A stretch of 64,000 nt of DNA from Syntrophorhabdaceae bacterium (lineage in GTDB: Bacteria > Desulfobacterota > Syntrophorhabdia > Syntrophorhabdales > Syntrophorhabdaceae): the NCBI GenBank assembly GCA_963665295.1, contig OY762209.1, positions 1,056,001 to 1,120,000 of the forward strand. The letters are read 5' to 3'. This document shows, piece by piece, positions 1 to 64,000 of the stretch. Both the position numbers and the translations under genes were made by a program. Position 1 is the stretch's first letter. The number at the start of each line of letters is the position of its first letter. The notes beneath the pieces are model-generated. The model did not search any database. It was not told where the DNA came from and was given only the letters and a program-made list of their open reading frames with translations.

Positions 1-516
1 CGCAAGCTCGCCCAGATACGACATCACCTGGGCGAGCTTCTCCCCGGACACAACCGGCACCTGCCTCAACGCCTCAAGGTATGCCTCAACGTCATAATCA
101 TATTCTTTCGCCTGCCTCCGGAACCGCCCCACGTCCGCCTCACCTCTCAGAACCTGACCCGTCGCGAGGCTCGCAAGGTGCCTCCCGTTGATTATGATAG
201 GCGTCGCGCAATCTACAAGCCCGTGGGCGCACTCTTCTATCACCACCTGGCCCACCTCCTTCAACTGACCGGTAAGGCGTACGTTACTCGCCACGCATTT
301 TGCCGCCGAGTCAGGATGGACCCTGTGGAACTTCGTGCACACGTCGTACCATCCCGACGCAATCAGTATTTCCTGACTCGGATGCTCCACAAATCCTATC
401 GTAAAACCCGTGGCCCGGGAGAACTTCTCAAACACCCTTCGAAGCCGCTCAAGGTCGATGAGATCCCTGATCGTATATTTTTCACCCGTCAAACTTTTCC
501 TCGATTCTCGGTCCAT
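1..516 (-). CDS. PocR ligand-binding domain sensor protein, N-terminal part (continues beyond window start)
   Basis: Manual translation: MDRESRKSLTGEKYTIRDLIDLERLRRVFEKFSRATG...GWYDVCTKFHRVHP...CAHGLVDCATPIIINGRHLASLATGQV; PocR-type Cys pattern; GAGGGG RBS. Not in ORF track because it is open at the edge. Confidence 0.8.
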   Translation of the reverse strand, partial: MDRESRKSLTGEKYTIRDLIDLERLRRVFEKFSRATGFTIGFVEHPSQEILIASGWYDVCTKFHRVHPDSAAKCVASNVRLTGQLKEVGQVVIEECAHGLVDCATPIIINGRHLASLATGQVLRGEADVGRFRRQAKEYDYDVEAYLEALRQVPVVSGEKLAQVMSYLGELA

Positions 517-1150
517 TATTCCGTCCCCTCGACATACCCCATAAAAGGCAATCCTCCCATCTCCTCTCGTTCGAGCCCCATCCTGTCCCGCAATTACAGT
601 CTCCCACTTTTTTCACCCCAGATCAACAACCATCCCCTCAAAGATACTCCTCCTTCTACGCCCGCTCCGCCAAGCCCCCTCTCCCGACCACGCCCTACCT
701 TGCTAAAACACCTCTTCCCGCTATATCCCTTTTGTAGCCCTTGTACTGCATTACGACCTCGTCTGAGGGCCAAGTATCATGGACACCTCGTTTCGTGCAG
801 CCTGACGCATTCTCCACGGTCGTTTTTTCATGGTCCCCCGAAAAATTTCCCCTCCCATTACCGCCCACCCCACTCCCTTTGCTTCCCTCTGCCCACCCCG
901 TTTTCTCCACGCCTCGCCGCCAACCCCACCCAATTCCTTCTCCCGGAGAAATGGTCGCCATAAAAAAGGGCACAAACGTAGACCGCCCCCGCGGACCAAC
1001 TTTGACCCCCTCTCCCCTGCTGACAGATCTGAATGATGGTGATGTCCGTGCGCGCCTCGAACGCGGCGCGTGGTGCTGACAATACGTGGCTCGCCCGAAG
1101 CCCGGCGGGAGCCTGCCTCCTCCCGCCCCCGCGCTCGCCCCCTGCAACTC

Positions 1151-1648
1151 CTACCCTTCCCCTGCCGCTCTCCCCCCCGCATCGACAATTACCAGTTCCT
1201 CTGCTGAGAATACCCTTGCATCGAGAATCATAATAAACCCGCCTTGCCTCTTCCCTATCCCCTTGATGAGATCTTTCTTGATTCCCGTTCCGATCTTCGG
1301 CGTAGCCTCGATCTCATCGTCCCCGAACTCCACGACCTCCTGAACCGAATCCACCACCGCGCCCATGACGGTATTCTCCCCCTCAAAAGGTACCTCCACC
1401 ACAATTATGCACGTATCGACCGTCCTCCCTCTGCCCGTAATCCCCAGCTTCACCCCCAGGTCAATAACGGGAACCACGTTCCCCCGCAGGTTGATGACGC
1501 CCCTCATGAACACGGGCGCACCGGGGACTTCCGTAATCCTGGTCAATTCCATAATCTCCCGCACATGGGCCACCTCGAGGCCGAAACCCTCTTCCCCCAT
1601 GGTGAAGGTGAGATACCGCCCCCTCTCCATCATCTCCCCTGAACTCAT
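1151..1648 (-). CDS. cheW: Chemotaxis coupling protein CheW
   Basis: YLTF...GVINLRGNVVPVIDL CheW signature. Confidence 0.93.
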   Translation of the reverse strand: MSSGEMMERGRYLTFTMGEEGFGLEVAHVREIMELTRITEVPGAPVFMRGVINLRGNVVPVIDLGVKLGITGRGRTVDTCIIVVEVPFEGENTVMGAVVDSVQEVVEFGDDEIEATPKIGTGIKKDLIKGIGKRQGGFIMILDARVFSAEELVIVDAGGRAAGEG

Positions 1649-1663
1649 GTCCCTTCGCCCTCT

Positions 1664-3733
1664 CTAACATCTCTCGAAGTCATCATCGAGAATATCGAGA
1701 CTGCTCCCCATGTTCAACGTCACGCCGCCCGCCTTCGTACCGTTTCCCTCTGTGCGGTTTTGAAAAACGGCCCTGAATGACCCACCGCCGTTCTTTCCTG
1801 TTCCGCGACGGACGCGCAGCCCCACTTCGGAAGTCTCCTTGTCTCCGGCCTTGAGGAAGGAGATGGTCTCTTGTAGCTGCTCGGCCTGACTCGACAACTC
1901 CTCCGATGTAGCCGCCATCTCTTCCGTGGCCGACGCGTTCTGCTGAATTACCTGGTCCAGTTGCTGAATGGCCTGATTAATCTGTTCCGCCCCCGCGTTC
2001 TGCTCATGGCTCGCTGCGCTGATCTCCTGAACAAGCTCCGCAGTCCTCTGGATATCAGGCACGATCTTCCCCAGCATCTCGCCCGCCCTCACCGCGACCT
2101 CGACGCTCGAAGTGGAAAGCTTACTAATCTCCCCTGCCGCGCCCTGGCTCCTCTCCGCCAGCTTACGCACCTCAGAGGCCACCACCGCAAATCCCTTGCC
2201 GTGTTCCCCTGCCCGGGCCGCTTCTATCGCCGCGTTCAGGGCAAGAAGGTTCGTTTGCCGCGCGATCTCCTCTATGATGGTGATCTTCTCCGCTATCTCC
2301 TTCATGGCAGCAACAGTCTCCCTCACTGCGCGGCCACCTTCGCCCGCGTCCTCCGCCGATTTCAGGGCGATCTTCTCGGTCTGGTGTGCATTGTCCGCGT
2401 TCTGCCTGATATTGGAAACCATCTGCTCCATAGACGAGGAGATCTCTTCCGCCGAAGCCGCCTGTTCGGTCGCCCCCTGAGAGATCTGCTGAGAGGTGGC
2501 GTTCGTCTGGGCGCTCCCGGATGCCACGTTGTCCGCCGCATTCTTCACGTCATTTACCACCTCGATGAGCCTCCTTACCATGGACGCAAGGGCTTTCATA
2601 AGCTCGTCTTTCTCCGACCGCTCCTTCACTTCCACCATGAGGTTGCCCTTCGCGATCTCCCTCGCAAGCCCCGACACGCCGTTCATGGAGTCGATCAGCA
2701 CATTCAGGTTGTTCTTGATCCCGTTGAAATCGCCGTTGTACGCCACCGTGATCCTATCGGGAATATCTCCCTTGGAGATCCTCTCTACATACTCGGCAGC
2801 CACATTCAGGGGGCCAATCACCGCATTCAGGGTATCGTTGATGCCCCGCACGATCTCCCTGTACCCTCCCTTGAACTCTTCCGCCCTTCCCCTCGTGGAC
2901 AGCCTCCCGTCAACAGCCGCCCTCGTGAGCGCCTCCGTCTCCCCTATCAGGGCCCGCAGGGTCTCCACCATGCTACTGAAGGATCGGGCCAGAAGCCCCG
3001 CCTCGTCCTTCCCGTCTACCTCCACAGTCATCCCCACGTCCCCAAGGGCAAGCCTGTCCGTTGCCTCCACAAGCTCCATGAGGGGTTGCTTTATGGAGCG
3101 GGTAATGTAATAGGCGGTACACACGGCGAAGCACAAAGCAAAAAGGCCGATGCCTATCAGCAGATTACGAGCCGACCCGTACGCCGCCGCCGCCTCCTGA
3201 TACCGGGCCTCGTTCATCTCCTTCTGGTACCGCACCATTTCGCCGTACACCGCGTTCAGTTCCACGGAGTTGGGCCTCGACTCTCTCATGTAGAGGGCGA
3301 GGGCCTCGGCTGACTTCCCTGACGATGCAAGACCGGTCACCCTGTCGTTGATCTCCCTGCCCTTCCCCGTAACAGCCTTGATCTTCCCTATGATCTGCCT
3401 GCCTTTTTCCGTGTCGTCAAGCTTCTCCAGCTTCTCCATGGCCTCTTTGTAAGCCCCCCGGTCCGCTGCGAGCTTCTGTTTTTCCTCCGCCACCACCGCG
3501 CTGTCCTTGGTCGCCGCAATAGCGAGCATTGATTTCGCCACGTCGCTTATGGCCCTGGAGGCGTCGTTCGCGTGCTCGATCTTGACATTATTCACCCGCA
3601 CTATCCGGTCAAGCTTGTCACTCACGCTCCTCATGCTCCCGAGGCCGACGACGGTCAATATCACCATAAGCGCCACCACGATCCCAAAACCCGCCCCAAG
3701 TCTCGTGCCTATCCTTACGTCTCTCAGTTTCAT
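1664..3733 (-). CDS. Methyl-accepting chemotaxis protein (periplasmic four-helix sensor, multiple HAMP, MA domain)
   Basis: Two TM segments; [40 protein letters not shown]; start set at MKLRDVRIG after GAAGGAG. Confidence 0.93.
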
Positions 3734-3773
3734 ACGACACTCTCCTTCATCGACGTTAACCTCATTATCCTGC

Positions 3774-3798
3774 AAAAGGCCGCCCTCTCCCGGCGGCC
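3774..3798 (-). terminator. Possible intrinsic terminator between cheY and the MCP gene
   Basis: GGCCGCC-GGGAGAG-GGCGGCC-TTTT on minus strand; short U-tract. Confidence 0.45.
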
Positions 3799-3821
3799 CC
3801 CTCACATGGGCAACTGATCTC

Positions 3822-4187
3822 TCATCCCAACACCCGCCTCACCACCGTAAGAAGCTGCTCGAACCTGAAAGGTTTCACGATCCATCCCGTGGCCCCCGCC
3901 GCCCTTCCCTCATGCTTTTTCGAGTCCTGCGACTCCGTGGTAAGCATTATGACAGGAACGAACCTCGTCTCCGCCCTCTTTCGCAGCTCCCTGATGAGCC
4001 CGATGCCATCCAGATTCGGCATATTCAGGTCCGTAATCACCATATGAACCGGATAGCCCATCAGTTTCGTCAGTGCCTCCCGTCCGTCCGATGCCTGGAC
4101 CACTTCGTACCCCGCATCCCTCAGGGTATAGCTCACCATCTGACGAATGCTCGACGAGTCATCCACCGACAGAATCCGTTTGCTCAT
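3822..4187 (-). CDS. cheY: Chemotaxis response regulator CheY
   Basis: Single receiver domain: VDDS, TDLNMP, LTTES, WIVKPF. Confidence 0.9.
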
Positions 4188-4938
4188 TTCCCTCCCTCTT
4201 GCTCACACCCATGCACAGCCCCTGGGGGGGCGCCCTCTTGTCGCCGCTCCCTCCCGCGAAGCCCACCTCAGCCCTGCCGCTGCGAATAGATCCTCCTACC
4301 GCGCAGCCGAAAAGCCGCGCTATCGCGAGAGATGCCCACAATGTCCATAGTCTGATTTATTGCTGAAGAGTTGTCCCCGGCCGAAGGTAAGGGCATGTGA
4401 TTAATTTCACTACCGCCTTCGCGAAGACCCGGGGCCGGCCTGTAGTTGATTGCAGATGGGGAAATAGTCGCTCCCCGTCCGGAAGAATGTACCGCCTCGT
4501 AATCTGGAGCGTCCTCACGCATCTGTCACTCCCTCTGTTACGACAGCCCGTGTATATGTCGCTGCGAAGCCCAATGCTTCCGGCCCGGGGAGCCCGCGCT
4601 CCCCACGAAAAGGATGCCCACCCCGTTGCGACGGCGAACATTCCTATGTATGGCGAATTCCCACCGCTCGAAGAAATTCTCATCCCTTCGTTTCCTGTTA
4701 TCGGCAAACCAGCCCATTTCTTAACCTATTTTGTCCCATATTCCTTCTGTCGCGATCCTTTCTCTCTCCTGCGGCGCGCAAAATGCGGGCAAGGCGCAAC
4801 GCCCTCCCGTCATATGGGAATCCATCCATTCCCATGCCGCCCCAGGCATAAATGGATTGCCTGTTTCCCCCGTCCTTCCATGGGAGACTGCTGCACCCAA
4901 CCCCGGGCGGGGTTGGGTGGAATCATCGAATAGGTCTA

Positions 4939-5541
4939 TTATTTCGCTAGCTTGAGAAAGTTCTGGAGGAGCTTGAGCCCCACCTTCTGGCTTTTTTCCG
5001 GGTGAAACTGACAGGCAAAGACGTGTTTCTTCTGAATGGAAGAGCAGAAGTCCGTGCCGTAATTCGTTTTGGTGGCCACCACGTCTTCCTCGGGAAGACA
5101 GTAGTAGGAATGGACGAAATAGAAGAATTCACTGTCGGCTATGCCGTCGAGGACCTCGGCGCCTTTTACCCGCTCTATGCTGTTCCACCCCATGTGGGGC
5201 ACCTTCATGTCGCCCTTGAATCGCGGGACTGTCCCCTTCACAAACCCCATTCCCTTCACGCCGGGAGCCTCTTCACTCGTTTCAAAGAGTATCTGCATGC
5301 CGAGACATATGCCCAGATAGAGCTTATCGTTCATGATGAGGTCCCTGATAAAGTCGAGGAGGTCAAACTTTTCGAGGTTTTCTATGCACTTGCCGAAAGC
5401 CCCCACCCCAGGAAGGACGATCCCTTTCGCCTCTTCGATGACCGACTTATCCCTCGTGATCACCGCATCCGCCCTGAGTTTCTTGAAGGCGTTCGTCACG
5501 CTCCTCAGGTTCCCCATTCCATAATCTACGATGGCAATCAT
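4939..5541 (-). CDS. hisH: Imidazole glycerol phosphate synthase glutaminase subunit
   Basis: MIAIVDYGMGNL, GICLGMQ, QFHPEKS; start overlaps hisB stop. Confidence 0.95.
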   Translation of the reverse strand: MIAIVDYGMGNLRSVTNAFKKLRADAVITRDKSVIEEAKGIVLPGVGAFGKCIENLEKFDLLDFIRDLIMNDKLYLGICLGMQILFETSEEAPGVKGMGFVKGTVPRFKGDMKVPHMGWNSIERVKGAEVLDGIADSEFFYFVHSYYCLPEEDVVATKTNYGTDFCSSIQKKHVFACQFHPEKSQKVGLKLLQNFLKLAK

Positions 5542-6122
5542 AACATCCCTTTCGTGGACAGAGCGCCTTTTACCCGTTCGTCCTTTGTTACCGCATCCTT
5601 GAGCGCCCTTCCGAAGGCCTTGAACACCGCCTCCACCTTGTGGTGCAGGTTCTCCCCGTAGAGCAGGTTCACATGGAGGGCGCACTTCGCCTCGCCCACG
5701 AAACCCTTGAAAAATTCCCTCACCACGTCCACATCGAACATGGCTATCCTGCCGTTAAGCTCCCCTTTCCATACGAAAGTGGGTCGTCCGCTCATATCCA
5801 GGGCAACCATGACCAGGGATTCGTCCATAGGCACGATGGCGTGACCATACCTCTTCAATCCCTCGAAGTTGCCCAGGGCTTCCTTGAATGTCCTGCCGAG
5901 CACGATGCCCACGTCCTCCACCGTATGATGGGAGTCTACCTCGATGTCGCCTTTTGCCTCTATGGTGAGGTCGAAAAAACCGTGCCGTGCGAAGAGGTGG
6001 AGCATGTGGTCAAAGAAGGGTATTCCCGTCGAGATGGTCGAATTCCCCTCGCCGTCAACGGTGATCCCCACCACGATGGTAGTTTCCTTTGTCTCTCTCT
6101 CCACTTTTGCGACTCTTGCCAT
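5538..6122 (-). CDS. hisB: Imidazoleglycerol-phosphate dehydratase
   Basis: FFDHML, DSHHTVED, NLHHKVEA. Confidence 0.96.
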   Translation of the reverse strand: MARVAKVERETKETTIVVGITVDGEGNSTISTGIPFFDHMLHLFARHGFFDLTIEAKGDIEVDSHHTVEDVGIVLGRTFKEALGNFEGLKRYGHAIVPMDESLVMVALDMSGRPTFVWKGELNGRIAMFDVDVVREFFKGFVGEAKCALHVNLLYGENLHHKVEAVFKAFGRALKDAVTKDERVKGALSTKGML

Positions 6123-6131
6123 CCGGTCCCC

Positions 6132-7001
6132 CTATGGTATGACCTTATTCAACGGGTACTCCACGATGCCCTCGGCGCCCGCCCGCTTAAGGTCGGGGAT
6201 AATGTCCCTTACCACCTTCTCGTCAATGATCACCTCTATGGCAACCCACTTCTCGTCGGAGAGGTTCGATATGGTGGGAGTGTTAAGGGACGGGAGAATG
6301 CCTGTCACTGTCGCCAGTTGGCTTCTCGGCACGTTCATCTTGAGCCCCACCTTCTCCTCAGCGAGGAGCGCCCCTTTCAACAATATCATTATATTCTCTA
6401 TCTTCCTTTTTTTCCACTTGTCTTTCCAGGCGTCCTTGTTTGCAATCACCACGGTTTCCGATTCGAGGATGGTATCCACGATTCTCAGGTTGTTGGCCCT
6501 GAGCGAGTCCCCTGTCTCCGTGACCTCGATGATCGCGTCCGCAAGGAGCGGCGGTTTTACCTCCGTGGCGCCCCACGAGAATTCCACGCTCGCGTCGATC
6601 CCCTTCTTCTTAAGGAACCTTTTCGTAAAAGCCACCAACTCGGTAGCGATCTTCTTTCCCTTCAGGTCCTCCACTGTATTGATGGGGGAATCGTTGGGCA
6701 CGGCGATCACCCATTTTACGCCCCGGAAACCGACTTTGCCGTACCTCAGGCGGATAAGCTCCACCACCTTGGCGTCCTGTTCAAGCACCCAGTCATACCC
6801 CGTAATACCTACGTCGAGTATGCCGTCCTGAACGTAGCGCGCCATTTCCTGGGCCCTGATCACAAGGCCCTCGAGTTCGGGGTCGTCGATAACGGGCACA
6901 TACGACCTTTCAGGCAGTTTAATGGTATACCCCGCGTTCTTGAACAGTCTGAATGTGGACTCCTGCAAGCTTCCTTTCGGCAGACCTATTTTCAGCTTCA
7001 T
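6132..7001 (-). CDS. hisG: ATP phosphoribosyltransferase, long form
   Basis: [16 protein letters not shown]-terminal regulatory domain ([13 protein letters not shown]). Confidence 0.95.
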
Positions 7002-8275
7002 TTAAGCTCCTTTCTTGCCTTTATCGCCTCTCCGTGGGCAAAGAGACCTTCGATCCGGGACAGCCTTATGGCGCTGTCGCCGTATTGTTCGACAAATTCT
7101 TTCTCCACCTTCACCACTGCCTTTCTCCTCATGAAGGTGTCAACGGAAAGCCCTGCGGTGAACCTCCCCGCCCCGCTCGTGGGAAGGACGTGGTTCGTGC
7201 CTATGTAGTAATCCCCCATGGCCACCGGGGTATAAGGGCCTACATAGAGGATACCCGCGTAAAGGATCTTCCGCTCCAGGGTCTCGTCGCCTATGAGTTC
7301 CATATGTTCCGGGGCGATGGCGTTGACCAGGGTCACCGCCTTTTCCGTGTCCGGGCAGTATGCGAGAAAACCGTTGTCCTCAAGGGCCTTTTCCATGACA
7401 GCCCTTCTCGGGCTCCCTGCGGCCAGCTCCTCCATCTTCCTCCGGACAAGTTCCAGGTGCTCCCTGGAGGGCGAAAAAAGCCCTACCATGGCCATCTCGT
7501 CGTGCTCGGCCTGGGACAGGAGGTCCCATGCGAGGGCATTCGGGTCAAAGGGCTCTGTGCAAAGCACGACCAGTTCCGACGGTCCCGCGAGCATGTCTAT
7601 GCCCACCCTCCCGTACACATCCCGCTTTGCTTCCTCCACATAGGCGTTGCCCGGCCCGACTATCATATCCACCTTGGGAATGGAGCCGGTGCCGTAGGAA
7701 AAGGCATATATGGCCTGGGCCCCGCCGATCCTGTACACTCCCGTAACGCCGAGAAGTTCGCATGCGGCCAGTATGTAAGGGTTTATCACTCCATCCTTCG
7801 AAGGGGTGGCCACGAATATCTCGCTCACGCCGGCCAACTGGGCCGGCACGACCCCCATGGTCACCGACGAAGGGTACGGCGCGGTTCCGCCCGGCACGTA
7901 GACCATGGCCCTTTCCACGGGCACCCATTCGTCCTTCACCAGAAGGCCCTTGCTTTTGTAGGTCCTGCCCCGGGTCTTCTGGGTCCGGTGGTAGGCCCTC
8001 ACGTTCTTTATCATGCCTTTGAGTATTGCCGCGTCGGCCTTCGGTATCCCGGAAGCAGCTTCTTGTATCTCTTCGGCGGGGACTTTGAGCGGGTGGTCAT
8101 GCTGCCAGCCGTCCCACTTCCTTCCGAACTCCCGGAGTGCACCCTCCCCTTCGGCGAGGAGCGCCTGCTTTATGCCCTTGACCGCGGCGGTGATGCTTGT
8201 CTTTCTCTTCTCTCTGCCTTCCAGGATGAAGGGGACGAAGTAATCGAACTCTCTCTCAATGTCCCATATCTTCAT
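6998..8275 (-). CDS. hisD: Histidinol dehydrogenase
   Basis: [38 protein letters not shown]. Confidence 0.95.
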
Positions 8276-9530
8276 CTTTCCTCCTTGATATCCTGGCGCC
8301 GAGGCCCGACAGCTTCTCTTCTATGGATTCGTATCCACGGTCTATATGGTATATCCGCGATATCTCCGTGGAACCGTACGCCGCGAGACCCGCGATGATG
8401 AGGGATGCGCTCGCCCTTAGGTCCGTTGCCATTACCTTTGCCCCGGAAAGGGTCTTGCCGCCCTTCACTATGGCCGTATTGCCTATCACCCGGATATCTG
8501 CGCCCATGCGGCGCAGCTCGGCCACGTGCATCATCCTGTTCTCGAATATGGTCTCCGTTATGGCGCTCACACCCCGGGAAACGCTCATGAGGGCCATCAT
8601 CTGGGCCTGCATGTCCGTGGGGAACCCCGGGTAGGGAACGGTTTTGATGTCCACCGCCACGGGTCTCTTCTTGTTCATTGCCGCCTTGATGACCCCGTCC
8701 TCCTCGGCGATTTCCATGCCCGATTCCCTGAGCTTGTCAATGACCGACTTGATGTGGCCCGGGGCACAGCCCTCAACGGCAATGTTGCCCCTCGTCATGG
8801 CGCATGCCGCAAGGAAGGTGCCTGCCTCGATCCTGTCGGGAATTACATCATAATCACACGGTATAAGGGTATCCACGCCCCTTATCCTGATGACCTCTGT
8901 TCCCTCGCCGTCTATCCTTGCCCCCATCTTCTTGAGCATGCACGCGAGGTCCACAATCTCCGGCTCCCGCGCCGCGTTCTCGATAATGGTCTCGCCCTTC
9001 GCACGGACCGCGGCCATGAGGATGTTTTCCGTTCCGCCCACGGTGGTGGTCTCGAAGGTGATCCTCGCGCCCTTCATCCGGTCCGCCGTGACATCCACGT
9101 AACCTTCCCTTATGTTGACCTCGCATCCCAGGAGGGAAAGGCCTTTCAGGTGGAGATCGATGGGCCTCTCTCCTATGGCGCATCCGCCAGGATAGGAAAC
9201 CGTAGCCTTGCCGAGACCGCCCAAAAGGGACCCCAGGACGAGTACGGAAGCCCTCATCTCCTTCACCAGCTCATAAGGGGCCACGTGATTCTCCATACCT
9301 TTCGTGTCCACGTGGAGCCGGTGGCCGTCGAGCCATTCCGTTTTCGCGCCGAGAATGCCGATGAGCCTCATCATGGTCTCCACGTCCCTGAGGCGCGGTA
9401 CATTCCCTATGACATAGTCACCCTTTTGAAGGACCGTCGCCGCGAGGACAGGCAACACGGCGTTCTTCGATCCGCTGATCTTCACCGTGCCTTTGAGTCT
9501 CTCGCCGCCTTCTATTACGAATTTGTCCAT
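8256..9530 (-). CDS. murA: UDP-N-acetylglucosamine 1-carboxyvinyltransferase
   Basis: MDKFVIEGG, SGSKNA, PGGCAIGERP, PGFPTDMQ. Confidence 0.96.
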   Translation of the reverse strand: MDKFVIEGGERLKGTVKISGSKNAVLPVLAATVLQKGDYVIGNVPRLRDVETMMRLIGILGAKTEWLDGHRLHVDTKGMENHVAPYELVKEMRASVLVLGSLLGGLGKATVSYPGGCAIGERPIDLHLKGLSLLGCEVNIREGYVDVTADRMKGARITFETTTVGGTENILMAAVRAKGETIIENAAREPEIVDLACMLKKMGARIDGEGTEVIRIRGVDTLIPCDYDVIPDRIEAGTFLAACAMTRGNIAVEGCAPGHIKSVIDKLRESGMEIAEEDGVIKAAMNKKRPVAVDIKTVPYPGFPTDMQAQMMALMSVSRGVSAITETIFENRMMHVAELRRMGADIRVIGNTAIVKGGKTLSGAKVMATDLRASASLIIAGLAAYGSTEISRIYHIDRGYESIEEKLSGLGARISRRKDEDMGH

Positions 9531-10345
9531 GAGCCTGTAATCACCCTTTCCTTGTGGGCAAGGTCCTTCTTTATCGTTGCCGAAAGCCCACACGATTTCA
9601 ATAGATCCACCATCTTTCCCGCCTGCCCCGGAGCGCCGATCTCCATCAAGGCAAACCCGTTCCTGTTCAGGCGATCCGGCAGGCACGACACGAACCTCCG
9701 GTAGACATCAAGCCCGTCGAGCCCTCCGAGGAGGGCAAGGGCCGGCTCGTAGCCCTTTACATCGATCATCACCTCGTCCCATTCATCCTCCGCCACATAG
9801 GGGAGGTTCGCAAGGATCATGTCGAACCTGCGCCCGGGCCCAATGGCCTCGAACAAATCGGAGCAGACGAAGGTCAGCCTCTCGGGGACCCCCGAGTTCA
9901 GCCCGTTTCGCCTTGCCGTGCGTAGCGCCTCCATGGAGACATCCACGCACATTACCTTTCTTGAGGATAGCCGGGCTATGGTGGCGCCGATGGCGCCCGA
10001 GCCCGTGCCCATATCGACCACGGTAACAAGGTCGGACCGCCTCTCAAGGATGGTGAGGGCTTCCTCCACAAGGAGCTCCGTCTCCGGCCTCGGGATGAGT
10101 ACACCCCGGTCGACCGCAAAGGAATGGGAGAAAAACTCCTTCTCGCCCGTGATATAGGCAAGGGGCTTCCCTGCCTTTCTTTCCTCGAAGAGTCTCAGGA
10201 CGTTCCACGCCTCCTCCTCCCCTATTTCCCGGTCAAGGTCCATGAGGACCTCTTCTTTTCTGAGGGAAAGGGCAAAGGAGAGGATGTTGAGGCTGTCCAA
10301 CCCCTGAATCTCACCGGCCTTCGCCATGATGTCCCGAATGCGCAA
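9515..10345 (-). CDS. prmC: Release factor glutamine methyltransferase
   Basis: VLIPRPETE, DMGTGSG, NLPY; follows prfA. Confidence 0.93.
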   Translation of the reverse strand: MRIRDIMAKAGEIQGLDSLNILSFALSLRKEEVLMDLDREIGEEEAWNVLRLFEERKAGKPLAYITGEKEFFSHSFAVDRGVLIPRPETELLVEEALTILERRSDLVTVVDMGTGSGAIGATIARLSSRKVMCVDVSMEALRTARRNGLNSGVPERLTFVCSDLFEAIGPGRRFDMILANLPYVAEDEWDEVMIDVKGYEPALALLGGLDGLDVYRRFVSCLPDRLNRNGFALMEIGAPGQAGKMVDLLKSCGLSATIKKDLAHKERVITGSWTNS

Positions 10346-10352
10346 CGGCTTT

Positions 10353-11417
10353 TTACCCTTTTTTTATCGTTTCCGATCGGAAATGAGCGGTCAGTGGGGC
10401 GATGATGCTGTCCAGGTTTCCGTCTAAAACATCCTGGAGCTTGTAGAGTGTGAGGCCGATCCTGTGGTCCGTAACCCTTCCCTGGGGAAAGTTGTACGTT
10501 CTTATCCGTTCGCTTCTGTCTCCGGTGCCTACCTGCTTTCTCCGTTCTTCCGAGATTTCCTGCTCTTTCTCGCTTTCCATCTTCTCTTTCAGCCTTGCCC
10601 GGAGCACCCTGATGGCCTTCGCCTTGTTCTTGTGCTGGGACTTCTCGTCCTGACACGTGACCACGATGCCGGTGGGCAGGTGCGTTATCCTCACCGCCGA
10701 GTCGGTGGTATTCACGTGCTGGCCGCCGGGGCCGCTCGATCTGAAAACGTCGATTCTGAGTTCCTCGGGGCTTATGTCGAACTCCAGCTCCTCCGGCTCG
10801 GCGAGGACCGCCACCGTCACCGTGGACGTGTGTATCCGGCCCTGCGCTTCCGTGAGGGGGACCCTCTGAACCCTGTGGACCCCGCTCTCGTACTTGAGCA
10901 TATTGAAGGCATCCTTGTTTTCCATCACGAGGATAGCCTCCTTCAGTCCGCCCAGGTCGGAGGTGTTCGCCTCCATGAGCTCCGTCTTCCAGCGCATCTT
11001 TTCCGCGTACTTCAGGTACATGGTGAGAAGTTCCCGTCCGAAAAGGGCCGCCTCTTCGCCGCCTGTGCCTGCCCTGATCTCCAGGAAGGTACTCTTCGCC
11101 GACGTCTCGTGCTTCTTGAGGAGTCTTTCCGTGAGGCGGTCTTCAAAATCCTGCTGCTCTTTTTCAAGGCGCGCGGCTTCTTCCCGCGCCATCTCCTTGA
11201 ACTCCTCTTCCGTCTCCGAAAGGATCATCTCCGCGACGTTTTCCGCTTCTTCCTTGCGCTTCTTCCACTCTCTGTAGAGGTCTACGACCTCTTTGATCTC
11301 CGTGCGCTCCTTGGCGAGCTTTTTATAGACTTCCATGTTCGCCATCGTTTCGGGCCGCGCCATCTCATCTTCGATTTCCTGGTACCGCTTTTCCGTCTCT
11401 TCTAATCTTTCAAACAT
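10353..11417 (-). CDS. prfA: Peptide chain release factor 1
   Basis: GGQ motif; RF1-type PxT (VPLT). Confidence 0.96.
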
Positions 11418-11632
11418 TACGTTGTCGTCTTCTTGCCGTACCTTCTCTCGAATTTTTCAACCTGTCCGGCCGAGTCGATCCGTTTTTCCTTACCCGTGAA
11501 GATAGGGTGGCACTTCGCGCAGATTTCCACGGTGATCTTGTCTTTTACCGACAGGGTCTCAAAGGTGTGGCCGCATGCGCATTTGACTGTGGCGGTCTTC
11601 AGATCCGGGTGTATTCCTTTTTTCATTTTCAT
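11417..11632 (-). CDS. rpmE: 50S ribosomal protein L31 (Zn-binding type)
   Basis: MKKGIHP, CACG, CAKCHP; start could be the second Met. Confidence 0.95.
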
Positions 11633-12882
11633 CCTCCTCTGCTCATTGAATATAAAAAATCTTTATTTGAATCGCTGTCAGCCAGTTTTTCAAGGAGAAA
11701 CTCCATTGACTCCACCTGATTCATGGGCTGCAGCACCTTTCTCAGGAGCCATATCCTCGACAGGTCGCCGTTTTCGAGGAGCAACTCCTCTTTTCTGGTG
11801 CCTGACTTGTTTATGTCGATGGCCGGGAAGACCCTCTTCTCGGCGAGTTTTCTGTCGAGATAGATTTCCATGTTTCCCGTGCCCTTGAATTCCTCGAATA
11901 TTACCTCGTCCATCCTGCTCCCCGTGTCGATCAGGGCCGTTGCCACGATGGTGAGGCTTCCTCCTTCTTCAATGTTCTTTGCCGCGCCGAAGAACCTTCT
12001 CGGTTTCTGCATGGCCGATGCGTCGATACCACCGGAGAGTATCTTTCCACTGGAAGGCACCACCGTGTTGTACGCCCTCGCGAGCCTCGTGATGCTGTCG
12101 AGGAGTATGACCACGTCCCTCTTGTGTTCCACGAGCCTCTTCGCCTTTTCGATCACGATCTCCGCTACCTGCACGTGTCTCGTGGCGGGCTCGTCGAAGG
12201 TGGAGCTTATGACTTCCCCGTTTACGGACCGGATCATGTCGGTCACTTCCTCGGGCCTTTCATCGATTAGAAGGACGATAAGGTGGACTTCCTTGTGGTT
12301 CTTCGTAATGCTGTTCGCGATATGCTGGAGGAGCATGGTCTTGCCTGTTCTCGGGGGGGCCACTATCAAGCCTCTCTGTCCCTTGCCGATGGGTGTGAAA
12401 AGATCCATGACCCTGGTGGACATATTGTCCGGCTTGGTTTCCAGTTGCAGTCTCTCGTTGGGATATATGGGGGTAAGGTTATCAAAGATGATCTTGTCTT
12501 TGGCGACGCTCGGGTCGTCAAAGTTGATCGTCTCCACCTTGAGAAGAGCGAAATACTTCTCGTTGTCCTTGGGCGGTCTTATCTGCCCCGAGGTGGTATC
12601 CCCCGTCCTCAGGCCGAATCTCTTTATCTGCGACGGCGATATGTATATGTCGTCCGGGCCGGGCAGGTAGTTGGAATCGGTGGACCTTAAAAATCCGAAT
12701 CCTTCTGAGAGGACTTCGAGCACCCCTTCCCCGTACACCGATTCGTTTTTGTCCACAAAAGCCTGGAGTATTGCGAATATCAGCTCCTGTTTCCTCAAAC
12801 CGGCGGCGTTCTCTATATTCATCTCCTTCGCCATGTGGGTCAGTTCCCCGATTTTCTTCCTCTTCAGTTCATTAAGGTGCAT
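11629..12882 (-). CDS. rho: Transcription termination factor Rho
   Basis: [31 protein letters not shown]. Confidence 0.97.
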
Positions 12883-13484
12883 GTATCCTCTCCCTCCCAT
12901 ATTTTTATCTTTTCCAAGAGGATTTCTATCTCTTTTCTAAGATCTTCCTCCGTCCCGCTATTGTTGACGATGTAATCCGCCATTCTCTCTTTCTCTTCGA
13001 GCGGCATTTGGTGTGAGATACGTCGCTCCATGTCTTCCCTGACCATACCCCTCAAAACCAGCCTCTCTTTTATTATGTTTATATCCGCCGATACGACGAC
13101 CGTCTTGTCAAGCTCCTTGTTGAGCCCCTTTTCAAAGATGAGCGGCCCGTCGATAATCACGGCTTTTGCCCCTTTTTTTCTCTCATTCCCTATCTCATTC
13201 GCCATCCTTGCGAGCAGCCGGGGATGGACGATCCCTTCAAGGGTCTTCAGGTGGTCCCTGTTCTTGAAAACCAGGTCACGCATCCTTTCCACGTCAACCG
13301 TCCCGTCGTCTCTGACAGATTCCTTTCCAAAGGCCCTCTTCATGTCTTCTTTCACCTCGGGACTGTCGGAGACTTCCTTCGCAAGGTTGTCGAGGTCGAT
13401 TACGGTGAATCCTGCCTGCCTGAGCATGGCGGAGACGGTGCTCTTACCGCTCCCTATGATGCCTGTTATCCCTATGGTGATCAT
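12864..13484 (-). CDS. coaE: Dephospho-CoA kinase
   Basis: [25 protein letters not shown]. Confidence 0.92.
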
Positions 13485-15844
13485 ATATCAAGATTTCTCA
13501 CGTTCAGGGCATTGTCTTCAATGAAGAGTCTTCGCGTCTCTATGTTGTTCCCCATGAGGACCGTAAATACCTGGTCCGCCTCTACGGCATCCTCGATGGA
13601 GACCTTAAGAAGGGTCCTTCTTTCCGGATCCATGGTGGTCATCCAAAGTTGCTCGGGGTTCATTTCTCCAAGACCTTTATACCTCTGAATACTCACTCCC
13701 TCTTTCCCTACCCCGTTTATAAAACCGAGCAGCCCTTCCGCTCCTTCAAACGCCGTTTCGTTGTTTCCGTTTGCCACCCGCACCTGCCCCTCATAAAAGG
13801 AGCGGACCTGGGCATATGTCTTATAGGCGGCTGTGTAATCTCCCTCGGAACACATTTCAAAATCTATCTGGGCCGTGTTGTGCACCTTCTTCGACGGGTC
13901 CCTCACAAGCATAGAGTAAAGGTTGTGTTCCCTGTCGAGAGATAATTCCGTTTCAAAGCCCTCTCCTTCGAGGTATGCTTTCAGCTGGGTCAGTTTCTCG
14001 GGACCCTCGAAATCCTCTCTCCGGAAAATGCCCTCTTTGAAAAGCCGGAGGGTTGCCTTCCTGTCCAGTCCCGAAGCGCTCATCTCCCTCATAAACCGCT
14101 CGACGTTCCGTATCTTCTCTACGGCGGTTACGAGGTTTTCACTTTCCACCTTCACATCATCCAGGTAACACTGCACCTTCTCCATACCCCTGCTCATGAT
14201 GTGACGCTCGAAATCGTCCTCGTCTTTCGCGTAGATTTCCTTGGAGCCGTGCTTTATCTTATAGAGCGGTGGCTGTGCAATGTATACGTACCCGTTCATC
14301 AGCAGGTCGGGCATCTTTCTGTAAAACAGCGTGAGGAGAAGGGTCCTTATATGAGACCCGTCCACGTCGGCATCAGTCATTATGATTACCTTGTGGTACC
14401 TGAGCTTTTCTATGTTTTCCGTATTTATGCCGAGAGCGAGATATATGGCCTTTATTTCCAGATTTGAAAGCACTTTCTCCTGCCGGGACTTCTCCACGTT
14501 CAGAATCTTGCCCCTAAGCGGCAGAATGGCCTGGGTCTTCCGGTCCCTCCCCTGTTTCGCGGAACCTCCTGCCGAATCTCCCTCCACAATGTAAATTTCA
14601 CACATTTCAGGGTCGTTGGACTGGCAGTCGGCGAGCTTGCCGGGCAATATGCCGCTTTCAAGAAGGCTCTTGGTCTTTACCAGCTCCTTTGCCTTCTTTG
14701 CCGCTTCCCGGGCTCTTTTGGCCTCCATGGCCTTGTTGATGATCGCCTTGGCCACACTCTCGTGGAGCTCTAAATATTCCGTGAAGCTCTCATTCAACAC
14801 CGACTCGACGAGGCCCTTGATCTCGCTGTTTCCGAGTTTCGACTTGGTCTGGCCTTCAAACTGGGGATTGGCTATCTTGATGCTTATAACCGTGACCATT
14901 CCCTCTTTTATGTCGTCGCCCGATACATTCTCTTTGGACTTTATACCCGGGTTTGTCTGGATAAAATTGTTGATGCTCCTCGTAAAGGCGCTCCTGAAAC
15001 CCGCCACGTGAGTGCCGCCTTCCTGAGTGTTTACGTTGTTCACAAAACTGTAGACGCTCTCGTTGTACCCGTCGTTGTATTGGACCGCCACTTCGATGAA
15101 GTCGAGGGGCTGTCTCTCCGTAACCACATGAATCGGTTCGTCAAAGATAGGGGTCTTGTTCTGATTCAGAAACCTGACAAAGGCCTTCAACCCGCCCTCG
15201 TGTCTGAATTCCTGTCTCTTGCCCTTCCTCTCGTCGATGACGATGATGTGAATGCCGTTATTGAGGAAGGATATTTCCCGCATCCTCTGGGCAATAATGT
15301 CAAAGCTTATTTCCGTGGTTTCAAAAAGGTTCTCGTCGGGCTTGAACTTGACCTTCGTGCCCGTCTTCTCCGTATCACCGATGACCTTGAGTTCCGTCAT
15401 CTTGTTGCCGCCCTCGTACCTCTGGAAATGGACTTTTCCATCCCTGCGCACTTCCACTTCGAGATACTCGGAAAGGGCATTCACCACGGAAAGACCCACG
15501 CCGTGCAGACCCGCCGAATAACGGTAAGTGTCCTTGTCGAATTTTCCACCTGCGTGGAGTTTCGTAAGCACGACTTCCAAGGCAGGCATATTTTCTTCGA
15601 CGTGCATGGCCACAGGGATCCCTCTTCCGTTATCTTCGCAGGTAACGCTGTTGTCCCGGTGGATGGTGATCTGGATCTTGTTACAGAATCCTTCGAGGGC
15701 CTCGTCCACGCTGTTGTCCACAAGCTCGTATACGAGGTGGTGAAGACCGCCTACACCTGTGTTCCCGATATACATGGAGGGCACTTTCCTGACCGCGTCA
15801 AGGCCGCCCAATATTTTTATACTCTCTGCTCCGTACTCTCTCAT
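13481..15844 (-). CDS. gyrB: DNA gyrase subunit B
   Basis: ELVDNSVDE, LHAGGKF, VEGDSAGG, TDADVDG, QRYKGLGEMNP. Confidence 0.96.
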   Translation of the reverse strand: MREYGAESIKILGGLDAVRKVPSMYIGNTGVGGLHHLVYELVDNSVDEALEGFCNKIQITIHRDNSVTCEDNGRGIPVAMHVEENMPALEVVLTKLHAGGKFDKDTYRYSAGLHGVGLSVVNALSEYLEVEVRRDGKVHFQRYEGGNKMTELKVIGDTEKTGTKVKFKPDENLFETTEISFDIIAQRMREISFLNNGIHIIVIDERKGKRQEFRHEGGLKAFVRFLNQNKTPIFDEPIHVVTERQPLDFIEVAVQYNDGYNESVYSFVNNVNTQEGGTHVAGFRSAFTRSINNFIQTNPGIKSKENVSGDDIKEGMVTVISIKIANPQFEGQTKSKLGNSEIKGLVESVLNESFTEYLELHESVAKAIINKAMEAKRAREAAKKAKELVKTKSLLESGILPGKLADCQSNDPEMCEIYIVEGDSAGGSAKQGRDRKTQAILPLRGKILNVEKSRQEKVLSNLEIKAIYLALGINTENIEKLRYHKVIIMTDADVDGSHIRTLLLTLFYRKMPDLLMNGYVYIAQPPLYKIKHGSKEIYAKDEDDFERHIMSRGMEKVQCYLDDVKVESENLVTAVEKIRNVERFMREMSASGLDRKATLRLFKEGIFRREDFEGPEKLTQLKAYLEGEGFETELSLDREHNLYSMLVRDPSKKVHNTAQIDFEMCSEGDYTAAYKTYAQVRSFYEGQVRVANGNNETAFEGAEGLLGFINGVGKEGVSIQRYKGLGEMNPEQLWMTTMDPERRTLLKVSIEDAVEADQVFTVLMGNNIETRRLFIEDNALNVRNLDI

Positions 15845-15860
15845 TTTTAATCCCTTTAGA

Positions 15861-16949
15861 TTAAACCCTGATCGGCATCACGATATTCTTATAATACTCG
15901 GGGCTGTTCTCCTCTTCAAAAAGGACGGCTCCATACGTGGGGGGTATCTTTACCACGATACGTTCCCCTTCGATATGGGATACGATATCGAGCATAAATT
16001 TCACGTTGAAATTCATACTCATTACCTCACCCTCGTAGCCGATCTCTATGGTTTCTTTTGCGTGTCCTATATCGGACTCGGATTCTATTTCCATTGTGCC
16101 CGGTGCAAGGTTGATCTTCACGGGCTCCGACCTTCCCATAATAGCGGAAACGCGGCGGAGTCCCCTCAGGAAATGCTCTTTTTCGATGGTGGCCACATTG
16201 TCGCTCTGCTGGGGGATCACGTTGTCATAATCGGGAAAGTTGCCCTCTATGATCCTCGACACCACCGTCGCCTTCTCCGTACTGAATTGTATGTGTTTTT
16301 CATCTATACTCAGCTTTACCTTATCCTCGTCACCTATGATCCGCTCTATCTCGGATACGGACCGTTTGGGAATGGTTATCCCCTTGAAGCCCTTGATGTT
16401 CTCTATCTCCTTCTGGTAGAGGGCCATTCTGAAACCGTCCGTCCCTACCACCACGACCTTCCCCTCGGTCCCCTTCATGTGCATGCCTGTCAGCACATAA
16501 CGCGTCTCGTCATTGGAGATGGCGAAGCTTACCTTGTCCGTGATCTCCTGGAGGAGCCTGCCGCTCACGAAAAATTCCTCATACCCCTCGATCTCCTTTA
16601 CCTCGGGAAACTCTTCGGGGTCCTGCAGGCTGAGCACGATTTCCGTCTGCTTCTGCCTGATGGTGAGAGTATTGTCTTTCACTTCAAGACCGATCTCCCC
16701 GTTATCCATCTCCTTCAATATCTCCAGGAACTTCCTTCCGTGGACGACTATCCTTCTCTCTTCCTCTGTCTTGTAATCAATATGGCTTATGGCGCTTAAC
16801 TCGAGGTCTGTGGAATAGATGGTTGTCCCTTCCCTTCCAAACGCTATGAGGACGTTCGAGAGTATGGGCATGAGCGATCTCTTTTCTGTAATGCCTACCA
16901 ATTTTGATATAGGCCCTGAAATAAGATTTTTATCTATGTTTATATTCAT
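15861..16949 (-). CDS. dnaN: DNA polymerase III beta clamp
   Basis: STDLE, RYVLTG, TDGFRM, IVMPIR; between dnaA and gyrB. Confidence 0.96.
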   Translation of the reverse strand: MNINIDKNLISGPISKLVGITEKRSLMPILSNVLIAFGREGTTIYSTDLELSAISHIDYKTEEERRIVVHGRKFLEILKEMDNGEIGLEVKDNTLTIRQKQTEIVLSLQDPEEFPEVKEIEGYEEFFVSGRLLQEITDKVSFAISNDETRYVLTGMHMKGTEGKVVVVGTDGFRMALYQKEIENIKGFKGITIPKRSVSEIERIIGDEDKVKLSIDEKHIQFSTEKATVVSRIIEGNFPDYDNVIPQQSDNVATIEKEHFLRGLRRVSAIMGRSEPVKINLAPGTMEIESESDIGHAKETIEIGYEGEVMSMNFNVKFMLDIVSHIEGERIVVKIPPTYGAVLFEEENSPEYYKNIVMPIRV

Positions 16950-16985
16950 AAATACCTCTCGTCATCATAATAAGTGATGTTAACT

Positions 16986-17105
16986 TGTTGAAAAGCCTCC
17001 ATATGCCTTTATATCTGAGGGGATCCACGAAGAACAATGGTCCGGCGGAATGTGGAAGAGATGTGTGCTCATGTCAGCTTGATCCTTGATTCCAGGTTAT
17101 CAACA
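16986..17105. promoter_or_regulatory. DnaA-box-like sites in and near the dnaA-dnaN spacer (possible second oriC part)
   Basis: TGTTGAAAA 16986-16994, TGTGGAAGA 17051-17059, TTATCAACA 17097-17105; each one mismatch from TTWTNCACA. Confidence 0.5.
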
Positions 17106-18385
17106 GTGTTTTTCAACTCTTTCTTAATTTTTTGCTCTGCCTCTATTTTTCTTATGGAATGGAGGACAGTTGCGTGATCCTTCCCGCCAAACTTTTCACC
17201 AATGCTTACCAGGGAAGCGTCCGTCAGCTTTCTCGAAAGGTACATGGCGATCTGACGGGGAACCATGAGGGATCTGATCCGCCTCTCGGACTTCAGATCG
17301 GATATCTTAATGGAAAAGTAAGACGCCACCTGTTCTATGACAAGGTCGATGGTGATTTCCTTCTTCTTCTCCTTTATGAGGTGGCCCATTATTTCCTTGG
17401 CGAGGTCGATGGTAATGGGGGTCCCCTTCAGGGAGGAGAAGGCGACGATTCGCGTGAGAGAGCCTTCGAGGGATCTCACGTTGTCGTCCACATTGGAGGC
17501 GATAAAAAAGGCCACATCAAGGGGCAGGTCCACGTCTTCATACTCTGCCTTTTTGTTGAGTATGGCCACCTTTGTCTCGAGGTCAAGGGATTGGATATCC
17601 GCGATGAGGCCCCATTCGAACCGGGAACGGAGTCTCTCCTCGAAATTCTCGATGTCCCTCGGGAACTTGTCGCTCGTTACCACGATCTGCTTCATATTGT
17701 CATAGAGGGCATTGAAGGTGTGGAAAAACTCCGCCTGAGTCCTTTCCTTCCCTGCAATGAACTGTATATCGTCAATTAAAAGTATATCCATTCTCCTGAA
17801 GCGGTTTCTGAAATCCTCCATCTTTTCATAGCGAAGGGAATTAATCAGCTCGTTGGTGAAAACCTCCGCGGTAATATAGCAAATGCGCTCCGGACCCGTG
17901 TTGCTGTGGGTGAGGAGGAAATTGCCGATTGCGTTCAGGAGGTGCGTCTTACCCAGACCCACGCCGCCGTATATGAAGAGCGGGTTGTAAGTCTTGCCCG
18001 GATTGGTCGCCACGGCCAGACACGCCGCATTGGCAAACTGATTGCTCGCCCCCACGACAAAATTCTCGAAGGTATACCGGGGATTGAAGATGTTATATTT
18101 CGGGGGCTTCTTTATGACCACGCCCCGGGTGCCTTCCTGCTTCTCGTCCTTCTTCAGCACATATTCTATCTTTGTGTCCGTTTTGGTAAGGTCCTTGATG
18201 AGGCTTACCATGATGGGCTCGAAGTTTTCCACGATCCAATCCCGGAAGAAGGTGTTCGGGACCGCGATATAACATTTATCGTCCCTGTAATCCGAAAATT
18301 GTATGGGCTCAATCCACGTTTTATAGCTATCTTCGCTGATTATGCTCGCAATCTTAGGTTTTATCTGGGAGATAATATCATCCAT
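17069..18385 (-). CDS. dnaA: Chromosomal replication initiator DnaA
   Basis: YNPLFIYGGVGLGKTHL, DDIQF, GGKDHATV. Confidence 0.97.
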   Translation of the reverse strand: MDDIISQIKPKIASIISEDSYKTWIEPIQFSDYRDDKCYIAVPNTFFRDWIVENFEPIMVSLIKDLTKTDTKIEYVLKKDEKQEGTRGVVIKKPPKYNIFNPRYTFENFVVGASNQFANAACLAVATNPGKTYNPLFIYGGVGLGKTHLLNAIGNFLLTHSNTGPERICYITAEVFTNELINSLRYEKMEDFRNRFRRMDILLIDDIQFIAGKERTQAEFFHTFNALYDNMKQIVVTSDKFPRDIENFEERLRSRFEWGLIADIQSLDLETKVAILNKKAEYEDVDLPLDVAFFIASNVDDNVRSLEGSLTRIVAFSSLKGTPITIDLAKEIMGHLIKEKKKEITIDLVIEQVASYFSIKISDLKSERRIRSLMVPRQIAMYLSRKLTDASLVSIGEKFGGKDHATVLHSIRKIEAEQKIKKELKNTVDNLESRIKLT

Positions 18386-18397
18386 TAGTGTACATCT

Positions 18398-18428
18398 TTT
18401 TCAACATATTTTCAACATATGTGGATAA
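18398..18428. promoter_or_regulatory. DnaA box cluster upstream of dnaA (oriC / dnaA autoregulation)
   Basis: TTTTCAACA 18398-18406, TTTTCAACA 18409-18417, perfect TGTGGATAA 18420-18428 in AT-rich divergent spacer. Confidence 0.75.
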
Positions 18429-18623
18429 CTTAAAGGTTTCCGAATGGCTAAACTGAATACTAATATAATCGGGAAAAATTTTCAACCTTTTTTTGTCCCC
18501 CCGGCCCCTTCCCGGACATGCCCCGGGAGAGCCCCGGACCGGGCCGACTTCTTCATTATCCTTGCATACTTAAGGGGTTTATGTTAATTTCTAGAAACTT
18601 CTTTTCAAGGATACCTTAAGAAA

Positions 18624-21383
18624 ATGGACTATAAAGAGACTTTGAACCTGCCGAAAACACCTTTTCCCATGAGGGGCAATCTCCCTGTAAAGGAAAAGGA
18701 AATGCTCGCCTTCTGGGACCGGATCGGACTATACCGCCGACTGGTCGAGGGAAAGGCGGACCATCCCACCTTCATCCTCCACGACGGCCCTCCGTACGCG
18801 AACGGGAACATTCACCTGGGCACCGCCCTCAACAAGATCCTGAAGGACATAATCGTGAAGTCGAAGTTTATGTCGGGCTTCAGGGCCGACTATGTACCGG
18901 GCTGGGACTGCCACGGCCTTCCCATAGAACACCAGGTGGAAAAGAACACGAAGGCAAAGAAGGAGAACCTCTCCAAGCTCGAGACCCGCCGGCATTGCAG
19001 GACCTACGCTGCGGGGTTCGTCGATATCCAGAGGGAGGAGTTCAAGAGGCTCGGCGTCATAGGCGACTGGGATCATCCGTACATTACGATGGATTACCGC
19101 TACCAGGCCACCATCGTGGAAGAGATAGAGAAGTTTTTCGAACGAGGGGATGTATACAGGAAGAAAAAACCCGTCCTCTGGTGCATGAATTGTCTCACCG
19201 CCCTCGCCGAGGCGGAGATAGAATACGAGACGAAAACGTCTACGTCGGTCTATGTAAAGTTTCCTTACGAAGGAAAAGGAGAGGCCCTCTTCTCCGGATA
19301 TCCCGAGAAGCCTCTTTACATGCTCATCTGGACCACCACACCCTGGACATTGCCTGCAAACCTCGCCATCGCGGTAAACCCCGAGTTTACCTATGTGTCC
19401 GTAGAAACGGAAGATTCCGTATATATCGTACTCAAGGACCTTCTCGAAGACGTGATGAAGAAGGCGGGAATCGCGACGTACAAGGTTATCGCGGAAATTC
19501 CCGGCTCAAGCCTCAAGGGCCTCAAGTTCAGGCATCCCTTTATCGAGAGGGACTCGGTCATTGTTTTCGCGGACTATGTGGCGAGCGACACAGGGACCGG
19601 CGCGGTCCACATCGCCCCGGGCCACGGCGAAGAGGACTATGAGACAGGGCTTGAGTACGGCCTCGACGTCTATTCCCCCGTAAACGAGAAAGGGGAGCTC
19701 TTCGAAGAGGTGGAATTCTTCAAAGGGATGAAGGTCTTCGACGCCAACCCCCATGTCGTGACGAAGCTTAAGGAACTCGGCCGCCTCCTCCACCAGGAGG
19801 AGATAGAGCACTCCTATCCTCATTGCTGGCGTTGCAAGAAACCCGTAATATTCAGGGCCACGGAACAGTGGTTCATATCCATGGACAAGAACGGCCTGAG
19901 GCAGAAGGCCCTCGATGAAGTCAACAGGGTCCGCTGGATCCCCGCGTGGGGCAAGGACAGGATCTACAACATGCTCTCCGTACGTCCCGACTGGTGCATC
20001 TCCAGGCAGCGGACGTGGGGCGTGCCCATCACCATATTCTACTGTGAGAAATGCAGGGAGCCCTACTGGAACCGCGAGACATTCAAAAAGGTCATAGAAT
20101 CCGTGGAAACACAGGGCGCCGATATATGGTTTGAAAAAGACGCCTCCTATTTCCTGCCGGAAGGGGCGAAGTGCGGCCGCTGCGGCAACACGGGGTTCGT
20201 GAAGGAAGAGGATATTCTCGACGTGTGGTTCGACTCGGGGGTGAGCTTTGCCGCGGTCTGCAAGAAGAGGCCGGACCAACTCAAATTCCCCGCCGACCTC
20301 TACCTCGAGGGCAGCGATCAGCACAGGGGATGGTTCCACAGCTCGCTCCTCGCCTCAGTGGGCAACGAGGGAAAAGCCCCCTACCAGTCCGTGCTCACCC
20401 ACGGTTTCGTGGTGGACGGGACCGGGCGGAAGATGGGGAAATCCTTGGGGAATATGATATCCCCCTCGGAGATCATCGACAAATACGGCGCGGAGATCCT
20501 CCGGCTCTGGGTCACCTACGAGGACTACAAGGACGACATAAAGATATCGAAGGACATCATCAATCGCCTGGTGGAGACGTACCGGCGCATCAGGAACACG
20601 CTCCGCTTCCTCCATGCGAATATCAACGACGATTTTAACCCTGCCACGGACCGGGTCGCCTACGCGGACCTTTCGTCTCTCGACAAGTGGCTCCTCTCGC
20701 GGCTTCAGAGGCTCATCATCAGGGTCGAAGAGGCATACAACAACTATTCGTTCCACGTTATATACCACAGCATCCATAATTTCTGCTCCGTTGACCTGAG
20801 CGCCCTGTACCTCGACATCGTGAAGGACAGGATCTATGTGGAAAAGAAGGATTCCCTGAAGAGAAGGTCGTCACAGACCGTAATCTTCGAGACCATCGTC
20901 TCCCTCCTGAAGCTTATGGCGCCCATCCTCTCCTCCACCGCGGACGAGATGTGGTCATACCTCGGCGACCAGGTCGAAGGGGAGAGCGTGCTCCTCACCG
21001 AATTCCCCGCCCCGAAAACGGAGCTTATCAACGAAGAGGTGGAGCAGATTTGGGAGAGCATCTGGAAGATCAGGGAGCAGGTCAACAAGAAGATCGAAGA
21101 GAAGAGGGCCGCGAAAGAGATCGGCCATTCCCTGGATACGAAGATCGTCATCACCGCGGGAGAGGACGATTACCGTCTCCTCACGAATATCGACGACGAG
21201 TTGAAGGGGATCTTCATCGTCTCTCAGATAGAGGTCAATAAGGGGAGCGAATTCAATATCGCCGTCCTCAAGGCGGAAGGGGAGAAGTGCGAGCGGTGCT
21301 GGCAGTATGCCGTGGACATGAAGAAGACGGGACCCTTCCCGAATGTATGCAAGCGATGCGAAGATATATTGTCTTCCCTGTAG
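18624..21383 (+). CDS. ileS: Isoleucine-tRNA ligase (type 1, C-terminal Zn finger)
   Basis: LHDGPPYANG, PGWDCHGLPIE, WTTTPWT, EGSDQHRGWF, CERCW. Confidence 0.97.
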   Translation: MDYKETLNLPKTPFPMRGNLPVKEKEMLAFWDRIGLYRRLVEGKADHPTFILHDGPPYANGNIHLGTALNKILKDIIVKSKFMSGFRADYVPGWDCHGLPIEHQVEKNTKAKKENLSKLETRRHCRTYAAGFVDIQREEFKRLGVIGDWDHPYITMDYRYQATIVEEIEKFFERGDVYRKKKPVLWCMNCLTALAEAEIEYETKTSTSVYVKFPYEGKGEALFSGYPEKPLYMLIWTTTPWTLPANLAIAVNPEFTYVSVETEDSVYIVLKDLLEDVMKKAGIATYKVIAEIPGSSLKGLKFRHPFIERDSVIVFADYVASDTGTGAVHIAPGHGEEDYETGLEYGLDVYSPVNEKGELFEEVEFFKGMKVFDANPHVVTKLKELGRLLHQEEIEHSYPHCWRCKKPVIFRATEQWFISMDKNGLRQKALDEVNRVRWIPAWGKDRIYNMLSVRPDWCISRQRTWGVPITIFYCEKCREPYWNRETFKKVIESVETQGADIWFEKDASYFLPEGAKCGRCGNTGFVKEEDILDVWFDSGVSFAAVCKKRPDQLKFPADLYLEGSDQHRGWFHSSLLASVGNEGKAPYQSVLTHGFVVDGTGRKMGKSLGNMISPSEIIDKYGAEILRLWVTYEDYKDDIKISKDIINRLVETYRRIRNTLRFLHANINDDFNPATDRVAYADLSSLDKWLLSRLQRLIIRVEEAYNNYSFHVIYHSIHNFCSVDLSALYLDIVKDRIYVEKKDSLKRRSSQTVIFETIVSLLKLMAPILSSTADEMWSYLGDQVEGESVLLTEFPAPKTELINEEVEQIWESIWKIREQVNKKIEEKRAAKEIGHSLDTKIVITAGEDDYRLLTNIDDELKGIFIVSQIEVNKGSEFNIAVLKAEGEKCERCWQYAVDMKKTGPFPNVCKRCEDILSSL

Positions 21384-21847
21384 TCCCCCTTATCTTTTTC
21401 CTTGACCGGTGGACGAAGTGGCTTGTCACAGAGCACCTGGGCCACATGGAGGGCATCCACATTACGTCCTTCTTTTCTCTCGTGAACTGGAGGAACCTGG
21501 GCGGCGCCTTCGGTTTCCTCTCCCAGCACCCACTGGGGAAGTACGTGTTCATGGTCCTGCCCCTCATCGTTGCGGCGGGTCTTGTCTATGCCCTCATCGC
21601 CTATAAGCTTCCCCTCCTCAAGACCTTCTCTCTCGCGTGCATCCTCGCGGGGGCCGTGGGGAATATCTATGACAGGATGTCTTACGGCTACGTAATCGAT
21701 TTTCTGCTCTTCTATTACAAGAGTTTCCAGTGGCCCGCCTTCAACGTGGCGGATATCTCCATCTCCACGGGCATCGGATTGTGGCTTTTTGCCGAGCTTC
21801 TCGCCTCTCTCAAGAAGAACGGCGACAAAGTCCTCAAAACCCCTTAA
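21356..21847 (+). CDS. lspA: Lipoprotein signal peptidase II
   Basis: NLGGAFG, GAVGNIYDR, VIDF, FNVAD; follows ileS. Confidence 0.93.
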   Translation: MRRYIVFPVVPLIFFLDRWTKWLVTEHLGHMEGIHITSFFSLVNWRNLGGAFGFLSQHPLGKYVFMVLPLIVAAGLVYALIAYKLPLLKTFSLACILAGAVGNIYDRMSYGYVIDFLLFYYKSFQWPAFNVADISISTGIGLWLFAELLASLKKNGDKVLKTP

Positions 21848-21873
21848 GGGCGGGAAGAGAGAAAGGCCTGGTC

Positions 21874-22107
21874 ATGGCGGACGAACTCCTTGAAGAGGAA
21901 AAGAAACTCCGGAGACTCAGGTTCATGGTCGATTTTGCCCTCGAATACATCAGGACCCAGCATATTTCCCACGACGAAGCCATCTCCGTGGTGGAGGGGG
22001 TAAGAAACCACGCACTGAAACTCTTCCCCGGAAAAGAAGAAACCTTCGACCTCATCTACATGTCCCGCTTCAAACGGCTCCTCAACGAAAAATTCCAGAG
22101 GGCGTAG
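21874..22107 (+). CDS. Small hypothetical protein
   Basis: MADELLEEEKKLRRLRFMVD...LFPGKEETFDLIY; native codon usage, continues the ileS-lspA operon. Confidence 0.7.
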   Translation: MADELLEEEKKLRRLRFMVDFALEYIRTQHISHDEAISVVEGVRNHALKLFPGKEETFDLIYMSRFKRLLNEKFQRA

Positions 22108-22261
22108 ATGTGCGTCCACGGCGGCCGGTAAACAGTTGAATTCCTGTAATATGGATTACCCACATGGATGACACGGTGATTTTAGGGAGAGCGTGCGTAA
22201 CGGGTGTCATGACTATCTCCGGTGGCAGCCGGTGTAAGGCCAATCGCAGGTTGGTTCCCGC

Positions 22262-25200
22262 CTAACCCATCGATTCCTGCTCATGTTTTTCTAGTCTCGC
22301 GAAAAGCTTATCAATATAGTTATCCCGGTCATCAGTCATAAAGAGCACATGCTGGTCTTCAAGCTCTTCCTGTGTTTTGCCCCATTTCAATTGCGGGTAT
22401 GGCGACCATGAAAGAATGAAGCTGTTGAGAATTACGTTCGGATCGTTCAACCGCTTCTCGATCTCCTTGATGCGCCTATGAAGCAGGACCTTCTCGCTGC
22501 CTGGCCCCTCTCCATGAAGAAGGCCATGAGGGTCAAGAAACGTTACGTATTGCTTGTCTCCGGTCAATACCCAAAAAATAAAGTCTGGGTAGAAACTCCC
22601 AGCCTCGAAAAAACCTACGCCTTTGCCACGGCTCATGTTTCTGAGAAGGAAAAGCTCTGTTTCGTTGTTTTCAAGGGCAGTTCTGTTTGTATTGCACCAG
22701 CCCCTCAGGTCCGTGACGAACTGATATTCACTCTCATTGAGCATTACCGGCAGAACTGTGATTTTGCCACCTTTAGGGACATGAAAGAGCGGTTGAAAAA
22801 GGTGTTTCCCGAAATTACAGGCATTGAGACCACCGGCCTGAAGAAGATCGTCCTTTCGCAACTCCAGGTCCCTCTTTATCTGATTGATTCCCTGAATGAC
22901 CTGGGCCTCGTCGCCATCGACGATAAGCTGATACAGTTCCTCAGTCGGCAGGTTGTCATCGTCCGGCGTCAGCTCGCGGAGTTCGAGGCGCGGTTCGATG
23001 TATTCACGCTTGCGATAGTTGTAATAATGCTCACAGTATCGCTTCAGGAGTTCGCCGGCGATCTGCTGGAGGAGCATGACGCCTTTGAGGTCCGCAGGAT
23101 TAAGCCAGGCTTCAGGCAGGTATAGGACATACCACGAAGAGTCTCCCAGTAAAGCACGGATCCCGCCTTTGGTAATGTTGAGGTTATACCAGCTTTTTTC
23201 ACGCTTGAACTGTTCCAACTCAAAGAACAGGGCGTCATAATCAAGTAATGCAAGGTGGCGTCCGCGAAAATATGCGTTGCTTTTCCCGGCTGCAGAACTC
23301 GTCCCTTTCGACTGCACGGCCTGAATTCGGGGATACCAATCAGCCGTAACCCTATTGGCAGTCAAGTAGCCGGGGACAACTCCCACGGTGGGGACAGGGC
23401 CGTCCTTCTTGAAGTCGTACTCCTTGCCGTCCGATGCCTTCCGTTTAGGCCGGAGTATTTTCAATCTTTTGCCAAAATCATAGGTCACATTCAGCGGAAC
23501 TGTAATGACGGTCCTGCGCTCGTTTCCGGGCAAGCCTTCCTCTCTTAAGAATTCCCGGAATCTTTCCATAAAATCAGCCTCGATCCCGAAAACGTTGAGC
23601 GTCTCGATCTCAGGGATGAAGACAGGTTGCACGGGCGCATGGGATCTGCCGCTCCGCTTCAGGCTCCACTCGTATCCTTTAAGGCGGACGCCCCGGCCGA
23701 ATAGTTGGATAATCTGTGTCCCTTCGCTTTTCCCCACATGCATGAGCCCCAGGGTGCTTACACGCCAGCAGTCCCAACCTTCCACAAACTTCTTGGACCC
23801 GATGAGAAGATTGACAGCAGACGAGGAATCTTTTACCGAGGCAAACGTGGCTTCCGTAAAATCGCTGTCTTCTACTTTCAACGGAATATGGTTTTGAGCT
23901 GCCACCTCTGCAACGTGGTCGCAGAGTCCTTTTGCGTCCCCAACATTTATCAGCCCGAAGGGAAGCTCCGCTCCACCTACGCGTAGCGCTACCTCTCCCG
24001 AATCCCCCTTGATCCTCTCAAGTTCAAGGGTTCCGCCTGCGTCGTTATTGAAGAGGCGCCGGAGGATGTCACGATAGATCTGCTCCATCGTTTCTCCGGC
24101 ATTCATCGATTCTGCGAGATAGGTAAAAGAACCGGCGAAAATGTCGTTGCCGTCCTTGTCGATGAGGCCGGTGTCCTGACCCTTTCCGGTGAGGACCTTA
24201 TCCATTCTTTTGCACGCTGCCTGCCGGTCATGAAGGAAATCAGCGATGAACTGGATTATCAGGGCCACATCTGTGGCCACAATCCTATCATCTTCCGAAC
24301 CACCCTTGGCCTTTGAGACAGTGCTCCCCACGAAAACCCAGAGGGGTTTTTCGATGTTGAAGGGTGCGAACTCCTTTGATTTGTCATCGTAAATCCGCAA
24401 TTGCTGATAGAACTTAAGGAGACAAGCCGTCAGATACATGGCCCGCATGTCGTCAAACGACTTCGGGAGGTTCAGTATCTGATAGTCCTTTCCAAAACCA
24501 TCCTCATAGAACCACCGGTAGGAATAATCAAAAATAATGGTTTTGGCATAGCTATTCTCGAAGTCCTTGTTGTTGGCCGCCGATACCGCCTGCTCGAAAG
24601 TGGCCGAATACTCGAAGGTGAATCCTTTTGCACAGAGGTCGGAACGACGGGTGAACCATGCGCCCTCCTCTTTTCCGCTCATGCCCCGGTGTCCTTCATC
24701 GACGAGAAGCAGGTTTTGATCGCCCAGGCTTCTGGTGGCAATCGTGTTGGGGCCTTCCTGATCGCCCAATTTTGTTATCTCGATAACATCGACCTGGTCG
24801 AATGCACCCTGTTTGGATAGATCAAGCTTTTTCACCGACCAGAATCCACTTTCCTGGAATTCGATAATGTGCTGCTCGCTGAGACGCTCATTAGGAGTAA
24901 GCAGGATAGCTCGGGAAAGAACCTTTTCCTCGCCATGTCTTTTGGCATAATGGCGGTATTGAAGCAGATTGACATGCATAAGCAGCGTCTTCCCGCTGCC
25001 CGTTGCGTTCTGAAGGCAGAGTTTGTTCAGGTCGTCTTCAGAATACGGCGGGATGTCGGCGTATTCAGGCCAGTGGTGATTGAACCGATTCACAAAGACA
25101 TTGAGGTCTTTTAGAAGCGCCTGGCGATTCCCCAGGAAACGGTCCAGATATATTTCCGTGAAGAGGAGCGTCAGCCATTGAAAATACTTCCACACAACAG

Positions 25201-25522
25201 GCCTGCGTCGCTTCTCGTTAATGGCCTGGGTATGGCGCACAATATTTTCTTCATAGAGCAGAATCTGTTCCTTGCTGATGGCCGCCAGATCATTCCAGAA
25301 GAGGGTGCTGTTTACCAGGGCGTGGTAGAAATGGTGGAGATTGTCGTGATCGAGACCTTCACGGCATTTCTTGAGCGGTTCTGCCAGATCGTGGAAGGGC
25401 CTGGTAGTCCCTGTGTATCTGTCGGCAAGAGGGTCAATACCGAAGAGGCCCATGAGCCACTGATTGAGGACAAGCTTGTTGCGGAAGGCGTGCTGTTTGG
25501 GACCCTTTGATTTCTTAGCCAT
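22262..25522 (-). CDS. Type III-like restriction enzyme Res subunit (SF2 helicase plus C-terminal nuclease)
   Basis: ATGSGKT, VDEGH, SATF, EGWD, QLFGRGVR, FYPDF...DPHG; downstream of mod. Confidence 0.85.
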   Translation of the reverse strand: MAKKSKGPKQHAFRNKLVLNQWLMGLFGIDPLADRYTGTTRPFHDLAEPLKKCREGLDHDNLHHFYHALVNSTLFWNDLAAISKEQILLYEENIVRHTQAINEKRRRPVVWKYFQWLTLLFTEIYLDRFLGNRQALLKDLNVFVNRFNHHWPEYADIPPYSEDDLNKLCLQNATGSGKTLLMHVNLLQYRHYAKRHGEEKVLSRAILLTPNERLSEQHIIEFQESGFWSVKKLDLSKQGAFDQVDVIEITKLGDQEGPNTIATRSLGDQNLLLVDEGHRGMSGKEEGAWFTRRSDLCAKGFTFEYSATFEQAVSAANNKDFENSYAKTIIFDYSYRWFYEDGFGKDYQILNLPKSFDDMRAMYLTACLLKFYQQLRIYDDKSKEFAPFNIEKPLWVFVGSTVSKAKGGSEDDRIVATDVALIIQFIADFLHDRQAACKRMDKVLTGKGQDTGLIDKDGNDIFAGSFTYLAESMNAGETMEQIYRDILRRLFNNDAGGTLELERIKGDSGEVALRVGGAELPFGLINVGDAKGLCDHVAEVAAQNHIPLKVEDSDFTEATFASVKDSSSAVNLLIGSKKFVEGWDCWRVSTLGLMHVGKSEGTQIIQLFGRGVRLKGYEWSLKRSGRSHAPVQPVFIPEIETLNVFGIEADFMERFREFLREEGLPGNERRTVITVPLNVTYDFGKRLKILRPKRKASDGKEYDFKKDGPVPTVGVVPGYLTANRVTADWYPRIQAVQSKGTSSAAGKSNAYFRGRHLALLDYDALFFELEQFKREKSWYNLNITKGGIRALLGDSSWYVLYLPEAWLNPADLKGVMLLQQIAGELLKRYCEHYYNYRKREYIEPRLELRELTPDDDNLPTEELYQLIVDGDEAQVIQGINQIKRDLELRKDDLLQAGGLNACNFGKHLFQPLFHVPKGGKITVLPVMLNESEYQFVTDLRGWCNTNRTALENNETELFLLRNMSRGKGVGFFEAGSFYPDFIFWVLTGDKQYVTFLDPHGLLHGEGPGSEKVLLHRRIKEIEKRLNDPNVILNSFILSWSPYPQLKWGKTQEELEDQHVLFMTDDRDNYIDKLFARLEKHEQESMG

Positions 25523-25584
25523 ATATCCCTTCCCGATATTCCAGGCAGTCAGGCTTGTTGCTCATGAGATAGTTACAAAGGTAT

Positions 25585-25618
25585 TTGTGTCTCACAGAGC
25601 CACTATTATGAGACACAA
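25585..25618. repeat. 10-bp perfect inverted repeat with 14-bp spacer between rhuM and res
   Basis: TTGTGTCTCA-N14-TGAGACACAA. Confidence 0.7.
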
Positions 25619-25644
25619 GGCGTTCCATAGCCACTCTCTTCTGT

Positions 25645-26697
25645 CTAATCACTATCTCGCCCCGACGTTTCTATTGCTTTTTCCATGCGTCTCAGTTCCT
25701 CATCATCAGAAAGGGCTTCAGTTTCAGCCTCAGTGGCGAGGCGATGGTGGTTGAATACCTCGTATTGCTTGAGCGCCAGCGTGTCGGCAACCTCCTTGGA
25801 AACCTTTCCTGCGTTTTCAAGGATCTCTCGTTCGTTGAAACGCAAGAAGGCATTCAGTTTTTCGCGCCAATCCCTCATAAAAATCTGTCTATGCCGTTTC
25901 GCCTGGTCTTCAGCATAGTCCAGATACATACTTACAATGCGGTTGAGTCCGGCAAGCTCCTCTTCGTTCAGGTAGTTTTTTGCAATCGTCACATCGCCCT
26001 TACGAACCTTCGTTCCTTTCCATGATGTAAGGCCCATGTTGGGCTTTTTTGCATCGGCCCGCCCGGCAATCAATTCCGCTGCCGTCTTACCGGAAATGGC
26101 GAAGTGCAGTTTGTTCTGGACGATCCGGAAGAACGTCAATGTCTCCTCTGCTTTAGGATTGTAGTCAACGGCCAGTTTGTAGATATCACGAATTTTCTGG
26201 TAGAATCGCTTTTCGCTGGATCGGATATCCCGAATCCGCTCCAGCATCTCGTCGAAGTAATCAGAACCGATGTTCGTGCCCGCCTTGAGACGGTCATCGT
26301 CCATGGTGAAGCCCTTTACGAGGTACTCGTTTAGACGTTCCGTAGCCCAGATGCGGAACTGAGTGCCACGATATGACTTTACCCGGTACCCTACCGCAAT
26401 AATGGCCTCCAGATTGTAGTGCCGGACGGAGCGTTGGATTTGTCTGCCGCCTTCCTGACGAACTATTAAGTAATCCTTAATAGTTGCCTTTTCCGAAACC
26501 TCACCCTCATCGTAAATATTCTTCAGGTGAATGTTGATATTGGGAACGGTTGTTTGAAACAAGTCCGCCATTGCCGCCTGGGTCAGCCAAACGGTTTGGC
26601 CCTCTATCCGTATTTCGATACGAGTTTTTCCATCTTCTGTCTGATAGAGCAAGAATTGACTGTTTTCCGGGAGGCCGGGTGTATTATTCTTTGCCAT
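25645..26697 (-). CDS. RhuM-family DNA-binding protein
   Basis: TVWLTQ, HYNLEAIIAVGYRVKS, FRIWAT, IRDIRSSEKRFY, AKNYL. Confidence 0.88.
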   Translation of the reverse strand: MAKNNTPGLPENSQFLLYQTEDGKTRIEIRIEGQTVWLTQAAMADLFQTTVPNINIHLKNIYDEGEVSEKATIKDYLIVRQEGGRQIQRSVRHYNLEAIIAVGYRVKSYRGTQFRIWATERLNEYLVKGFTMDDDRLKAGTNIGSDYFDEMLERIRDIRSSEKRFYQKIRDIYKLAVDYNPKAEETLTFFRIVQNKLHFAISGKTAAELIAGRADAKKPNMGLTSWKGTKVRKGDVTIAKNYLNEEELAGLNRIVSMYLDYAEDQAKRHRQIFMRDWREKLNAFLRFNEREILENAGKVSKEVADTLALKQYEVFNHHRLATEAETEALSDDEELRRMEKAIETSGRDSD

Positions 26698-26698
26698 A

Positions 26699-29600
26699 TT
26701 ATACCCCCTCCGTATCCCACATTCTTTTCATAAACTCTTCTTCGATGAGACGGACCTTCCATGTGTCGCCTTCTTTCAGAAGATTGGGCAGGTTGTTGCT
26801 CCCATTGACGTAAATTGTATCGAACTCAAAATCACGAGTACTGATACGATTCTTCTCGAACCACTCGTCGAGCATGAGGTTATCCGTCTCCGGATCACCG
26901 GTCAGTCTTCGCCAGACGATGAGCACCTTTTCCTTTTGGCCGTTGTTTGGGTTTTGCCGGTCTTTCGGGACCCAGCCTTCAACCTTGCGGAACCACCAGC
27001 GACAATGATCAGGTGACAATGAACAATGAGCAGGTGACAATGAACAATGAGCAGGTGACAATGAACAATGAGCAGGTGACAATGAACAATGAGCAGGTGA
27101 CAATGAACAATGAGCAGGTGACAATGAACAATGATCAGGTGACAATGAACAATGATCAGGTGACAATGAACAATGATCAGGGTCATCTTTTGGTTCAATT
27201 TGTTCATTGTTCATTGATAATTGTTCATTGACCTTCCGCATCTTGCCGTCAATGACAAGCTTCGTATGCTGATCGGTGGGAAGCTCCGGATCGGAAAGTC
27301 GCATGAAGCCTGCCGTAAAGACCTGGGGTTCGGCAATGTGGATCACTCTGAGGCCAATAAGGTAATTGAAGGTTTCGAGGAGGTCCACGTTGCGGTTCAC
27401 GTATTCGTCGCTTCCCGGCTTCTTCACTTTCAAAGTATAGGCGGTGGGATCGGAAAAAGCATCGATATTGAGAAGCGATTGACTCCCCTTTGTCTCCACA
27501 TCAAGGAGATAGTGGAGCATGAAATCCTCTTCGAGGGAAGCATTGGCCGCCACCGCCTTATCGCGGGTCGGGTTAACGTCAAAACGGAGGTTGTTCAGAG
27601 TGTCTTCGTAGGATTCGAGGCGGAGGTACTTGAAGCAGTGGGAGATACCCGTGTGACGGGCTGTGGGCTTGCCGTCTTTCCAGTCAGCGGAATAGACCAC
27701 CTTCACTATTCGAGGTTTGAGCACGGTGTCGAAATAGTCACCCATTTCAACGAGGATATACTTCCGGTTACCGCTATCTCCTCGATTGAGGTTAATGACG
27801 GCGTGAGCGGTAGTGCCAGACCCGGCAAAGTAGTCGAGAACGATACCATCATATTCTTCTTTCAGTCCACACACCGCGAGGCAATCCTCAACGGCATATA
27901 ACGATTTTGGGTACGAGAACACATTGTAGGTGTCAAAATATTGTTTCAGTAAGCCAGTTCCATGTTCTGTAGCCGAGTACTTCGCGTCTACCCAGGTCGT
28001 GAGTGGGAGAACCCCATCTTTGCCTGGTCTGAATCGGTAGTACACGGTAATGGAGTCTCCTTGGACTTTTGCCCGGTAATCTTTCGAAGAGTTCGTTATG
28101 TTCTCAGGTTTTCCGCGCCACCTTCGCTCAGCACCTTGTTCGTCAATTGGGTAGACCACGATTTCGTCGGCCTTCGGTTGCTCCGTAATATCCCACGTCC
28201 TGCAGTCGTCATTCCAATTCATTTTCGGTATACGAACGCTTTCTCCGCAAATATATAGGGGATAATAAAGTGAAGGCCGGTCTTTGCGTTCCGAATTGGA
28301 GCCTCGCTTTCTGAACAACTCCCACATATAAGCCCGGCCTTTTTCGTCGTTGTGTCTATAACGAGCGGCTTGTTTTTCCGATCTTGGAAGCTTAGAGATG
28401 GTTGCGGCGGGAGTATTCTTCATGAAGATGGCATATTCATGGGACTGTGCAAATCCCGAAGGAACAGGGCGTCCCGATGGGTTCATCCTTATTGTTACCG
28501 TGCCTGCGTGGCAATTCTGGTCGAACTCCTGTTCCAAAAGGAAATGAAGTTCCTTCTGTTGGTAATCATCGATTGTTGCACAGAGTATCCCACTGACCGG
28601 CAAAAGAAGTTTTGATATGTGAACTCGGTCAGCAAGCAGTGATATCCAGGAAGAACTTCGGTATCCATTCTTGTAGCTAATCGGTCCAGCATCTGTGTTG
28701 TATGGGGGGTCGATATATATGGACCTTATCCTTTCTTTATATCGCTCCCTTAACTGGTTCAGGGCCTGGAAATTCTCCGAATGAATCAGCAAGCCATCGC
28801 ACTGTTCGTCCAATCCTTCAATTGATGAAACAAGCCGCTCCTTAAACTTATCATCAAAAAATTGAGTATCGAGCACCAGTTTATTGTGGGCTTTCAGAAA
28901 AGCCAACGTGAGAGGTCTGGAGTAGCCCGGCGTATCGGGGGCAGCTAAATCACCGCGCACCATCTCGATCCCGTCAATCGCAAAGAGTTTCACCCACTCC
29001 TCGCGTTGAGCCTCATTGGCGGCTATCTCCGGATAGAGGTCTTCGGGTATCCGATCAAGGGTGATGCAGTAATTAGTCTCCACAACGAACTTCTTCTTTA
29101 GCCAGAGCTTCTTCTGGAAGTTTTCGAGCTGCGCGAGAAAGTCGATCAGTTTTCCGGCTATTCTCCGGAGGACCTTGATTTTTGCCAGATAGCTTTCTAC
29201 TGCCGGGGCTTCGGCGTTCTCAATGTCATCGAGGCGCATCACCTCGTTTTTGATATAGAAGTCCAGCTCCCGGCGGAGGAAAGCGCCCAGGTCTTTGTGG
29301 ATGAAGTAATCCATGGTGTTCCGTGCCGTATACTGGTTCACATATTTTGCCAGGAGGGGCCGTTTCTTGTCGTTCTCCGTGGGGGCAGGGATGCTGAAAA
29401 GGCGTAAATAGGCCGCCAGACTCGCCATGTCGCCGGCCATTGCCTTCAGCGACGAAAGAATGGCCGCCACGGCCTCGACATTTCTCTTGTCTTTCCATGT
29501 ACCTTCCTGCCCTGATTTTTCCGGGTCGGGACGGTACTCAAAGTTGACCACCATCTCACCCGCATCATTCAATTCAACAGGCTTCTCCTTGTGAATAATG

Positions 29601-30325
29601 AAGTAACGCTTGGTTGCGTCACTGGCCTTAACATTGCCGTGTTCCCCTTCTGTTGCCTCGACGATACGGAAGTTCACCCTGAATCCATCAGGAATGTTCT
29701 CCTCGGCGGCACCAAAGAGACCGCCCATTCCAGGGTCCTTTTCTTTCGTGTTCTTTTGTATCTGGGCTTGTGCAGCTGACGAAAGATCGAAGGTGAAATT
29801 GGAAAAATACTCCGTGGTCTTAATATAGTACTGGTCAGCGTTGGCCCAGTGGAGCTTGACTTCTTCCCCGCTGTAAGGCACAGCAAAAGGCGCGGAACGT
29901 CCTTCTGTCTCACGGGCATAGTACCGACGGGAAATAAAATCGCCGTCGTCATAATAGCGCTCAAAGAAGCGGTAAAGGTGGTCGTAAATGTCCGCCTCGG
30001 CAGCGACGGAACCCGCGACTGCCTCGTATCGCCCCCGAACTTCTTTCACTGCGTCGGTCTGCTCGGGATCGGGGGCTCCAAACTTTCTTGCCGTCTCTAT
30101 GGCGTCATCTATTTTTGCCTGCAGTGTTGTTTTCTGTATCTGGTCAACTTCTCCGAAGGCATCCTCCACGATTTTAAGAAGGTCCTTTTCAATAAACTCC
30201 GAAACCTGTCGGGCCTTGGCATGCATAATCCGGTAGAAACCGAAATCGAGGTCAGGCTGGTCAAGCTGAAAAAGCTCCTTCAGTTTCTTAAGGAGACGGG
30301 TCCGAAGTTGTTCTGTGGTGGGCAT
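26699..30325 (-). CDS. Type III-like adenine DNA methyltransferase (Mod) with in-frame repeat insertion near the C-terminus
   Basis: IYIDPPYN followed by DYFAGSGTT (beta-class order); ATG at 30325 with GGAG 9 nt upstream. Confidence 0.9.
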   Translation of the reverse strand: MPTTEQLRTRLLKKLKELFQLDQPDLDFGFYRIMHAKARQVSEFIEKDLLKIVEDAFGEVDQIQKTTLQAKIDDAIETARKFGAPDPEQTDAVKEVRGRYEAVAGSVAAEADIYDHLYRFFERYYDDGDFISRRYYARETEGRSAPFAVPYSGEEVKLHWANADQYYIKTTEYFSNFTFDLSSAAQAQIQKNTKEKDPGMGGLFGAAEENIPDGFRVNFRIVEATEGEHGNVKASDATKRYFIIHKEKPVELNDAGEMVVNFEYRPDPEKSGQEGTWKDKRNVEAVAAILSSLKAMAGDMASLAAYLRLFSIPAPTENDKKRPLLAKYVNQYTARNTMDYFIHKDLGAFLRRELDFYIKNEVMRLDDIENAEAPAVESYLAKIKVLRRIAGKLIDFLAQLENFQKKLWLKKKFVVETNYCITLDRIPEDLYPEIAANEAQREEWVKLFAIDGIEMVRGDLAAPDTPGYSRPLTLAFLKAHNKLVLDTQFFDDKFKERLVSSIEGLDEQCDGLLIHSENFQALNQLRERYKERIRSIYIDPPYNTDAGPISYKNGYRSSSWISLLADRVHISKLLLPVSGILCATIDDYQQKELHFLLEQEFDQNCHAGTVTIRMNPSGRPVPSGFAQSHEYAIFMKNTPAATISKLPRSEKQAARYRHNDEKGRAYMWELFRKRGSNSERKDRPSLYYPLYICGESVRIPKMNWNDDCRTWDITEQPKADEIVVYPIDEQGAERRWRGKPENITNSSKDYRAKVQGDSITVYYRFRPGKDGVLPLTTWVDAKYSATEHGTGLLKQYFDTYNVFSYPKSLYAVEDCLAVCGLKEEYDGIVLDYFAGSGTTAHAVINLNRGDSGNRKYILVEMGDYFDTVLKPRIVKVVYSADWKDGKPTARHTGISHCFKYLRLESYEDTLNNLRFDVNPTRDKAVAANASLEEDFMLHYLLDVETKGSQSLLNIDAFSDPTAYTLKVKKPGSDEYVNRNVDLLETFNYLIGLRVIHIAEPQVFTAGFMRLSDPELPTDQHTKLVIDGKMRKVNEQLSMNNEQIEPKDDPDHCSLSPDHCSLSPDHCSLSPAHCSLSPAHCSLSPAHCSLSPAHCSLSPAHCSLSPDHCRWWFRKVEGWVPKDRQNPNNGQKEKVLIVWRRLTGDPETDNLMLDEWFEKNRISTRDFEFDTIYVNGSNNLPNLLKEGDTWKVRLIEEEFMKRMWDTEGV
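27003..27231. repeat. Heptad-repeat hairpin inside mod: 8 full 21-bp units plus partial, short loop, 4 inverted heptads
   Basis: CAATGA(T/G)CAGGTGACAATGAA starting 27003, 27024 ... 27150, partial at 27171; inverted arm TGTTCATTGTTCATTGATAATTGTTCATTGA 27201-27231; encodes (D/A)HCSLSP x8. Confidence 0.95.
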
Positions 30326-30330
30326 TTTTT

Positions 30331-30644
30331 CAATCTCCAATCATCAATGATCAATGAACACTTCTCTTGCGCGAGCACTCTCATGCGCCCGTTTCGGTTT
30401 GTCCATTGTCAATTGTTTACTGTCCATTGTCCCTTGTCAATCTCCAATCATCAATGATCAATGAACACTTCTCTTGCGCGAGCACTCTCATGCGCCCGTT
30501 TCGGTTTGTCCATTGTCAATTGTTTACTGTCCATTGTCCCTTGTCAATCTCCAATCATCAATGATCAATGAACACTTCTCTTGCGCGAGCACTCTCATGC
30601 GCCCGTTTCGGTTTGTCCATTGTCAATTGTTTACTGTTCATTGT
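30331..30644. repeat. Three tandem ~107-bp units, each with inverted heptad arms around an identical core
   Basis: Units start 30331, 30438, 30545 (CAATCTCCAATCATCAATGATCAATGAACAC...GTCCATTGTCAATTGTTTACTGTCCATTGT); third copy slightly truncated. Confidence 0.95.
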
Positions 30645-31049
30645 CTTGCTTATTCTCGTCTTCTTCAAAATAGCAAAAAGGATGGCAGCCACCTCATCCA
30701 CACAGGGAAAAATACTCTCAAAAGACTTGGCGTCCAGGTATCCGGTATCTTTGAGCAAATTCAGCCAATATTTCGTCTCTTGCGCCTCCTTGTATGCGAT
30801 AGAAACCTTGGCCGAAAGATCGGCTTCGGAAATAGCTCCTTTCGCCTCGGCCAGATTTGCCCCAATCGAGGTTCCGCTTTTGAGCAATTGTCTCGACAGC
30901 ACAAACTCACGTTTCTGTTCTGTTAACTGCTTGTAAATATGGACAATGCGAATAGCCAGTGCGTAGGATTTCTCATACGCAGGATTAGGTTTGCTCATTG
31001 TCATCTGTCCATTGCTCATTGTCATCTGCCCATTGTCCATTGTCCTCAT
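30558..31049 (-). CDS. Four-helix-bundle protein (23S rRNA intervening-sequence protein / bAvd-like family)
   Basis: KSYALAIRIV...LSRQLLKSGTSIGANLAEA...SIAYKEAQETKYWLNLL; ATG at 31049 overlaps SNF2 stop, core may start at 30998. Confidence 0.88.
   Translation of the reverse strand: MRTMDNGQMTMSNGQMTMSKPNPAYEKSYALAIRIVHIYKQLTEQKREFVLSRQLLKSGTSIGANLAEAKGAISEADLSAKVSIAYKEAQETKYWLNLLKDTGYLDAKSFESIFPCVDEVAAILFAILKKTRISKTMNSKQLTMDKPKRAHESARAREVFIDH
30992..31049 (-). repeat. Heptad array at the 5' end of the four-helix-bundle gene
   Basis: Minus strand CAATGGA CAATGGG CAGATGA CAATGAG CAATGGA CAGATGA CAATGAG. Confidence 0.9.
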
Positions 31050-33937
31050 ACCACTCTCCACCGGATCGTAAAGACCGGTGTGATCGTTGTTCTTTGCTGC
31101 ATGCGTTTCACAAGCTTCTCAACAAGCTGGTCTCTTTTCGCGGTAATCTCATCTTCCATGTCAAATATCTTTTCTCGCAATGTTCGTTTTCTGCGTTCAA
31201 GCTTGACAATCTCCTCCTGAATTCCATGTTGCTCCTCCATGGTCGATGCCTGACGGCTTCTTCGCTGGAGATCACGGACTTGGCGTTTGACATCATCGAG
31301 TTCTTTCTGTGCGGCCATTTCCATGTCTTCAGCCCATTTATCAAGTTGCTGACAAGCTTCGTTAAAGTGCCGGTTGTTTTCTTCGAGATTACGGGCAATG
31401 GTTGCCTCTGCATATTGTTGGCTGTCGGCGTTTAGACGATTATCGATAGCCACAGGAAGGGTGTCTGCTGGAACGGCTTGACCGCTACAACTAAAGAGTT
31501 TTTCGCAGGTCTCTTGGTCGACGTTATTGCCCACATCATCAACGGCCGTAAAAAGCAGGAATTCTTCGCTGTCGAAGGAGTCTATCCGTAAATGACGGAG
31601 GATAAGCCAGCCCGAGTTTCCTTTGAGCCCTTCCACCATGGAAATTTTTGTCGGATGGTTACTTATGTCGAATTTGATCTCCTTCAAGGGGCATTCATAT
31701 TCGGTGCCCCTCGCGATAACGTGCTCGCCAAGGGGATGGCCCAGACGGTACAGGTAGTCACCGGGTATATTTTCCCGGTTCTTGGATATGAGATGATAAC
31801 GTCCCGGCGAAGCCCCGGCAACAGGTGAAGAATTAAGTATAAATGAAAGGTCGGCATCATCGAACAAAGCGTACTCTGACAGTGTGTGTTTTGTGAGACT
31901 CCAGAAAAGACGGCCAATGCGGTCAAGCTTCTCCTGTGTGCCCGATATGTTTACCTTCAGCCGGGTATGCACATCTTCATCGAAGTTCTCCATGAGAAGC
32001 CTTCGCGTATCCCGCATACGTGTCTGTATCTGATCGTCAAGTTCCGCCTGCAATTTTTCAAAGGCGGAGCGAATCTCCTCTTCAGTGCGACACTGCTGAT
32101 AGATATCGAGGACACGGTGTTCAAAATCGACGCCGGACTCGATGGAACCGAGTACATCGTCGGAGACGCCGAAGACGCCGGTAAAGAGATTAAATTTCTG
32201 GTCCAGTAATTCGTAAACCCGGCGGTCAGCTTCATTACGTTCGTTGAGAAAATTGATGACCACCACGTCATGCTTCTGACCATACCTGTGACACCGTCCA
32301 ATGCGTTGCTCAATTCTCTGAGGGTTCCAGGGTAGGTCGAAGTTGATGACGGCGGAGCAGAACTGGAGGTTGAGTCCCTCTGCTCCGGCCTCTGTGGCGA
32401 TGAGAATTTGCGCGTCTGATCGAAATCGATCAATGATGGCGGCGCGCAGATCAATCTGCCTTGAATTACTGGCGCGGCCGGTGTTTCGATTGGCAGCAAA
32501 CCATTCCTGATATATCTGCCCCGAGGCATCATCTTTGTTGGTGCCATTGAAAGTGAGCACCCGACCGGCATATCCGTTACCCTCCAGAAAGTCTTTCAGC
32601 CACGACTGAGTGCGCCTGGATTCAGTAAAGATAACAACTTTCTGCGCCGCACCCATCTCCTCCATTCTCGCAAACCCGATCTCAAGGGCCGTCAGAAGGG
32701 CCTTTGTTTTCGTATCTATGCCGATACTTCCGGCCCATTGGATGTAATGTTCAAGTTCGCGGATCTCCTCAATAAGCTTATCCACGTCGATCTTCTGCTT
32801 CGCGCCTTCAGAGGTCACCCCGGCAGGGACATTGCCCACATCAACAATCTCATCTTCTTCATCCTCAAGAAGCTCATCGAGAAGGTCATCGTCCATCTCT
32901 TCGCCGGAAAGGAGGGTATCCTCGGCGTTCAGGTTGGCCTTTGTTTCTTCATGGAGTTTAAGGAGGCGGTCCCGCATGATCTCAAGTGTACCGGCGACTG
33001 CGTGAGGAGATGAAGCAAGAACCTTTCGGACAAGGAGAATAAGGAGGTGCTTCTGCCCCGAGGGTAGGGCATAGGTTTCATCCCGTTTCAAATAAGCCGA
33101 GACTGCCTCATAAAGATTGTGCTCCTGCTCCGTTGGCCTAAAAGGTCGGGTAATGAGCTTGCGTTCCGTGAAGGGTATAAATTCGACAACCTGGCTACGC
33201 AAAGTACGTCGGCAAAAGGTCGCGAGTCGATCCCGTAATCCCGGAAGATCACCGCCATAGTTGAGATATTGACTTCGGAAAGCTGCAAGGTCACCGAAAA
33301 GGCGTTCATCGATAAGGGTTGAAAGCCCGTAGAGTTCAAGAAGAGAGTTTTGGAGGGGTGTGGCGGTGAGAAGAAGTTTCTTCCTGTCTTCCGTGGTAAA
33401 TCGTATTTTTTGACCGATCTGGTTGCTTTGGCGATAGGAATTACGGAGCTTGTGGGCCTCATCAATCACGACAAGGTCCCACGGGATCACTTTGATCTCT
33501 TCAGCCTTGCTTGCGGCGTAATGCATTGAGCAGACAATGACCCCCTCGCTGTCAAAGGGGTCGCCATTTCCGTTCTTCTGTCGGTCCCGGAACGTTTTTG
33601 CATCAAGAACAAAGGACGGTAAGTTGAACTTATCCGAAAGCTCCAGCGCCCACTGTTTGCGAAGGGATGCCGGGCAGATCACAAGGAGACGGCGACGCCT
33701 TTCGGCCCAGTACTGACAGAGCACAAGACCTGCTTCAATAGTCTTTCCAAGTCCAACTTCGTCCGCAAGAAGAACGCCTTTGGAAATGGGTGATCGGAGA
33801 GCGAAAAGGGCAGCCTCGATCTGATGAGGATTCAGGTCCACACAGGCATCGAATAAAGCACGGCCAAGGCGGTCAAGACCGCTGCCGCCGATGCGGCTCA
33901 GTTCATAGGCGTAATACTTGGCGTGGTAATTCGTCAT
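31046..33937 (-). CDS. SNF2-family helicase (RapA/DrmD-like)
   Basis: LADEVGLGKT, IDEAH, LTATP, EGLNLQ, DLPWNP, QRIGRCHR; C-terminal coiled coil. Confidence 0.9.
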   Translation of the reverse strand: MTNYHAKYYAYELSRIGGSGLDRLGRALFDACVDLNPHQIEAALFALRSPISKGVLLADEVGLGKTIEAGLVLCQYWAERRRRLLVICPASLRKQWALELSDKFNLPSFVLDAKTFRDRQKNGNGDPFDSEGVIVCSMHYAASKAEEIKVIPWDLVVIDEAHKLRNSYRQSNQIGQKIRFTTEDRKKLLLTATPLQNSLLELYGLSTLIDERLFGDLAAFRSQYLNYGGDLPGLRDRLATFCRRTLRSQVVEFIPFTERKLITRPFRPTEQEHNLYEAVSAYLKRDETYALPSGQKHLLILLVRKVLASSPHAVAGTLEIMRDRLLKLHEETKANLNAEDTLLSGEEMDDDLLDELLEDEEDEIVDVGNVPAGVTSEGAKQKIDVDKLIEEIRELEHYIQWAGSIGIDTKTKALLTALEIGFARMEEMGAAQKVVIFTESRRTQSWLKDFLEGNGYAGRVLTFNGTNKDDASGQIYQEWFAANRNTGRASNSRQIDLRAAIIDRFRSDAQILIATEAGAEGLNLQFCSAVINFDLPWNPQRIEQRIGRCHRYGQKHDVVVINFLNERNEADRRVYELLDQKFNLFTGVFGVSDDVLGSIESGVDFEHRVLDIYQQCRTEEEIRSAFEKLQAELDDQIQTRMRDTRRLLMENFDEDVHTRLKVNISGTQEKLDRIGRLFWSLTKHTLSEYALFDDADLSFILNSSPVAGASPGRYHLISKNRENIPGDYLYRLGHPLGEHVIARGTEYECPLKEIKFDISNHPTKISMVEGLKGNSGWLILRHLRIDSFDSEEFLLFTAVDDVGNNVDQETCEKLFSCSGQAVPADTLPVAIDNRLNADSQQYAEATIARNLEENNRHFNEACQQLDKWAEDMEMAAQKELDDVKRQVRDLQRRSRQASTMEEQHGIQEEIVKLERRKRTLREKIFDMEDEITAKRDQLVEKLVKRMQQRTTITPVFTIRWRVV

Positions 33938-34047
33938 TTGTTTACACCAACCTCACCAGCTTCGATCATTGTGCTATGTAATTGTTGAACACTTTCGAGA
34001 TAATCGGAATCATATCTCCGCACATCTCTCATGAGATGCGCGTTCTC

Positions 34048-34076
34048 AGTGTATCAAGTGTCTCGACCATTGTCAA
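34048..34076 (-). promoter_or_regulatory. Sigma70-type promoter of the defence operon
   Basis: TTGACA-N17-TACACT on minus strand. Confidence 0.65.
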
Positions 34077-34082
34077 AGATCG

Positions 34083-34280
34083 ATGGGGCAGCAGATAACC
34101 GATCTGCTGCCCCAGCAGGTTCCCCTTGCTGAACATATCCTCTGCCTACCGGGAATAGGAGCCGTGACCTGTGGGGTGTTTTTGGGAGAGTTGGGGAACC
34201 CTGACTACTTCAAGGACCCCAAAGGGACGGTCAAGTACCAGGGTATGATCCTAAAGAGAACGAATGGTCCAGAAGCGTAG
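34083..34280 (+). pseudogene. IS110-family transposase fragment
   Basis: LCLPGIGAVTCGVFLGELGNPDYF...KYQG resembles the IS110/IS116 HhH region; only ~65 codons remain. Confidence 0.6.
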
Positions 34281-34332
34281 AATTAAGGGGGATGCACATC
34301 CGGGAATGGCGCCGCCATTCCTTTTTCTACTT

Positions 34333-34500
34333 TCAGCTTGAACCTGTTGCGGTAGGAAATAACCACGACGGAAGGGGCTTCGTCTCTTTCGGGGCCGTGT
34401 TCCTGCTTTCGCAACTGGGACACTTCGGCTCCTTCGACTCATCTTCGTATACGCGGAAGGCGCGACTGCAGTCCTTGCACTCATATATTTTACCCGGCAT
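34333..34500 (-). CDS. FmdB-like zinc-ribbon small protein (55 aa; possible Sec readthrough to 34327)
   Basis: MPGKIYECKDCSRAFRVYEDESKEPKCPSCESRNT...TGSS-UGA; two CxxC; purine-rich RBS; below ORF-track length cutoff. Confidence 0.75.
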   Translation of the reverse strand: MPGKIYECKDCSRAFRVYEDESKEPKCPSCESRNTAPKETKPLPSWLFPTATGSS

Positions 34501-34579
34501 CTTCCTTTACCTCCCCGACCATAACTCCTATTATACTTCCTATTATACTACATTTACCGCCCCCTGCCACCGGGTCGCG

Positions 34580-35248
34580 TCACGGCGCAAACCGGAGGAT
34601 GCCGAAGTCTTGCGGGGCATGGAAGTTCCGCTCCCTCAAAGGGGACCACGAAGCCCAGTGGGGATGACTTGTTTTGTCGCCGCACTTATAGAGGTTGCCC
34701 CGCCATTCCCGGTCCTCAATATTTTCCCCATGGACGTGGAACAGGGCGAAAGGAATGGCGAACTCCAGCGACCATGTGACTTCATCTGCAATCTCATGCT
34801 CGATGACGGGTGGAAGGCTGCCATAGACCGCCACCTGCCGGCCTTCCACCGGGGAAAGGGGCGTTGCCCCCGCCACCCGTCCGTTGACCCTGGTCGGGTC
34901 CGTCACGCAGGAAGCGAGCAGGGTCCCGCCGCAGTTGAACTCGAAATTGAAGTAGCCTGTGCCGGGGCCCGGCTGCACAAAGACCTCGACACAGCTATCC
35001 TCGTAGACCGGCGCCTGAAAAGCGGAATGCACACTCCGCACATACCGGTCCCGAACCTGGAACAGGCCGTAGAGGCGATTGTCGTCGTACAGCAGCTTGC
35101 AGCGGACAAGGGGCCGGTGTGACGAGCTTTCGGGTCTGAAGCGATCGATGGAAAGAAACGGGATGCCGCTCCAGGCCGGTCCGTCCCAGAGCCCCCGTAG
35201 CTCCGGAGGTTGGGCAGTCCTTGGAATGGTGTGACAATAGTCGCTCAT
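34580..35248 (-). CDS. Carbohydrate-binding family 9-like protein
   Basis: VYEDSCVEVF, YFNFEFNCGG, WRGNLYKCGD, NFHAPQDFG. Confidence 0.7.
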   Translation of the reverse strand: MSDYCHTIPRTAQPPELRGLWDGPAWSGIPFLSIDRFRPESSSHRPLVRCKLLYDDNRLYGLFQVRDRYVRSVHSAFQAPVYEDSCVEVFVQPGPGTGYFNFEFNCGGTLLASCVTDPTRVNGRVAGATPLSPVEGRQVAVYGSLPPVIEHEIADEVTWSLEFAIPFALFHVHGENIEDREWRGNLYKCGDKTSHPHWASWSPLRERNFHAPQDFGILRFAP

Positions 35249-35444
35249 GGCACGGGAAGATTATGACCCGGGGAGAGGGAAAATGCAACAATCCCTTCAA
35301 GGAGCCCCGTTCCGGGCAAGGAGCCGCGAAGATTTGAGCGCATAATCCTCCTTAGCGCATAATCCTCCTTTATGATTTTCTCCTCCCGTGATAGACTTTC
35401 CCCGGCGGCTTGAACGACCCGCTGAGCGGGTTCCTGGAGGATTT

Positions 35445-36047
35445 ATGCGTGAACTTAAAGACCTTGGCGGTTTGTTGCTCGGCTTCATGCCCTGGCTTCT
35501 TTTTCTCTTTCTTTCCGGCCACACGCTGACAAGCCTGGAACGGGCGATAGTTGTCGGTCTCGTTGCGTCCCTTGTGTTCGGCTTCGGTGATTTGAAGCGC
35601 GGATTCGTCCTTCAGTGGGGCAGCCTGATCTTCTTTGTTCTATGCGTAGTGTCTGTCAACCTCCTTAACAGCGTATGGGTCGCCACTCAGATGGACCTTT
35701 TGTCTAACGCCGCCCTCGCATGCATCATGTGGGTGACCATAGCGGTGGGAAAGCCCTTTGCCTTGCAGTACGCCCAAAAGGATTTGCCGGCCGAACTCAG
35801 GAACGACCCGAACGTGGCCCGGGGCTCCCGAGCCATCACCCTCGTGTGGGCGTGGCTCATGACGCTTTCGGTCCTCATCTCGGTCATACACAGGACCTCG
35901 GTGGTCCATTTTCCGGACTGGGTATATTTCGACGCGAGCCTATGCATCATCGCGGCGGGGTTGACCTATACCACGTTATTCAAGAGAAAGAAGAGGCTCC
36001 AAAGGGAAAGGGCACAAAGAGAAATGCAATCCGATCAGGTGAGGTGA
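35445..36047 (+). CDS. Hypothetical integral membrane protein
   Basis: About six hydrophobic segments, GKPFALQYA; GGAGG RBS. Confidence 0.75.
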   Translation: MRELKDLGGLLLGFMPWLLFLFLSGHTLTSLERAIVVGLVASLVFGFGDLKRGFVLQWGSLIFFVLCVVSVNLLNSVWVATQMDLLSNAALACIMWVTIAVGKPFALQYAQKDLPAELRNDPNVARGSRAITLVWAWLMTLSVLISVIHRTSVVHFPDWVYFDASLCIIAAGLTYTTLFKRKKRLQRERAQREMQSDQVR

Positions 36048-36050
36048 ATC

Positions 36051-37118
36051 ATGAATGTACTGGCCCTCAATTCGAGTCCCCGCAGCGCCGGCGAGAGCAA
36101 GACGGAGATGATGCTGGACAGTCTCATCTCAGGCATGCGCGATGCAGGGGCGAGTGTCGAGATGGTGACCCTGCGCAAGAAAGCCGTCAGGAACTGCCTC
36201 GGCTGCCTCACGTGTTGGACGAAGACCCCGGGAATATGCGTTATCAAAGACGACATGACCCACGAACTGTTCGCAAAGTGGCGGGAAGCAGACCTTGCGG
36301 TATATGCCACGCCCCTTTACCACTACGGCATGAACGCGACTCTGAAGGCCTTTATCGAGCGGACCCTTCCTTCGTCGCAGCCTTTCTTCGAGATCCGGGG
36401 CCCCCGCACCGCACACGTTCCACGCTATAAGATCCCGGCAACGGTGATTCTCTCGGTATGCGGCATGCCGGACGAAAACCACTTCAGCGCCCTCTCGGCC
36501 CACATGAGGTACCTCGAAGCCTCTGCCGGCCACCGGCTTGCCGCAGAGATCTACAGGCCCGCCGCCGAGATGATGAAGGGCTCCTTTCTCAAAGAAAAGG
36601 TAAAGGACATTCTGGACGCCACCGCGGAAGCAGGGAGGGAACTGGTGAGGACCATGGCGGTCTCGCCCGGAACCATGGCGAGGATTACCCAGCCTCTCAT
36701 CGATCAGCGGTCCTTCGCGCAGATTTGCAACGTTATGTGGAGGACCTGCATCTCGGAAGGAATGACCGTAAGAGAATTCGAGGAGAAGAAGATGGTGCCG
36801 CGCCCGGACTCCCTGGAGGACTTCATGCTCCTCTTCCCCCTTGGCCTTAATGCCGGGGCTGTCGGCGAAAAGAAGGTCATAATACTGTTCGCCTTCTCCG
36901 GTGAAGTGCAGGGTTCCTGCTATTTCACTATCGAAAAGGGCGCCGTGGCCGCCCATAGCGGAACCCCGGAGACTTCCGACCTCTTCATCGAGACGCCCTT
37001 CGGAGTCTGGATGGATATCATGACAGGCAAAACCGACGCCCGCCTCATGTGCGGGGAGCAGAAATACCGGGTATCCGGGGATTCGTCTCTCATGACGCAG
37101 TTGTTTCAGACAACATGA
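36051..37118 (+). CDS. Flavodoxin-like (iron-sulfur flavoprotein) domain with C-terminal SCP2-like domain
   Basis: LNSSPR, CLGCLTCW...C...DDM, ATPLY; C-terminal YFTIEKG...WMDIMTGK...KYRVSGD. Confidence 0.75.
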   Translation: MNVLALNSSPRSAGESKTEMMLDSLISGMRDAGASVEMVTLRKKAVRNCLGCLTCWTKTPGICVIKDDMTHELFAKWREADLAVYATPLYHYGMNATLKAFIERTLPSSQPFFEIRGPRTAHVPRYKIPATVILSVCGMPDENHFSALSAHMRYLEASAGHRLAAEIYRPAAEMMKGSFLKEKVKDILDATAEAGRELVRTMAVSPGTMARITQPLIDQRSFAQICNVMWRTCISEGMTVREFEEKKMVPRPDSLEDFMLLFPLGLNAGAVGEKKVIILFAFSGEVQGSCYFTIEKGAVAAHSGTPETSDLFIETPFGVWMDIMTGKTDARLMCGEQKYRVSGDSSLMTQLFQTT

Positions 37119-37378
37119 GCCGGAGCGGAAAATGGCCCCGCCGACACGGTAGTGGGAGTGGGAACCCGGGTGCGGATGAAGGCCGTGGTCTTTCCTGTGT
37201 GAAGGGCCGGGATTTTGAGGGTGCGGGGGTTTTGTGCTACAATGACATTGTCGGCGGACCCGTCCCTCATGGAGTTCCGGGTTTTGTCCGGTAATGGGAT
37301 TGAAAAGGCAGCGTAAGGCTAATTAACGGTCAACCGACATATCAGATTCAAATCCGGGATCTCAAGGTCTATCCTCCT

Positions 37379-38317
37379 TTGCTTCAGGCTCCCATGGCGG
37401 GGCTTACCCACGGGGCCCTGCGACAGATATTCTCCGGGTTCGGCGGGGTCGGATTGCTCTCGACGGAGATGCTCAGGGCGAAAAGCCTGCCCTCCGAGAA
37501 CCCGCTGCTTTCCCCTTATCTGATCAGAACTGTCGGGGAGAAGCCGCTTTCTTACCAGCTTCTCGTTTCCGCGGACAGGGAGATCGGTCCGGCCATGGAG
37601 GCCCTTCATAAATGCGGGGCCGATGCCGTCGATCTCAACATGGGCTGCCCGGACAGGCGTATCGGGAGATCGGGCGGGGGCTTCATGCTCATGGAGGAGC
37701 CGGAGAATGCCCGCCGGATCGTGGCTGAGGCGAGGAAGCGCACGGACCTGCCCCTTACCGCAAAAATAAGGCTTGGCGTGGAACTCGATGAAGAGGCCTT
37801 GAGGGAATTTTGCGCCATGCTCGAAAGCGAGGGCATCGACATGCTGACGGTTCATGCCCGGCTCAAGAGGGAATCCTTCGCGAGAACACCGCGATGGGAG
37901 TGGATTGCGCGGGTAAAGGAGTGGCTCACGATTCCCGTGATCGCCAATGGCGGGATATTTACCGTGAAGGACGCAAAGGATTGTCTCGCCGTCTCGGGCG
38001 CCGACGGGCTCATGCTCGGCCGGGGAGCGGCGATCAGGCCCTGGCTTTTTGCGGAAATTGCCCGGGAGGTTTATCACTGCGACATTGACGGACCTGCGGT
38101 GTTGCCGCCCGTAATTTACGGTGCCTTCATAGATCACCTCAACGAGCTTTTCCGGCCCGAACGGCGCTTGGGCAGGCTCAAGGAATTCACCCATTACTTC
38201 GCGAGAAACTACAAGTTCGGACTCCTCCTGAGTTCCCGGGTCCAATCCAGCAGCAGCGTGGAAGAGGCGAGGGAGAGGGCGGAAATCTTCTTCGAAAGCA
38301 ACAGCTTTACATCATGA
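37379..38317 (+). CDS. tRNA-dihydrouridine synthase family protein
   Basis: APMAG, DLNMGCP, AKIRLG, VHAR, IANGGI, MLGRG; start uncertain. Confidence 0.88.
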   Translation: MLQAPMAGLTHGALRQIFSGFGGVGLLSTEMLRAKSLPSENPLLSPYLIRTVGEKPLSYQLLVSADREIGPAMEALHKCGADAVDLNMGCPDRRIGRSGGGFMLMEEPENARRIVAEARKRTDLPLTAKIRLGVELDEEALREFCAMLESEGIDMLTVHARLKRESFARTPRWEWIARVKEWLTIPVIANGGIFTVKDAKDCLAVSGADGLMLGRGAAIRPWLFAEIAREVYHCDIDGPAVLPPVIYGAFIDHLNELFRPERRLGRLKEFTHYFARNYKFGLLLSSRVQSSSSVEEARERAEIFFESNSFTS

Positions 38318-38435
38318 ACTACACGGCATCCGCACAATAGAGACGGCGGAACCGTCCATAGCCGAATAACCATTTTGCCCCATGTATCTCGATGTGTGGC
38401 GGATTCGGGGGCATATCTGTGGTATACTGCGATTC

Positions 38436-40232
38436 ATGGTCGTCAAGATTCCCGAACCCTTCGCCCCCAGGCGTATAAAGCGCATCTGGAGAGGCACCCT
38501 GCTCGGTATTGTAGTGGGGATCGTGTCGGGATTTGGCGGCATCGTGTTCAATTACATGATCGAAACGGGCACCCGGCTAACCGGGAATCTGATCCTCTTC
38601 CTCGCGCCCGGCCGCGTACCCGGTTTCGTGTTCCTCGGGTTTCCCCTGGAGCGCTGGATGATGTTGTGGATCCCTGCCGCCGGGGGGCTCCTTTCCGGGT
38701 TCCTTGTCTTCACGTTTGCCCCTGAGGCGGAGGGACACGGCACGGACGCCATGATCGACAGCTTCCACAGGAAGAAGGGCATTGTGCGGAAAGTCGTGCC
38801 CGTGATCAAGACCATCGCGTCGGCAATCACCATCGGCTCGGGCGGGTCGGCGGGAAAAGAAGGCCCCATAGCCCAGATAGGCTCCGGGTTCGCCTCCATA
38901 CTCGCGTCCGCTCTCAAGTTGAGCGACGCCGAGCGGCGCATCCTGCTCCTTGCGGGGGCGGCGGGGGGAATAGGGGCCATATTCAAGGCGCCCCTGGGCG
39001 CTGCCCTCTTTGCCGCCGAGGTCCTTTACAGCAAGGCGGACTTCGAATTCGAGGCGATCATTCCCTGCATCCTTTCCTCCATCGTGGGTTTCATGGTCTT
39101 TACACTCCATGACGGGACGGAGACCATCTTCCGCATCCCCGCCTTCACCCCTGCAACCCCGGCCCAACTGCCCTTTTATGCGATCCTCGGCCTTCTTGCG
39201 GCCATTATGGGCTACCTCTACATAAAGGTCTTCTATGGTATGAGAGACCGGGTTTTCAGGCCCCTCAACATCCCGAAGATGGTGAAACCTGCCCTCGGAG
39301 GCCTGATGCTCGGCATCCTCGCTTTCTTTCTGCCCGAAGTGCTGGGCGGCGGCTATAAATGGATCCAGTCGGCTATCGACGGGCAGCTTGCCGTGGGCCT
39401 CATGGCAGCCCTCGTTCTGGGAAAGATCGTCTCCACTTCCTTCACCATCAGCTCGGGCGGCAGCGGCGGCGTATTCGCCCCATCCCTTTTTATCGGGTCC
39501 ATGCTGGGCGGTTCCTATGGAACGTTATGCGGGAGAGTATTCCCCCACATTGTGACGGAACCGGCCGCCTTTGTCCTCGTGGGGATGGGGGGATTTTTTG
39601 CCGGGGTGGCGAAGACGCCTATTGCGGCCCTCATCATGGTGGCTGAAATGACGGGAGGGTACAGCCTGATCCTTCCCATGATGGTTGTCTCCGCCCTTTC
39701 GTACCTTCTCCTCGGCAGGACCTCCCTTTATGAAAAGCAGGTGCCCACACGGGTCGATTCTCCTGCCCATATCGGGGACTATTCCGTGGACATTATGGAC
39801 CGCCTCTTCGTCAAGGATGCCCTCGTGAAGGGAAGAAAGGTCGAAACCATACCGGAAGGCATGAGCTTCGAGAATATGCTGCAATTCATGGTCGACTCGA
39901 TTCAGCAGGACTTTCCCGTGGTGGACGGCTCGGGAAGGCTGACGGGCATCCTCTCCATGACGGACCTCCGCGAGGCGATGGCGGACCCCGCCCTCCACAG
40001 GCTCCTGGTGGCCAAGGACATTGCCGTGGGCGGCGTCGAGGCGGTTACTCCGGAGGATTCACTCAACACCGCGCTGAAGCTTATGGCGGATGCGGATGTC
40101 CGGGAGTTGCCGGTAGTGAGCCCGGATGACCGGGGGAGGATCGTCTCCGTCATCAGCAGGAAGGATATCACCCGGACATACCACGAAGAGATGGAACGGG
40201 TAAAAGGGACCGGGCCCGCATTACGCTCTTAA
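38436..40232 (+). CDS. ClC-family chloride channel/antiporter with two CBS domains
   Basis: GGSAGKEGP, GGVFAP, AEMTG; C-terminal CBS pair. Confidence 0.9.
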   Translation: MVVKIPEPFAPRRIKRIWRGTLLGIVVGIVSGFGGIVFNYMIETGTRLTGNLILFLAPGRVPGFVFLGFPLERWMMLWIPAAGGLLSGFLVFTFAPEAEGHGTDAMIDSFHRKKGIVRKVVPVIKTIASAITIGSGGSAGKEGPIAQIGSGFASILASALKLSDAERRILLLAGAAGGIGAIFKAPLGAALFAAEVLYSKADFEFEAIIPCILSSIVGFMVFTLHDGTETIFRIPAFTPATPAQLPFYAILGLLAAIMGYLYIKVFYGMRDRVFRPLNIPKMVKPALGGLMLGILAFFLPEVLGGGYKWIQSAIDGQLAVGLMAALVLGKIVSTSFTISSGGSGGVFAPSLFIGSMLGGSYGTLCGRVFPHIVTEPAAFVLVGMGGFFAGVAKTPIAALIMVAEMTGGYSLILPMMVVSALSYLLLGRTSLYEKQVPTRVDSPAHIGDYSVDIMDRLFVKDALVKGRKVETIPEGMSFENMLQFMVDSIQQDFPVVDGSGRLTGILSMTDLREAMADPALHRLLVAKDIAVGGVEAVTPEDSLNTALKLMADADVRELPVVSPDDRGRIVSVISRKDITRTYHEEMERVKGTGPALRS

Positions 40233-40324
40233 CCACCGCGAAAGGCCGGCCCCGGGACAGAAAAGGCCGGTTGTTATTGGTTGGCAGGGCGTACCGGCCT
40301 TAACCGGTAGCCTCCTCGCGGCTC

Positions 40325-40966
40325 CTATCCGGCGAAGCGGGCGCCCATGGCAAAGGCTTTTTCGCAATCCAGGGGGAAGACTTCGGCCCGCCTTTTTGCC
40401 TTCTTCGCGGGGTCGAAGCGCGGGGCGTATACCTTCGAGTAGTCCTCGAACTGATAGGTGTCGTAGCTCATGAGCGATTCCGACTGGCCGAACACGGTCT
40501 TCAGCACCATCTCGTTGAGTTCGAAGTGGTGATGGAAACCCCGCTCCTTTGCCATTTCCTCCGTGGCGCCCAGGGTGTAAATGAAGCCCGTGGGGATCTT
40601 CTTCGGGAAGATGGAGGCGGGCGGGTCGGTATAGGTATTGAAAGGGAAGAACAGGCGCTCCATGAAGGACCTCATTTCCCCCGTGACGGTCCCGTAATAG
40701 ACGGGAGAGCCCAGGATCATGGCGTCTGCCTGTGCGATCTTTTCCAGAAGCGGGGTAAGCCCGTCTTTGATCGCACACCTGCCATAGCTCGGACCGTCTA
40801 TGGTCTTGCACGCAAAGCAGCTTATGCATCCCTTGAAATTGAGATCGTAGAGGTGCGCGATCTCCGTCTCCGCTCCCCGTGACCCGGCCCCTTCCAGGGC
40901 TTTCCCGAGGAGTGTCGCCGTGTTCCATTTTTTTCTCGGACTTCCGTTGATGGCAATTACCTTCAT
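40325..40966 (-). CDS. Flavodoxin-family / iron-sulfur flavoprotein
   Basis: INGSPR, GCISCFACK...C, GSPVY. Confidence 0.85.
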   Translation of the reverse strand: MKVIAINGSPRKKWNTATLLGKALEGAGSRGAETEIAHLYDLNFKGCISCFACKTIDGPSYGRCAIKDGLTPLLEKIAQADAMILGSPVYYGTVTGEMRSFMERLFFPFNTYTDPPASIFPKKIPTGFIYTLGATEEMAKERGFHHHFELNEMVLKTVFGQSESLMSYDTYQFEDYSKVYAPRFDPAKKAKRRAEVFPLDCEKAFAMGARFAG

Positions 40967-41273
40967 GTTGTGTCCTCCCTCGTCTTTTCTTTAGTGCAGC
41001 ACGGATTGAGGCAAGGGGCAACTGCAGGGGGGTGAACCGCTCTTGTCCTCGCATCGCGCCGGGGAACCGTGCCTTGCCCGTTAAGGTGCCGCGTCAGGAA
41101 TTCAACAGAAACCCCCACTGCATGTCGGGGTCTTTGGACGCACCCCCTGGTGGTTTTTGCGCTTTTCGGCAAAAGATTACCATGTCGTTGAAATAACATA
41201 ATCATTCCCTGCCGCCGGTGAGATGCGGAAAGACCCGGTGACCGCTCAAGGGGCCGCCGGGTCTTTCCGCCGG

Positions 41274-43979
41274 TCACTTCATTGCGGCCTTGACGCGCCC
41301 GGGGGTGATGGGCAGGTCCCTCACCCTTGCCCCCACGGCCCTCGCTATGGCGTTGGCTATGGCGGGGGCCACTATGGTGGTGGCGGGCTCGCCGGAGCCT
41401 ACCGGATAATCGGTACTCGGAACGAGGTACACCTCGATCTCGGGTACCTCCGCCATATGGAGCGGATTGTACCCGACGAAATCCTTCTGGACCACCGCGC
41501 CTTTCGAAACGGAGCCGGCATCTTTCACGGCGAGGCTGAGGCCCCACAGCAGGCCCCCATGCATCTGTGCCATGACGCCGTCGGGGTTCACCACAGTGCC
41601 CACGTCGGCGGCCAGGGTGAGCTTGTTGACGCGAAAGGCTCCTGTGTCGGGGGTTACCGTTACTTCGGCGACGCAGGCTATCCACGTGGGCATGGCCCGT
41701 TCCTGGCCGAAGTCGCAGGCGATCCCCAGGGCGGTGTTTTCAGGAAGGATCTTCATATCCCAGCCTGAACGCTCCGCGGCCTCCTTCAGTACCCGGGCGA
41801 GCCTGAACGCGCCTCCTGCCGCGTTCGGCGGACCTCCCGCCTGTTTTCCCTTTCCGTCGAGCATCCTGAGCCGGAACTCCACGGGGTCGAGGCCCGCCAG
41901 TCCCGCGAGTTCATCCATGAAGCTCTCCACCGCAAAGGATGTGAACCCGGGACCGACGGAGCGCAGATATCCGGGAGGGACCACCTTTTGGGCGAGGTCG
42001 TGCATGATGGCCCGGACATGGTGGTGGGGGACGCTGTACCAGAAGTCCGCTCCTGCCACTGCGAAACTGTCCACCTTCCCCGCCTCGTCGGCTGTGGGAG
42101 CAAGAAAAGCGGGAAGGAGCCGCGCAGTGGGCCAGCCCGCCACCACGTCGTGGATCACCGCCTTGAGACGGCCGTTCTTATCAAGGGCCCCGCGCATCAC
42201 CTGGAGGGTCGGAGAGCGGGGCACGTCGAATTGCATATCCTGCTCGCGGCTGTATATGACCTTGACGGGCCTTCCCAGGGCTTTCGCGGCGAGAACGGCG
42301 ACGACCGCGTAATCCACATCGAGGCGGCGGCCGAAGCCTCCCCCGAGATATCGTTGGTGAAGGACCACCCGGGACGGATCGACGCCGAGGGCCCGGGACG
42401 CGAGGGCCACGGCGGTTGTCTGGTTCTGGCATCCCCCCCACACGTGCCAGGTTCCGTCTCTCAGTTCGGCGGTGGCGTTCACGGGCTCCATGGGCATATG
42501 GAGGTTGAGGCTCGTAGTGTACCGGGCAGCGAGGGACCGGTCCGCCCCGGCCAGGGCCTCTTCCGCGTCTCCGTCGAGGACCCAGTTGCCGCCGGTTTCA
42601 GGGTCCTCTACGAGGGCTTCCGCGGCCCTCATGAGGTGGTCGCTGTCAACGTCCGCGTTCGGTCCCGGGTCCCACTCGACGACGAGGGCTTCCGCGGCCT
42701 TTATGGCAGCGGGATAGGTCTCCGCGGCCACCACGACAAAGCCCGTCACACTCCCCGTGGGGTCGTCGAGGGCGACGGACCGGACGAACCCGGGCACTTC
42801 CTTTGCTCTATCCTCGTTGATGGTGAGGACTCCGGCCCCGTAGCGGACCGGGGGCGTGACGAGGCGGCCGTAGAGCATGCCCGGCCGGACGACGTCGATA
42901 CCGTAGGGGGCAACGCCATAGGCCTTGGCGGGTATGTCGAGGGCGTCCACGTGCCGGCCCACGAGCCGGTAGTCCCGGGGCGCCTTCAAGGTGATCTTTT
43001 TCAGTTCTTCTTCGTCCGAGACGGCCGTGACCTCCCTTTGCTGAAGTATCTCCCCGTAACTGATAGAGCGCCCCGACACCTGGTCGATGACCATACTCTT
43101 CTCGGCCCTGCACCGGCCGGGGTCGGCCCCGAGGATTGCCGCCCCTGCGTTCACCAGGGCGATACGCCCGGAAGCCCCGGCCCGGCTCAACTGGTCGAAG
43201 GTCCAGTTGACGCTCCAACTGCCTCCCGTGATCATGAGGCCCCATTTCGGGTCGGAATCCACATGGCGGACGCGCACGTCCTCCCAGCGCACATCGAGTT
43301 CCTCGGCAAGGGCCTGGGCAAGGGCGGTGCCCACGTGCTGGCCCATCTCCGCCTTGCTCACATGTACCGTGGCGACCCCTGAGGGGTCCATTTCAAACCA
43401 GAGCGTGCGAAGCCGATTGCCCTTGGGCATCCCCTCCCGGCCGGGAGGGACCTCGTCAAAGAAGACAGGACCGGGGACTCCGGCACTAAGGGTCCCGGGG
43501 GCGCCTTCTTCGGCGGGTTTCCCTTCACGCATCTCCGCGGCCGCGCCTTTTATGGCGGCCTTTACCCTGTCGTAGGTCATGCAGCGGCAGATAATGGAGT
43601 TCATGTTCTTCACGATATCGGCGTCCGTTGGGTCCGGGTTCTTTGCAAGAAGGGCCGCGGCCTGCATGATCGAGCCCGGCTGGCAATAGCCGCACTGGGG
43701 GACCTGGGCCATGACCCAGTACTTCTTGAGCGGGTGCCGGCCGCCCTCACCCAGACCTTCGATGGTAACGATCTGCGAGCCCTCCACCGATGCGAGGGAG
43801 CGGGTGCATGAGCGGACGGCATTGCCGTTTACATGAACCGTACAGGCCCCGCATTGGCCGGCCCCGCAGCCGAATTTTGTTCCTGTGAGGGCAAGGTGAT
43901 CCCGGATAACCCACAGGAGGGGCGTGTCACCGGGAAGGTCGACGGAGATGGTCCTGCCGTTGATAGTTAAAGTGGTCAT
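41274..43979 (-). CDS. Fused 2Fe-2S plus molybdopterin-binding aldehyde/isoquinoline oxidoreductase (IorA-IorB-like)
   Basis: GTKFGCGAGQCGACTV, QCGYCQ, CRC then EMGQ, GGSWS, GGGFGRR, GSGEP in one frame. Confidence 0.85.
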   Translation of the reverse strand: MTTLTINGRTISVDLPGDTPLLWVIRDHLALTGTKFGCGAGQCGACTVHVNGNAVRSCTRSLASVEGSQIVTIEGLGEGGRHPLKKYWVMAQVPQCGYCQPGSIMQAAALLAKNPDPTDADIVKNMNSIICRCMTYDRVKAAIKGAAAEMREGKPAEEGAPGTLSAGVPGPVFFDEVPPGREGMPKGNRLRTLWFEMDPSGVATVHVSKAEMGQHVGTALAQALAEELDVRWEDVRVRHVDSDPKWGLMITGGSWSVNWTFDQLSRAGASGRIALVNAGAAILGADPGRCRAEKSMVIDQVSGRSISYGEILQQREVTAVSDEEELKKITLKAPRDYRLVGRHVDALDIPAKAYGVAPYGIDVVRPGMLYGRLVTPPVRYGAGVLTINEDRAKEVPGFVRSVALDDPTGSVTGFVVVAAETYPAAIKAAEALVVEWDPGPNADVDSDHLMRAAEALVEDPETGGNWVLDGDAEEALAGADRSLAARYTTSLNLHMPMEPVNATAELRDGTWHVWGGCQNQTTAVALASRALGVDPSRVVLHQRYLGGGFGRRLDVDYAVVAVLAAKALGRPVKVIYSREQDMQFDVPRSPTLQVMRGALDKNGRLKAVIHDVVAGWPTARLLPAFLAPTADEAGKVDSFAVAGADFWYSVPHHHVRAIMHDLAQKVVPPGYLRSVGPGFTSFAVESFMDELAGLAGLDPVEFRLRMLDGKGKQAGGPPNAAGGAFRLARVLKEAAERSGWDMKILPENTALGIACDFGQERAMPTWIACVAEVTVTPDTGAFRVNKLTLAADVGTVVNPDGVMAQMHGGLLWGLSLAVKDAGSVSKGAVVQKDFVGYNPLHMAEVPEIEVYLVPSTDYPVGSGEPATTIVAPAIANAIARAVGARVRDLPITPGRVKAAMK

Positions 43980-44042
43980 TGGCTGCCTCCTCGTTTTGTA
44001 AGGGCTTTTCACGCGTTTCGAACAGGGGTCGCCCTTATCCTA

Positions 44043-44071
44043 ATGATAAGGTGGGAATGGTCCGTTGTCAA
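44043..44071 (-). promoter_or_regulatory. Sigma70-type promoter for the Mo oxidoreductase gene
   Basis: TTGACA-N17-TATCAT on minus strand. Confidence 0.6.
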
Positions 44072-44256
44072 AACGGGGACCTGTTTTCAAAAGGGAACCG
44101 TGGAAAGCGAACCCGTGCGGTTCAGAAGGACGGGAAGGTCAGGAAGGGCCGGGCTCCTGTGTACAAGTCCGTCCCATAATGTTAGAATCGGAGCGGGCGC
44201 GGAACGGGTCTTGCCTTCGGGCCGGACCCGCCGCAAGCCCGGAAAGGGTGGAAATT

Positions 44257-44871
44257 ATGGCGACGAAAGAGAAGTTCTATGTCTGGTTCGATACGGAATA
44301 CTCGGGCCTCGGGATCGAGGACGCAGTCCTGCTCCAGGTGGGGGCCCTTGTCACGGACACGGATCTCAGGAGAGTTTTGCCCCCTGACCGGGATATAAGG
44401 CTCGCAATCCGGCTTCCCCGTGACGCGAAGCTGAGCCCGTGGGTTGAAGAGAACCTGCCCCGCCTCCTCGAGGAGTGCCGGTCCGCCGGGGCCGCGGAAG
44501 TTGCCGACGCGGACGAAGGGTTGGCAGCGTACGTCGACTCCGTGGTGGGCCCGCCCGCGGAGCGTGAAAGCGACAGGCCCGTGCTCGCGGGAAACAGCGT
44601 GCACATCGACTGGTGGCTCGTTCGCCGGTTCCTGCCGCGCTTTCTCTCCCGCATCAATTACCGGCTCCTGGACGTGTCGGGCCTCAAACTCGAATGGATG
44701 AACCTCTTCCCCGGTTCGAAGTTTGAAAAGGAAATGCCGGACATGGTGCAGAGGTACTTTCCCGAGGCGGTCCTGCCCGGGTCGGAGGCCCGCCATGACG
44801 CATATTATGACGTGCAGGCCTCTATCGCCGAACTCGCCTTCTACCGGAGGCACCTTTTCCAGCAGTTCTAG
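44257..44871 (+). CDS. Oligoribonuclease-like DEDDh exonuclease
   Basis: VWFDTEYSGL, LAGNSVHID, YRLLDVS, HDAYYDVQASIAELAFY. Confidence 0.78.
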   Translation: MATKEKFYVWFDTEYSGLGIEDAVLLQVGALVTDTDLRRVLPPDRDIRLAIRLPRDAKLSPWVEENLPRLLEECRSAGAAEVADADEGLAAYVDSVVGPPAERESDRPVLAGNSVHIDWWLVRRFLPRFLSRINYRLLDVSGLKLEWMNLFPGSKFEKEMPDMVQRYFPEAVLPGSEARHDAYYDVQASIAELAFYRRHLFQQF

Positions 44872-44886
44872 GGCCTGGGTCACAAA

Positions 44887-45193
44887 ATGCATTCCGGAAT
44901 CCTTTTTCCATTGACAGGCAGCAGGAAAAGGAGCCCTTTCCCTCATCCTGGTCGCAGTATTTGCGCTCTCCCTTGTCACTGTTGAGCTGCATCGGAGCAG
45001 CGACCGGCCGTGGTTCAAGTACCCCGGCTTTCTGGAAGCAGATTCGGAAACCGCGGTAACCGACGGTTACAGGGTTACCGTAGAAGTAAGCGGGGTGACT
45101 CATCGGAGCTTCCTCCCCGCCGCCACGCCGTTATTAGGCCGCACCACGCTTCTCCTCAATGTGTACCGGGCGCCGCCCTCTCTAAAAGCCTAA
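44887..45193 (+). pseudogene. Frameshifted membrane-anchored leader peptide ending in a RAPP motif
   Basis: Frame from 44887 gives MHSGILFPLTGSRKR; another frame open 44915-45193 gives ALSLILVAVFALSLVTVELH...VYRAPPSLKA-stop without its own start. Confidence 0.55.
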
Positions 45194-45295
45194 CCCAAAG
45201 CTTACTGTTCAGCACTATCCAACCAACCCGCGCGCTATAGTTGCCGCAGGTCCGGTCGGAGCACCACGGGAAACCACTTTACTGAGAGGTGACAC

Positions 45296-45814
45296 ATGCA
45301 GCGTCCGGTATGGAGCCTGTGCGCAGGGCTTCTATTTATGAACTTAATGACTGCTGTCTCGTTCGCGGGACAGCCTTTGACATGGCAGGAGGTGCGGGAC
45401 AAGTTCCTGAGTGCCAACCCGAGTTTGCAGGCGGCGCGGATCGGCGTCGAAGAATCCCGGGCCCAGGAAATCACCGCATACCTCCGTCCGAACCCGAACC
45501 TCACCGCATCGATGGACTACATGCATCCTTTTCGCTCCTACGGCTCCGTTCAGGATGCCCAGCCGTCCGTCATGCTCTCCTACCTCTTTGAACGTATGAA
45601 CAAGAGGGAGCTCAGGAAGGAAAGCGCCGAGAAGGGGACGGCCGTGGCCCTTGCCCAGGCGGCGGACCTTGAGAGAAACCTCCTCTTCAACCTGAGGGGC
45701 GCCTTCATCCAGGTTCTTCAGCACAGGGCGATCCTCGCATTGGCCCGGGAAAACCCTACCTATTCTCGATTTGAGCAAAATCCCTGCGAACCTCCTTTCC
45801 CTTGGGGCCCTTGA
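45296..45814 (+). pseudogene. TolC/CzcC-family outer membrane protein, N-terminal fragment
   Basis: Signal peptide, ANPSLQAA...AYLRPNP...ERMNKRELR; truncated near 45760. Confidence 0.75.
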
Positions 45815-47763
45815 CTTCGGTATGGTGGTGGACGGGGCGGTGGTCATGGTGGAAAACATAATCCGCCACCTGAGCATGAAAGAGTCGGCTGCTTCCGTGC
45901 CGGACAGGATCAGGGCCGCCGCGCACGAGGTGCAGAGGCCCGTCTTCTATGCCATCGCCATTATCATCAGCGGCTACTTCCCTGTCTTCACCCTCCAGCG
46001 CGTGGAGGGGCGCCTGTTTCGACCCATGGCGTGGACCGTGGGGTTTGCCCTGCTCGGGGCCATGATATTCTCCATAACCATCGCGCCGGTCTTGATCAGC
46101 TTCCTGTTTCGCAAGGAGACCCGGGAGTGGCACAATCCGGTGGTCATTTGGCTCACGAAGCACTACAGGCAAGGCCTGACCTGGTCCATCCACCATCGCT
46201 GGGCCATGCTCGGCATGGCGGTATTGAGCCTTTGCGGGAGCGTCTTTCTCGCCATGAGCGGGTTGATCGGATCGGAATTCCTGCCCCATCTGGACGAAGG
46301 GTCCATCTGGGTGCGGGGCACCCTCGCACCGAGCGCGGGACCGAGCGAGAGCGTCCGGGTGGCGAATCAGGCCCGGGTGGTGCTTGCCTCCTTTCCGGAG
46401 TGCTTTCTCGCGACCAGCCAGGTGGGACGGCCCGACGACGGGCTCGACACCACAGGGTTTTCCAATACGGAGTACTGTGTGCCCCTCAAGCCCAAGAACC
46501 AGTGGCGGCCCGTCTTTCACCAGAACAAGGAAGCCCTCATCGCCGCCATGAACCGGGAGCTCAAGAAGATCCCGGGGGTGAGCTGGAACTTTTCCCAGCC
46601 CATTGCCGACAACATGGAAGAGGCCATGAGCGGGGTCAAGGGGCAGCTTGCCACGAAGATTTATGGCGACGACTTGAAGATCCTCGAGGCCAAGGCAGAG
46701 GAGATAGCGGGCCTCGTAAGGCACATCCGGGGTATCCAGGACCTCGGGATCTTCCGCGTCATAGGCCAGCCCAACCTGAATTTCGTGGTTGACCCCGCTC
46801 AAGCGGCCCGCTACCAGATAAACGTGACCGATGTGCAGGACGCCATCCAGACCGCCGTGGGGGGCAATGCCCTTACCCAGGTCCTGAAAGGTGAGCAGCG
46901 CTACGACCTCGTCATGCGTTATCTCCCCAACTACCGTGATACGAAGGAGGTTATCGAGAAGGTGCGCCTTCTCGCACCATCGGGGGGAGCGGGTCTCGCC
47001 GGCCCAGCTCTGCACGGTGGAGACCCGGGACGGCGCGGCCCGGATCTACCGCGAAGGAAACCAGCGCTACATTGCGGTCAAATACAGCGTGCGGGGACGC
47101 GACCTCGGGAGCACCGTGGAGGAGGCCATCGAAAAGGTAGACAGGCAGGTGAAGCTGCCCCAGGGGTATTCCGTGAAGTGGGAGGGGGAATACGAGAGCC
47201 AGAGGCGCGCGAGCGCGCGGTTGGCCGTCATAGTGCCTTTGACGATCTTTCTCATTTTCATGATCATTTACGCTGCTTTCAGTTCCGTCAAGTGGGCCTG
47301 CCTGAACCTGGTGACCGTGGCCATGGCCCCTATGGGGGGCCTTCTCGCGCTGCTCGTGACGGGAACATACTTCAGCGTTTCCTCGGGGGTGGGGTTCCCG
47401 GCCCTTTTCGGGGTATCGGTTCAGATAGGCGTGGTTATGGTGGAGTGTATCAATCACCTCCGGGTGAGGGGATATTCGATCACCGAGGCTGCCATCGAAG
47501 GGGCCACGCGGCGACTGAGACCGATCATGATGACCATGCTCGTGGCGACCCTGGGACTTCTGCCCGCGGCCATGTCCCATGCCATCGGGTCCGATTCCCA
47601 GAGGCCCTTTGCCATAGTGATCGTGGGAGGGTTGATCACCGACCTTGTTTTGAGTGTCTTTCTGCTCCCCACCCTCTATGTCTGGTGGGCGCGGCCTACG
47701 GACCGCTTGCCGAGGGCCGAGGAGACCATGGAAATCGAACTGCCGGGGCAGCAGGATGCGTGA
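45762..47763 (+). pseudogene. CusA/CzcA heavy-metal RND permease, N-terminally deleted and frameshifted
   Basis: Starts at ILDLSKIPANLLSLGALDFGMVVDGAVVMVEN; frame change in G6 run 46982-46987; C-terminal RLRPIMMT, GSDSQRPFA. Confidence 0.85.
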
Positions 47764-48109
47764 CACAGGGAGGCGCGGCATTTGCGGCAGCGGAGTTCTT
47801 GTCCTCCTCCTCGTCCTTGCGGCGGCCTTGCTCTTTTCGGGTTGGTCGTCCGGCCATGAGAAGGGAAATGTGAAGGGGTTTCCCCTTCCCGGAGGCGACC
47901 TCGTTTCGGGCGTCCCCTCCGGCGCGCTCCCGCCCGCGACAGGCGGGGCGGAGGAGCCTGCCTGGGAGGCGTTCGAGGCGGCAGAGACAAAAGCGGAACG
48001 GCTTGAAGGGGACCGGGCAGGGGCGCTTCTGGCCTTCAACAAGACGATCGGGATCGTCCTCGCCATGGCGGCGCTTACGTGCATATTGTACCTGCTCCAA
48101 AAGAAGTAG
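47756..48109 (+). CDS. Small hypothetical membrane protein
   Basis: N- and C-terminal hydrophobic segments; start overlaps the end of the RND gene. Confidence 0.5.
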   Translation: MRDTGRRGICGSGVLVLLLVLAAALLFSGWSSGHEKGNVKGFPLPGGDLVSGVPSGALPPATGGAEEPAWEAFEAAETKAERLEGDRAGALLAFNKTIGIVLAMAALTCILYLLQKK

Positions 48110-48293
48110 GGCATCCGGGCCCCGGGGCCCCATGCCCGCCTCGAACCGGAAGGGGTTCCCATGAGGCGGGGTACGGGCGCTTTGACCGGGAGGTTGAAAG
48201 GATATATTGTAGGATAAGGGTCCCGGTTCTTGCCGCATATCCGGTCTTTTTCCCGGAGGTCCGATGGGGCACAAACTTTATTGAACACAGGAG

Positions 48294-49046
48294 GTGTTTG
48301 TGGACGTGGTAAAGGAAGAATTTCAGGATGGGGTGTACGCTATTACCCTTAACAGGCCCGAAAAACGGAACGCCATGGATTTGGAGCTCCTCAACGCTTT
48401 TTGCCATGCCCTCAGGAACGCCCAGGAAAGGAAGGCCTCTGTCGTGGTTATCCGCGGGTCGGGACACTCTTTTTCCGCCGGCGGCGACCTCGGGGAGGTC
48501 GGGCGGAGTCCCGGACGGATCGATTCCATGGCGGACGCGCTTCACAGGGGCATAAAACTCATACGGAAGATGGACGCCATTGTGATCGCCGTCATCGAAG
48601 GGCTCGCGGCAGGGGCGGGGGTAGGCCTCGCCATGGCCTGTGACCTCTCGGTGGCCGAACGGAAGGCGGTGATGAACGTGGGATACCGGAGGATAGGACT
48701 CACCCCCGAGGCCGGGGGCAGCTTCTTCCTTCCCCGCATTGTAGGTGCGAAGAAATTCAACGAATTCTACCTCTTTTCCCGGAATATCGACATGAAGGAG
48801 GCGGAGGAACGGGGTCTCGTGAATTTTGTGTGGGACGAGGCGGAACTCGAGGGCAACCTCCGGAACATGATTGCGGAACTCACGGCCCTCCCCATGGAGA
48901 CGGTCCCCCAGTTCAAGCACCTCGTCAATACCTCCATCTATGGGGGCCTCGACCTTCACCTCGACAGGGAAAGGTTCTCGGTTTCGCAACTGGGAAACAA
49001 GGAACAGTTCAGGACACGCCTCGACAAGAGGTTGAGAGAGAAGTAG
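48294..49046 (+). CDS. Enoyl-CoA hydratase/isomerase family protein
   Basis: ITLNRPEKRNA, FSAGGDL, GAGVGLAMACD, IGLTPE. Confidence 0.9.
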   Translation: MFVDVVKEEFQDGVYAITLNRPEKRNAMDLELLNAFCHALRNAQERKASVVVIRGSGHSFSAGGDLGEVGRSPGRIDSMADALHRGIKLIRKMDAIVIAVIEGLAAGAGVGLAMACDLSVAERKAVMNVGYRRIGLTPEAGGSFFLPRIVGAKKFNEFYLFSRNIDMKEAEERGLVNFVWDEAELEGNLRNMIAELTALPMETVPQFKHLVNTSIYGGLDLHLDRERFSVSQLGNKEQFRTRLDKRLREK

Positions 49047-49129
49047 GAAAGCCGCGCACCCGTCGGACAGGCGTCGGGAAACCCGTCCCGGCGCCCCCGG
49101 AGAGAAAGAAGGATCACCCGCCATTTTGC

Positions 49130-49178
49130 TTGACATCTGCATTAGTTGGAATATACAATAGTTGTGTAATACACACTA
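49130..49178 (+). promoter_or_regulatory. Promoter and tandem operator-like repeats of the marR-hgcAB operon
   Basis: TTGACA 49130-49135, TACAAT 49154-49159; TAGTTGGAATATACAA / TAGTTGTGTAATACAC at 16-bp period. Confidence 0.55.
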
Positions 49179-49199
49179 CACGTCCGGGGGATGTGATCT

Positions 49200-49703
49200 A
49201 TGGATCTCACACTGATACGAAATTTCCGCGGGAAACTGAGGCAACTGGAAAGAGAGATCGGCTGGCAATTGAAGGCCGACACGGAATGTTGCGGGGTCAC
49301 CCTCGCCCAGTGCCACATCATCCTGGAGCTGGGTAATACGGGCGGGGCCTCGGTAGTCGACCTTTCCGCCATCCTCGGCCTGGATACGAGCACCCTGAGC
49401 AGGCACATAAACGGGATGGTGAACGCGGGTCTCGCAAACAGGGTCTCGAACCCGAAGGACCGCCGCTATGTCTCCATTACCCTCACGGAGCAGGGCGAGA
49501 AGGTCTACCGTTCCATCGAGGATATATGCAATGAGAAGTACGGAAAGATATTCGAGCGCATAGCCGGGGAAAAACACGAACAGGTCCTGGAAGGATTCAA
49601 CCTGCTCGTTGATGCCATTACGGCCGCGCGAATCGACGAGGAAGCGGGGTGCGGCTGCTCCGGATCGTGTTTCCCGGACAAAGATGTGGAGGTGAGTTCC
49701 TGA
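49200..49703 (+). CDS. MarR-family regulator with Cys-rich motifs
   Basis: CCGVTLAQCH, LGLDTSTLSR, NPKDRRYV.ITLT; C-terminal CGCSGSC. Confidence 0.88.
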   Translation: MDLTLIRNFRGKLRQLEREIGWQLKADTECCGVTLAQCHIILELGNTGGASVVDLSAILGLDTSTLSRHINGMVNAGLANRVSNPKDRRYVSITLTEQGEKVYRSIEDICNEKYGKIFERIAGEKHEQVLEGFNLLVDAITAARIDEEAGCGCSGSCFPDKDVEVSS

Positions 49704-50881
49704 TGTCAACAAAAGAATCGAATACGTGTTCAGGCGGAGAGCCCGTCACCATCGTCGGTCCGGCCTGCTGCGGCGCCCCGGCCCCGGCTCCCAAGGCGTC
49801 GTCCTGCTGCGGCCCGGTGGACCTTGTGTCCATCGACCTGGCGCCGCCGCCGGCGCCCTACCCGGATGGGGCGTACTGGATCAAGGGCTCCATCAAGACC
49901 GCGTCGGGAGAGATCCCGAGGGTCGGAACCTCCCTGGTGTTCCGCGATACCCTTGGCTCCTGGAAGGCCCGCTGGGGCATCAACCGCATGAACTACCGGA
50001 TCCTGCCGGGGCTCTATGGCGTGGGGGACCCGGACGCCGGCGCCCCGGTGTTTGTCACCGCCAATTACAAGATGACCTTTGACCGGTTGAGGAAGGAACT
50101 GACGGGCATGGACGCATGGATCCTCGTCCTCGACACAAAAGGGATCAATGTATGGTGCGCCGCGGGCAAAGGGACCTTCGGCACCGCCGAACTCGTGAGG
50201 AGAATAACGGTTTCGGGGCTTTCCAGGGTAGTGACCCACCGCACCGTAATCCTTCCCCAACTCGGGGCTCCGGGCGTGTCGGCCCACGAGGTGAGAAAAC
50301 TCTCGGGTTTCAACGTGGTCTACGGACCGGTGCGGGCGAGGGACATAAAGGCCTTCCTCCGGGCGGGTATGAAGGCCACGAAGGAAATGAGGACCGTTGA
50401 ATTCGGGTTCGCCGACCGGCTCTGCCTCACCCCCATCGAGCTGGTGGGCATCGTGAAGCCCCTCGCCGCCATGGCGGCGGCCCTTCTCGTCGTCCGCCTG
50501 ACAGGGCTCATGCACATCACCTTTTCCGACCTCTATCCTTTTATCGGCGCGATTCTGATCGGCGCGGTGGTTGCCCCGGCGCTCCTGCCGTGGATACCGG
50601 GGCGGGCCTTTGCCTTCAAGGGATGGCTTACGGGCTTCATCTGGACCGTGGCAATACTTTATCTCAAGGGGACGTCTTTTCAGGTCCGGGGGTTGCTCGA
50701 TGCCCTCGCCCTTCTCCTTCTTCTGCCTGCCATATCGGCCTACCTCGCACTGAATTTTACGGGGGCGTCAACCTACACGTCCCTCTCCGGGGTAAAGAGA
50801 GAGATGCGTTTTGCCGTGCCGGCCATTGTCGTCTCCGCGGCGGCGGGCATCGGGGCGTGGCTGGCCGCCTTCATCGTATAG
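49703..50881 (+). CDS. hgcA: Mercury methylation corrinoid protein HgcA
   Basis: Cap-helix motif GINVWCAAGKG, TANYKMTFD, C-terminal TM helices, NFTGASTYTSLSGV; ferredoxin follows. Confidence 0.95.
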   Translation: MSTKESNTCSGGEPVTIVGPACCGAPAPAPKASSCCGPVDLVSIDLAPPPAPYPDGAYWIKGSIKTASGEIPRVGTSLVFRDTLGSWKARWGINRMNYRILPGLYGVGDPDAGAPVFVTANYKMTFDRLRKELTGMDAWILVLDTKGINVWCAAGKGTFGTAELVRRITVSGLSRVVTHRTVILPQLGAPGVSAHEVRKLSGFNVVYGPVRARDIKAFLRAGMKATKEMRTVEFGFADRLCLTPIELVGIVKPLAAMAAALLVVRLTGLMHITFSDLYPFIGAILIGAVVAPALLPWIPGRAFAFKGWLTGFIWTVAILYLKGTSFQVRGLLDALALLLLLPAISAYLALNFTGASTYTSLSGVKREMRFAVPAIVVSAAAGIGAWLAAFIV

Positions 50882-50902
50882 AAGCTACAGGGAGGATATG
50901 AG

Positions 50903-51193
50903 ATGAAACACCAGTATCTTGAAAACGTGGTTACCCTTCACATGGACGAAGAAAAATGCACGGGCTGCGGGGTATGCCTCACCGTGTGCCCCCACGGGGT
51001 GTTCGCGCCCGCGGGGAAAAAGGTGCGCATCGTGGACAGGAACGCGTGTATGGAATGCGGGGCCTGTGCGGGCAACTGCGCCTTCGAGGCGGTTACCGTC
51101 GATGCGGGCGTGGGATGCGCCTCCGCCCTCATCAAGGCGAGCCTCACGGGCGGTGAGCCCACCTGCGGCTGCAGCGAAGGAGGGTGCTGCTGA
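50903..51193 (+). CDS. hgcB: Mercury methylation ferredoxin HgcB
   Basis: [29 protein letters not shown], terminal CC. Confidence 0.95.
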
Positions 51194-51345
51194 CAGGCGG
51201 CCTCCCGATAGCGTAGTCCCCTCCGACCCGCGCCCGGAAAGGGCGTGTTGACGCGGACAGCGCGGTGTGGTAATAAAGAAATCGGCGTTTCTCCGGAAGT
51301 TGTGTGCGGGGGAAACGCGGCCGACGGTGCGTCGCGGGAGGAACA

Positions 51346-52176
51346 ATGGGCAGGCTTTCACACAAGATAGCATTAATCACGGGTGCGGCGAGAGGGATAG
51401 GCAAGGCTACGGCCGAGCGCTTCCACGAGGAAGGCGCGACGGTCATCGTGACGGATATCAATGATGAAGACGGCGCGGCAACGGCCCGGGAGTTGGGCGA
51501 GGCCGCGGAGTACCGCCACCTCGACGTAAGCCGGGAAGAGGACTGGGCCACTACCTTTCAGATGCTCTCGGAGAAGTACGGCCGCCTCGACATCCTGGTC
51601 AACAATGCGGGCATCGACGGATATATCCAGACCAACGGGCCCCACGACCCGGAAAACCTCGATATGGAAAGCTGGCGTCACGTGCATTCGGTGAATGCCG
51701 ATGGCGTGGCCCTGGGCTGCAAGTACGCGATACGGCTCATGAAAAAACACAATTACGGGAGTATCGTGAATATCTCCTCCCGGGCGGGTATCGTGGGTAT
51801 CCCCGGCGCGTCCGCCTATGCGGCGAGCAAGGCTGCCGTGAGAAACCACACCAAGACCGTGGCCCTTTACTGCGGCAGGAACGGGTACAATATCCGATGC
51901 AACTCCATTCATCCCGGCGCCATCCTCACGAAGATGTGGGACCCCATGCTCGGGCAGGGAGCGCGACGGGAACGGATAATGGGGAACATGTGCGCCCAGA
52001 TCCCCTTGGGCCATATGGGCGTCCCCCGCGATGTGGCGAATGCGGCCCTTTATCTTGCCTCCGATGAATCGGCCTACGTGACCGGCATAGAACTGAATAT
52101 CGACGGCGGAATACTCGCAGGGAGCGCGGCCACGCCCACGGGCGCGGTTGAAGGCCCTGACGGCGGCAGAGGCTGA
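51346..52176 (+). CDS. Short-chain dehydrogenase/reductase
   Basis: [17 protein letters not shown]. Confidence 0.92.
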
Positions 52177-52309
52177 CCGGCTCACGCCGTTTCCACTTGA
52201 TTTCATTGACTCCTTCAGGTGCTCCCCAAGGTCGCGCCCCATCCCGCAAGGCCCCACCTCCTCCTGAATATCTTGACAGAAAAAGCTGTTTTGAGTAGAG
52301 TGAAACAAC

Positions 52310-53890
52310 ATGGCTATGGGAAAAATAAGCGTTTTTCTTCTTTCAGTGCTTGTGCTCCTATGCGCGGGGTGTGCCAACAAGGCCCCTGCCATAAGGAATT
52401 CGGCTTCCGGACCGGTGCGAGGTTTCGTGGAGAAGGGCATCGAGGTATACCGGGGCATCCCCTACGCGGAGCCCCCGGTGGGAGAAAACCGCTGGAGAAG
52501 CCCCGCGCCCGTGAAGCCGTGGAAAGACACCCTTCTTTGCACCGAGTACCAATCATCCTGTCCCCAGCCCTCGGTCTCGGAGCTTGAGGGAGGGGGCGAC
52601 GCGGGCAGGACATCGGAGGACTGCCTCTATCTGAATATCTGGTCCCCTGTGAAGAGACCGGCCCAGGGGCTGCCCGTCATGGTCTGGATTCACGGAGGCG
52701 CATTCGCGCTGGGATCAGGCTCCATGGCAGGGTATTCGGGTCTGAACCTTGCGGAAAAGGGCGTGGTGGTGGTGACCATCAACTATCGCCTCGGTCCCTT
52801 CGGCTTCCTCGCCCATCCCGCCCTGAACAGAGAATCCCGTAGCGGCGTCTCGGGCAATTACGGGCTTCAGGACCAGATCGAGGCCTTGAGATGGATACAG
52901 AAGAACATAGCGGTCTTCGGCGGAGACCCCCTCAAGGTGACGGTCTTCGGCGAATCTGCAGGCGCCCTCTCAGTGGGTTACCTCCTTCTTGCCCCTGATG
53001 CGCGCGGTCTTTTCCATCGCGCAATCATGCAGAGCGGTTCGCCCCTGTCTCAGGCCTATGTCATGCCCGGCGCGAATGGAACCTTTGCCCAGGCCCTCGA
53101 TACAGGGAAGAAGCTGTCCCGGAACCTCGGGTGCGACGGGGAAGGGGACGAAGCAGCAGCCATGCGGCGAAAGACGACGGAAGAAGTCATGGCCGCTGCC
53201 GACACAAACCTCAACTTCATCTTTAAGAGTGAAGACGGCCTGCTTTTTGCCCCGGTTTTCGACGGCGTGTTCCTTCCCGTCAGGCCGGAAGACGCCCTCC
53301 GGGAGGGCCGGCTTCATAAGGTACCCGTTATTGTGGGCACCAACAGGGACGAAGCGTCCGTTTTCATAGAGGACCTTACCCCCTCGGTTTACAGGGAGTG
53401 GATCACGAAGATGTTCGGGACCCGCTCAAAGGACATATTCGCCCTGACAGAAGGGAAGTACGAGTCGGATGAGAAGGCGGCGTACGGGAAATTCCTCACG
53501 GTTCTCTGGTTTACCGAGCCCGCGCGCGCTATGGCGAGGTCCATGGCGCGGACCGGGGCGAAGACTTACCTCTACTCTTTCACCCGTGTCCCGGACAATT
53601 CCCTGGTGAGCGAGTTGGGCGCGTTTCACGGCCAGGAGATCGAGTTCGTGTTCGGCAACCTGGGGACCATTCTCGCGACCAGGAAAGACGGGGTCCTGTC
53701 AGGGAAGATGATGGATTACTGGGTGACCTTCGCCGCTACGGGCGACCCCAACGGGCCGGGGTCTTTTAACTGGCCACCCTACGATGAAGAGACGGACCGG
53801 AATATCGAATTCGGCGACACCCTTGGGGTGGGCGTCGGTTTGGACAAGTTTATGTGCGATCTTGTGGAGAAGGTGCGGTGGGGCAGGTAG
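52310..53890 (+). CDS. Type B carboxylesterase, probable lipoprotein
   Basis: Lipobox-like LCAGC, SEDCLYLN, HGG, GESAG, FHGQE; TTGACA-N17-TAGAGT upstream. Confidence 0.9.
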   Translation: MAMGKISVFLLSVLVLLCAGCANKAPAIRNSASGPVRGFVEKGIEVYRGIPYAEPPVGENRWRSPAPVKPWKDTLLCTEYQSSCPQPSVSELEGGGDAGRTSEDCLYLNIWSPVKRPAQGLPVMVWIHGGAFALGSGSMAGYSGLNLAEKGVVVVTINYRLGPFGFLAHPALNRESRSGVSGNYGLQDQIEALRWIQKNIAVFGGDPLKVTVFGESAGALSVGYLLLAPDARGLFHRAIMQSGSPLSQAYVMPGANGTFAQALDTGKKLSRNLGCDGEGDEAAAMRRKTTEEVMAAADTNLNFIFKSEDGLLFAPVFDGVFLPVRPEDALREGRLHKVPVIVGTNRDEASVFIEDLTPSVYREWITKMFGTRSKDIFALTEGKYESDEKAAYGKFLTVLWFTEPARAMARSMARTGAKTYLYSFTRVPDNSLVSELGAFHGQEIEFVFGNLGTILATRKDGVLSGKMMDYWVTFAATGDPNGPGSFNWPPYDEETDRNIEFGDTLGVGVGLDKFMCDLVEKVRWGR

Positions 53891-54027
53891 GCCGCCGGAT
53901 TTCACGGGATCGGACCCGCGGGGCCGGAAGGGGACGAAAGCGTATCAGCCCGAGGTGCGGGCATACGGGTGGCTTCGACGGCAATGCTCATGGAAGGGGC
54001 GACTCAAGCCCCTAAAGGAGGGTCACT

Positions 54028-55203
54028 ATGAGACTATTATGTCTTGGCGCGGGAGCAGTAGGCACACGGGCGGCGGAAATCGCCGCGAGTTTCGATGAAG
54101 TCGAAAGTTTGACCATTGCCGACATCAATGAAGAAGCGGCCCTGAGGGCGGTCGAAGGGTGCCGAGCGAAGGCGTCGGCCCGGGTGGTCAGCGCCGAAGA
54201 CCGGGCGAGCCTTGTTGCCCTCATGAAGGAGCATGACGCGGTGCTGAACTGCATCGGTCCCTTCTTCCGTTTCGGCGTGTCCGTACTTACCTCGGCCATA
54301 GAGGCGGGATGCCACTATTTCGATACCTGTGACGACCCGGAACCGATTCGGGACATGCTGAACATGGGCCGCGAGGCGGAAGGGGCGGGCATTACGGCCA
54401 TAGTCGGCCTGGGCGCGAGTCCGGGCATTACGAACATGCTCGGCGCGAGGATACACTCATTGCTCACAAAGACGACGGAGCTTCACGCGGCCTGGAATAT
54501 AGAGGAAGAGTCGGCCACCGACGGGTCCGACAAGCTACAATACTCGGCGGCCATCGTTCACTGGATGAAGGAGTGTTCCGGCACGATCCTCGAACAGAAG
54601 GCGGGAAAGCTTCAACCGGTAAAACCTCTGCAGGCGGTGATGCTCCATTACCCCGGAAGGGGCAGGAGAAAGGTCTGGACCGTGGGGCACCCCGAGCCCG
54701 TTTCTTTTGCGTGGTCTTACCCGGAGATCAAGGGGTCGTCGTGCTACATGGTCATGCCTGCTTCGGTCGAAGACCACTTCGAGGGCCTGTCCCGTCAGAT
54801 TGACGCAGGCAAGCTGACCATCGAAGACGCGGCGCACCAACTGGTGGGATGGTGGCAGCATCAACCCCTCCTCGATCGCGTCATAGCAGGAATTTTTCAT
54901 TTCTTCGAACGGCCTCGTCTCCCCATGCTCTTTGCCATAGGCCGGGGGCAGGTGGAGGGGAAGAAGACGATCCTTGCCGCCCGCCTGAAATCCCTGCCCG
55001 AGGGCGTGGACCGGGCTACGGCGATCCCCCTTGCCATCGGGCTCCATCAGTTCGCTCAGGGGAAGATAGAGAAGAAGGGGGTTTTGACCCCGGAAACCGC
55101 CCTGGACGGCGATGCGTTCTTTGCGGAACTCGCGCCCTATTGCACCAGTCCGGAACGGCGGTCCCCGGAAGATCTGGTAGAGATTGCCGTGGAGGGGGCA
55201 TAG
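54028..55203 (+). CDS. Saccharopine dehydrogenase-family oxidoreductase
   Basis: GAGAVG, NCIGPF, GLGASPGITN, HPEP. Confidence 0.82.
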   Translation: MRLLCLGAGAVGTRAAEIAASFDEVESLTIADINEEAALRAVEGCRAKASARVVSAEDRASLVALMKEHDAVLNCIGPFFRFGVSVLTSAIEAGCHYFDTCDDPEPIRDMLNMGREAEGAGITAIVGLGASPGITNMLGARIHSLLTKTTELHAAWNIEEESATDGSDKLQYSAAIVHWMKECSGTILEQKAGKLQPVKPLQAVMLHYPGRGRRKVWTVGHPEPVSFAWSYPEIKGSSCYMVMPASVEDHFEGLSRQIDAGKLTIEDAAHQLVGWWQHQPLLDRVIAGIFHFFERPRLPMLFAIGRGQVEGKKTILAARLKSLPEGVDRATAIPLAIGLHQFAQGKIEKKGVLTPETALDGDAFFAELAPYCTSPERRSPEDLVEIAVEGA

Positions 55204-55207
55204 GGGC

Positions 55208-55717
55208 ATGGCGATCGAGAAGAACTGGAAGTATTACACGGGCCTCTCATTCCTCATATATAGCTTTATCCCTATTTGCACGGCGGAACTGGTGTTTTTC
55301 CTGCCCGTTTCAAAGGCGTCGGCGGTATCGTTCATCGTTGTGTACCTCGCCTCAGGGGAGGTGACCTTCCTGGTCGGGGTGGCCCTTCTGGGCAAACCCT
55401 TTGTGACGGCCTTCAAGGCGAGGATAAAGGCCTTCTTCTTCCCCCGGCGGGAAGTCACACCTCCAAAGCCCGTCAGCAGGGCCCGGCACCGGACAGGGGT
55501 CATCCTTTTCCTGATCAGTTTTATCCCCTATCCCGCGGCGGAGGTCATTCTGTTCATGGCCGACCCCGTGCGCCTCAACCCGAGGATACTCCTCCTTCTC
55601 CTCCTTTTCGGGGACGCGGTCTTCATCGCGAGCCTCTTCGTCCTGGGCGGCGAGTTCTGGGAGCGCCTGAAGAAGCTCTTCGAATGGCAGGGCAAGGCGG
55701 AACCAACCTCGCCCTGA
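55208..55717 (+). CDS. Small membrane protein (transporter-suffix-domain-like)
   Basis: Four TM segments, ALLGK, SLFVLGGEFWERLKKLF. Confidence 0.7.
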   Translation: MAIEKNWKYYTGLSFLIYSFIPICTAELVFFLPVSKASAVSFIVVYLASGEVTFLVGVALLGKPFVTAFKARIKAFFFPRREVTPPKPVSRARHRTGVILFLISFIPYPAAEVILFMADPVRLNPRILLLLLLFGDAVFIASLFVLGGEFWERLKKLFEWQGKAEPTSP

Positions 55718-55952
55718 ATGAGGCCTTTCCGGTTGTCGTGCGTTTTGTTCAATTCCGTGGTGGAAGGCGACCCGCAAACCCTTGGGGTTACTACAGCACC
55801 TCTTTTGGTATGGCTCAAGGAAGTGGAGCCGGAAAACGCCCAGTCGATGGACATCATATTATTTTTTGGCCATGGTGCGTTATACGCAAGGATAAGCTGC
55901 CGGGCCTGCGGGGTCGGCTCTGGTCGCTTTGCGGGACGGTTGTTGCCTGCCT

Positions 55953-56267
55953 CTATTCTTCCCTTTCCATCTTGATTGCGCCCTTGGGACAGGCGGCGGC
56001 GCAGATGCCGCAACCCTTGCAATAATCCAGGTCGATCTTCACCTTTCCCGTGGTGTCGTCGCGGGTGATGCAGAGGTCGGGGCAGAGGAGGGCGCATATG
56101 TCGCAGCTATCGCAGGTGCGGGCGCTCAAGCACCGGGCGGCTTCCCACACGGCTTCTTCCGGGGTGAGGCCGAGGTCCACGGGGGAGAAGGTTCCCTTCC
56201 GCTTCCTGAGGGGGAGTTCCCGTCTCTTGTGCCTGTTTACCACGTTTTTTTCGCATTCCCGGGTCAT
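55953..56267 (-). CDS. 2x[4Fe-4S] ferredoxin-like delta subunit
   Basis: EAARCLS, CDSCDICALLCPD, YCKGCGICAAACP. Confidence 0.8.
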   Translation of the reverse strand: MTRECEKNVVNRHKRRELPLRKRKGTFSPVDLGLTPEEAVWEAARCLSARTCDSCDICALLCPDLCITRDDTTGKVKIDLDYCKGCGICAAACPKGAIKMEREE

Positions 56268-56280
56268 TTCTTCCTTTCCT

Positions 56281-57684
56281 CTAGCTCTTGCCGCCGGACG
56301 AGAGATACCGGTCAATGGAGACGGCGGCCTTTTTGCCGTCCGCCACGGCGTTGATCGCCATTCTCGGGCCGGTGATGATGTCCCCTCCCGCGAACACGCC
56401 GGGTAGGGTTGTTTCAAGGGTCCCGGGGTCGGTCTTTACCCATCCGCCCTCCGACAGTTGAAGGCCGTCGAGGTCTTTCAGGAATGCGACCTCTGGCGAC
56501 TGGCCTATTGCGACGATCACCATGTCCGCGGCAAATATCCTTGTTGCATTTTCCTTGAAAGTGGGGCTGAAGCGACCTTCCCTGTCGAAGACCGACGTGC
56601 ATCGCGCGAATTCGATGCCCGTGACCTTGCCGTTTCCCATAATGATGCGCTTCGGCCCGAGGGAAGCATTGACCCTTATCCCTTCTTCCCGGGCCTGCTC
56701 CCGCTCCCACGCGCCCGCGGGCATGTGGTGGCGCTTTTCGAGGCAGACCATGCGCACTTCCCGCGCACCGAGCCTTTTCGCGGTGAGGGCCGCGTCAACG
56801 GCCACATTGCCTCCTCCTATGACGAGGGTCCTTTCCCCGGCCTCGGGCGGTTCGCTGCTATTGGCTTGCCTCAGGAAGGCGACGCCCGTTACGACCCCTT
56901 GAGCGTCCTCGCCGGGGATACCGAGTCTGGTTCCCTCTTCCGCCCCGCACCCGACGAAGACCGCGTCAAAGGCAGCGTAAATCTCTTTCATCGTGATATC
57001 TTCGCCCACCTTTGTGTTGAACCTGAATTCGACCCCTGCCTTCGCGACAAGGGAGGACTCTCTTTCGAGCACGTCCCTGGGGAGGCGGTACGGGGGAACG
57101 CCATAATAGAGCATTCCTCCCAGCGTGCTCCGGGCCTCGAAGAGGGTCACCGCGTAGCCCATCCTCCTGAGGTCGAGGGAGCAGGTCATGCCGGCCGGTC
57201 CTCCTCCTATGACGGCCACCTTTTTGCCTTTGTCCTTCCCTATGACAGGGGCGGGCATCTCCCGTCTCCCCACCTCGTAGTCCGCCACGAACCTCTTGAG
57301 GGCGCAGAGGGATACGGGTTCGTCGAGCCTTTGCCTCAGGCAGGCCCCTTCGCAGGGGTGGTGGCAGATCCGGCCTATGATGCCGGGGAAGGGCAAGTCT
57401 TCCCTGATTACGTCAAGGGCTTCGAGGAACCTTCCCTGCGAGATGAGGCGCGCGTATTCCCTTGTCTCCATGCCCACGGGGCAGGCGTTCCGGCAAGGGG
57501 GAAGGGCGGTCTTCTTTTCCTCACGGAGGGGCGTCGCATCTTCGCGGTAAAGGGCGCCGCGAAGGCTCTTCGTTTCCTTCCGGTATTCGGGGATCATTTC
57601 GGCGGGGCATCCCCGGACGCAGACGCTGCACGATTCGCAGAGGTCCGTCCCGATAACGGGTTTGTGGGTGCGGCCCTCAACCAT
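56281..57684 (-). CDS. GltD/NfnB-like FAD- and NAD(P)-binding oxidoreductase with N-terminal Fe-S
   Basis: CESCSVCVRGCP, PPCRNACP, GRICHHPCE, GGGPAG, GGGNVA, FAGGD. Confidence 0.88.
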   Translation of the reverse strand: MVEGRTHKPVIGTDLCESCSVCVRGCPAEMIPEYRKETKSLRGALYREDATPLREEKKTALPPCRNACPVGMETREYARLISQGRFLEALDVIREDLPFPGIIGRICHHPCEGACLRQRLDEPVSLCALKRFVADYEVGRREMPAPVIGKDKGKKVAVIGGGPAGMTCSLDLRRMGYAVTLFEARSTLGGMLYYGVPPYRLPRDVLERESSLVAKAGVEFRFNTKVGEDITMKEIYAAFDAVFVGCGAEEGTRLGIPGEDAQGVVTGVAFLRQANSSEPPEAGERTLVIGGGNVAVDAALTAKRLGAREVRMVCLEKRHHMPAGAWEREQAREEGIRVNASLGPKRIIMGNGKVTGIEFARCTSVFDREGRFSPTFKENATRIFAADMVIVAIGQSPEVAFLKDLDGLQLSEGGWVKTDPGTLETTLPGVFAGGDIITGPRMAINAVADGKKAAVSIDRYLSSGGKS

Positions 57685-58228
57685 GGGCCTGCCTCCCCAA
57701 CTCCCTTCCCAGTTTGAGGGCCTTGAGGTTGAGGCTTAAAAACCGCTCAGCCACGTGCTTCTCCATTGCCCTCGTTATCGCCTCCGGGGAGACGAGGCCC
57801 GTGATTTCAAGGAGGGCGCCAAGGAGGACGATATTTGCCGTCTGCGTGCCCCCGAGGTCCTTTATGGCGCGGTCCACGGCAGGGATGCCTATCTGTCGCC
57901 TCACGGGGATGCCGGCCCGGGGTGTGACCTGGGACGTGTCGTAGAGGATGAGCCCCGTTTCCGGGTTCACCTCGGCCCACTGGGCGTCGTATGCCCCCTG
58001 GGACATGACCACAAGGATATCGGCGGTGGTAAGGTGGGGGAAGTCGATGGGGCTGTCGGAAAAGACCACCTCCGATCTGCACCCCGAACCCCGGGCCTGG
58101 GCCCCGTAGGAGTTGGACCCCGCCACGAACCTGCCCTCCACGACCCCGGCTTCCCCGAGGAGGGCCCCAAGGAGAATGACCCCCTGGCCCCCGAATCCGC
58201 TCACCCTGATCTGGGTTATGTCCGGCAT
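57677..58228 (-). CDS. 2-oxoacid:ferredoxin oxidoreductase gamma subunit
   Basis: GFGGQGV, SYGAQARG, NIVLLGA. Confidence 0.9.
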   Translation of the reverse strand: MPDITQIRVSGFGGQGVILLGALLGEAGVVEGRFVAGSNSYGAQARGSGCRSEVVFSDSPIDFPHLTTADILVVMSQGAYDAQWAEVNPETGLILYDTSQVTPRAGIPVRRQIGIPAVDRAIKDLGGTQTANIVLLGALLEITGLVSPEAITRAMEKHVAERFLSLNLKALKLGRELGRQAHG

Positions 58229-58989
58229 GGCAGAATCTCCCCGGTTATGATCTTCCCGGCCAGTTCGTCCTCACTCATCCCTTCCGCCTCATCTTCGGGA
58301 ATGCATCTCTCCATGAGAAAGCGGACCAGATCTTCGGGCCGGTCGAGGCTGTTCCTCCTCCCGTACTGGGTAGGGCAGGGGGAGAGGGCCTCTATAAAGG
58401 AAAAGCCCTTGTGGTTCAGGGATGTCTTGATGGCATTGATGAGGGAGACGGGCTGGGTCACCGAATATTTCGCCACGTAGGTGGCGCCCGCCGCGGCAAC
58501 GAGGCGCGTGAGGTCGAAGGGCGGGTAGGGGTTGCCCTCGACCGTGGTGGCGGTCTTCGTGCCGAGGGGCGTGGTGGAAGCGACCTGGCCCCCGGTCATG
58601 CCGTAGATCATGTTGTTCGCGCATATGACCTTGAGGTCGATATCCCTTCTTGCCGCGTGGATAAGGTGGTTTCCCCCTATGGACGAGAGGTCGCCGTCGC
58701 CGCTTATGACCATGACCGTGAGGTCGGGATTGAAGAGCTTCGCCCCTGTGGCAAAGGCCAGGGCCCGCCCGTGAAGGGTGTGGAGCGTGTCCCCGTTGTA
58801 ATGGGGGCTCGGTATCCAGGCCGCGCAGCCTATGCCCGAAACAAAGAGCATCTTGTCCATATCCATCTTCAACTCGTCGATGGCCCGGAGCACGAGGCCC
58901 ATCAAGATGCCGTGGCCGCAGCCCGGGCAGAAGGGCGTCCCTTTCACGCCCGGCCGGATGTAACGTTCCATGGCCCTCGTCATGGGCAT
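58216..58989 (-). CDS. 2-oxoacid:ferredoxin oxidoreductase beta subunit (TPP-binding)
   Basis: FCPGCG, SGIGC, LHGRA, GDGD, YGMTGGQ. Confidence 0.92.
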   Translation of the reverse strand: MPMTRAMERYIRPGVKGTPFCPGCGHGILMGLVLRAIDELKMDMDKMLFVSGIGCAAWIPSPHYNGDTLHTLHGRALAFATGAKLFNPDLTVMVISGDGDLSSIGGNHLIHAARRDIDLKVICANNMIYGMTGGQVASTTPLGTKTATTVEGNPYPPFDLTRLVAAAGATYVAKYSVTQPVSLINAIKTSLNHKGFSFIEALSPCPTQYGRRNSLDRPEDLVRFLMERCIPEDEAEGMSEDELAGKIITGEILPCRT

Positions 58990-60125
58990 AACCTCCTCAA
59001 GCCGTCGATGATGGCGGCCGGGGGAATGACCTCCCCGTTCGTCCGGTTGAGGGAGATTACATCCGAGGAACAGAGCTTCCTCACCTCACCCGCCACCTGT
59101 CCCCGGTTCATTTCCGGGACGAGCACCTGTTTCAACGCCCCAGTTACGCTCCTCACCGTCTCTTCGGGAAAGGGCCAGAGGGTCTTGAGCCTCAGGAGGC
59201 CGACCTTGAGCCCCTCCTTTCTCAGGCGCTTCACTGCGTAGAGGCTCGTCCTCGCGGTGAAACCATAGGCAATGACCGCAGTGTCCGCGTCTTCAAGGAA
59301 ATAACCCTCCGTCTCCACGATCTCATGCCTGTTTCTCAAGACCTTGTCATTGATCCGCTCCACGAGGCGGGCATGGACGTCGGGGTCGTCCGTCTTCCGG
59401 TATCCGTAAGGGTCATGGGTCGAGCCCGTCACCGCAAGGCGCTCGCCCTCGCCGAAGACGGGCATGGGGGGCACGCCGTCCTCCTCGTCCGTGCCGAAAG
59501 GGGCGCCGCCCTTCTGTTTCTTCCTGTCCCACACCTCCACCCCCGGTGCGATCCTGATGGTCTCCCTCAGGTGGCCCGTAGCCTCCTCGGAGAGGATAAA
59601 GGCAGGCACCCGGAAGCGCTCGCTCAGGTTGAAGGCCCTGATGGTGAGATCGTACATCTCCTGGGCGGACCACGGGGAAAGGGCGATTACCTGATAATCG
59701 CCGTGAGAGCCCCATTTAGCCTGCATGATGTCCCCGCTTCCGACCCTCGTGGCCTGCCCGGTGCATGGGCCGGCCCGCTGCACGTCGATGATGACGCAGG
59801 GCGTTTCCGTGAATGCCGCGTACCCGATCGCCTCCTGCATGAGGCTGAACCCCGGGCCCGAGGTGGCGGTCATGGCCTTCGCCCCTGCCCACGCAGCCCC
59901 GATCACCGCGGAGATAGACGCGATCTCGTCCTCCATCTGGATAAAGACCCCGCCCACTTCCTTAAGCCGGACGGCCATGCGCTCCATCAATTCGCTGGAA
60001 GGGGTAATAGGGTAGCCCCCGTAAAACCGGCACCCCGCCGCGAGGGCGCCTTCCGCCGCCGCCTCATTGCCCGAAAAGTAGTAAACTCCTTCGGGAAGGG
60101 TTGATTTCACAAGGCGAGCGGTCAT
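58980..60125 (-). CDS. 2-oxoacid:ferredoxin oxidoreductase alpha subunit
   Basis: GYPITPSSE, QMEDEIA, TATSGPGFSLMQE, PEMNRGQ. Confidence 0.93.
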   Translation of the reverse strand: MTARLVKSTLPEGVYYFSGNEAAAEGALAAGCRFYGGYPITPSSELMERMAVRLKEVGGVFIQMEDEIASISAVIGAAWAGAKAMTATSGPGFSLMQEAIGYAAFTETPCVIIDVQRAGPCTGQATRVGSGDIMQAKWGSHGDYQVIALSPWSAQEMYDLTIRAFNLSERFRVPAFILSEEATGHLRETIRIAPGVEVWDRKKQKGGAPFGTDEEDGVPPMPVFGEGERLAVTGSTHDPYGYRKTDDPDVHARLVERINDKVLRNRHEIVETEGYFLEDADTAVIAYGFTARTSLYAVKRLRKEGLKVGLLRLKTLWPFPEETVRSVTGALKQVLVPEMNRGQVAGEVRKLCSSDVISLNRTNGEVIPPAAIIDGLRRLCP

Positions 60126-60651
60126 GGCCCGCCCGTCAGGAATGCTCCCCGCAAAGGGGCATCGCGCAAAAAGGACCGCCGAAGCATCCGTTTAACCATT
60201 ATATTGACCTCGCGGCATCTCATTCCATGAACTTAAGCGCCAAGAAGGCGCTACTGTATTGTATATGGTGTACGCCCCAATTTGTCAACAACCATGCCTG
60301 CCGCCGACCGGGAAGGAATTTTGTGCGGTACAAATACCGGTACATAAAAGGAAGGGGCACAGACCTCCAGGTTCTCGTGATGAAAGGAGGTATACATACT
60401 CCCATTGTCCTTTCAACGAGACGCATTTCAAACCAAAGTAGACCGGTAACGGAAGAACATCAAGAAAAGGTCTTGACACCTTACGGGTTGTTTTCTATAC
60501 CGTAAACAGCATCAGGACTTTGAGTGCCGCGACCGGGCCTCCCAAGGGACCCTTCTTCGCCGCCCCAGCCACTTGCTGTCGCTTTCCTGAGGGGGAGAGC
60601 AACCACACCACTTGAGAAGGCATCACTACATCCATAGGGGAGGATATTCCT

Positions 60652-60989
60652 ATGCCGTCCATGCTCGTCCGCTTTCGTCCCTTCGTCTGGTTCCTCATCG
60701 TCTCCTTCGTCATATCCTCGACGCCCCATATAGAGCTTGTCTTCCCCTATATGGCCCGGCTCACGGCATAGTCGCCGCCTCGGCGGGAGGCTTCACAGGA
60801 GGGGTGATCGCAGGGGCGGCAAATTCGGCGGTTTACGGGGGCCTCTACGGAGCAGCAGTAGCGGCGCCAATGGCGGGAGTTGTCGGCTTAGTGGAGTGGG
60901 CGAGGGGGGATTTTGGGGCTCATGCTCATATTGAAGTCATAGCGAGGGGACAATTATGGGATCCAAGTATTGTGTTCAGAGGGCCTTAA
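60652..60989 (+). pseudogene. Collapsed relic of a secreted polymorphic-toxin (Rhs-like) gene
   Basis: GGGGAGG RBS and signal-like ORF 60652-60771; second frame with Gly/Ala-rich linker and terminal HAHIEV...DP. Confidence 0.5.
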
Positions 60990-61525
60990 TACGGGTAATA
61001 CTGTTTCTCTTTATAGCAACCACATTTCTTTGCGGCCTCCCTGCCACTGCGATGTCCGGGGACGATGCCGGGCCGGCAATCAACAACGGTTGGTTGGGAA
61101 GGCACTTGCCTCAACTTAAGAAGCCGAGGCTTATGACCGAAGGGGACATACGAAACAAAGACGAAAGAGACACGTACCAAAAAGAAGGGTGGTCGTTCGT
61201 TTTGAAGGGAGATTTCGATAAGGACGGCTTCCCTGATTATTGCGTTTCCGGCAAGTATGATGGCCCGTATCCGGGAAAATCGATCTTTGTAGCGATCTTC
61301 ACCAAGAAGAACGATGCAATTGTTCCGCGACTGCTTTATAAGCACAGCATTCCCGCGAATGTTGCCTTCCTGATGCGAGAGAAGGGAAGCAGCGTTGATA
61401 TGGAACTCCCTCCTGTGGCCGGAAATTATGATATCATTTCGGTTGCATTTGCACTGTATACGGAATATGGATTTGTAATTATATGGAATGGAAAGGAGTA
61501 TGTCATAATTCCCAGTGAATTGTAA
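60956..61525 (+). CDS. Secreted hypothetical protein, candidate immunity protein
   Basis: Signal peptide, GDFDKDGFPD motif; AT-rich; directly after toxin-like tail. Confidence 0.6.
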   Translation: MGSKYCVQRALIRVILFLFIATTFLCGLPATAMSGDDAGPAINNGWLGRHLPQLKKPRLMTEGDIRNKDERDTYQKEGWSFVLKGDFDKDGFPDYCVSGKYDGPYPGKSIFVAIFTKKNDAIVPRLLYKHSIPANVAFLMREKGSSVDMELPPVAGNYDIISVAFALYTEYGFVIIWNGKEYVIIPSEL

Positions 61526-61556
61526 CCAGAGGGGGATACTTAGGGAGACTGCCCTA

Positions 61557-62776
61557 GTGTCACATCACACTTGTAATGTCGTATAGTATGATATAGAATC
61601 TCCTCAAGGGTTAAATTTCACCATGGGGAGGTCAGAATGATAAAATATAGGGTGGCGCTCGAAAGAGAAGAGCGAAAGGAACTTGAAGGCGTGGTGCAAA
61701 AAGGAAATCATAAAGCCCAAAAGGTGCTCAATGCGCTGGTTCTTCTCAATTGCGATCAGGGCCGGTTCCAGGACCACCCGATGAAGAACGAGGATATATC
61801 GGCAGTGTTGCGAATCAGCATGCGTAAGATAGATAGAGTAAAAAAGCGATTCGTGGAAGAAGGACTTGAGACTGCCCTTACCGGACACAAAGCAGAGCGA
61901 GTCTACGAGAAGAAGGCGGATGGCGATTTCGAGGCCCACCTCATTGCCTTGAGCTGTAGCGAACCACCAGAAGGTTTTGCGAGGTGGACCTTGCGTATGC
62001 TCGCGAACCGGGCCGTAGCGCTCAATTATATCGAGAATATCTCCTATGAAACCGTGCGTCGGGTTTTAAAAAAACGAAACAAAACCCTGGAAGCAGCAAG
62101 GATGGGTCATTCCACCGGAGGGCAATGCTGATTTCGTCGCCGCCATGGAGAACGTACTCGATGTATATAAACGCCCGTATGATAAAAGATTCCCGGTGGT
62201 CTGTATGGATGAAACCCCAAGACAACTGATCAAAGAAACGCGTACCCCGATTCCCCGCGCTCCGGGACGGCTCGAGCGTCACGACTACGAATACGAGCGA
62301 TGTGGCGTCTGTACCGTATTTATGGCCAACGAACCATTGGCGGGCACGCGCCTGACCAAGGTATCGGAAAGGAGAACGAAGCGCGACTGGGCGGAGTTCA
62401 TCCGGGAACTTTCAGGACGGTATGGAAAGGCCAAAAGGATCACCCTTGTCATGGATAACCTGAACACCCATAAACCCGGCTCTCTTTATGAAGCCTTTTC
62501 TCCCGAAGAGGCCAAACGCATCTGGGACCGCTTTGAATTCGTCTATACTCCCAAACATGGAAGCTGGCTCAATATGGCGGAGATTGAGCTTAACGTGCTC
62601 ATTCATCAATGCCTGAGTCGCCGGATCGACACTCTCGCCGAGGTCCACTCCGCCGTGTCTGCCTGGCAGGCCCATCGCGACAATCTCAACGCAAAGGTGA
62701 ACTGGCAATTTACTACTAAGGATGCGCGGGTGAAACTTAGGCGACTTTATCCGACATTAGATGAGTGACGTGACAC
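61557..62776 (+). mobile_element. IS630-family insertion sequence, apparently complete
   Basis: TA at 61555-56 and 62777-78; terminal IRs GTGTCACATCACACTTGTAATGTCG vs GTGTCACGTCACTCATCTAATGTCG (reverse complement of right end). Confidence 0.92.
61637..62768 (+). CDS. IS630 transposase in two frames (probable programmed -1 frameshift at A7, 62068-62074)
   Basis: HTH part 61637-62131 (RWTLRML); DDE part with CMDE, VMDNLNTH, WLNMAE. Confidence 0.88.
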
Positions 62777-62896
62777 TAGGGGACATCCAGGTTCCTGAGA
62801 AGTAACCGCCCTTTCCGGACCGGTTCGAGGTCTGGGGCTTTGGCAAAAGAGATCGGGTTGAGGTGCTCATGTCCCGTGTCAAGGGCTGACCCCTAG

Positions 62897-63136
62897 GCCA
62901 CGCCAAAAGAAGCCGTTTCACAGGTCAGAAACCTTGCCGAAAAGCTGGCCATCGAGGAGGCAAAAGGGGCTGGCGAAGAGATTATGAAAGGCGCAATAAA
63001 GGATACAGCTCGTCCAGAAAAGATATGGCAGAAGATGCAACATATACATGAGTGTCTTGATGGCTCCAAGATCAACGTGCATTTCTGGAGGAACAGAATT
63101 ACTGGCGCAGAAGGGGGATTTAAGATTAAAAGATAA
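62897..63136 (+). pseudogene. Orphan polymorphic-toxin C-terminal tip
   Basis: Open frame with no start at its 5' end: RNLAEKLAIEEAKGAGEEIMKG...WQKMQHIH...NVHFWRNRITG...FKIKR-stop, followed by GGAG and next gene. Confidence 0.6.
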
Positions 63137-63147
63137 GGAGTAAATGG

Positions 63148-63714
63148 ATGAGAGTGAAATGCATCGAGAACATGGTTGAGAGACTGCCGAGCGATAGCGT
63201 AATACCCTATTTCGGAGTTAACGCTGAAAGGAAATTTCATGTGTTGCCCCAAAAAGAGTATATTGTTTACGCTATCATGATGGTTGGATATTATCCGTGG
63301 TATTTGCTGTGCGATGAGTGGTATACCCATTATCCCAACGCTAATCCGTGCCAATCATTTGATGTTGTCGATAACCGAATCTCCAGGCATTGGAGATTCG
63401 GTTATCGTAAGGGAGGTTCTCACGATGACAGCTATACTGTCTTCGCTTTCAAAGAATGGATAGAAAATCCATACTATTATGATGAACTGACCGATGGCGA
63501 AGAAGGGGCTGTAGCAATCTTCAGGAGGTATAAAGCTCTCATGGATCTTGAATTTCCTGATCCAACAGTCAATAGGGTCGGAAAATCGTTGGCCGATAAC
63601 TGGATATTGTGTCCGTGCTCTGAAAGCCTGGAGGTATCATCGAAGGACGCGATGGCTAGGTGCCCCGCATGTGGAGAATTGATGCATAATCCCATATATT
63701 CTGAAGATTGTTGA
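63148..63714 (+). CDS. Hypothetical protein, candidate immunity protein with C-terminal Zn ribbon
   Basis: AT-rich, aromatic-rich, YYDELTDG, CPC...CPAC; starts 11 nt after the toxin tip. Confidence 0.65.
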   Translation: MRVKCIENMVERLPSDSVIPYFGVNAERKFHVLPQKEYIVYAIMMVGYYPWYLLCDEWYTHYPNANPCQSFDVVDNRISRHWRFGYRKGGSHDDSYTVFAFKEWIENPYYYDELTDGEEGAVAIFRRYKALMDLEFPDPTVNRVGKSLADNWILCPCSESLEVSSKDAMARCPACGELMHNPIYSEDC

Positions 63715-64000
63715 ATAACAGACAAAGGGAAACCAAAGGAGTCGCCCTTGACGACCTGTTGCCCAAATTCCACCCTTTGTTCCCCTTAAGGGGCTCATTA
63801 ATTCATCAAATGCTCTTGTTATGCAGTCTCTTTCAATACAATGCACAAGAGGTGAGGCCACCTGAAACTATGAATCCGGCTGGTTCGTTTCGGTAAGGAG
63901 GGGGGTCATTAGGGAGTAACAGTTTAGTCCTCCACCTCCGACCAGTTCATCAACTAGAATTGCGATACAGAGCCCTCTGTGCGGTCTTCGTGTCGGAAGT

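What the first reader, a model, noticed from the sequence alone, without database searches (positions are those of the whole stretch)
27003..31049. Candidate undescribed system: four-helix-bundle (IVP/bAvd-like) gene with its own family of 7-nt repeat RNA hairpins threaded through an R-M operon
Seen: one CAATGAN/CATTGNN heptad vocabulary appears at three sites and I saw it nowhere else in 64 kb: the gene's 5' end (30992-31049), three hairpin units after it (30331-30644), and in frame inside mod (27003-27231). On the mRNA the CAAUG arm precedes the complementary CAUUG arm in every hairpin. Knowledge: this protein family includes 23S rRNA intervening-sequence proteins and the pentameric RNA-binding Avd of DGRs; no rRNA or reverse transcriptase is present here. 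Inference: a protein-plus-repeat module in which an oligomeric ring binds heptad RNA to gate translation or processing of the host operon, or a mobile mRNA intervening element with non-autonomous hairpin copies.
Basis: partly seen in the sequence, partly recalled or inferred. Interest (0 to 1): 0.9.

Follow-up and report, generated by a model that had tools for sequence, protein, structure and literature searches.

The report
Heptad-armed four-helix-bundle cassette in defence operon
A small gene bracketed by mirror-image runs of a 7-base repeat, built like the protein-coding inserts known from ribosomal RNA genes, sits between two genes of a restriction-type defence operon and has left gene-less copies beside it and inside the neighbouring methylase gene.

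Summary
CAATG/CATTG heptads occur at three sites of this operon and nowhere else in the 5.5-Mb genome.

What it is: a four-helix-bundle (4HB, PF05635/TIGR02436) gene carried in a cassette with inverted heptad arms. It fills the 17-nt spacer between a DrmD-like SNF2 gene and a type-III-like mod gene.
- The three 107-nt "hairpins" are tandem copies of the cassette with the gene deleted.
- The array inside mod is another gene-less copy in a surface loop. Its 3' arm has expanded in 21-nt, frame-keeping steps.

Comparative evidence:
- Inverted period-7 flanks surround this gene family in most of 65 loci and in five named phyla.
- 42 of 61 related operons have the empty junction.
- Six operons carry this cassette, and the four that could be placed on trees are not one clade.
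- The protein is under strong purifying selection, and the arms are conserved although synonymous sites are saturated.

Mechanism (inferred): the arms pair in the transcript and loop the cargo out between the SNF2 stop and the mod start. RNase III cutting is shown only for rRNA inserts. No RNA data exist here, and mismatches show no RNA-strand bias.

This scan noted the same cassette type before in at least 16 other genomes. In print I found only the Coxiella 23S insert.

The parts
31046..33937 (-). DrmD-like SNF2 helicase gene (963 aa). It is the upstream host gene, and its TGA stop overlaps the first ATG of the cassette (ATGA at 31046-31049).
   Evidence: Pfam SNF2-rel_dom and Helicase_C. 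NCBIfam DrmD_b scores 697.9 bits, below its cut-off of 950. PADLOC DrmD, E 2.8e-208. The junction was read.
30991..31046 (-). 5' arm of the cassette: CAAUG-type heptads on the mRNA with a 21-nt super-period. It contains in-frame AUGs. The last heptad supplies the AUG at 30998 that corresponds to the start used in the five relatives.
   Evidence: Tandem repeats; pattern matches; comparison with L060, L069 and L113-L115.
30558..31049 (-). Four-helix-bundle protein ORF (163 aa from the ATG at 31049; family core about 30657-30977). Its tail runs into the first gene-less unit.
   Evidence: PF05635 scores 90.9 bits against a cut-off of 33.8. TIGR02436 scores 95.3 bits against a cut-off of 24. PDB 2rld, E 3.6e-27. 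dN is 0.07-0.20 with dS saturated across 6 intact orthologues.
30330..30645 (-). Three tandem 107-nt units. Each is a gene-deleted mini-cassette: 5' arm plus the first ~8 codons of the ORF, then the 3' arm plus the SD. The last unit provides the GGAG SD for mod.
   Evidence: Tandem Repeats Finder: 3.0 copies, 99%. Unit positions 5-58 align to cassette 5' ends, and 67-107 (L114) or 76-107 (L060, L069) to relatives' 3' ends, with scores of 40-53 against shuffle maxima of 26-35. Fold z -4.92.
26699..30325 (-). Type-III-like DNA methyltransferase (mod) gene, the downstream host gene. Its ATG is at 30325, 10 nt after the GGAG that ends the last 3' arm.
   Evidence: Pfam N6_N4_Mtase; PADLOC MTase_III, E 1.5e-198; translation; junction.
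26999..27232 (-). In-frame gene-less mini-cassette inside mod. It is 78 codons long and replaces a 5-residue loop (QDxxGP). It consists of a CAAUG arm, a short loop, and a CAUUG arm expanded as 8.6 units of 21 nt (27002-27181).
   Evidence: 55 of 66 homologous Mods have a 4-5-residue loop here. L114 has the unexpanded homologue at the same place. A 21-nt stretch is identical to the 5' arm of the L069 cassette. Inverted-repeat pairs I1 and I9-I23.
25645..26697 (-). RhuM-family gene, variable cargo between mod and res (context only).
   Evidence: Pfam Virulence_RhuM, E 9e-116. Present between mod and res in 5 of 80 related loci (L047, L048, L072, L088, L090); L065 has a partial match inside the span of its res matches.
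22262..25522 (-). Type-III-like restriction subunit (res) gene (context only).
   Evidence: PADLOC REase_III, E 5.5e-177.

Best explanation
Shown. The four-helix-bundle gene is the cargo of a small cassette bounded by inverted arrays of 7-nt repeats. This is the same build as the ORF-bearing intervening sequences of 23S rRNA, but here it fills the short spacer between the stop codon of a DrmD-like SNF2 gene and the Shine-Dalgarno site of a type-III-like mod gene. The three 107-nt units are tandem, gene-deleted copies of that cassette. The array inside mod is a further gene-less copy in a permissive surface loop. Its 3' arm has grown in 21-nt steps (3 heptads = 7 codons), the only step size that keeps both the repeat and the reading frame.

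Inferred. In the operon transcript the 5' CAAUG arm pairs with a 3' CAUUG arm. The cargo is looped out, and the SNF2 stop codon and the mod SD/AUG come to lie at the foot of one stem. The bundle protein has no SD of its own. It would be made by re-initiation at an AUG that the arm itself supplies. The stem is what makes the insertion tolerable, either because it keeps SNF2-mod translational coupling or because RNase III trims it out, as is shown for the rRNA-borne relatives. The element persists as a passenger that relocates or recombines between operons. The protein is under strong purifying selection and most likely acts on its own arms.
For: Architecture is general.
- In 65 de-duplicated loci, a cassette's own upstream and downstream flanks match as inverted repeats above the 95th percentile of mismatched pairs in 51 of 65.
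- Period 7 is the unique best period in 43 of 65 upstream and 45 of 65 downstream flanks, against 6 of 58 and 9 of 59 controls.
- The same build is seen in 5 of 5 named plasmid loci chosen by phylum: Bacteroidota, Cyanobacteriota, Bacillota, Spirochaetota, Chloroflexota.

Geometry.
- The upstream same-strand ORF ends a median of 3 nt before the 5' arm. The next start codon lies a median of 13 nt after the 3' arm.
- Neighbours are co-oriented with the cassette: 50 against 8 upstream and 48 against 9 downstream.

This junction.
- 42 of 61 related operons have a spacer of 30 nt or less; in the closest ones it reads stop + GGAATCAGGAGATAACC + ATG.
- The window, L060, L069 and L113-L115 carry the cassette exactly there, ending in TTGGAGATTGAAA-ATG.
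- L041 has a gene-less hairpin at the same place.

Other points.
- The units are deleted cassettes.
- The mod hairpin is shared with L114 at the same loop, there unexpanded.
- Selection: six intact ORFs have dN 0.07-0.20 with dS saturated. Identity at four-fold sites is 0.31, against 0.72 in the 5' arm and 0.77 in the 3' arm.
- Pairing: both the MFE and the centroid of the 766-nt cassette RNA pair the 5' arm with the last 3' arm, including the mod SD/AUG (z -3.7). Arm-arm duplexes are -21 to -28 kcal/mol, against -9 to -14 for shuffles.
- RNase III cleavage within the heptad stem is shown experimentally for the Coxiella IVS (PMC4990558, passages read). The genome encodes RNase III.
Against: - There is no RNA data for this organism, so pairing, processing and coupling are all inferred.
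- Mismatches between arms show no RNA-strand signature: 74 G:U-type against 82 A:C-type in 61 loci. This is what a DNA-level origin of the symmetry would give.
- The long-range stem is in the MFE of only 2 of 5 cassettes of this subfamily (window and L060). For L069 and L114 the best shuffled arms reach similar duplex energies.
- The folding energy of the mod hairpin is not better than shuffles (z -1.25).
- A stem alone would not require the conserved primary sequence of the arms.
- No enzyme for movement is encoded, I saw no target-site duplication, and the genome holds only this one copy.
- Scattering on the trees could come from operon recombination and losses rather than from insertion. 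L041 is a mosaic.
Confidence: 0.55

Rival explanations
1. Protein-plus-site module. The oligomeric four-helix-bundle protein recognises the heptad word of its own cassette, as RNA or DNA. Through the arrays at the junction and inside mod it tunes translation, stability or processing of the host operon.
For: The arm sequence is conserved (72-77% identity) while four-fold sites are saturated at 31%. The protein is under strong purifying selection. The period is fixed at 7 while the word changes between subfamilies. Gene-less copies keep the arrays. Homologues are solved with five chains per entry (2rld, 2gsc), and PMC4990558 cites a pentameric toroid for the Xanthomonas protein.
Against: No binding data exist. 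At the same junction L042 carries an unrelated GxxExxY gene between repeat arms of the same kind, so arms can exist without this protein. Word conservation can also come from the AUG and SD embedded in the arms and from concerted evolution of repeats. Operons without the gene (L034, L037, L064) still hold CAATG arrays in frame.
Confidence: 0.25
2. DNA-level mobile element. The inverted heptad arrays are terminal repeats or hairpin-forming ends used for transposition or recombination by a host enzyme acting in trans. RNA pairing is incidental. The 107-nt units and the mod insert are MITE-like derivatives.
For: G:U-type and A:C-type mismatches are equal (74 against 82). There is presence/absence polymorphism with clean empty sites. 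Internally deleted derivatives exist. The same mod loop holds short-period arrays of other words in other operons: L043, L041, L058, L072, L046, L047. Operons that carry the cassette are not one clade (AU p 7e-34 on SNF2; p 3e-4 on the Mod N-terminus).
Against: There is no transposase and no target-site duplication. There is a single locus in this genome. The cassette is strongly co-oriented with the flanking genes, and the arms lie within a few nt of the stop and start codons, which points to constraints at transcript level. The cassettes are old, with dS saturated.
Confidence: 0.3
3. Contingency locus. The near-perfect tandem arrays (21 nt x 8.6 inside mod; 107 nt x 3 before mod) are slippage-prone repeats that vary Mod loop length or mod expression between cells, as repeats do in phase-variable mod genes. 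The bundle gene is a bystander.
For: The arrays are 98-99% identical. The expansion is specific to this genome, since L114 has one copy. Each 107-nt unit duplicates the mod SD.
Against: A 21-nt unit cannot switch the frame on and off. No copy-number variant was seen, but the four runs are contigs that break at the repeats, so this is uninformative. The reading does not explain the inverted arms or their generality.
Confidence: 0.12

Closest known systems
ORF-bearing intervening sequences (IVS) of 23S rRNA (Coxiella burnetii; Leptospira and others are cited in the same paper; PMC4990558)
   Same: An ORF of the same protein family (S23p/PF05635). Complementary termini form a stem that encloses the ORF. 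Tandem heptamers lie directly before the start codon and vary in copy number. The ORF has no good SD of its own. Even the words overlap: Coxiella has GACAGAT, and GACAGAT occurs in this 5' arm.
   Different: This element is not in rRNA. It sits between two protein-coding genes of one operon and carries the SD for the downstream gene. It has gene-less tandem copies and an in-frame copy inside a coding sequence. RNase III excision is unproven here. The ORF is under purifying selection here, whereas the Coxiella authors report that their ORF is decaying.
Avd, the accessory protein of diversity-generating retroelements
   Same: A homologous four-helix-bundle fold. PF05635 is described as Avd-like, on the basis of PDB 4DWL against 2GSC, in PMC10053308 (passages read).
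   Different: There is no reverse transcriptase nearby. The only RVT_1 matches lie at 686 kb and 2.65 Mb of the genome, and the window is at 1.056-1.12 Mb. I did not look for a template/variable repeat pair.
Miniature inverted-repeat elements (MITEs) derived from a larger parent
   Same: The 107-nt units and the mod insert keep both ends of the parent and lack its middle. They have inverted termini and can sit in frame in genes.
   Different: The parent encodes no transposase. No target-site duplication was seen. The copies are confined to one operon rather than dispersed.
Heptamer repeats (STRR) of cyanobacteria (name recalled, not from a call)
   Same: Tandem 7-nt units in intergenic regions. 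On a Euhalothece plasmid the bundle gene is followed by 13 copies of CTGGTCA.
   Different: Searches for a paper that links STRR to this gene family found none. Any link is my inference.

Membership tests
ORF-bearing 23S rRNA intervening sequence | Inserted in a helix of the 23S rRNA gene | tested here: not met
   The flanks are an SNF2 gene and a mod gene. Rfam found no RNA family in 26000-32000 at E up to 1.
ORF-bearing 23S rRNA intervening sequence | Carries an ORF of the S23p/PF05635 family | tested here: met
   PF05635 scores 90.9 bits (cut-off 33.8). TIGR02436 scores 95.3 bits (cut-off 24).
ORF-bearing 23S rRNA intervening sequence | Complementary termini that form a stem enclosing the ORF | tested here: met
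   The MFE and the centroid pair the 5' arm with the last 3' arm. The duplex is -28.4 kcal/mol against -13.5 +/- 3.8 for shuffles. Inverted-repeat pairs are listed.
ORF-bearing 23S rRNA intervening sequence | Excision from the transcript by RNase III | not testable with these tools
   An RNase III gene is present. No RNA run is listed for this DNA.
PF05635 / TIGR02436 four-helix-bundle protein | Profile score above the curated cut-offs and sequence homology to solved members | tested here: met
   PDB 2rld, E 3.6e-27; 2gsc, E 0.0019. Each entry holds five chains. No structure was predicted here.
DGR accessory protein (Avd) | Encoded beside a DGR reverse transcriptase | tested here: not met
   RVT_1 matches occur only at C1:686034-686660 and C1:2650602-2651105. 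The window is C1:1056001-1120000.
MITE-like non-autonomous element (the 107-nt units and the mod insert) | Both termini of a larger parent are kept and the interior is deleted | tested here: met
   Unit positions 5-58 align with cassette 5' ends. Positions 67-107 (L114) or 76-107 (L060, L069) align with cassette 3' ends.
MITE-like non-autonomous element (the 107-nt units and the mod insert) | Target-site duplication and dispersed copies | tested here: not met
   No duplication was seen at the junction or at the loop (by eye). There is no copy outside this locus in the genome.
DISARM (for the host operon) | DrmD scoring above the equivalog cut-off, together with DrmA/B/C | tested here: not met
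   DrmD_b scores 697.9 bits, below the cut-off of 950. The partners score as MTase_III and REase_III. Only 6 proteins of the locus were scanned.
Phase-variable mod gene (phasevarion) | A repeat whose unit length is not a multiple of three, so that copy changes switch the frame | tested here: not met
   The unit is 21 nt, and the array is read through in frame.

The most novel reading that the evidence does not exclude
Heptad-armed cassettes are a distinct class of operon-compatible mobile element. It spreads through the transcript rather than through a transposase. The arms loop the cargo out of the host RNA so that the flanking cistrons stay coupled. The Avd-like protein reads its own heptad word and recruits a host reverse transcriptase or recombination activity to copy the stem-loop into new stop-start junctions and permissive loops. 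Gene-less mini-cassettes, such as the three units and the mod insert here, are mobilised in trans.
Probability: 0.12. Interest if true: 0.9.

Novelty: new variant of a known kind. Interest (0 to 1): 0.66.

Why it matters
PF05635/TIGR02436 is a large, widespread protein family with solved structures and no known function outside diversity-generating retroelements. In print I found its association with heptamer repeats only for the Coxiella rRNA insert.

This locus shows the whole life cycle of such an element in one operon family:
- empty site;
- full cassette;
- tandem copies with the gene deleted;
- a gene-less hairpin at the same site;
- an in-frame copy in a protein loop.

The protein and the arms are both under selection. 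That gives a concrete, testable model for two questions: how a gene can be dropped between two translationally coupled genes without breaking them, and where bacterial heptamer repeats come from. It also matters for annotating defence islands. The extra small gene and the odd repeat peptides in Mod are passengers, not parts of the restriction system.

Tried and rejected
- Rfam scan of 26000-32000 at E up to 1: no family.
- Public runs: no RNA holder is listed. The four DNA runs laid are short-read contigs that break at 27039-27152 and 30359-30608. They show no joints or copy-number variants, so they are uninformative about array stability.
- Genome-wide repeat family: rejected. The words, the 107-nt unit and its GC-rich core have no other copy in the genome.
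- Chance: rejected.
- DGR: rejected, since no reverse transcriptase is nearby.
- DISARM membership of the host operon: not met.
- G:U against A:C test for RNA-level selection: no signal, 74 against 82.
- Idea that a second cargo family (GxxExxY) has the same heptad arms: clear at L042. In 24 loci of the relatives' genomes, period 7 was the best period in only 2 of 24 upstream and 1 of 23 downstream flanks, and inverted flanks exceeded the null 95th percentile in 5 of 21. Those genes sit in other, nested palindromes.
- The first opposite-strand control was badly designed (antisense ORFs of 80 aa are common). It was replaced by the test.
- Arrays flagged in L039, L072, L074 and L094 by the CAATG scan are an 11-12-nt repeat or ordinary coding sequence, not heptad arrays.
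- Literature searches for a general description of heptad-flanked bundle-gene cassettes found none.

Full report
**Observation**

The three repeat sites are real.
- Tandem Repeats Finder reports a 21-nt array of 8.6 copies at 27002-27181 and a 7-nt array at 27200-27230. It also reports a 107-nt array of 3.0 copies (99% matches) at 30330-30645, and arrays of 7, 14 and 21 nt at 30991-31045.
- CAATGNNCAATG occurs 14 times in the window against 0.12 expected. All 14 matches lie in the three sites.
- In the whole 5.5-Mb genome (GC 54.7%) no other heptad array of this vocabulary exists. The 107-nt unit has no other copy.
- The locus lies in a stretch of about 49% GC at roughly 15-34 kb of the window.

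**Genes**

All genes are on the minus strand. In order:
- a DrmD-like SNF2 helicase gene (31046-33937);
- a 163-aa four-helix-bundle protein gene (4HB; PF05635 90.9 bits, TIGR02436 95.3 bits; 30558-31049);
- a 1208-aa type-III-like Mod gene (ATG at 30325, ending at 26699);
- a RhuM-family gene (25645-26697);
- a type-III-like Res gene (22262-25522).

The SNF2 protein scores below the DISARM DrmD cut-off (697.9 against 950), so I do not call the operon DISARM. The bundle protein matches PDB 2rld at E 3.6e-27 and 2gsc at E 0.0019. It is the only clear family member in this genome; a second match is weak, at E 6.9e-5.

**The gene is a cassette with inverted heptad arms, and this is general**

In 61 genomes (the window's own genome and 60 of its relatives) the family is found in 45, with up to 16 matches per genome. 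Reading the flanks of 30 loci showed a run of a 7-nt word before the gene and a run of its complement after it. The word differs from locus to locus.

I built a profile from these genes and found 127 matches in 113 of the loci held. Sixty-five remained after I dropped matches with short flanks or partial coverage, plus two duplicates. The window's own locus is among them.
- A cassette's own upstream and downstream flanks match as inverted repeats above the 95th percentile of mismatched upstream/downstream pairs in 51 of 65.
- Period 7 is the unique best period in 43 of 65 upstream and 45 of 65 downstream flanks. In control segments 700-1100 nt away the figures are 6 of 58 and 9 of 59. Periods 8 and 9 account for most of the rest.
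- The upstream same-strand ORF ends a median of 3 nt before the 5' arm. The next start codon lies a median of 13 nt after the 3' arm.
- Long neighbouring ORFs are co-oriented with the cassette: 50 against 8 upstream and 48 against 9 downstream.
- Five plasmid loci, chosen by phylum before I saw their flanks, all show the same layout. They come from Chondrinema, Euhalothece, Monoglobus (between hsdS and hsdR), Treponema and Chlorohelix.

The scan's earlier notes describe the same cassette type in at least 16 other genomes. I treated those as leads and re-derived the pattern here.

**This junction**

Eighty loci from many phyla encode a close Mod homologue, and the order SNF2-Mod-(cargo)-Res is conserved. 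Of 61 loci that hold both the SNF2 end and the Mod start, the spacers are as follows:

| Spacer between SNF2 and Mod | Loci (of 61) |
|---|---|
| 30 nt or less | 42 |
| 31-150 nt | 6 |
| More than 150 nt | 13 |

- In the closest operons the empty spacer reads stop + GGAATCAGGAGATAACC + ATG.
- The 4HB cassette is present in 2 of the 80 loci (L060, L069) and in three metagenome contigs (L113-L115, 70-80% protein identity). It is always at this junction.
- In each case the SNF2 stop is followed at once by CAATG-type heptads. The start codon of the bundle gene is the ATG of the last heptad. The CATTG-type arm ends in TTGGAGATTGAAA(A)C-ATG, which is the SD and start of mod.
- L041 has a gene-less CAATG/CATTG hairpin at the same place with the same SD-bearing end.
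- L042 has an SNF2 94% identical to that of L114. At the same place it carries a different cargo, a TIGR04256 GxxExxY gene (144 bits), between complementary CGCGAAA-type and TTTCGCG-type arms.

**The three 'hairpins' and the mod array are gene-less copies**

- Positions 5-58 of a 107-nt unit align with the 5' end of the cassette: the arm, the start codon and about eight codons.
- Positions 67-107 (L114) or 76-107 (L060, L069) align with the 3' ends of the relatives' cassettes: the arm plus the SD.
- The alignment scores are 40-53 against shuffle maxima of 26-35.
- So the array reads: 5' arm, ORF, then three [5' arm - deleted ORF - 3' arm] units, the last of which feeds mod.

In mod, 55 of 66 homologues have a 4-5-residue loop (QDxxGP-WWFRKVEGW). 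The window has 78 codons there. L114 has the unexpanded homologue at the same loop (VNEQSTMSNEQTSDIDPCSLSTDHC). The hairpin is therefore old, and the 21-nt x 8.6 expansion is specific to this genome.

The same loop holds short-period arrays or hairpins of other words in L043, L041, L058, L072, L046 and L047. CAATG arrays also lie in frame in a variable SNF2 linker (L034, L037, L114) and in the middle of the L064 Mod.

**Selection and history**

- The six orthologous ORFs are intact over 111 aligned codons. dN is 0.07-0.20 and dS is saturated; the one computable pair gives omega 0.049.
- Identity at four-fold sites averages 0.31. The 5' arm is 0.72 identical and the 3' arm plus SD is 0.77. The arms are therefore conserved as sequence, not only as a pairing.
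- The four cassette-bearing operons that could be placed on trees (window, L060, L069, L114) are not one clade. This holds on SNF2 (4 changes; AU p 7e-34) and on the first 380 residues of Mod (4 changes; AU p 3e-4).
- I had seen a first tree before naming the group for the test, which weakens the p-values.
- Operon mosaics exist. L041 has SNF2 86% identical to L085 but a Mod N-terminus 88% identical to L033. Recombination and loss remain alternatives to repeated insertion.

**Mechanism**

- Folding the 766-nt cassette RNA pairs the 5' arm with the last 3' arm, including the mod SD and AUG, in both the MFE and the centroid (z -3.7). The first two 3' arms pair locally with the neighbouring 5'-type arms.
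- In Vienna folds of five cassettes of this subfamily the long-range stem is in the MFE of two, the window and L060.
- Arm-arm duplexes are -21 to -28 kcal/mol, against -9 to -14 for shuffled arms.
- From the geometry (stop | arm ... arm | SD-ATG) I infer that the stem loops the cargo out and keeps the two host cistrons adjacent in the RNA. I also infer that the bundle protein is made by re-initiation after SNF2 termination.
- In the Coxiella 23S insert, a 28-bp terminal stem is cut by RNase III at the first of the tandem heptamers that precede the ORF (PMC4990558, passages read). This genome has an RNase III gene.

Evidence against an RNA-only view:
- G:U-type and A:C-type mismatches are equal, 74 against 82.
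- The folding energy of the mod hairpin is not better than shuffles.
- There are no RNA data.

The expanded mod array is also 75-82% complementary over 32-33 nt to the 5'-type arms 3.4-4.0 kb upstream. I cannot say whether this matters.

**Comparison and novelty**

The closest described thing is the ORF-bearing rRNA intervening sequence. The protein family, the stem and the heptamers are shared. The location in rRNA is not, and RNase III excision is untested here. The element is not a DGR, since no reverse transcriptase is nearby.

Five full-text searches found no general description of heptad-flanked cassettes of this family outside rRNA. Supplements were not consulted. I therefore rate it a new variant of a known kind. 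This locus adds:
- the tandem mini-cassettes;
- the in-frame copy inside mod;
- repeated use of one junction by two cargo families;
- evidence of selection on both the protein and the arms.

Noticed in passing
L033-L112, SNF2/Mod junction: The junction is a general cargo slot: 13 of 61 loci have more than 150 nt there. By eye, L094 and L111 hold a two-gene pair that looks like an antitoxin/toxin pair, L112 holds a small DNA-binding protein plus a PIN-like protein, and L092/L093 hold a 156-aa ORF of unknown family. None of these was run against a family library.
   Followed up: partly
window 25645-26697 and L033-L112, Mod/Res junction: RhuM sits between mod and res in the window and in 5 of 80 related loci (L047, L048, L072, L088, L090); L065 has a partial match inside the span of its res matches. 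Many other loci have 1-2 kb of other DNA there. This is a second variable slot in the operon.
   Followed up: no
L041: The operon is a mosaic. Its SNF2 is 86% identical to that of L085 (Methylococcaceae MAG), but its Mod N-terminus is 88% identical to that of L033. The gene-less hairpin lies at the breakpoint.
   Followed up: partly
L072 7626-7705 and its Mod loop: L072 has a GAACCAC repeat remnant at the SNF2/Mod junction and, in the same Mod loop as the window, a TTTCGTG-type array encoding FRVFRVFR. It is a second operon with repeats at both the junction and the loop, in a different vocabulary.
   Followed up: partly
L222 (Euhalothece natronophila plasmid pEu1) about 1845-1940: The four-helix-bundle gene is followed by 13 perfect copies of CTGGTCA, and CCAGT-type heptads precede it. 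This resembles the cyanobacterial heptamer repeats that I recall as STRR.
   Followed up: no
L192-L220 (GxxExxY genes in relatives): These genes sit inside nested palindromes built from recurring GC-rich motifs rather than heptads. Several lie within a few kb of bundle-gene cassettes on the same contigs, for example G023:C54 and G035:C80.
   Followed up: partly
L039 1-100 and 7130-7180: Arrays of an 11-12-nt unit (TGGGACATTGCA) lie on both sides of the Mod-Res genes of a Noviherbaspirillum MAG contig.
   Followed up: no
window 27175-27275, run X5: A 625-nt contig of depth about 1049 shares 101 identical bases with the window across the edge of the mod insert and then diverges on both sides. 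Other short contigs in X3-X5 share only 27200-27232. This is unexplained; other carriers of the same heptads or assembly chimeras are possible.
   Followed up: no
G000:C1:1170302-1170499 (outside the window): A weak second PF05635-like match (25.2 bits, below the cut-off) in a 195-aa open frame.
   Followed up: no

Follow-up and report, generated by a model that had tools for sequence, protein, structure and literature searches.

An in-frame heptad-repeat insert in a type III-like methyltransferase gene and its probable origin in the arms of a neighbouring four-helix-bundle cassette

How does a restriction-modification methyltransferase gene come to carry an array of short repeats inside its coding sequence, and what becomes of that array when the gene is expressed? 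The question arises in a 64,000-nt stretch of a Syntrophorhabdaceae genome (GenBank assembly GCA_963665295.1, contig OY762209.1, positions 1,056,001 to 1,120,000), which we call the window and whose first letter is position 1 of our coordinates. Its minus strand holds an operon in the order SNF2 helicase, four-helix-bundle gene, mod, rhuM-family gene and res. Mod (26699..30325, ATG at 30325) is a type III-like DNA methyltransferase of 1208 aa (PF01555; PADLOC MTase_III, E 1.5e-198) that matches the solved Mods 7dsu, 6k0w and 4zcf, the first of these aligned over residues 509-861. Downstream lie the RhuM-family gene (25645..26697; PADLOC PDC-S05) and a type III-like Res subunit (22262..25522; PF04851; PADLOC REase_III, E 5.5e-177). 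The Mod and Res profiles are those of a classical type III pair, to which the window adds the upstream SNF2 gene (31046..33937, the first gene of the operon core), DrmD-like at a score under the NCBIfam cut-off. In many related loci, too, an SNF2 helicase stands directly upstream of mod or its cassette, outside the classical pair.

The insert occupies 26999..27232, 234 nt or 78 codons (codons 1032-1109 of 1208, with 99 residues following), and takes the place of a five-codon Mod loop. In mod orientation the insert begins with four to five heptads that form the left arm (27200..27232), followed by an unpaired loop of about 18-20 nt (27182..27199) and then by an expanded right arm of complementary heptads (27002..27181), in which TRF reports a period of 21 nt (three heptads), 8.6 copies and 98% matches. 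This bears out what an earlier note, written from the sequence letters, had read there: four left heptads, a loop of roughly 20 nt and a complementary 21-mer array with no stop in the mod frame. The Mod frame indeed has no stop across the 78 codons, and the remaining two frames have 1 and 8. Two types of 21-nt unit, one base apart, follow each other as three of type one, five of type two and one of type one. Each unit also contains a weak promoter-like match (9/12) on the plus strand, antisense to mod (27013-27167), probably a by-product of the 21-nt period.

Such an array might be a product of assembly. Contigs from two runs in two studies, one of which may be the source sample, are identical to both insert flanks without a differing letter. 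The same contigs stop inside the array, ending at 27039 and restarting at 27152, as expected for a multi-copy unit. As far as it can be tested, the array is not an assembly artefact, which settles to that extent a doubt that the earlier note had raised.

The protein that the insert encodes is striking in composition, with 9 His and 9 Cys arranged as nine His-Cys pairs at a spacing of seven residues, and the earlier note offered a His/Cys loop as one reading. A metal-binding module kept by selection would give such a pattern; against it, the nearest alleles hold two pairs and most alleles none, and the other repeat types found at the same position encode neither residue. The His/Cys content is thus incidental, and we give a selected metal module very little credence.

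Where the insert sits became clear from Mod homologues, whose alignment revealed an empty site. A five-residue loop is present at this slot in most of them (138 of 203 distinct C-termini are at the modal length), and 78 of 116 homologues parsed from the best 120 of 1399 hits have no extra residue there; a relative of the same genus (G001) also has an empty slot. Modelling of an empty allele (mean pLDDT 72, and about 88 around the slot) places the slot in coil ahead of a strand; a model with the insert included was discarded at pLDDT 36. A fold search with the empty C-terminal domain gave a best Z of 5.4, with the EcoP15I Mod C-terminus at Z 4.0 (rmsd 3.3, 83 aligned). In two more distant Mods (L044 and L069), the entire subdomain containing the slot is missing. 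Relative to empty alleles, the insert replaces 15 native nt and leaves no visible target duplication, a trace that drift may have erased.

Related alleles place the insert in a graded series. The nearest ones (P0002-P0004, P0121 and P0123), two of which their sources assign to Syntrophorhabdus aromaticivorans, have this two-armed element with a single 21-mer, for +24 aa, and the window allele is longer than an empty one by 73 aa, that is 24 + 7x7, or seven more 21-nt units. Further alleles with the same word add 7, 15 or 21 residues, and several alleles at the slot are one-armed only. A DNA search for the insert in 96 genomes of the order returned matches to the flanks only, in 2 other genomes. 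We also noted many alleles with exactly +7 residues and eroded or different words (P0020, P0041, P0045, P0058, P0069, P0083, P0103, L005, L017 and L034), a pattern that suggests decay to a fixed 12-residue loop.

Across relatives, the reading frame is kept without exception. In every one of the 162 loci compared (80 genome loci, 80 metagenome loci, G001 and the window), the length across the slot is divisible by three; these loci are not independent of one another, and insert-bearing relatives are enriched among them because the queries contained the insert. The Mod frame is open through each of the 25 distinct inserts, compared with 14 and 3 for the other frames. Taken with the short loop of most homologues, this supports the suggestion that the element is inserted and tolerated as a loop.

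An alternative is that the insert acts as RNA. The earlier note called it a hairpin of about 230 bp and proposed removal or bypass at the RNA level; the 234-nt repeat is real, but only about 35 nt of it can pair at one time. Its 31-nt inverted arms are 81-84% complementary, giving terminal inverted repeats and a predicted stem-loop. A 106-nt core folds at -29.3 kcal/mol (z -3.1; none of 200 shuffles did as well), and the left arm can pair about equally with any of eight registers in the array (-25.2 seven times, -26.8 once). The remaining array folded alone gives z +1.0, and the whole 291 nt gives z -0.27. Avd, a protein of diversity-generating retroelements (DGRs), binds RNA. An RNase III-like cut, or binding by the four-helix-bundle protein, could tune the stability or translation of mod mRNA, and in the strongest form the insert would be excised and the message rejoined. 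The core stem favours this, as do the available accounts of ORF-carrying rRNA intervening sequences cut out by RNase III (PMC4990558) and of the resemblance of PF05635, the family of the four-helix-bundle protein, to Avd (PMC10053308). That resemblance stays a lead, since no reverse transcriptase lies near the operon: the RVT_1 matches are at 0.69 and 2.65 Mb, and the operon is at 1.08-1.09 Mb. Other findings weigh against an RNA-level role. The native codons are replaced rather than interrupted, so excision would leave the native loop missing; alleles with one arm have nothing to pair with; strict conservation of frame would be needless if the RNA were removed; and an Rfam search of 22000-35000 gave no match. 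We therefore consider an RNA-level element unlikely, and removal or bypass finds no support. Translational bypass in particular was rejected on the sequence itself, there being no stop to bypass.

A second alternative, which the earlier note framed as a new kind of contingency locus, would make the array a low-rate switch. Slippage by one heptad would shift the frame and remove the last 99 native residues, producing a reversible off state or a methylase-only state; by computation, loss of a heptad yields 1138 aa with a wrong tail, and gain yields 1042-1107 aa. Nine pairs of identical neighbouring heptads would permit such single-heptad changes, and a phase-variable E. coli mod with a 26-copy heptamer tract is on record in the survey of PMC5909438. 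Perfect 7-nt runs, however, reach just 2-2.4 copies here, under the threshold of three given in the accessible part of that survey. No out-of-frame allele occurs among the 162 loci, and the observed expansions are multiples of 21 nt. A contingency role is accordingly improbable, and the case for a new kind of such locus is weak.

If the insert is neither a switch nor an RNA device, where did it come from? A candidate source lies 3 kb away, a link that the earlier note did not draw. Between helicase and mod is a cassette (30330-31061) whose four-helix-bundle gene (30558..31061; minus strand, as are the features that follow) belongs to the 23S_rRNA_IVP family (TIGR02436, E 2.4e-27; PF05635, E 7.4e-26) and probably starts near 31000. 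An upstream heptad arm (30991..31044) begins at the helicase stop codon. At the other end, three tandem 107-nt units (30330..30645) each comprise the cassette's 3' hairpin (arm, loop and complementary arm) and the mod ribosome-binding site. Contig depths over this triplication are about 3x and 2x those of the flanks in two runs, and the 107-nt unit has stops in all three frames. We also observed that every unit has a short open frame ending just ahead of the ribosome-binding site. The triplication creates two sigma-70-like sites (10/12 matches, starts 30547 and 30440) that point towards mod, and it may influence how mod is expressed.

Insert and cassette share a heptad word that is rare elsewhere. 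Arm 9-mers occur at 218 per kb in the insert, 0.72 per kb genome-wide and 0-0.7 per kb in the other operon genes, and genome scans confine arrays of the word to this operon in the 5.5-Mb genome of the window (G000). That genome holds one clear and one weak PF05635/IVP match. The weak one (G000:C1:1170302-1170499) falls within a longer frame of about 195 aa with no obvious arms; separately, an isolated intergenic array of a different heptad word lies at G000:C1:660112-660157, with no IVP gene found beside it.

The pairing of IVP cassette and insert recurs in L002 and L105, and three loci (L001, L023 and L104) combine a PF13366 cassette with inserts made of the same cassette's arms. Among 26 distinct inserts, 11 of the 14 of 57 nt or more match a cluster at another place in their locus, and they do so to a degree that no more than 1 of 102 insert-free loci attains; the other 3 of the 14 lack such a match, and just 1 of 12 short inserts has one. 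Within one genome, L002 offers a control. It has six IVP matches, and its two operon cassettes and four outside cassettes carry six different words; its mod is covered over 149 and 241 nt by the two local words, compared with 18-73 nt by the four non-local cassettes. Arrays of the window's word lie only at this operon in that genome (7/7 pattern matches). Elsewhere in the L002 mod, at codons of about 280-420, a hairpin of about 90 nt is built of a second heptad word in roughly 3.5 in-frame repeats, and this word matches the arms of an IVP gene between rhuM and res.

Copying from the window's own present-day cassette is less direct. The longest exact match of the insert to the arms of its own operon is 11 nt, compared with 26 nt to those of L002 (left arm), and the four-helix-bundle protein is 80% identical to the product of the L002 gene at the same junction. 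This combination suggests that the insert probably goes back to an older form of that cassette lineage and is not a fresh copy.

These data also bear on a third alternative, in which the insert is a translated loop but was never copied in cis: the arms would have been acquired in a host with a genome-wide dispersed repeat, and cassette and insert would have travelled together since. The operon genes are 46-51% GC in a genome of 55%, which makes transfer plausible; the insert resembles the cassette arms of another genome more than those of its own operon; and no IVP gene was found in 3 of the 5 hosts with this insert type, whose genomes are incomplete. Host-level counts of IVP and GxxExxY genes (matches in 30/50 and 27/50 genomes, again incomplete) fail to separate insert-bearing from empty hosts. 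Set against this alternative, the word pattern is dispersed in none of the 25 other genomes searched, and the five other cassettes examined in the L002 genome differ in word while mod holds the two of its own operon. We regard co-travel without cis copying as possible but doubtful.

The slot itself behaves as a hotspot. At least four unrelated repeat types, assigned by eye from the sequences and not by an automatic rule, fill it, at scattered places in the Mod tree. In one tight clade, where the flanking DNA is 81-97% identical, some alleles are empty (L130, L135, L140, L144 and L149) and others differ in arm type (L023, L103 and L104; L102; L137; P0013 and P0029). A single clade for the twelve two-armed alleles that carry the window's word is rejected (p-AU 9e-60 on a quick tree of 56 of the 203 rows, with groups defined by sequence type after a first tree had been seen), which indicates repeated gain or else spread with loss by recombination. 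Further in-frame arm slots, of several types, are visible in relatives' Mods at alignment positions of about 280-300, 420-470 and 880-920, and single Mods can mix arm types (L001, L104 and P0117). As separate irregularities, the one-armed mod of L116 (1000-1200) and that of L117 are interrupted just upstream of the slot by an apparent insertion sequence end, and L177 (464-1341) has a duplication of about 200 nt in mod upstream of the slot that is probably an assembly error.

The helicase-mod junction is similarly varied. It holds an IVP cassette in L002 and L105 (and a broken one in L012), PF13366 in L009, L023, L036 and L065, with L001 also carrying PF13366 upstream of mod, and otherwise DUF559 (L010), a Y1 transposase (L029), remnants (L045, L108 and G001) or nothing. 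Of loci with a long junction, 6 of 17 carry an insert, versus 3 of 37 where the junction is short (Fisher p 0.02, on rows that are not independent). Three observations count against a simple link of cassette to insert: the slot is empty in 11 of the 17 long-junction loci, L010 pairs a DUF559 cassette with a heptad insert, and no enzyme for copying arms was identified. None of the 162 loci has a full-length cassette inside the slot.

On balance, we think it probable, from sequence comparison, that the insert is a gene-less copy of cassette arms, expanded by slippage and translated as a tolerated, disordered loop with Mod expression left on. The arms would have entered mod in cis, from a cassette at one of the operon's own junctions; the copying or repair involved would swap out a few bases without duplicating the target. 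Selection would retain only events in tolerant loops with an open frame, and alleles could then spread between mod genes by recombination while eroding to one-armed and +7-residue remnants. In the window, replication slippage would have added the seven extra 21-nt units; the 21-mer is the presumed unit of growth, being the longest perfect period and one that preserves the frame. The contrast between the 107-nt intergenic unit, which is stopped, and the 21-nt coding unit, which is open, is what selection for read-through would be expected to leave. The ribosome likely reads through the insert, giving a floppy protein loop, and the insert itself is probably close to neutral.

A wider scheme can be sketched more tentatively. 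Cassettes of several kinds (four-helix-bundle IVP, GxxExxY nuclease, DUF559 and Y1 transposase), each with a palindromic arm word of its own, may alternate at the junctions of restriction-modification operons, write arm hairpins in cis into fixed methyltransferase loops and overwrite their predecessors, with the arms serving as RNA or DNA binding sites of the cassette protein. We hold this to be speculative and rather unlikely in its full form. If true, Mod genes would preserve a history of past cassettes, and the orphan family PF05635 would read or copy bacterial heptamer repeats.

Whatever the mechanism, one operon here contains cargo gene, arms, a triplicated 3' hairpin and an in-frame copy, with a word found nowhere else in the genome. 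This inventory, together with empty, one-unit, expanded and different-word relatives, makes binding and copying assays concrete. The locus is a test case for the role of the large 23S_rRNA_IVP family outside rRNA and for the origin of bacterial heptamer arrays. The literature searched, mainly open papers without supplements, yielded no account of repeat arms on IVP or GxxExxY cassettes, nor of in-frame copies of these, and we see the locus as a good handle on an undescribed class of elements.

How does the insert compare with known systems? Like phase-variable type III mod genes, it is a tandem repeat tract within a mod ORF (PMC5909438), but its dominant unit of 21 nt keeps the frame. The available text of that survey covers units of 1-9 nt, describes frame-keeping tracts as rare and counts a simple sequence repeat from at least three perfect copies of a 3-9-nt unit in an ORF; by those measures the insert is not a phase-variable tract, in copy number or in unit length. 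A long repeat in mod does not by itself make a phasevarion. Diversity-generating retroelements have a reverse transcriptase beside an Avd-like gene, an arrangement absent here. Heptamer direct repeats in Beggiatoaceae, cyanobacteria and Bacteroidetes lie mostly just upstream of start codons, with some inside ORFs in a stop-free orientation and long arrays in some genomes, and no mechanism is evident in the accessible account (PMC4679880), in which the words "four helix" and "intervening" do not occur. As described there, those repeats are direct only and their in-ORF copies fall mainly at protein ends, unlike the two-armed hairpins in an internal loop seen here.

Closer in content are the intervening sequences of 23S rRNA, where, in the portion of PMC4990558 available, a small PF05635 four-helix-bundle ORF likewise sits within a hairpin-forming frame. 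That likeness belongs to the neighbouring cassette, whose PF05635 ORF lies inside paired arms, since the mod insert has no ORF of its own. Unlike the rRNA elements, the cassette occupies an mRNA operon junction, has heptad arms and is accompanied by a gene-less copy in coding sequence. Closest in form are the Rickettsia palindromic elements (RPEs) and other bacterial MITEs that have become part of genes in frame; for one enzyme with an RPE, translation and activity are reported in the text at hand (PMC2229807). The mod insert shares with them a palindromic repeat of non-coding origin lying in frame in a conserved gene. It is unlike them in being built of tandem heptads, confined to one operon rather than dispersed, and tied to a small cargo gene; it replaces host codons with no target duplication, and several unrelated repeat types share its slot. 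The insert thus resembles an RPE-type in-frame palindrome but stands outside that group in dispersal and target duplication. To these systems the locus adds a series of alleles from one to eight units, a test of polyphyly and a within-genome control for cis matching.
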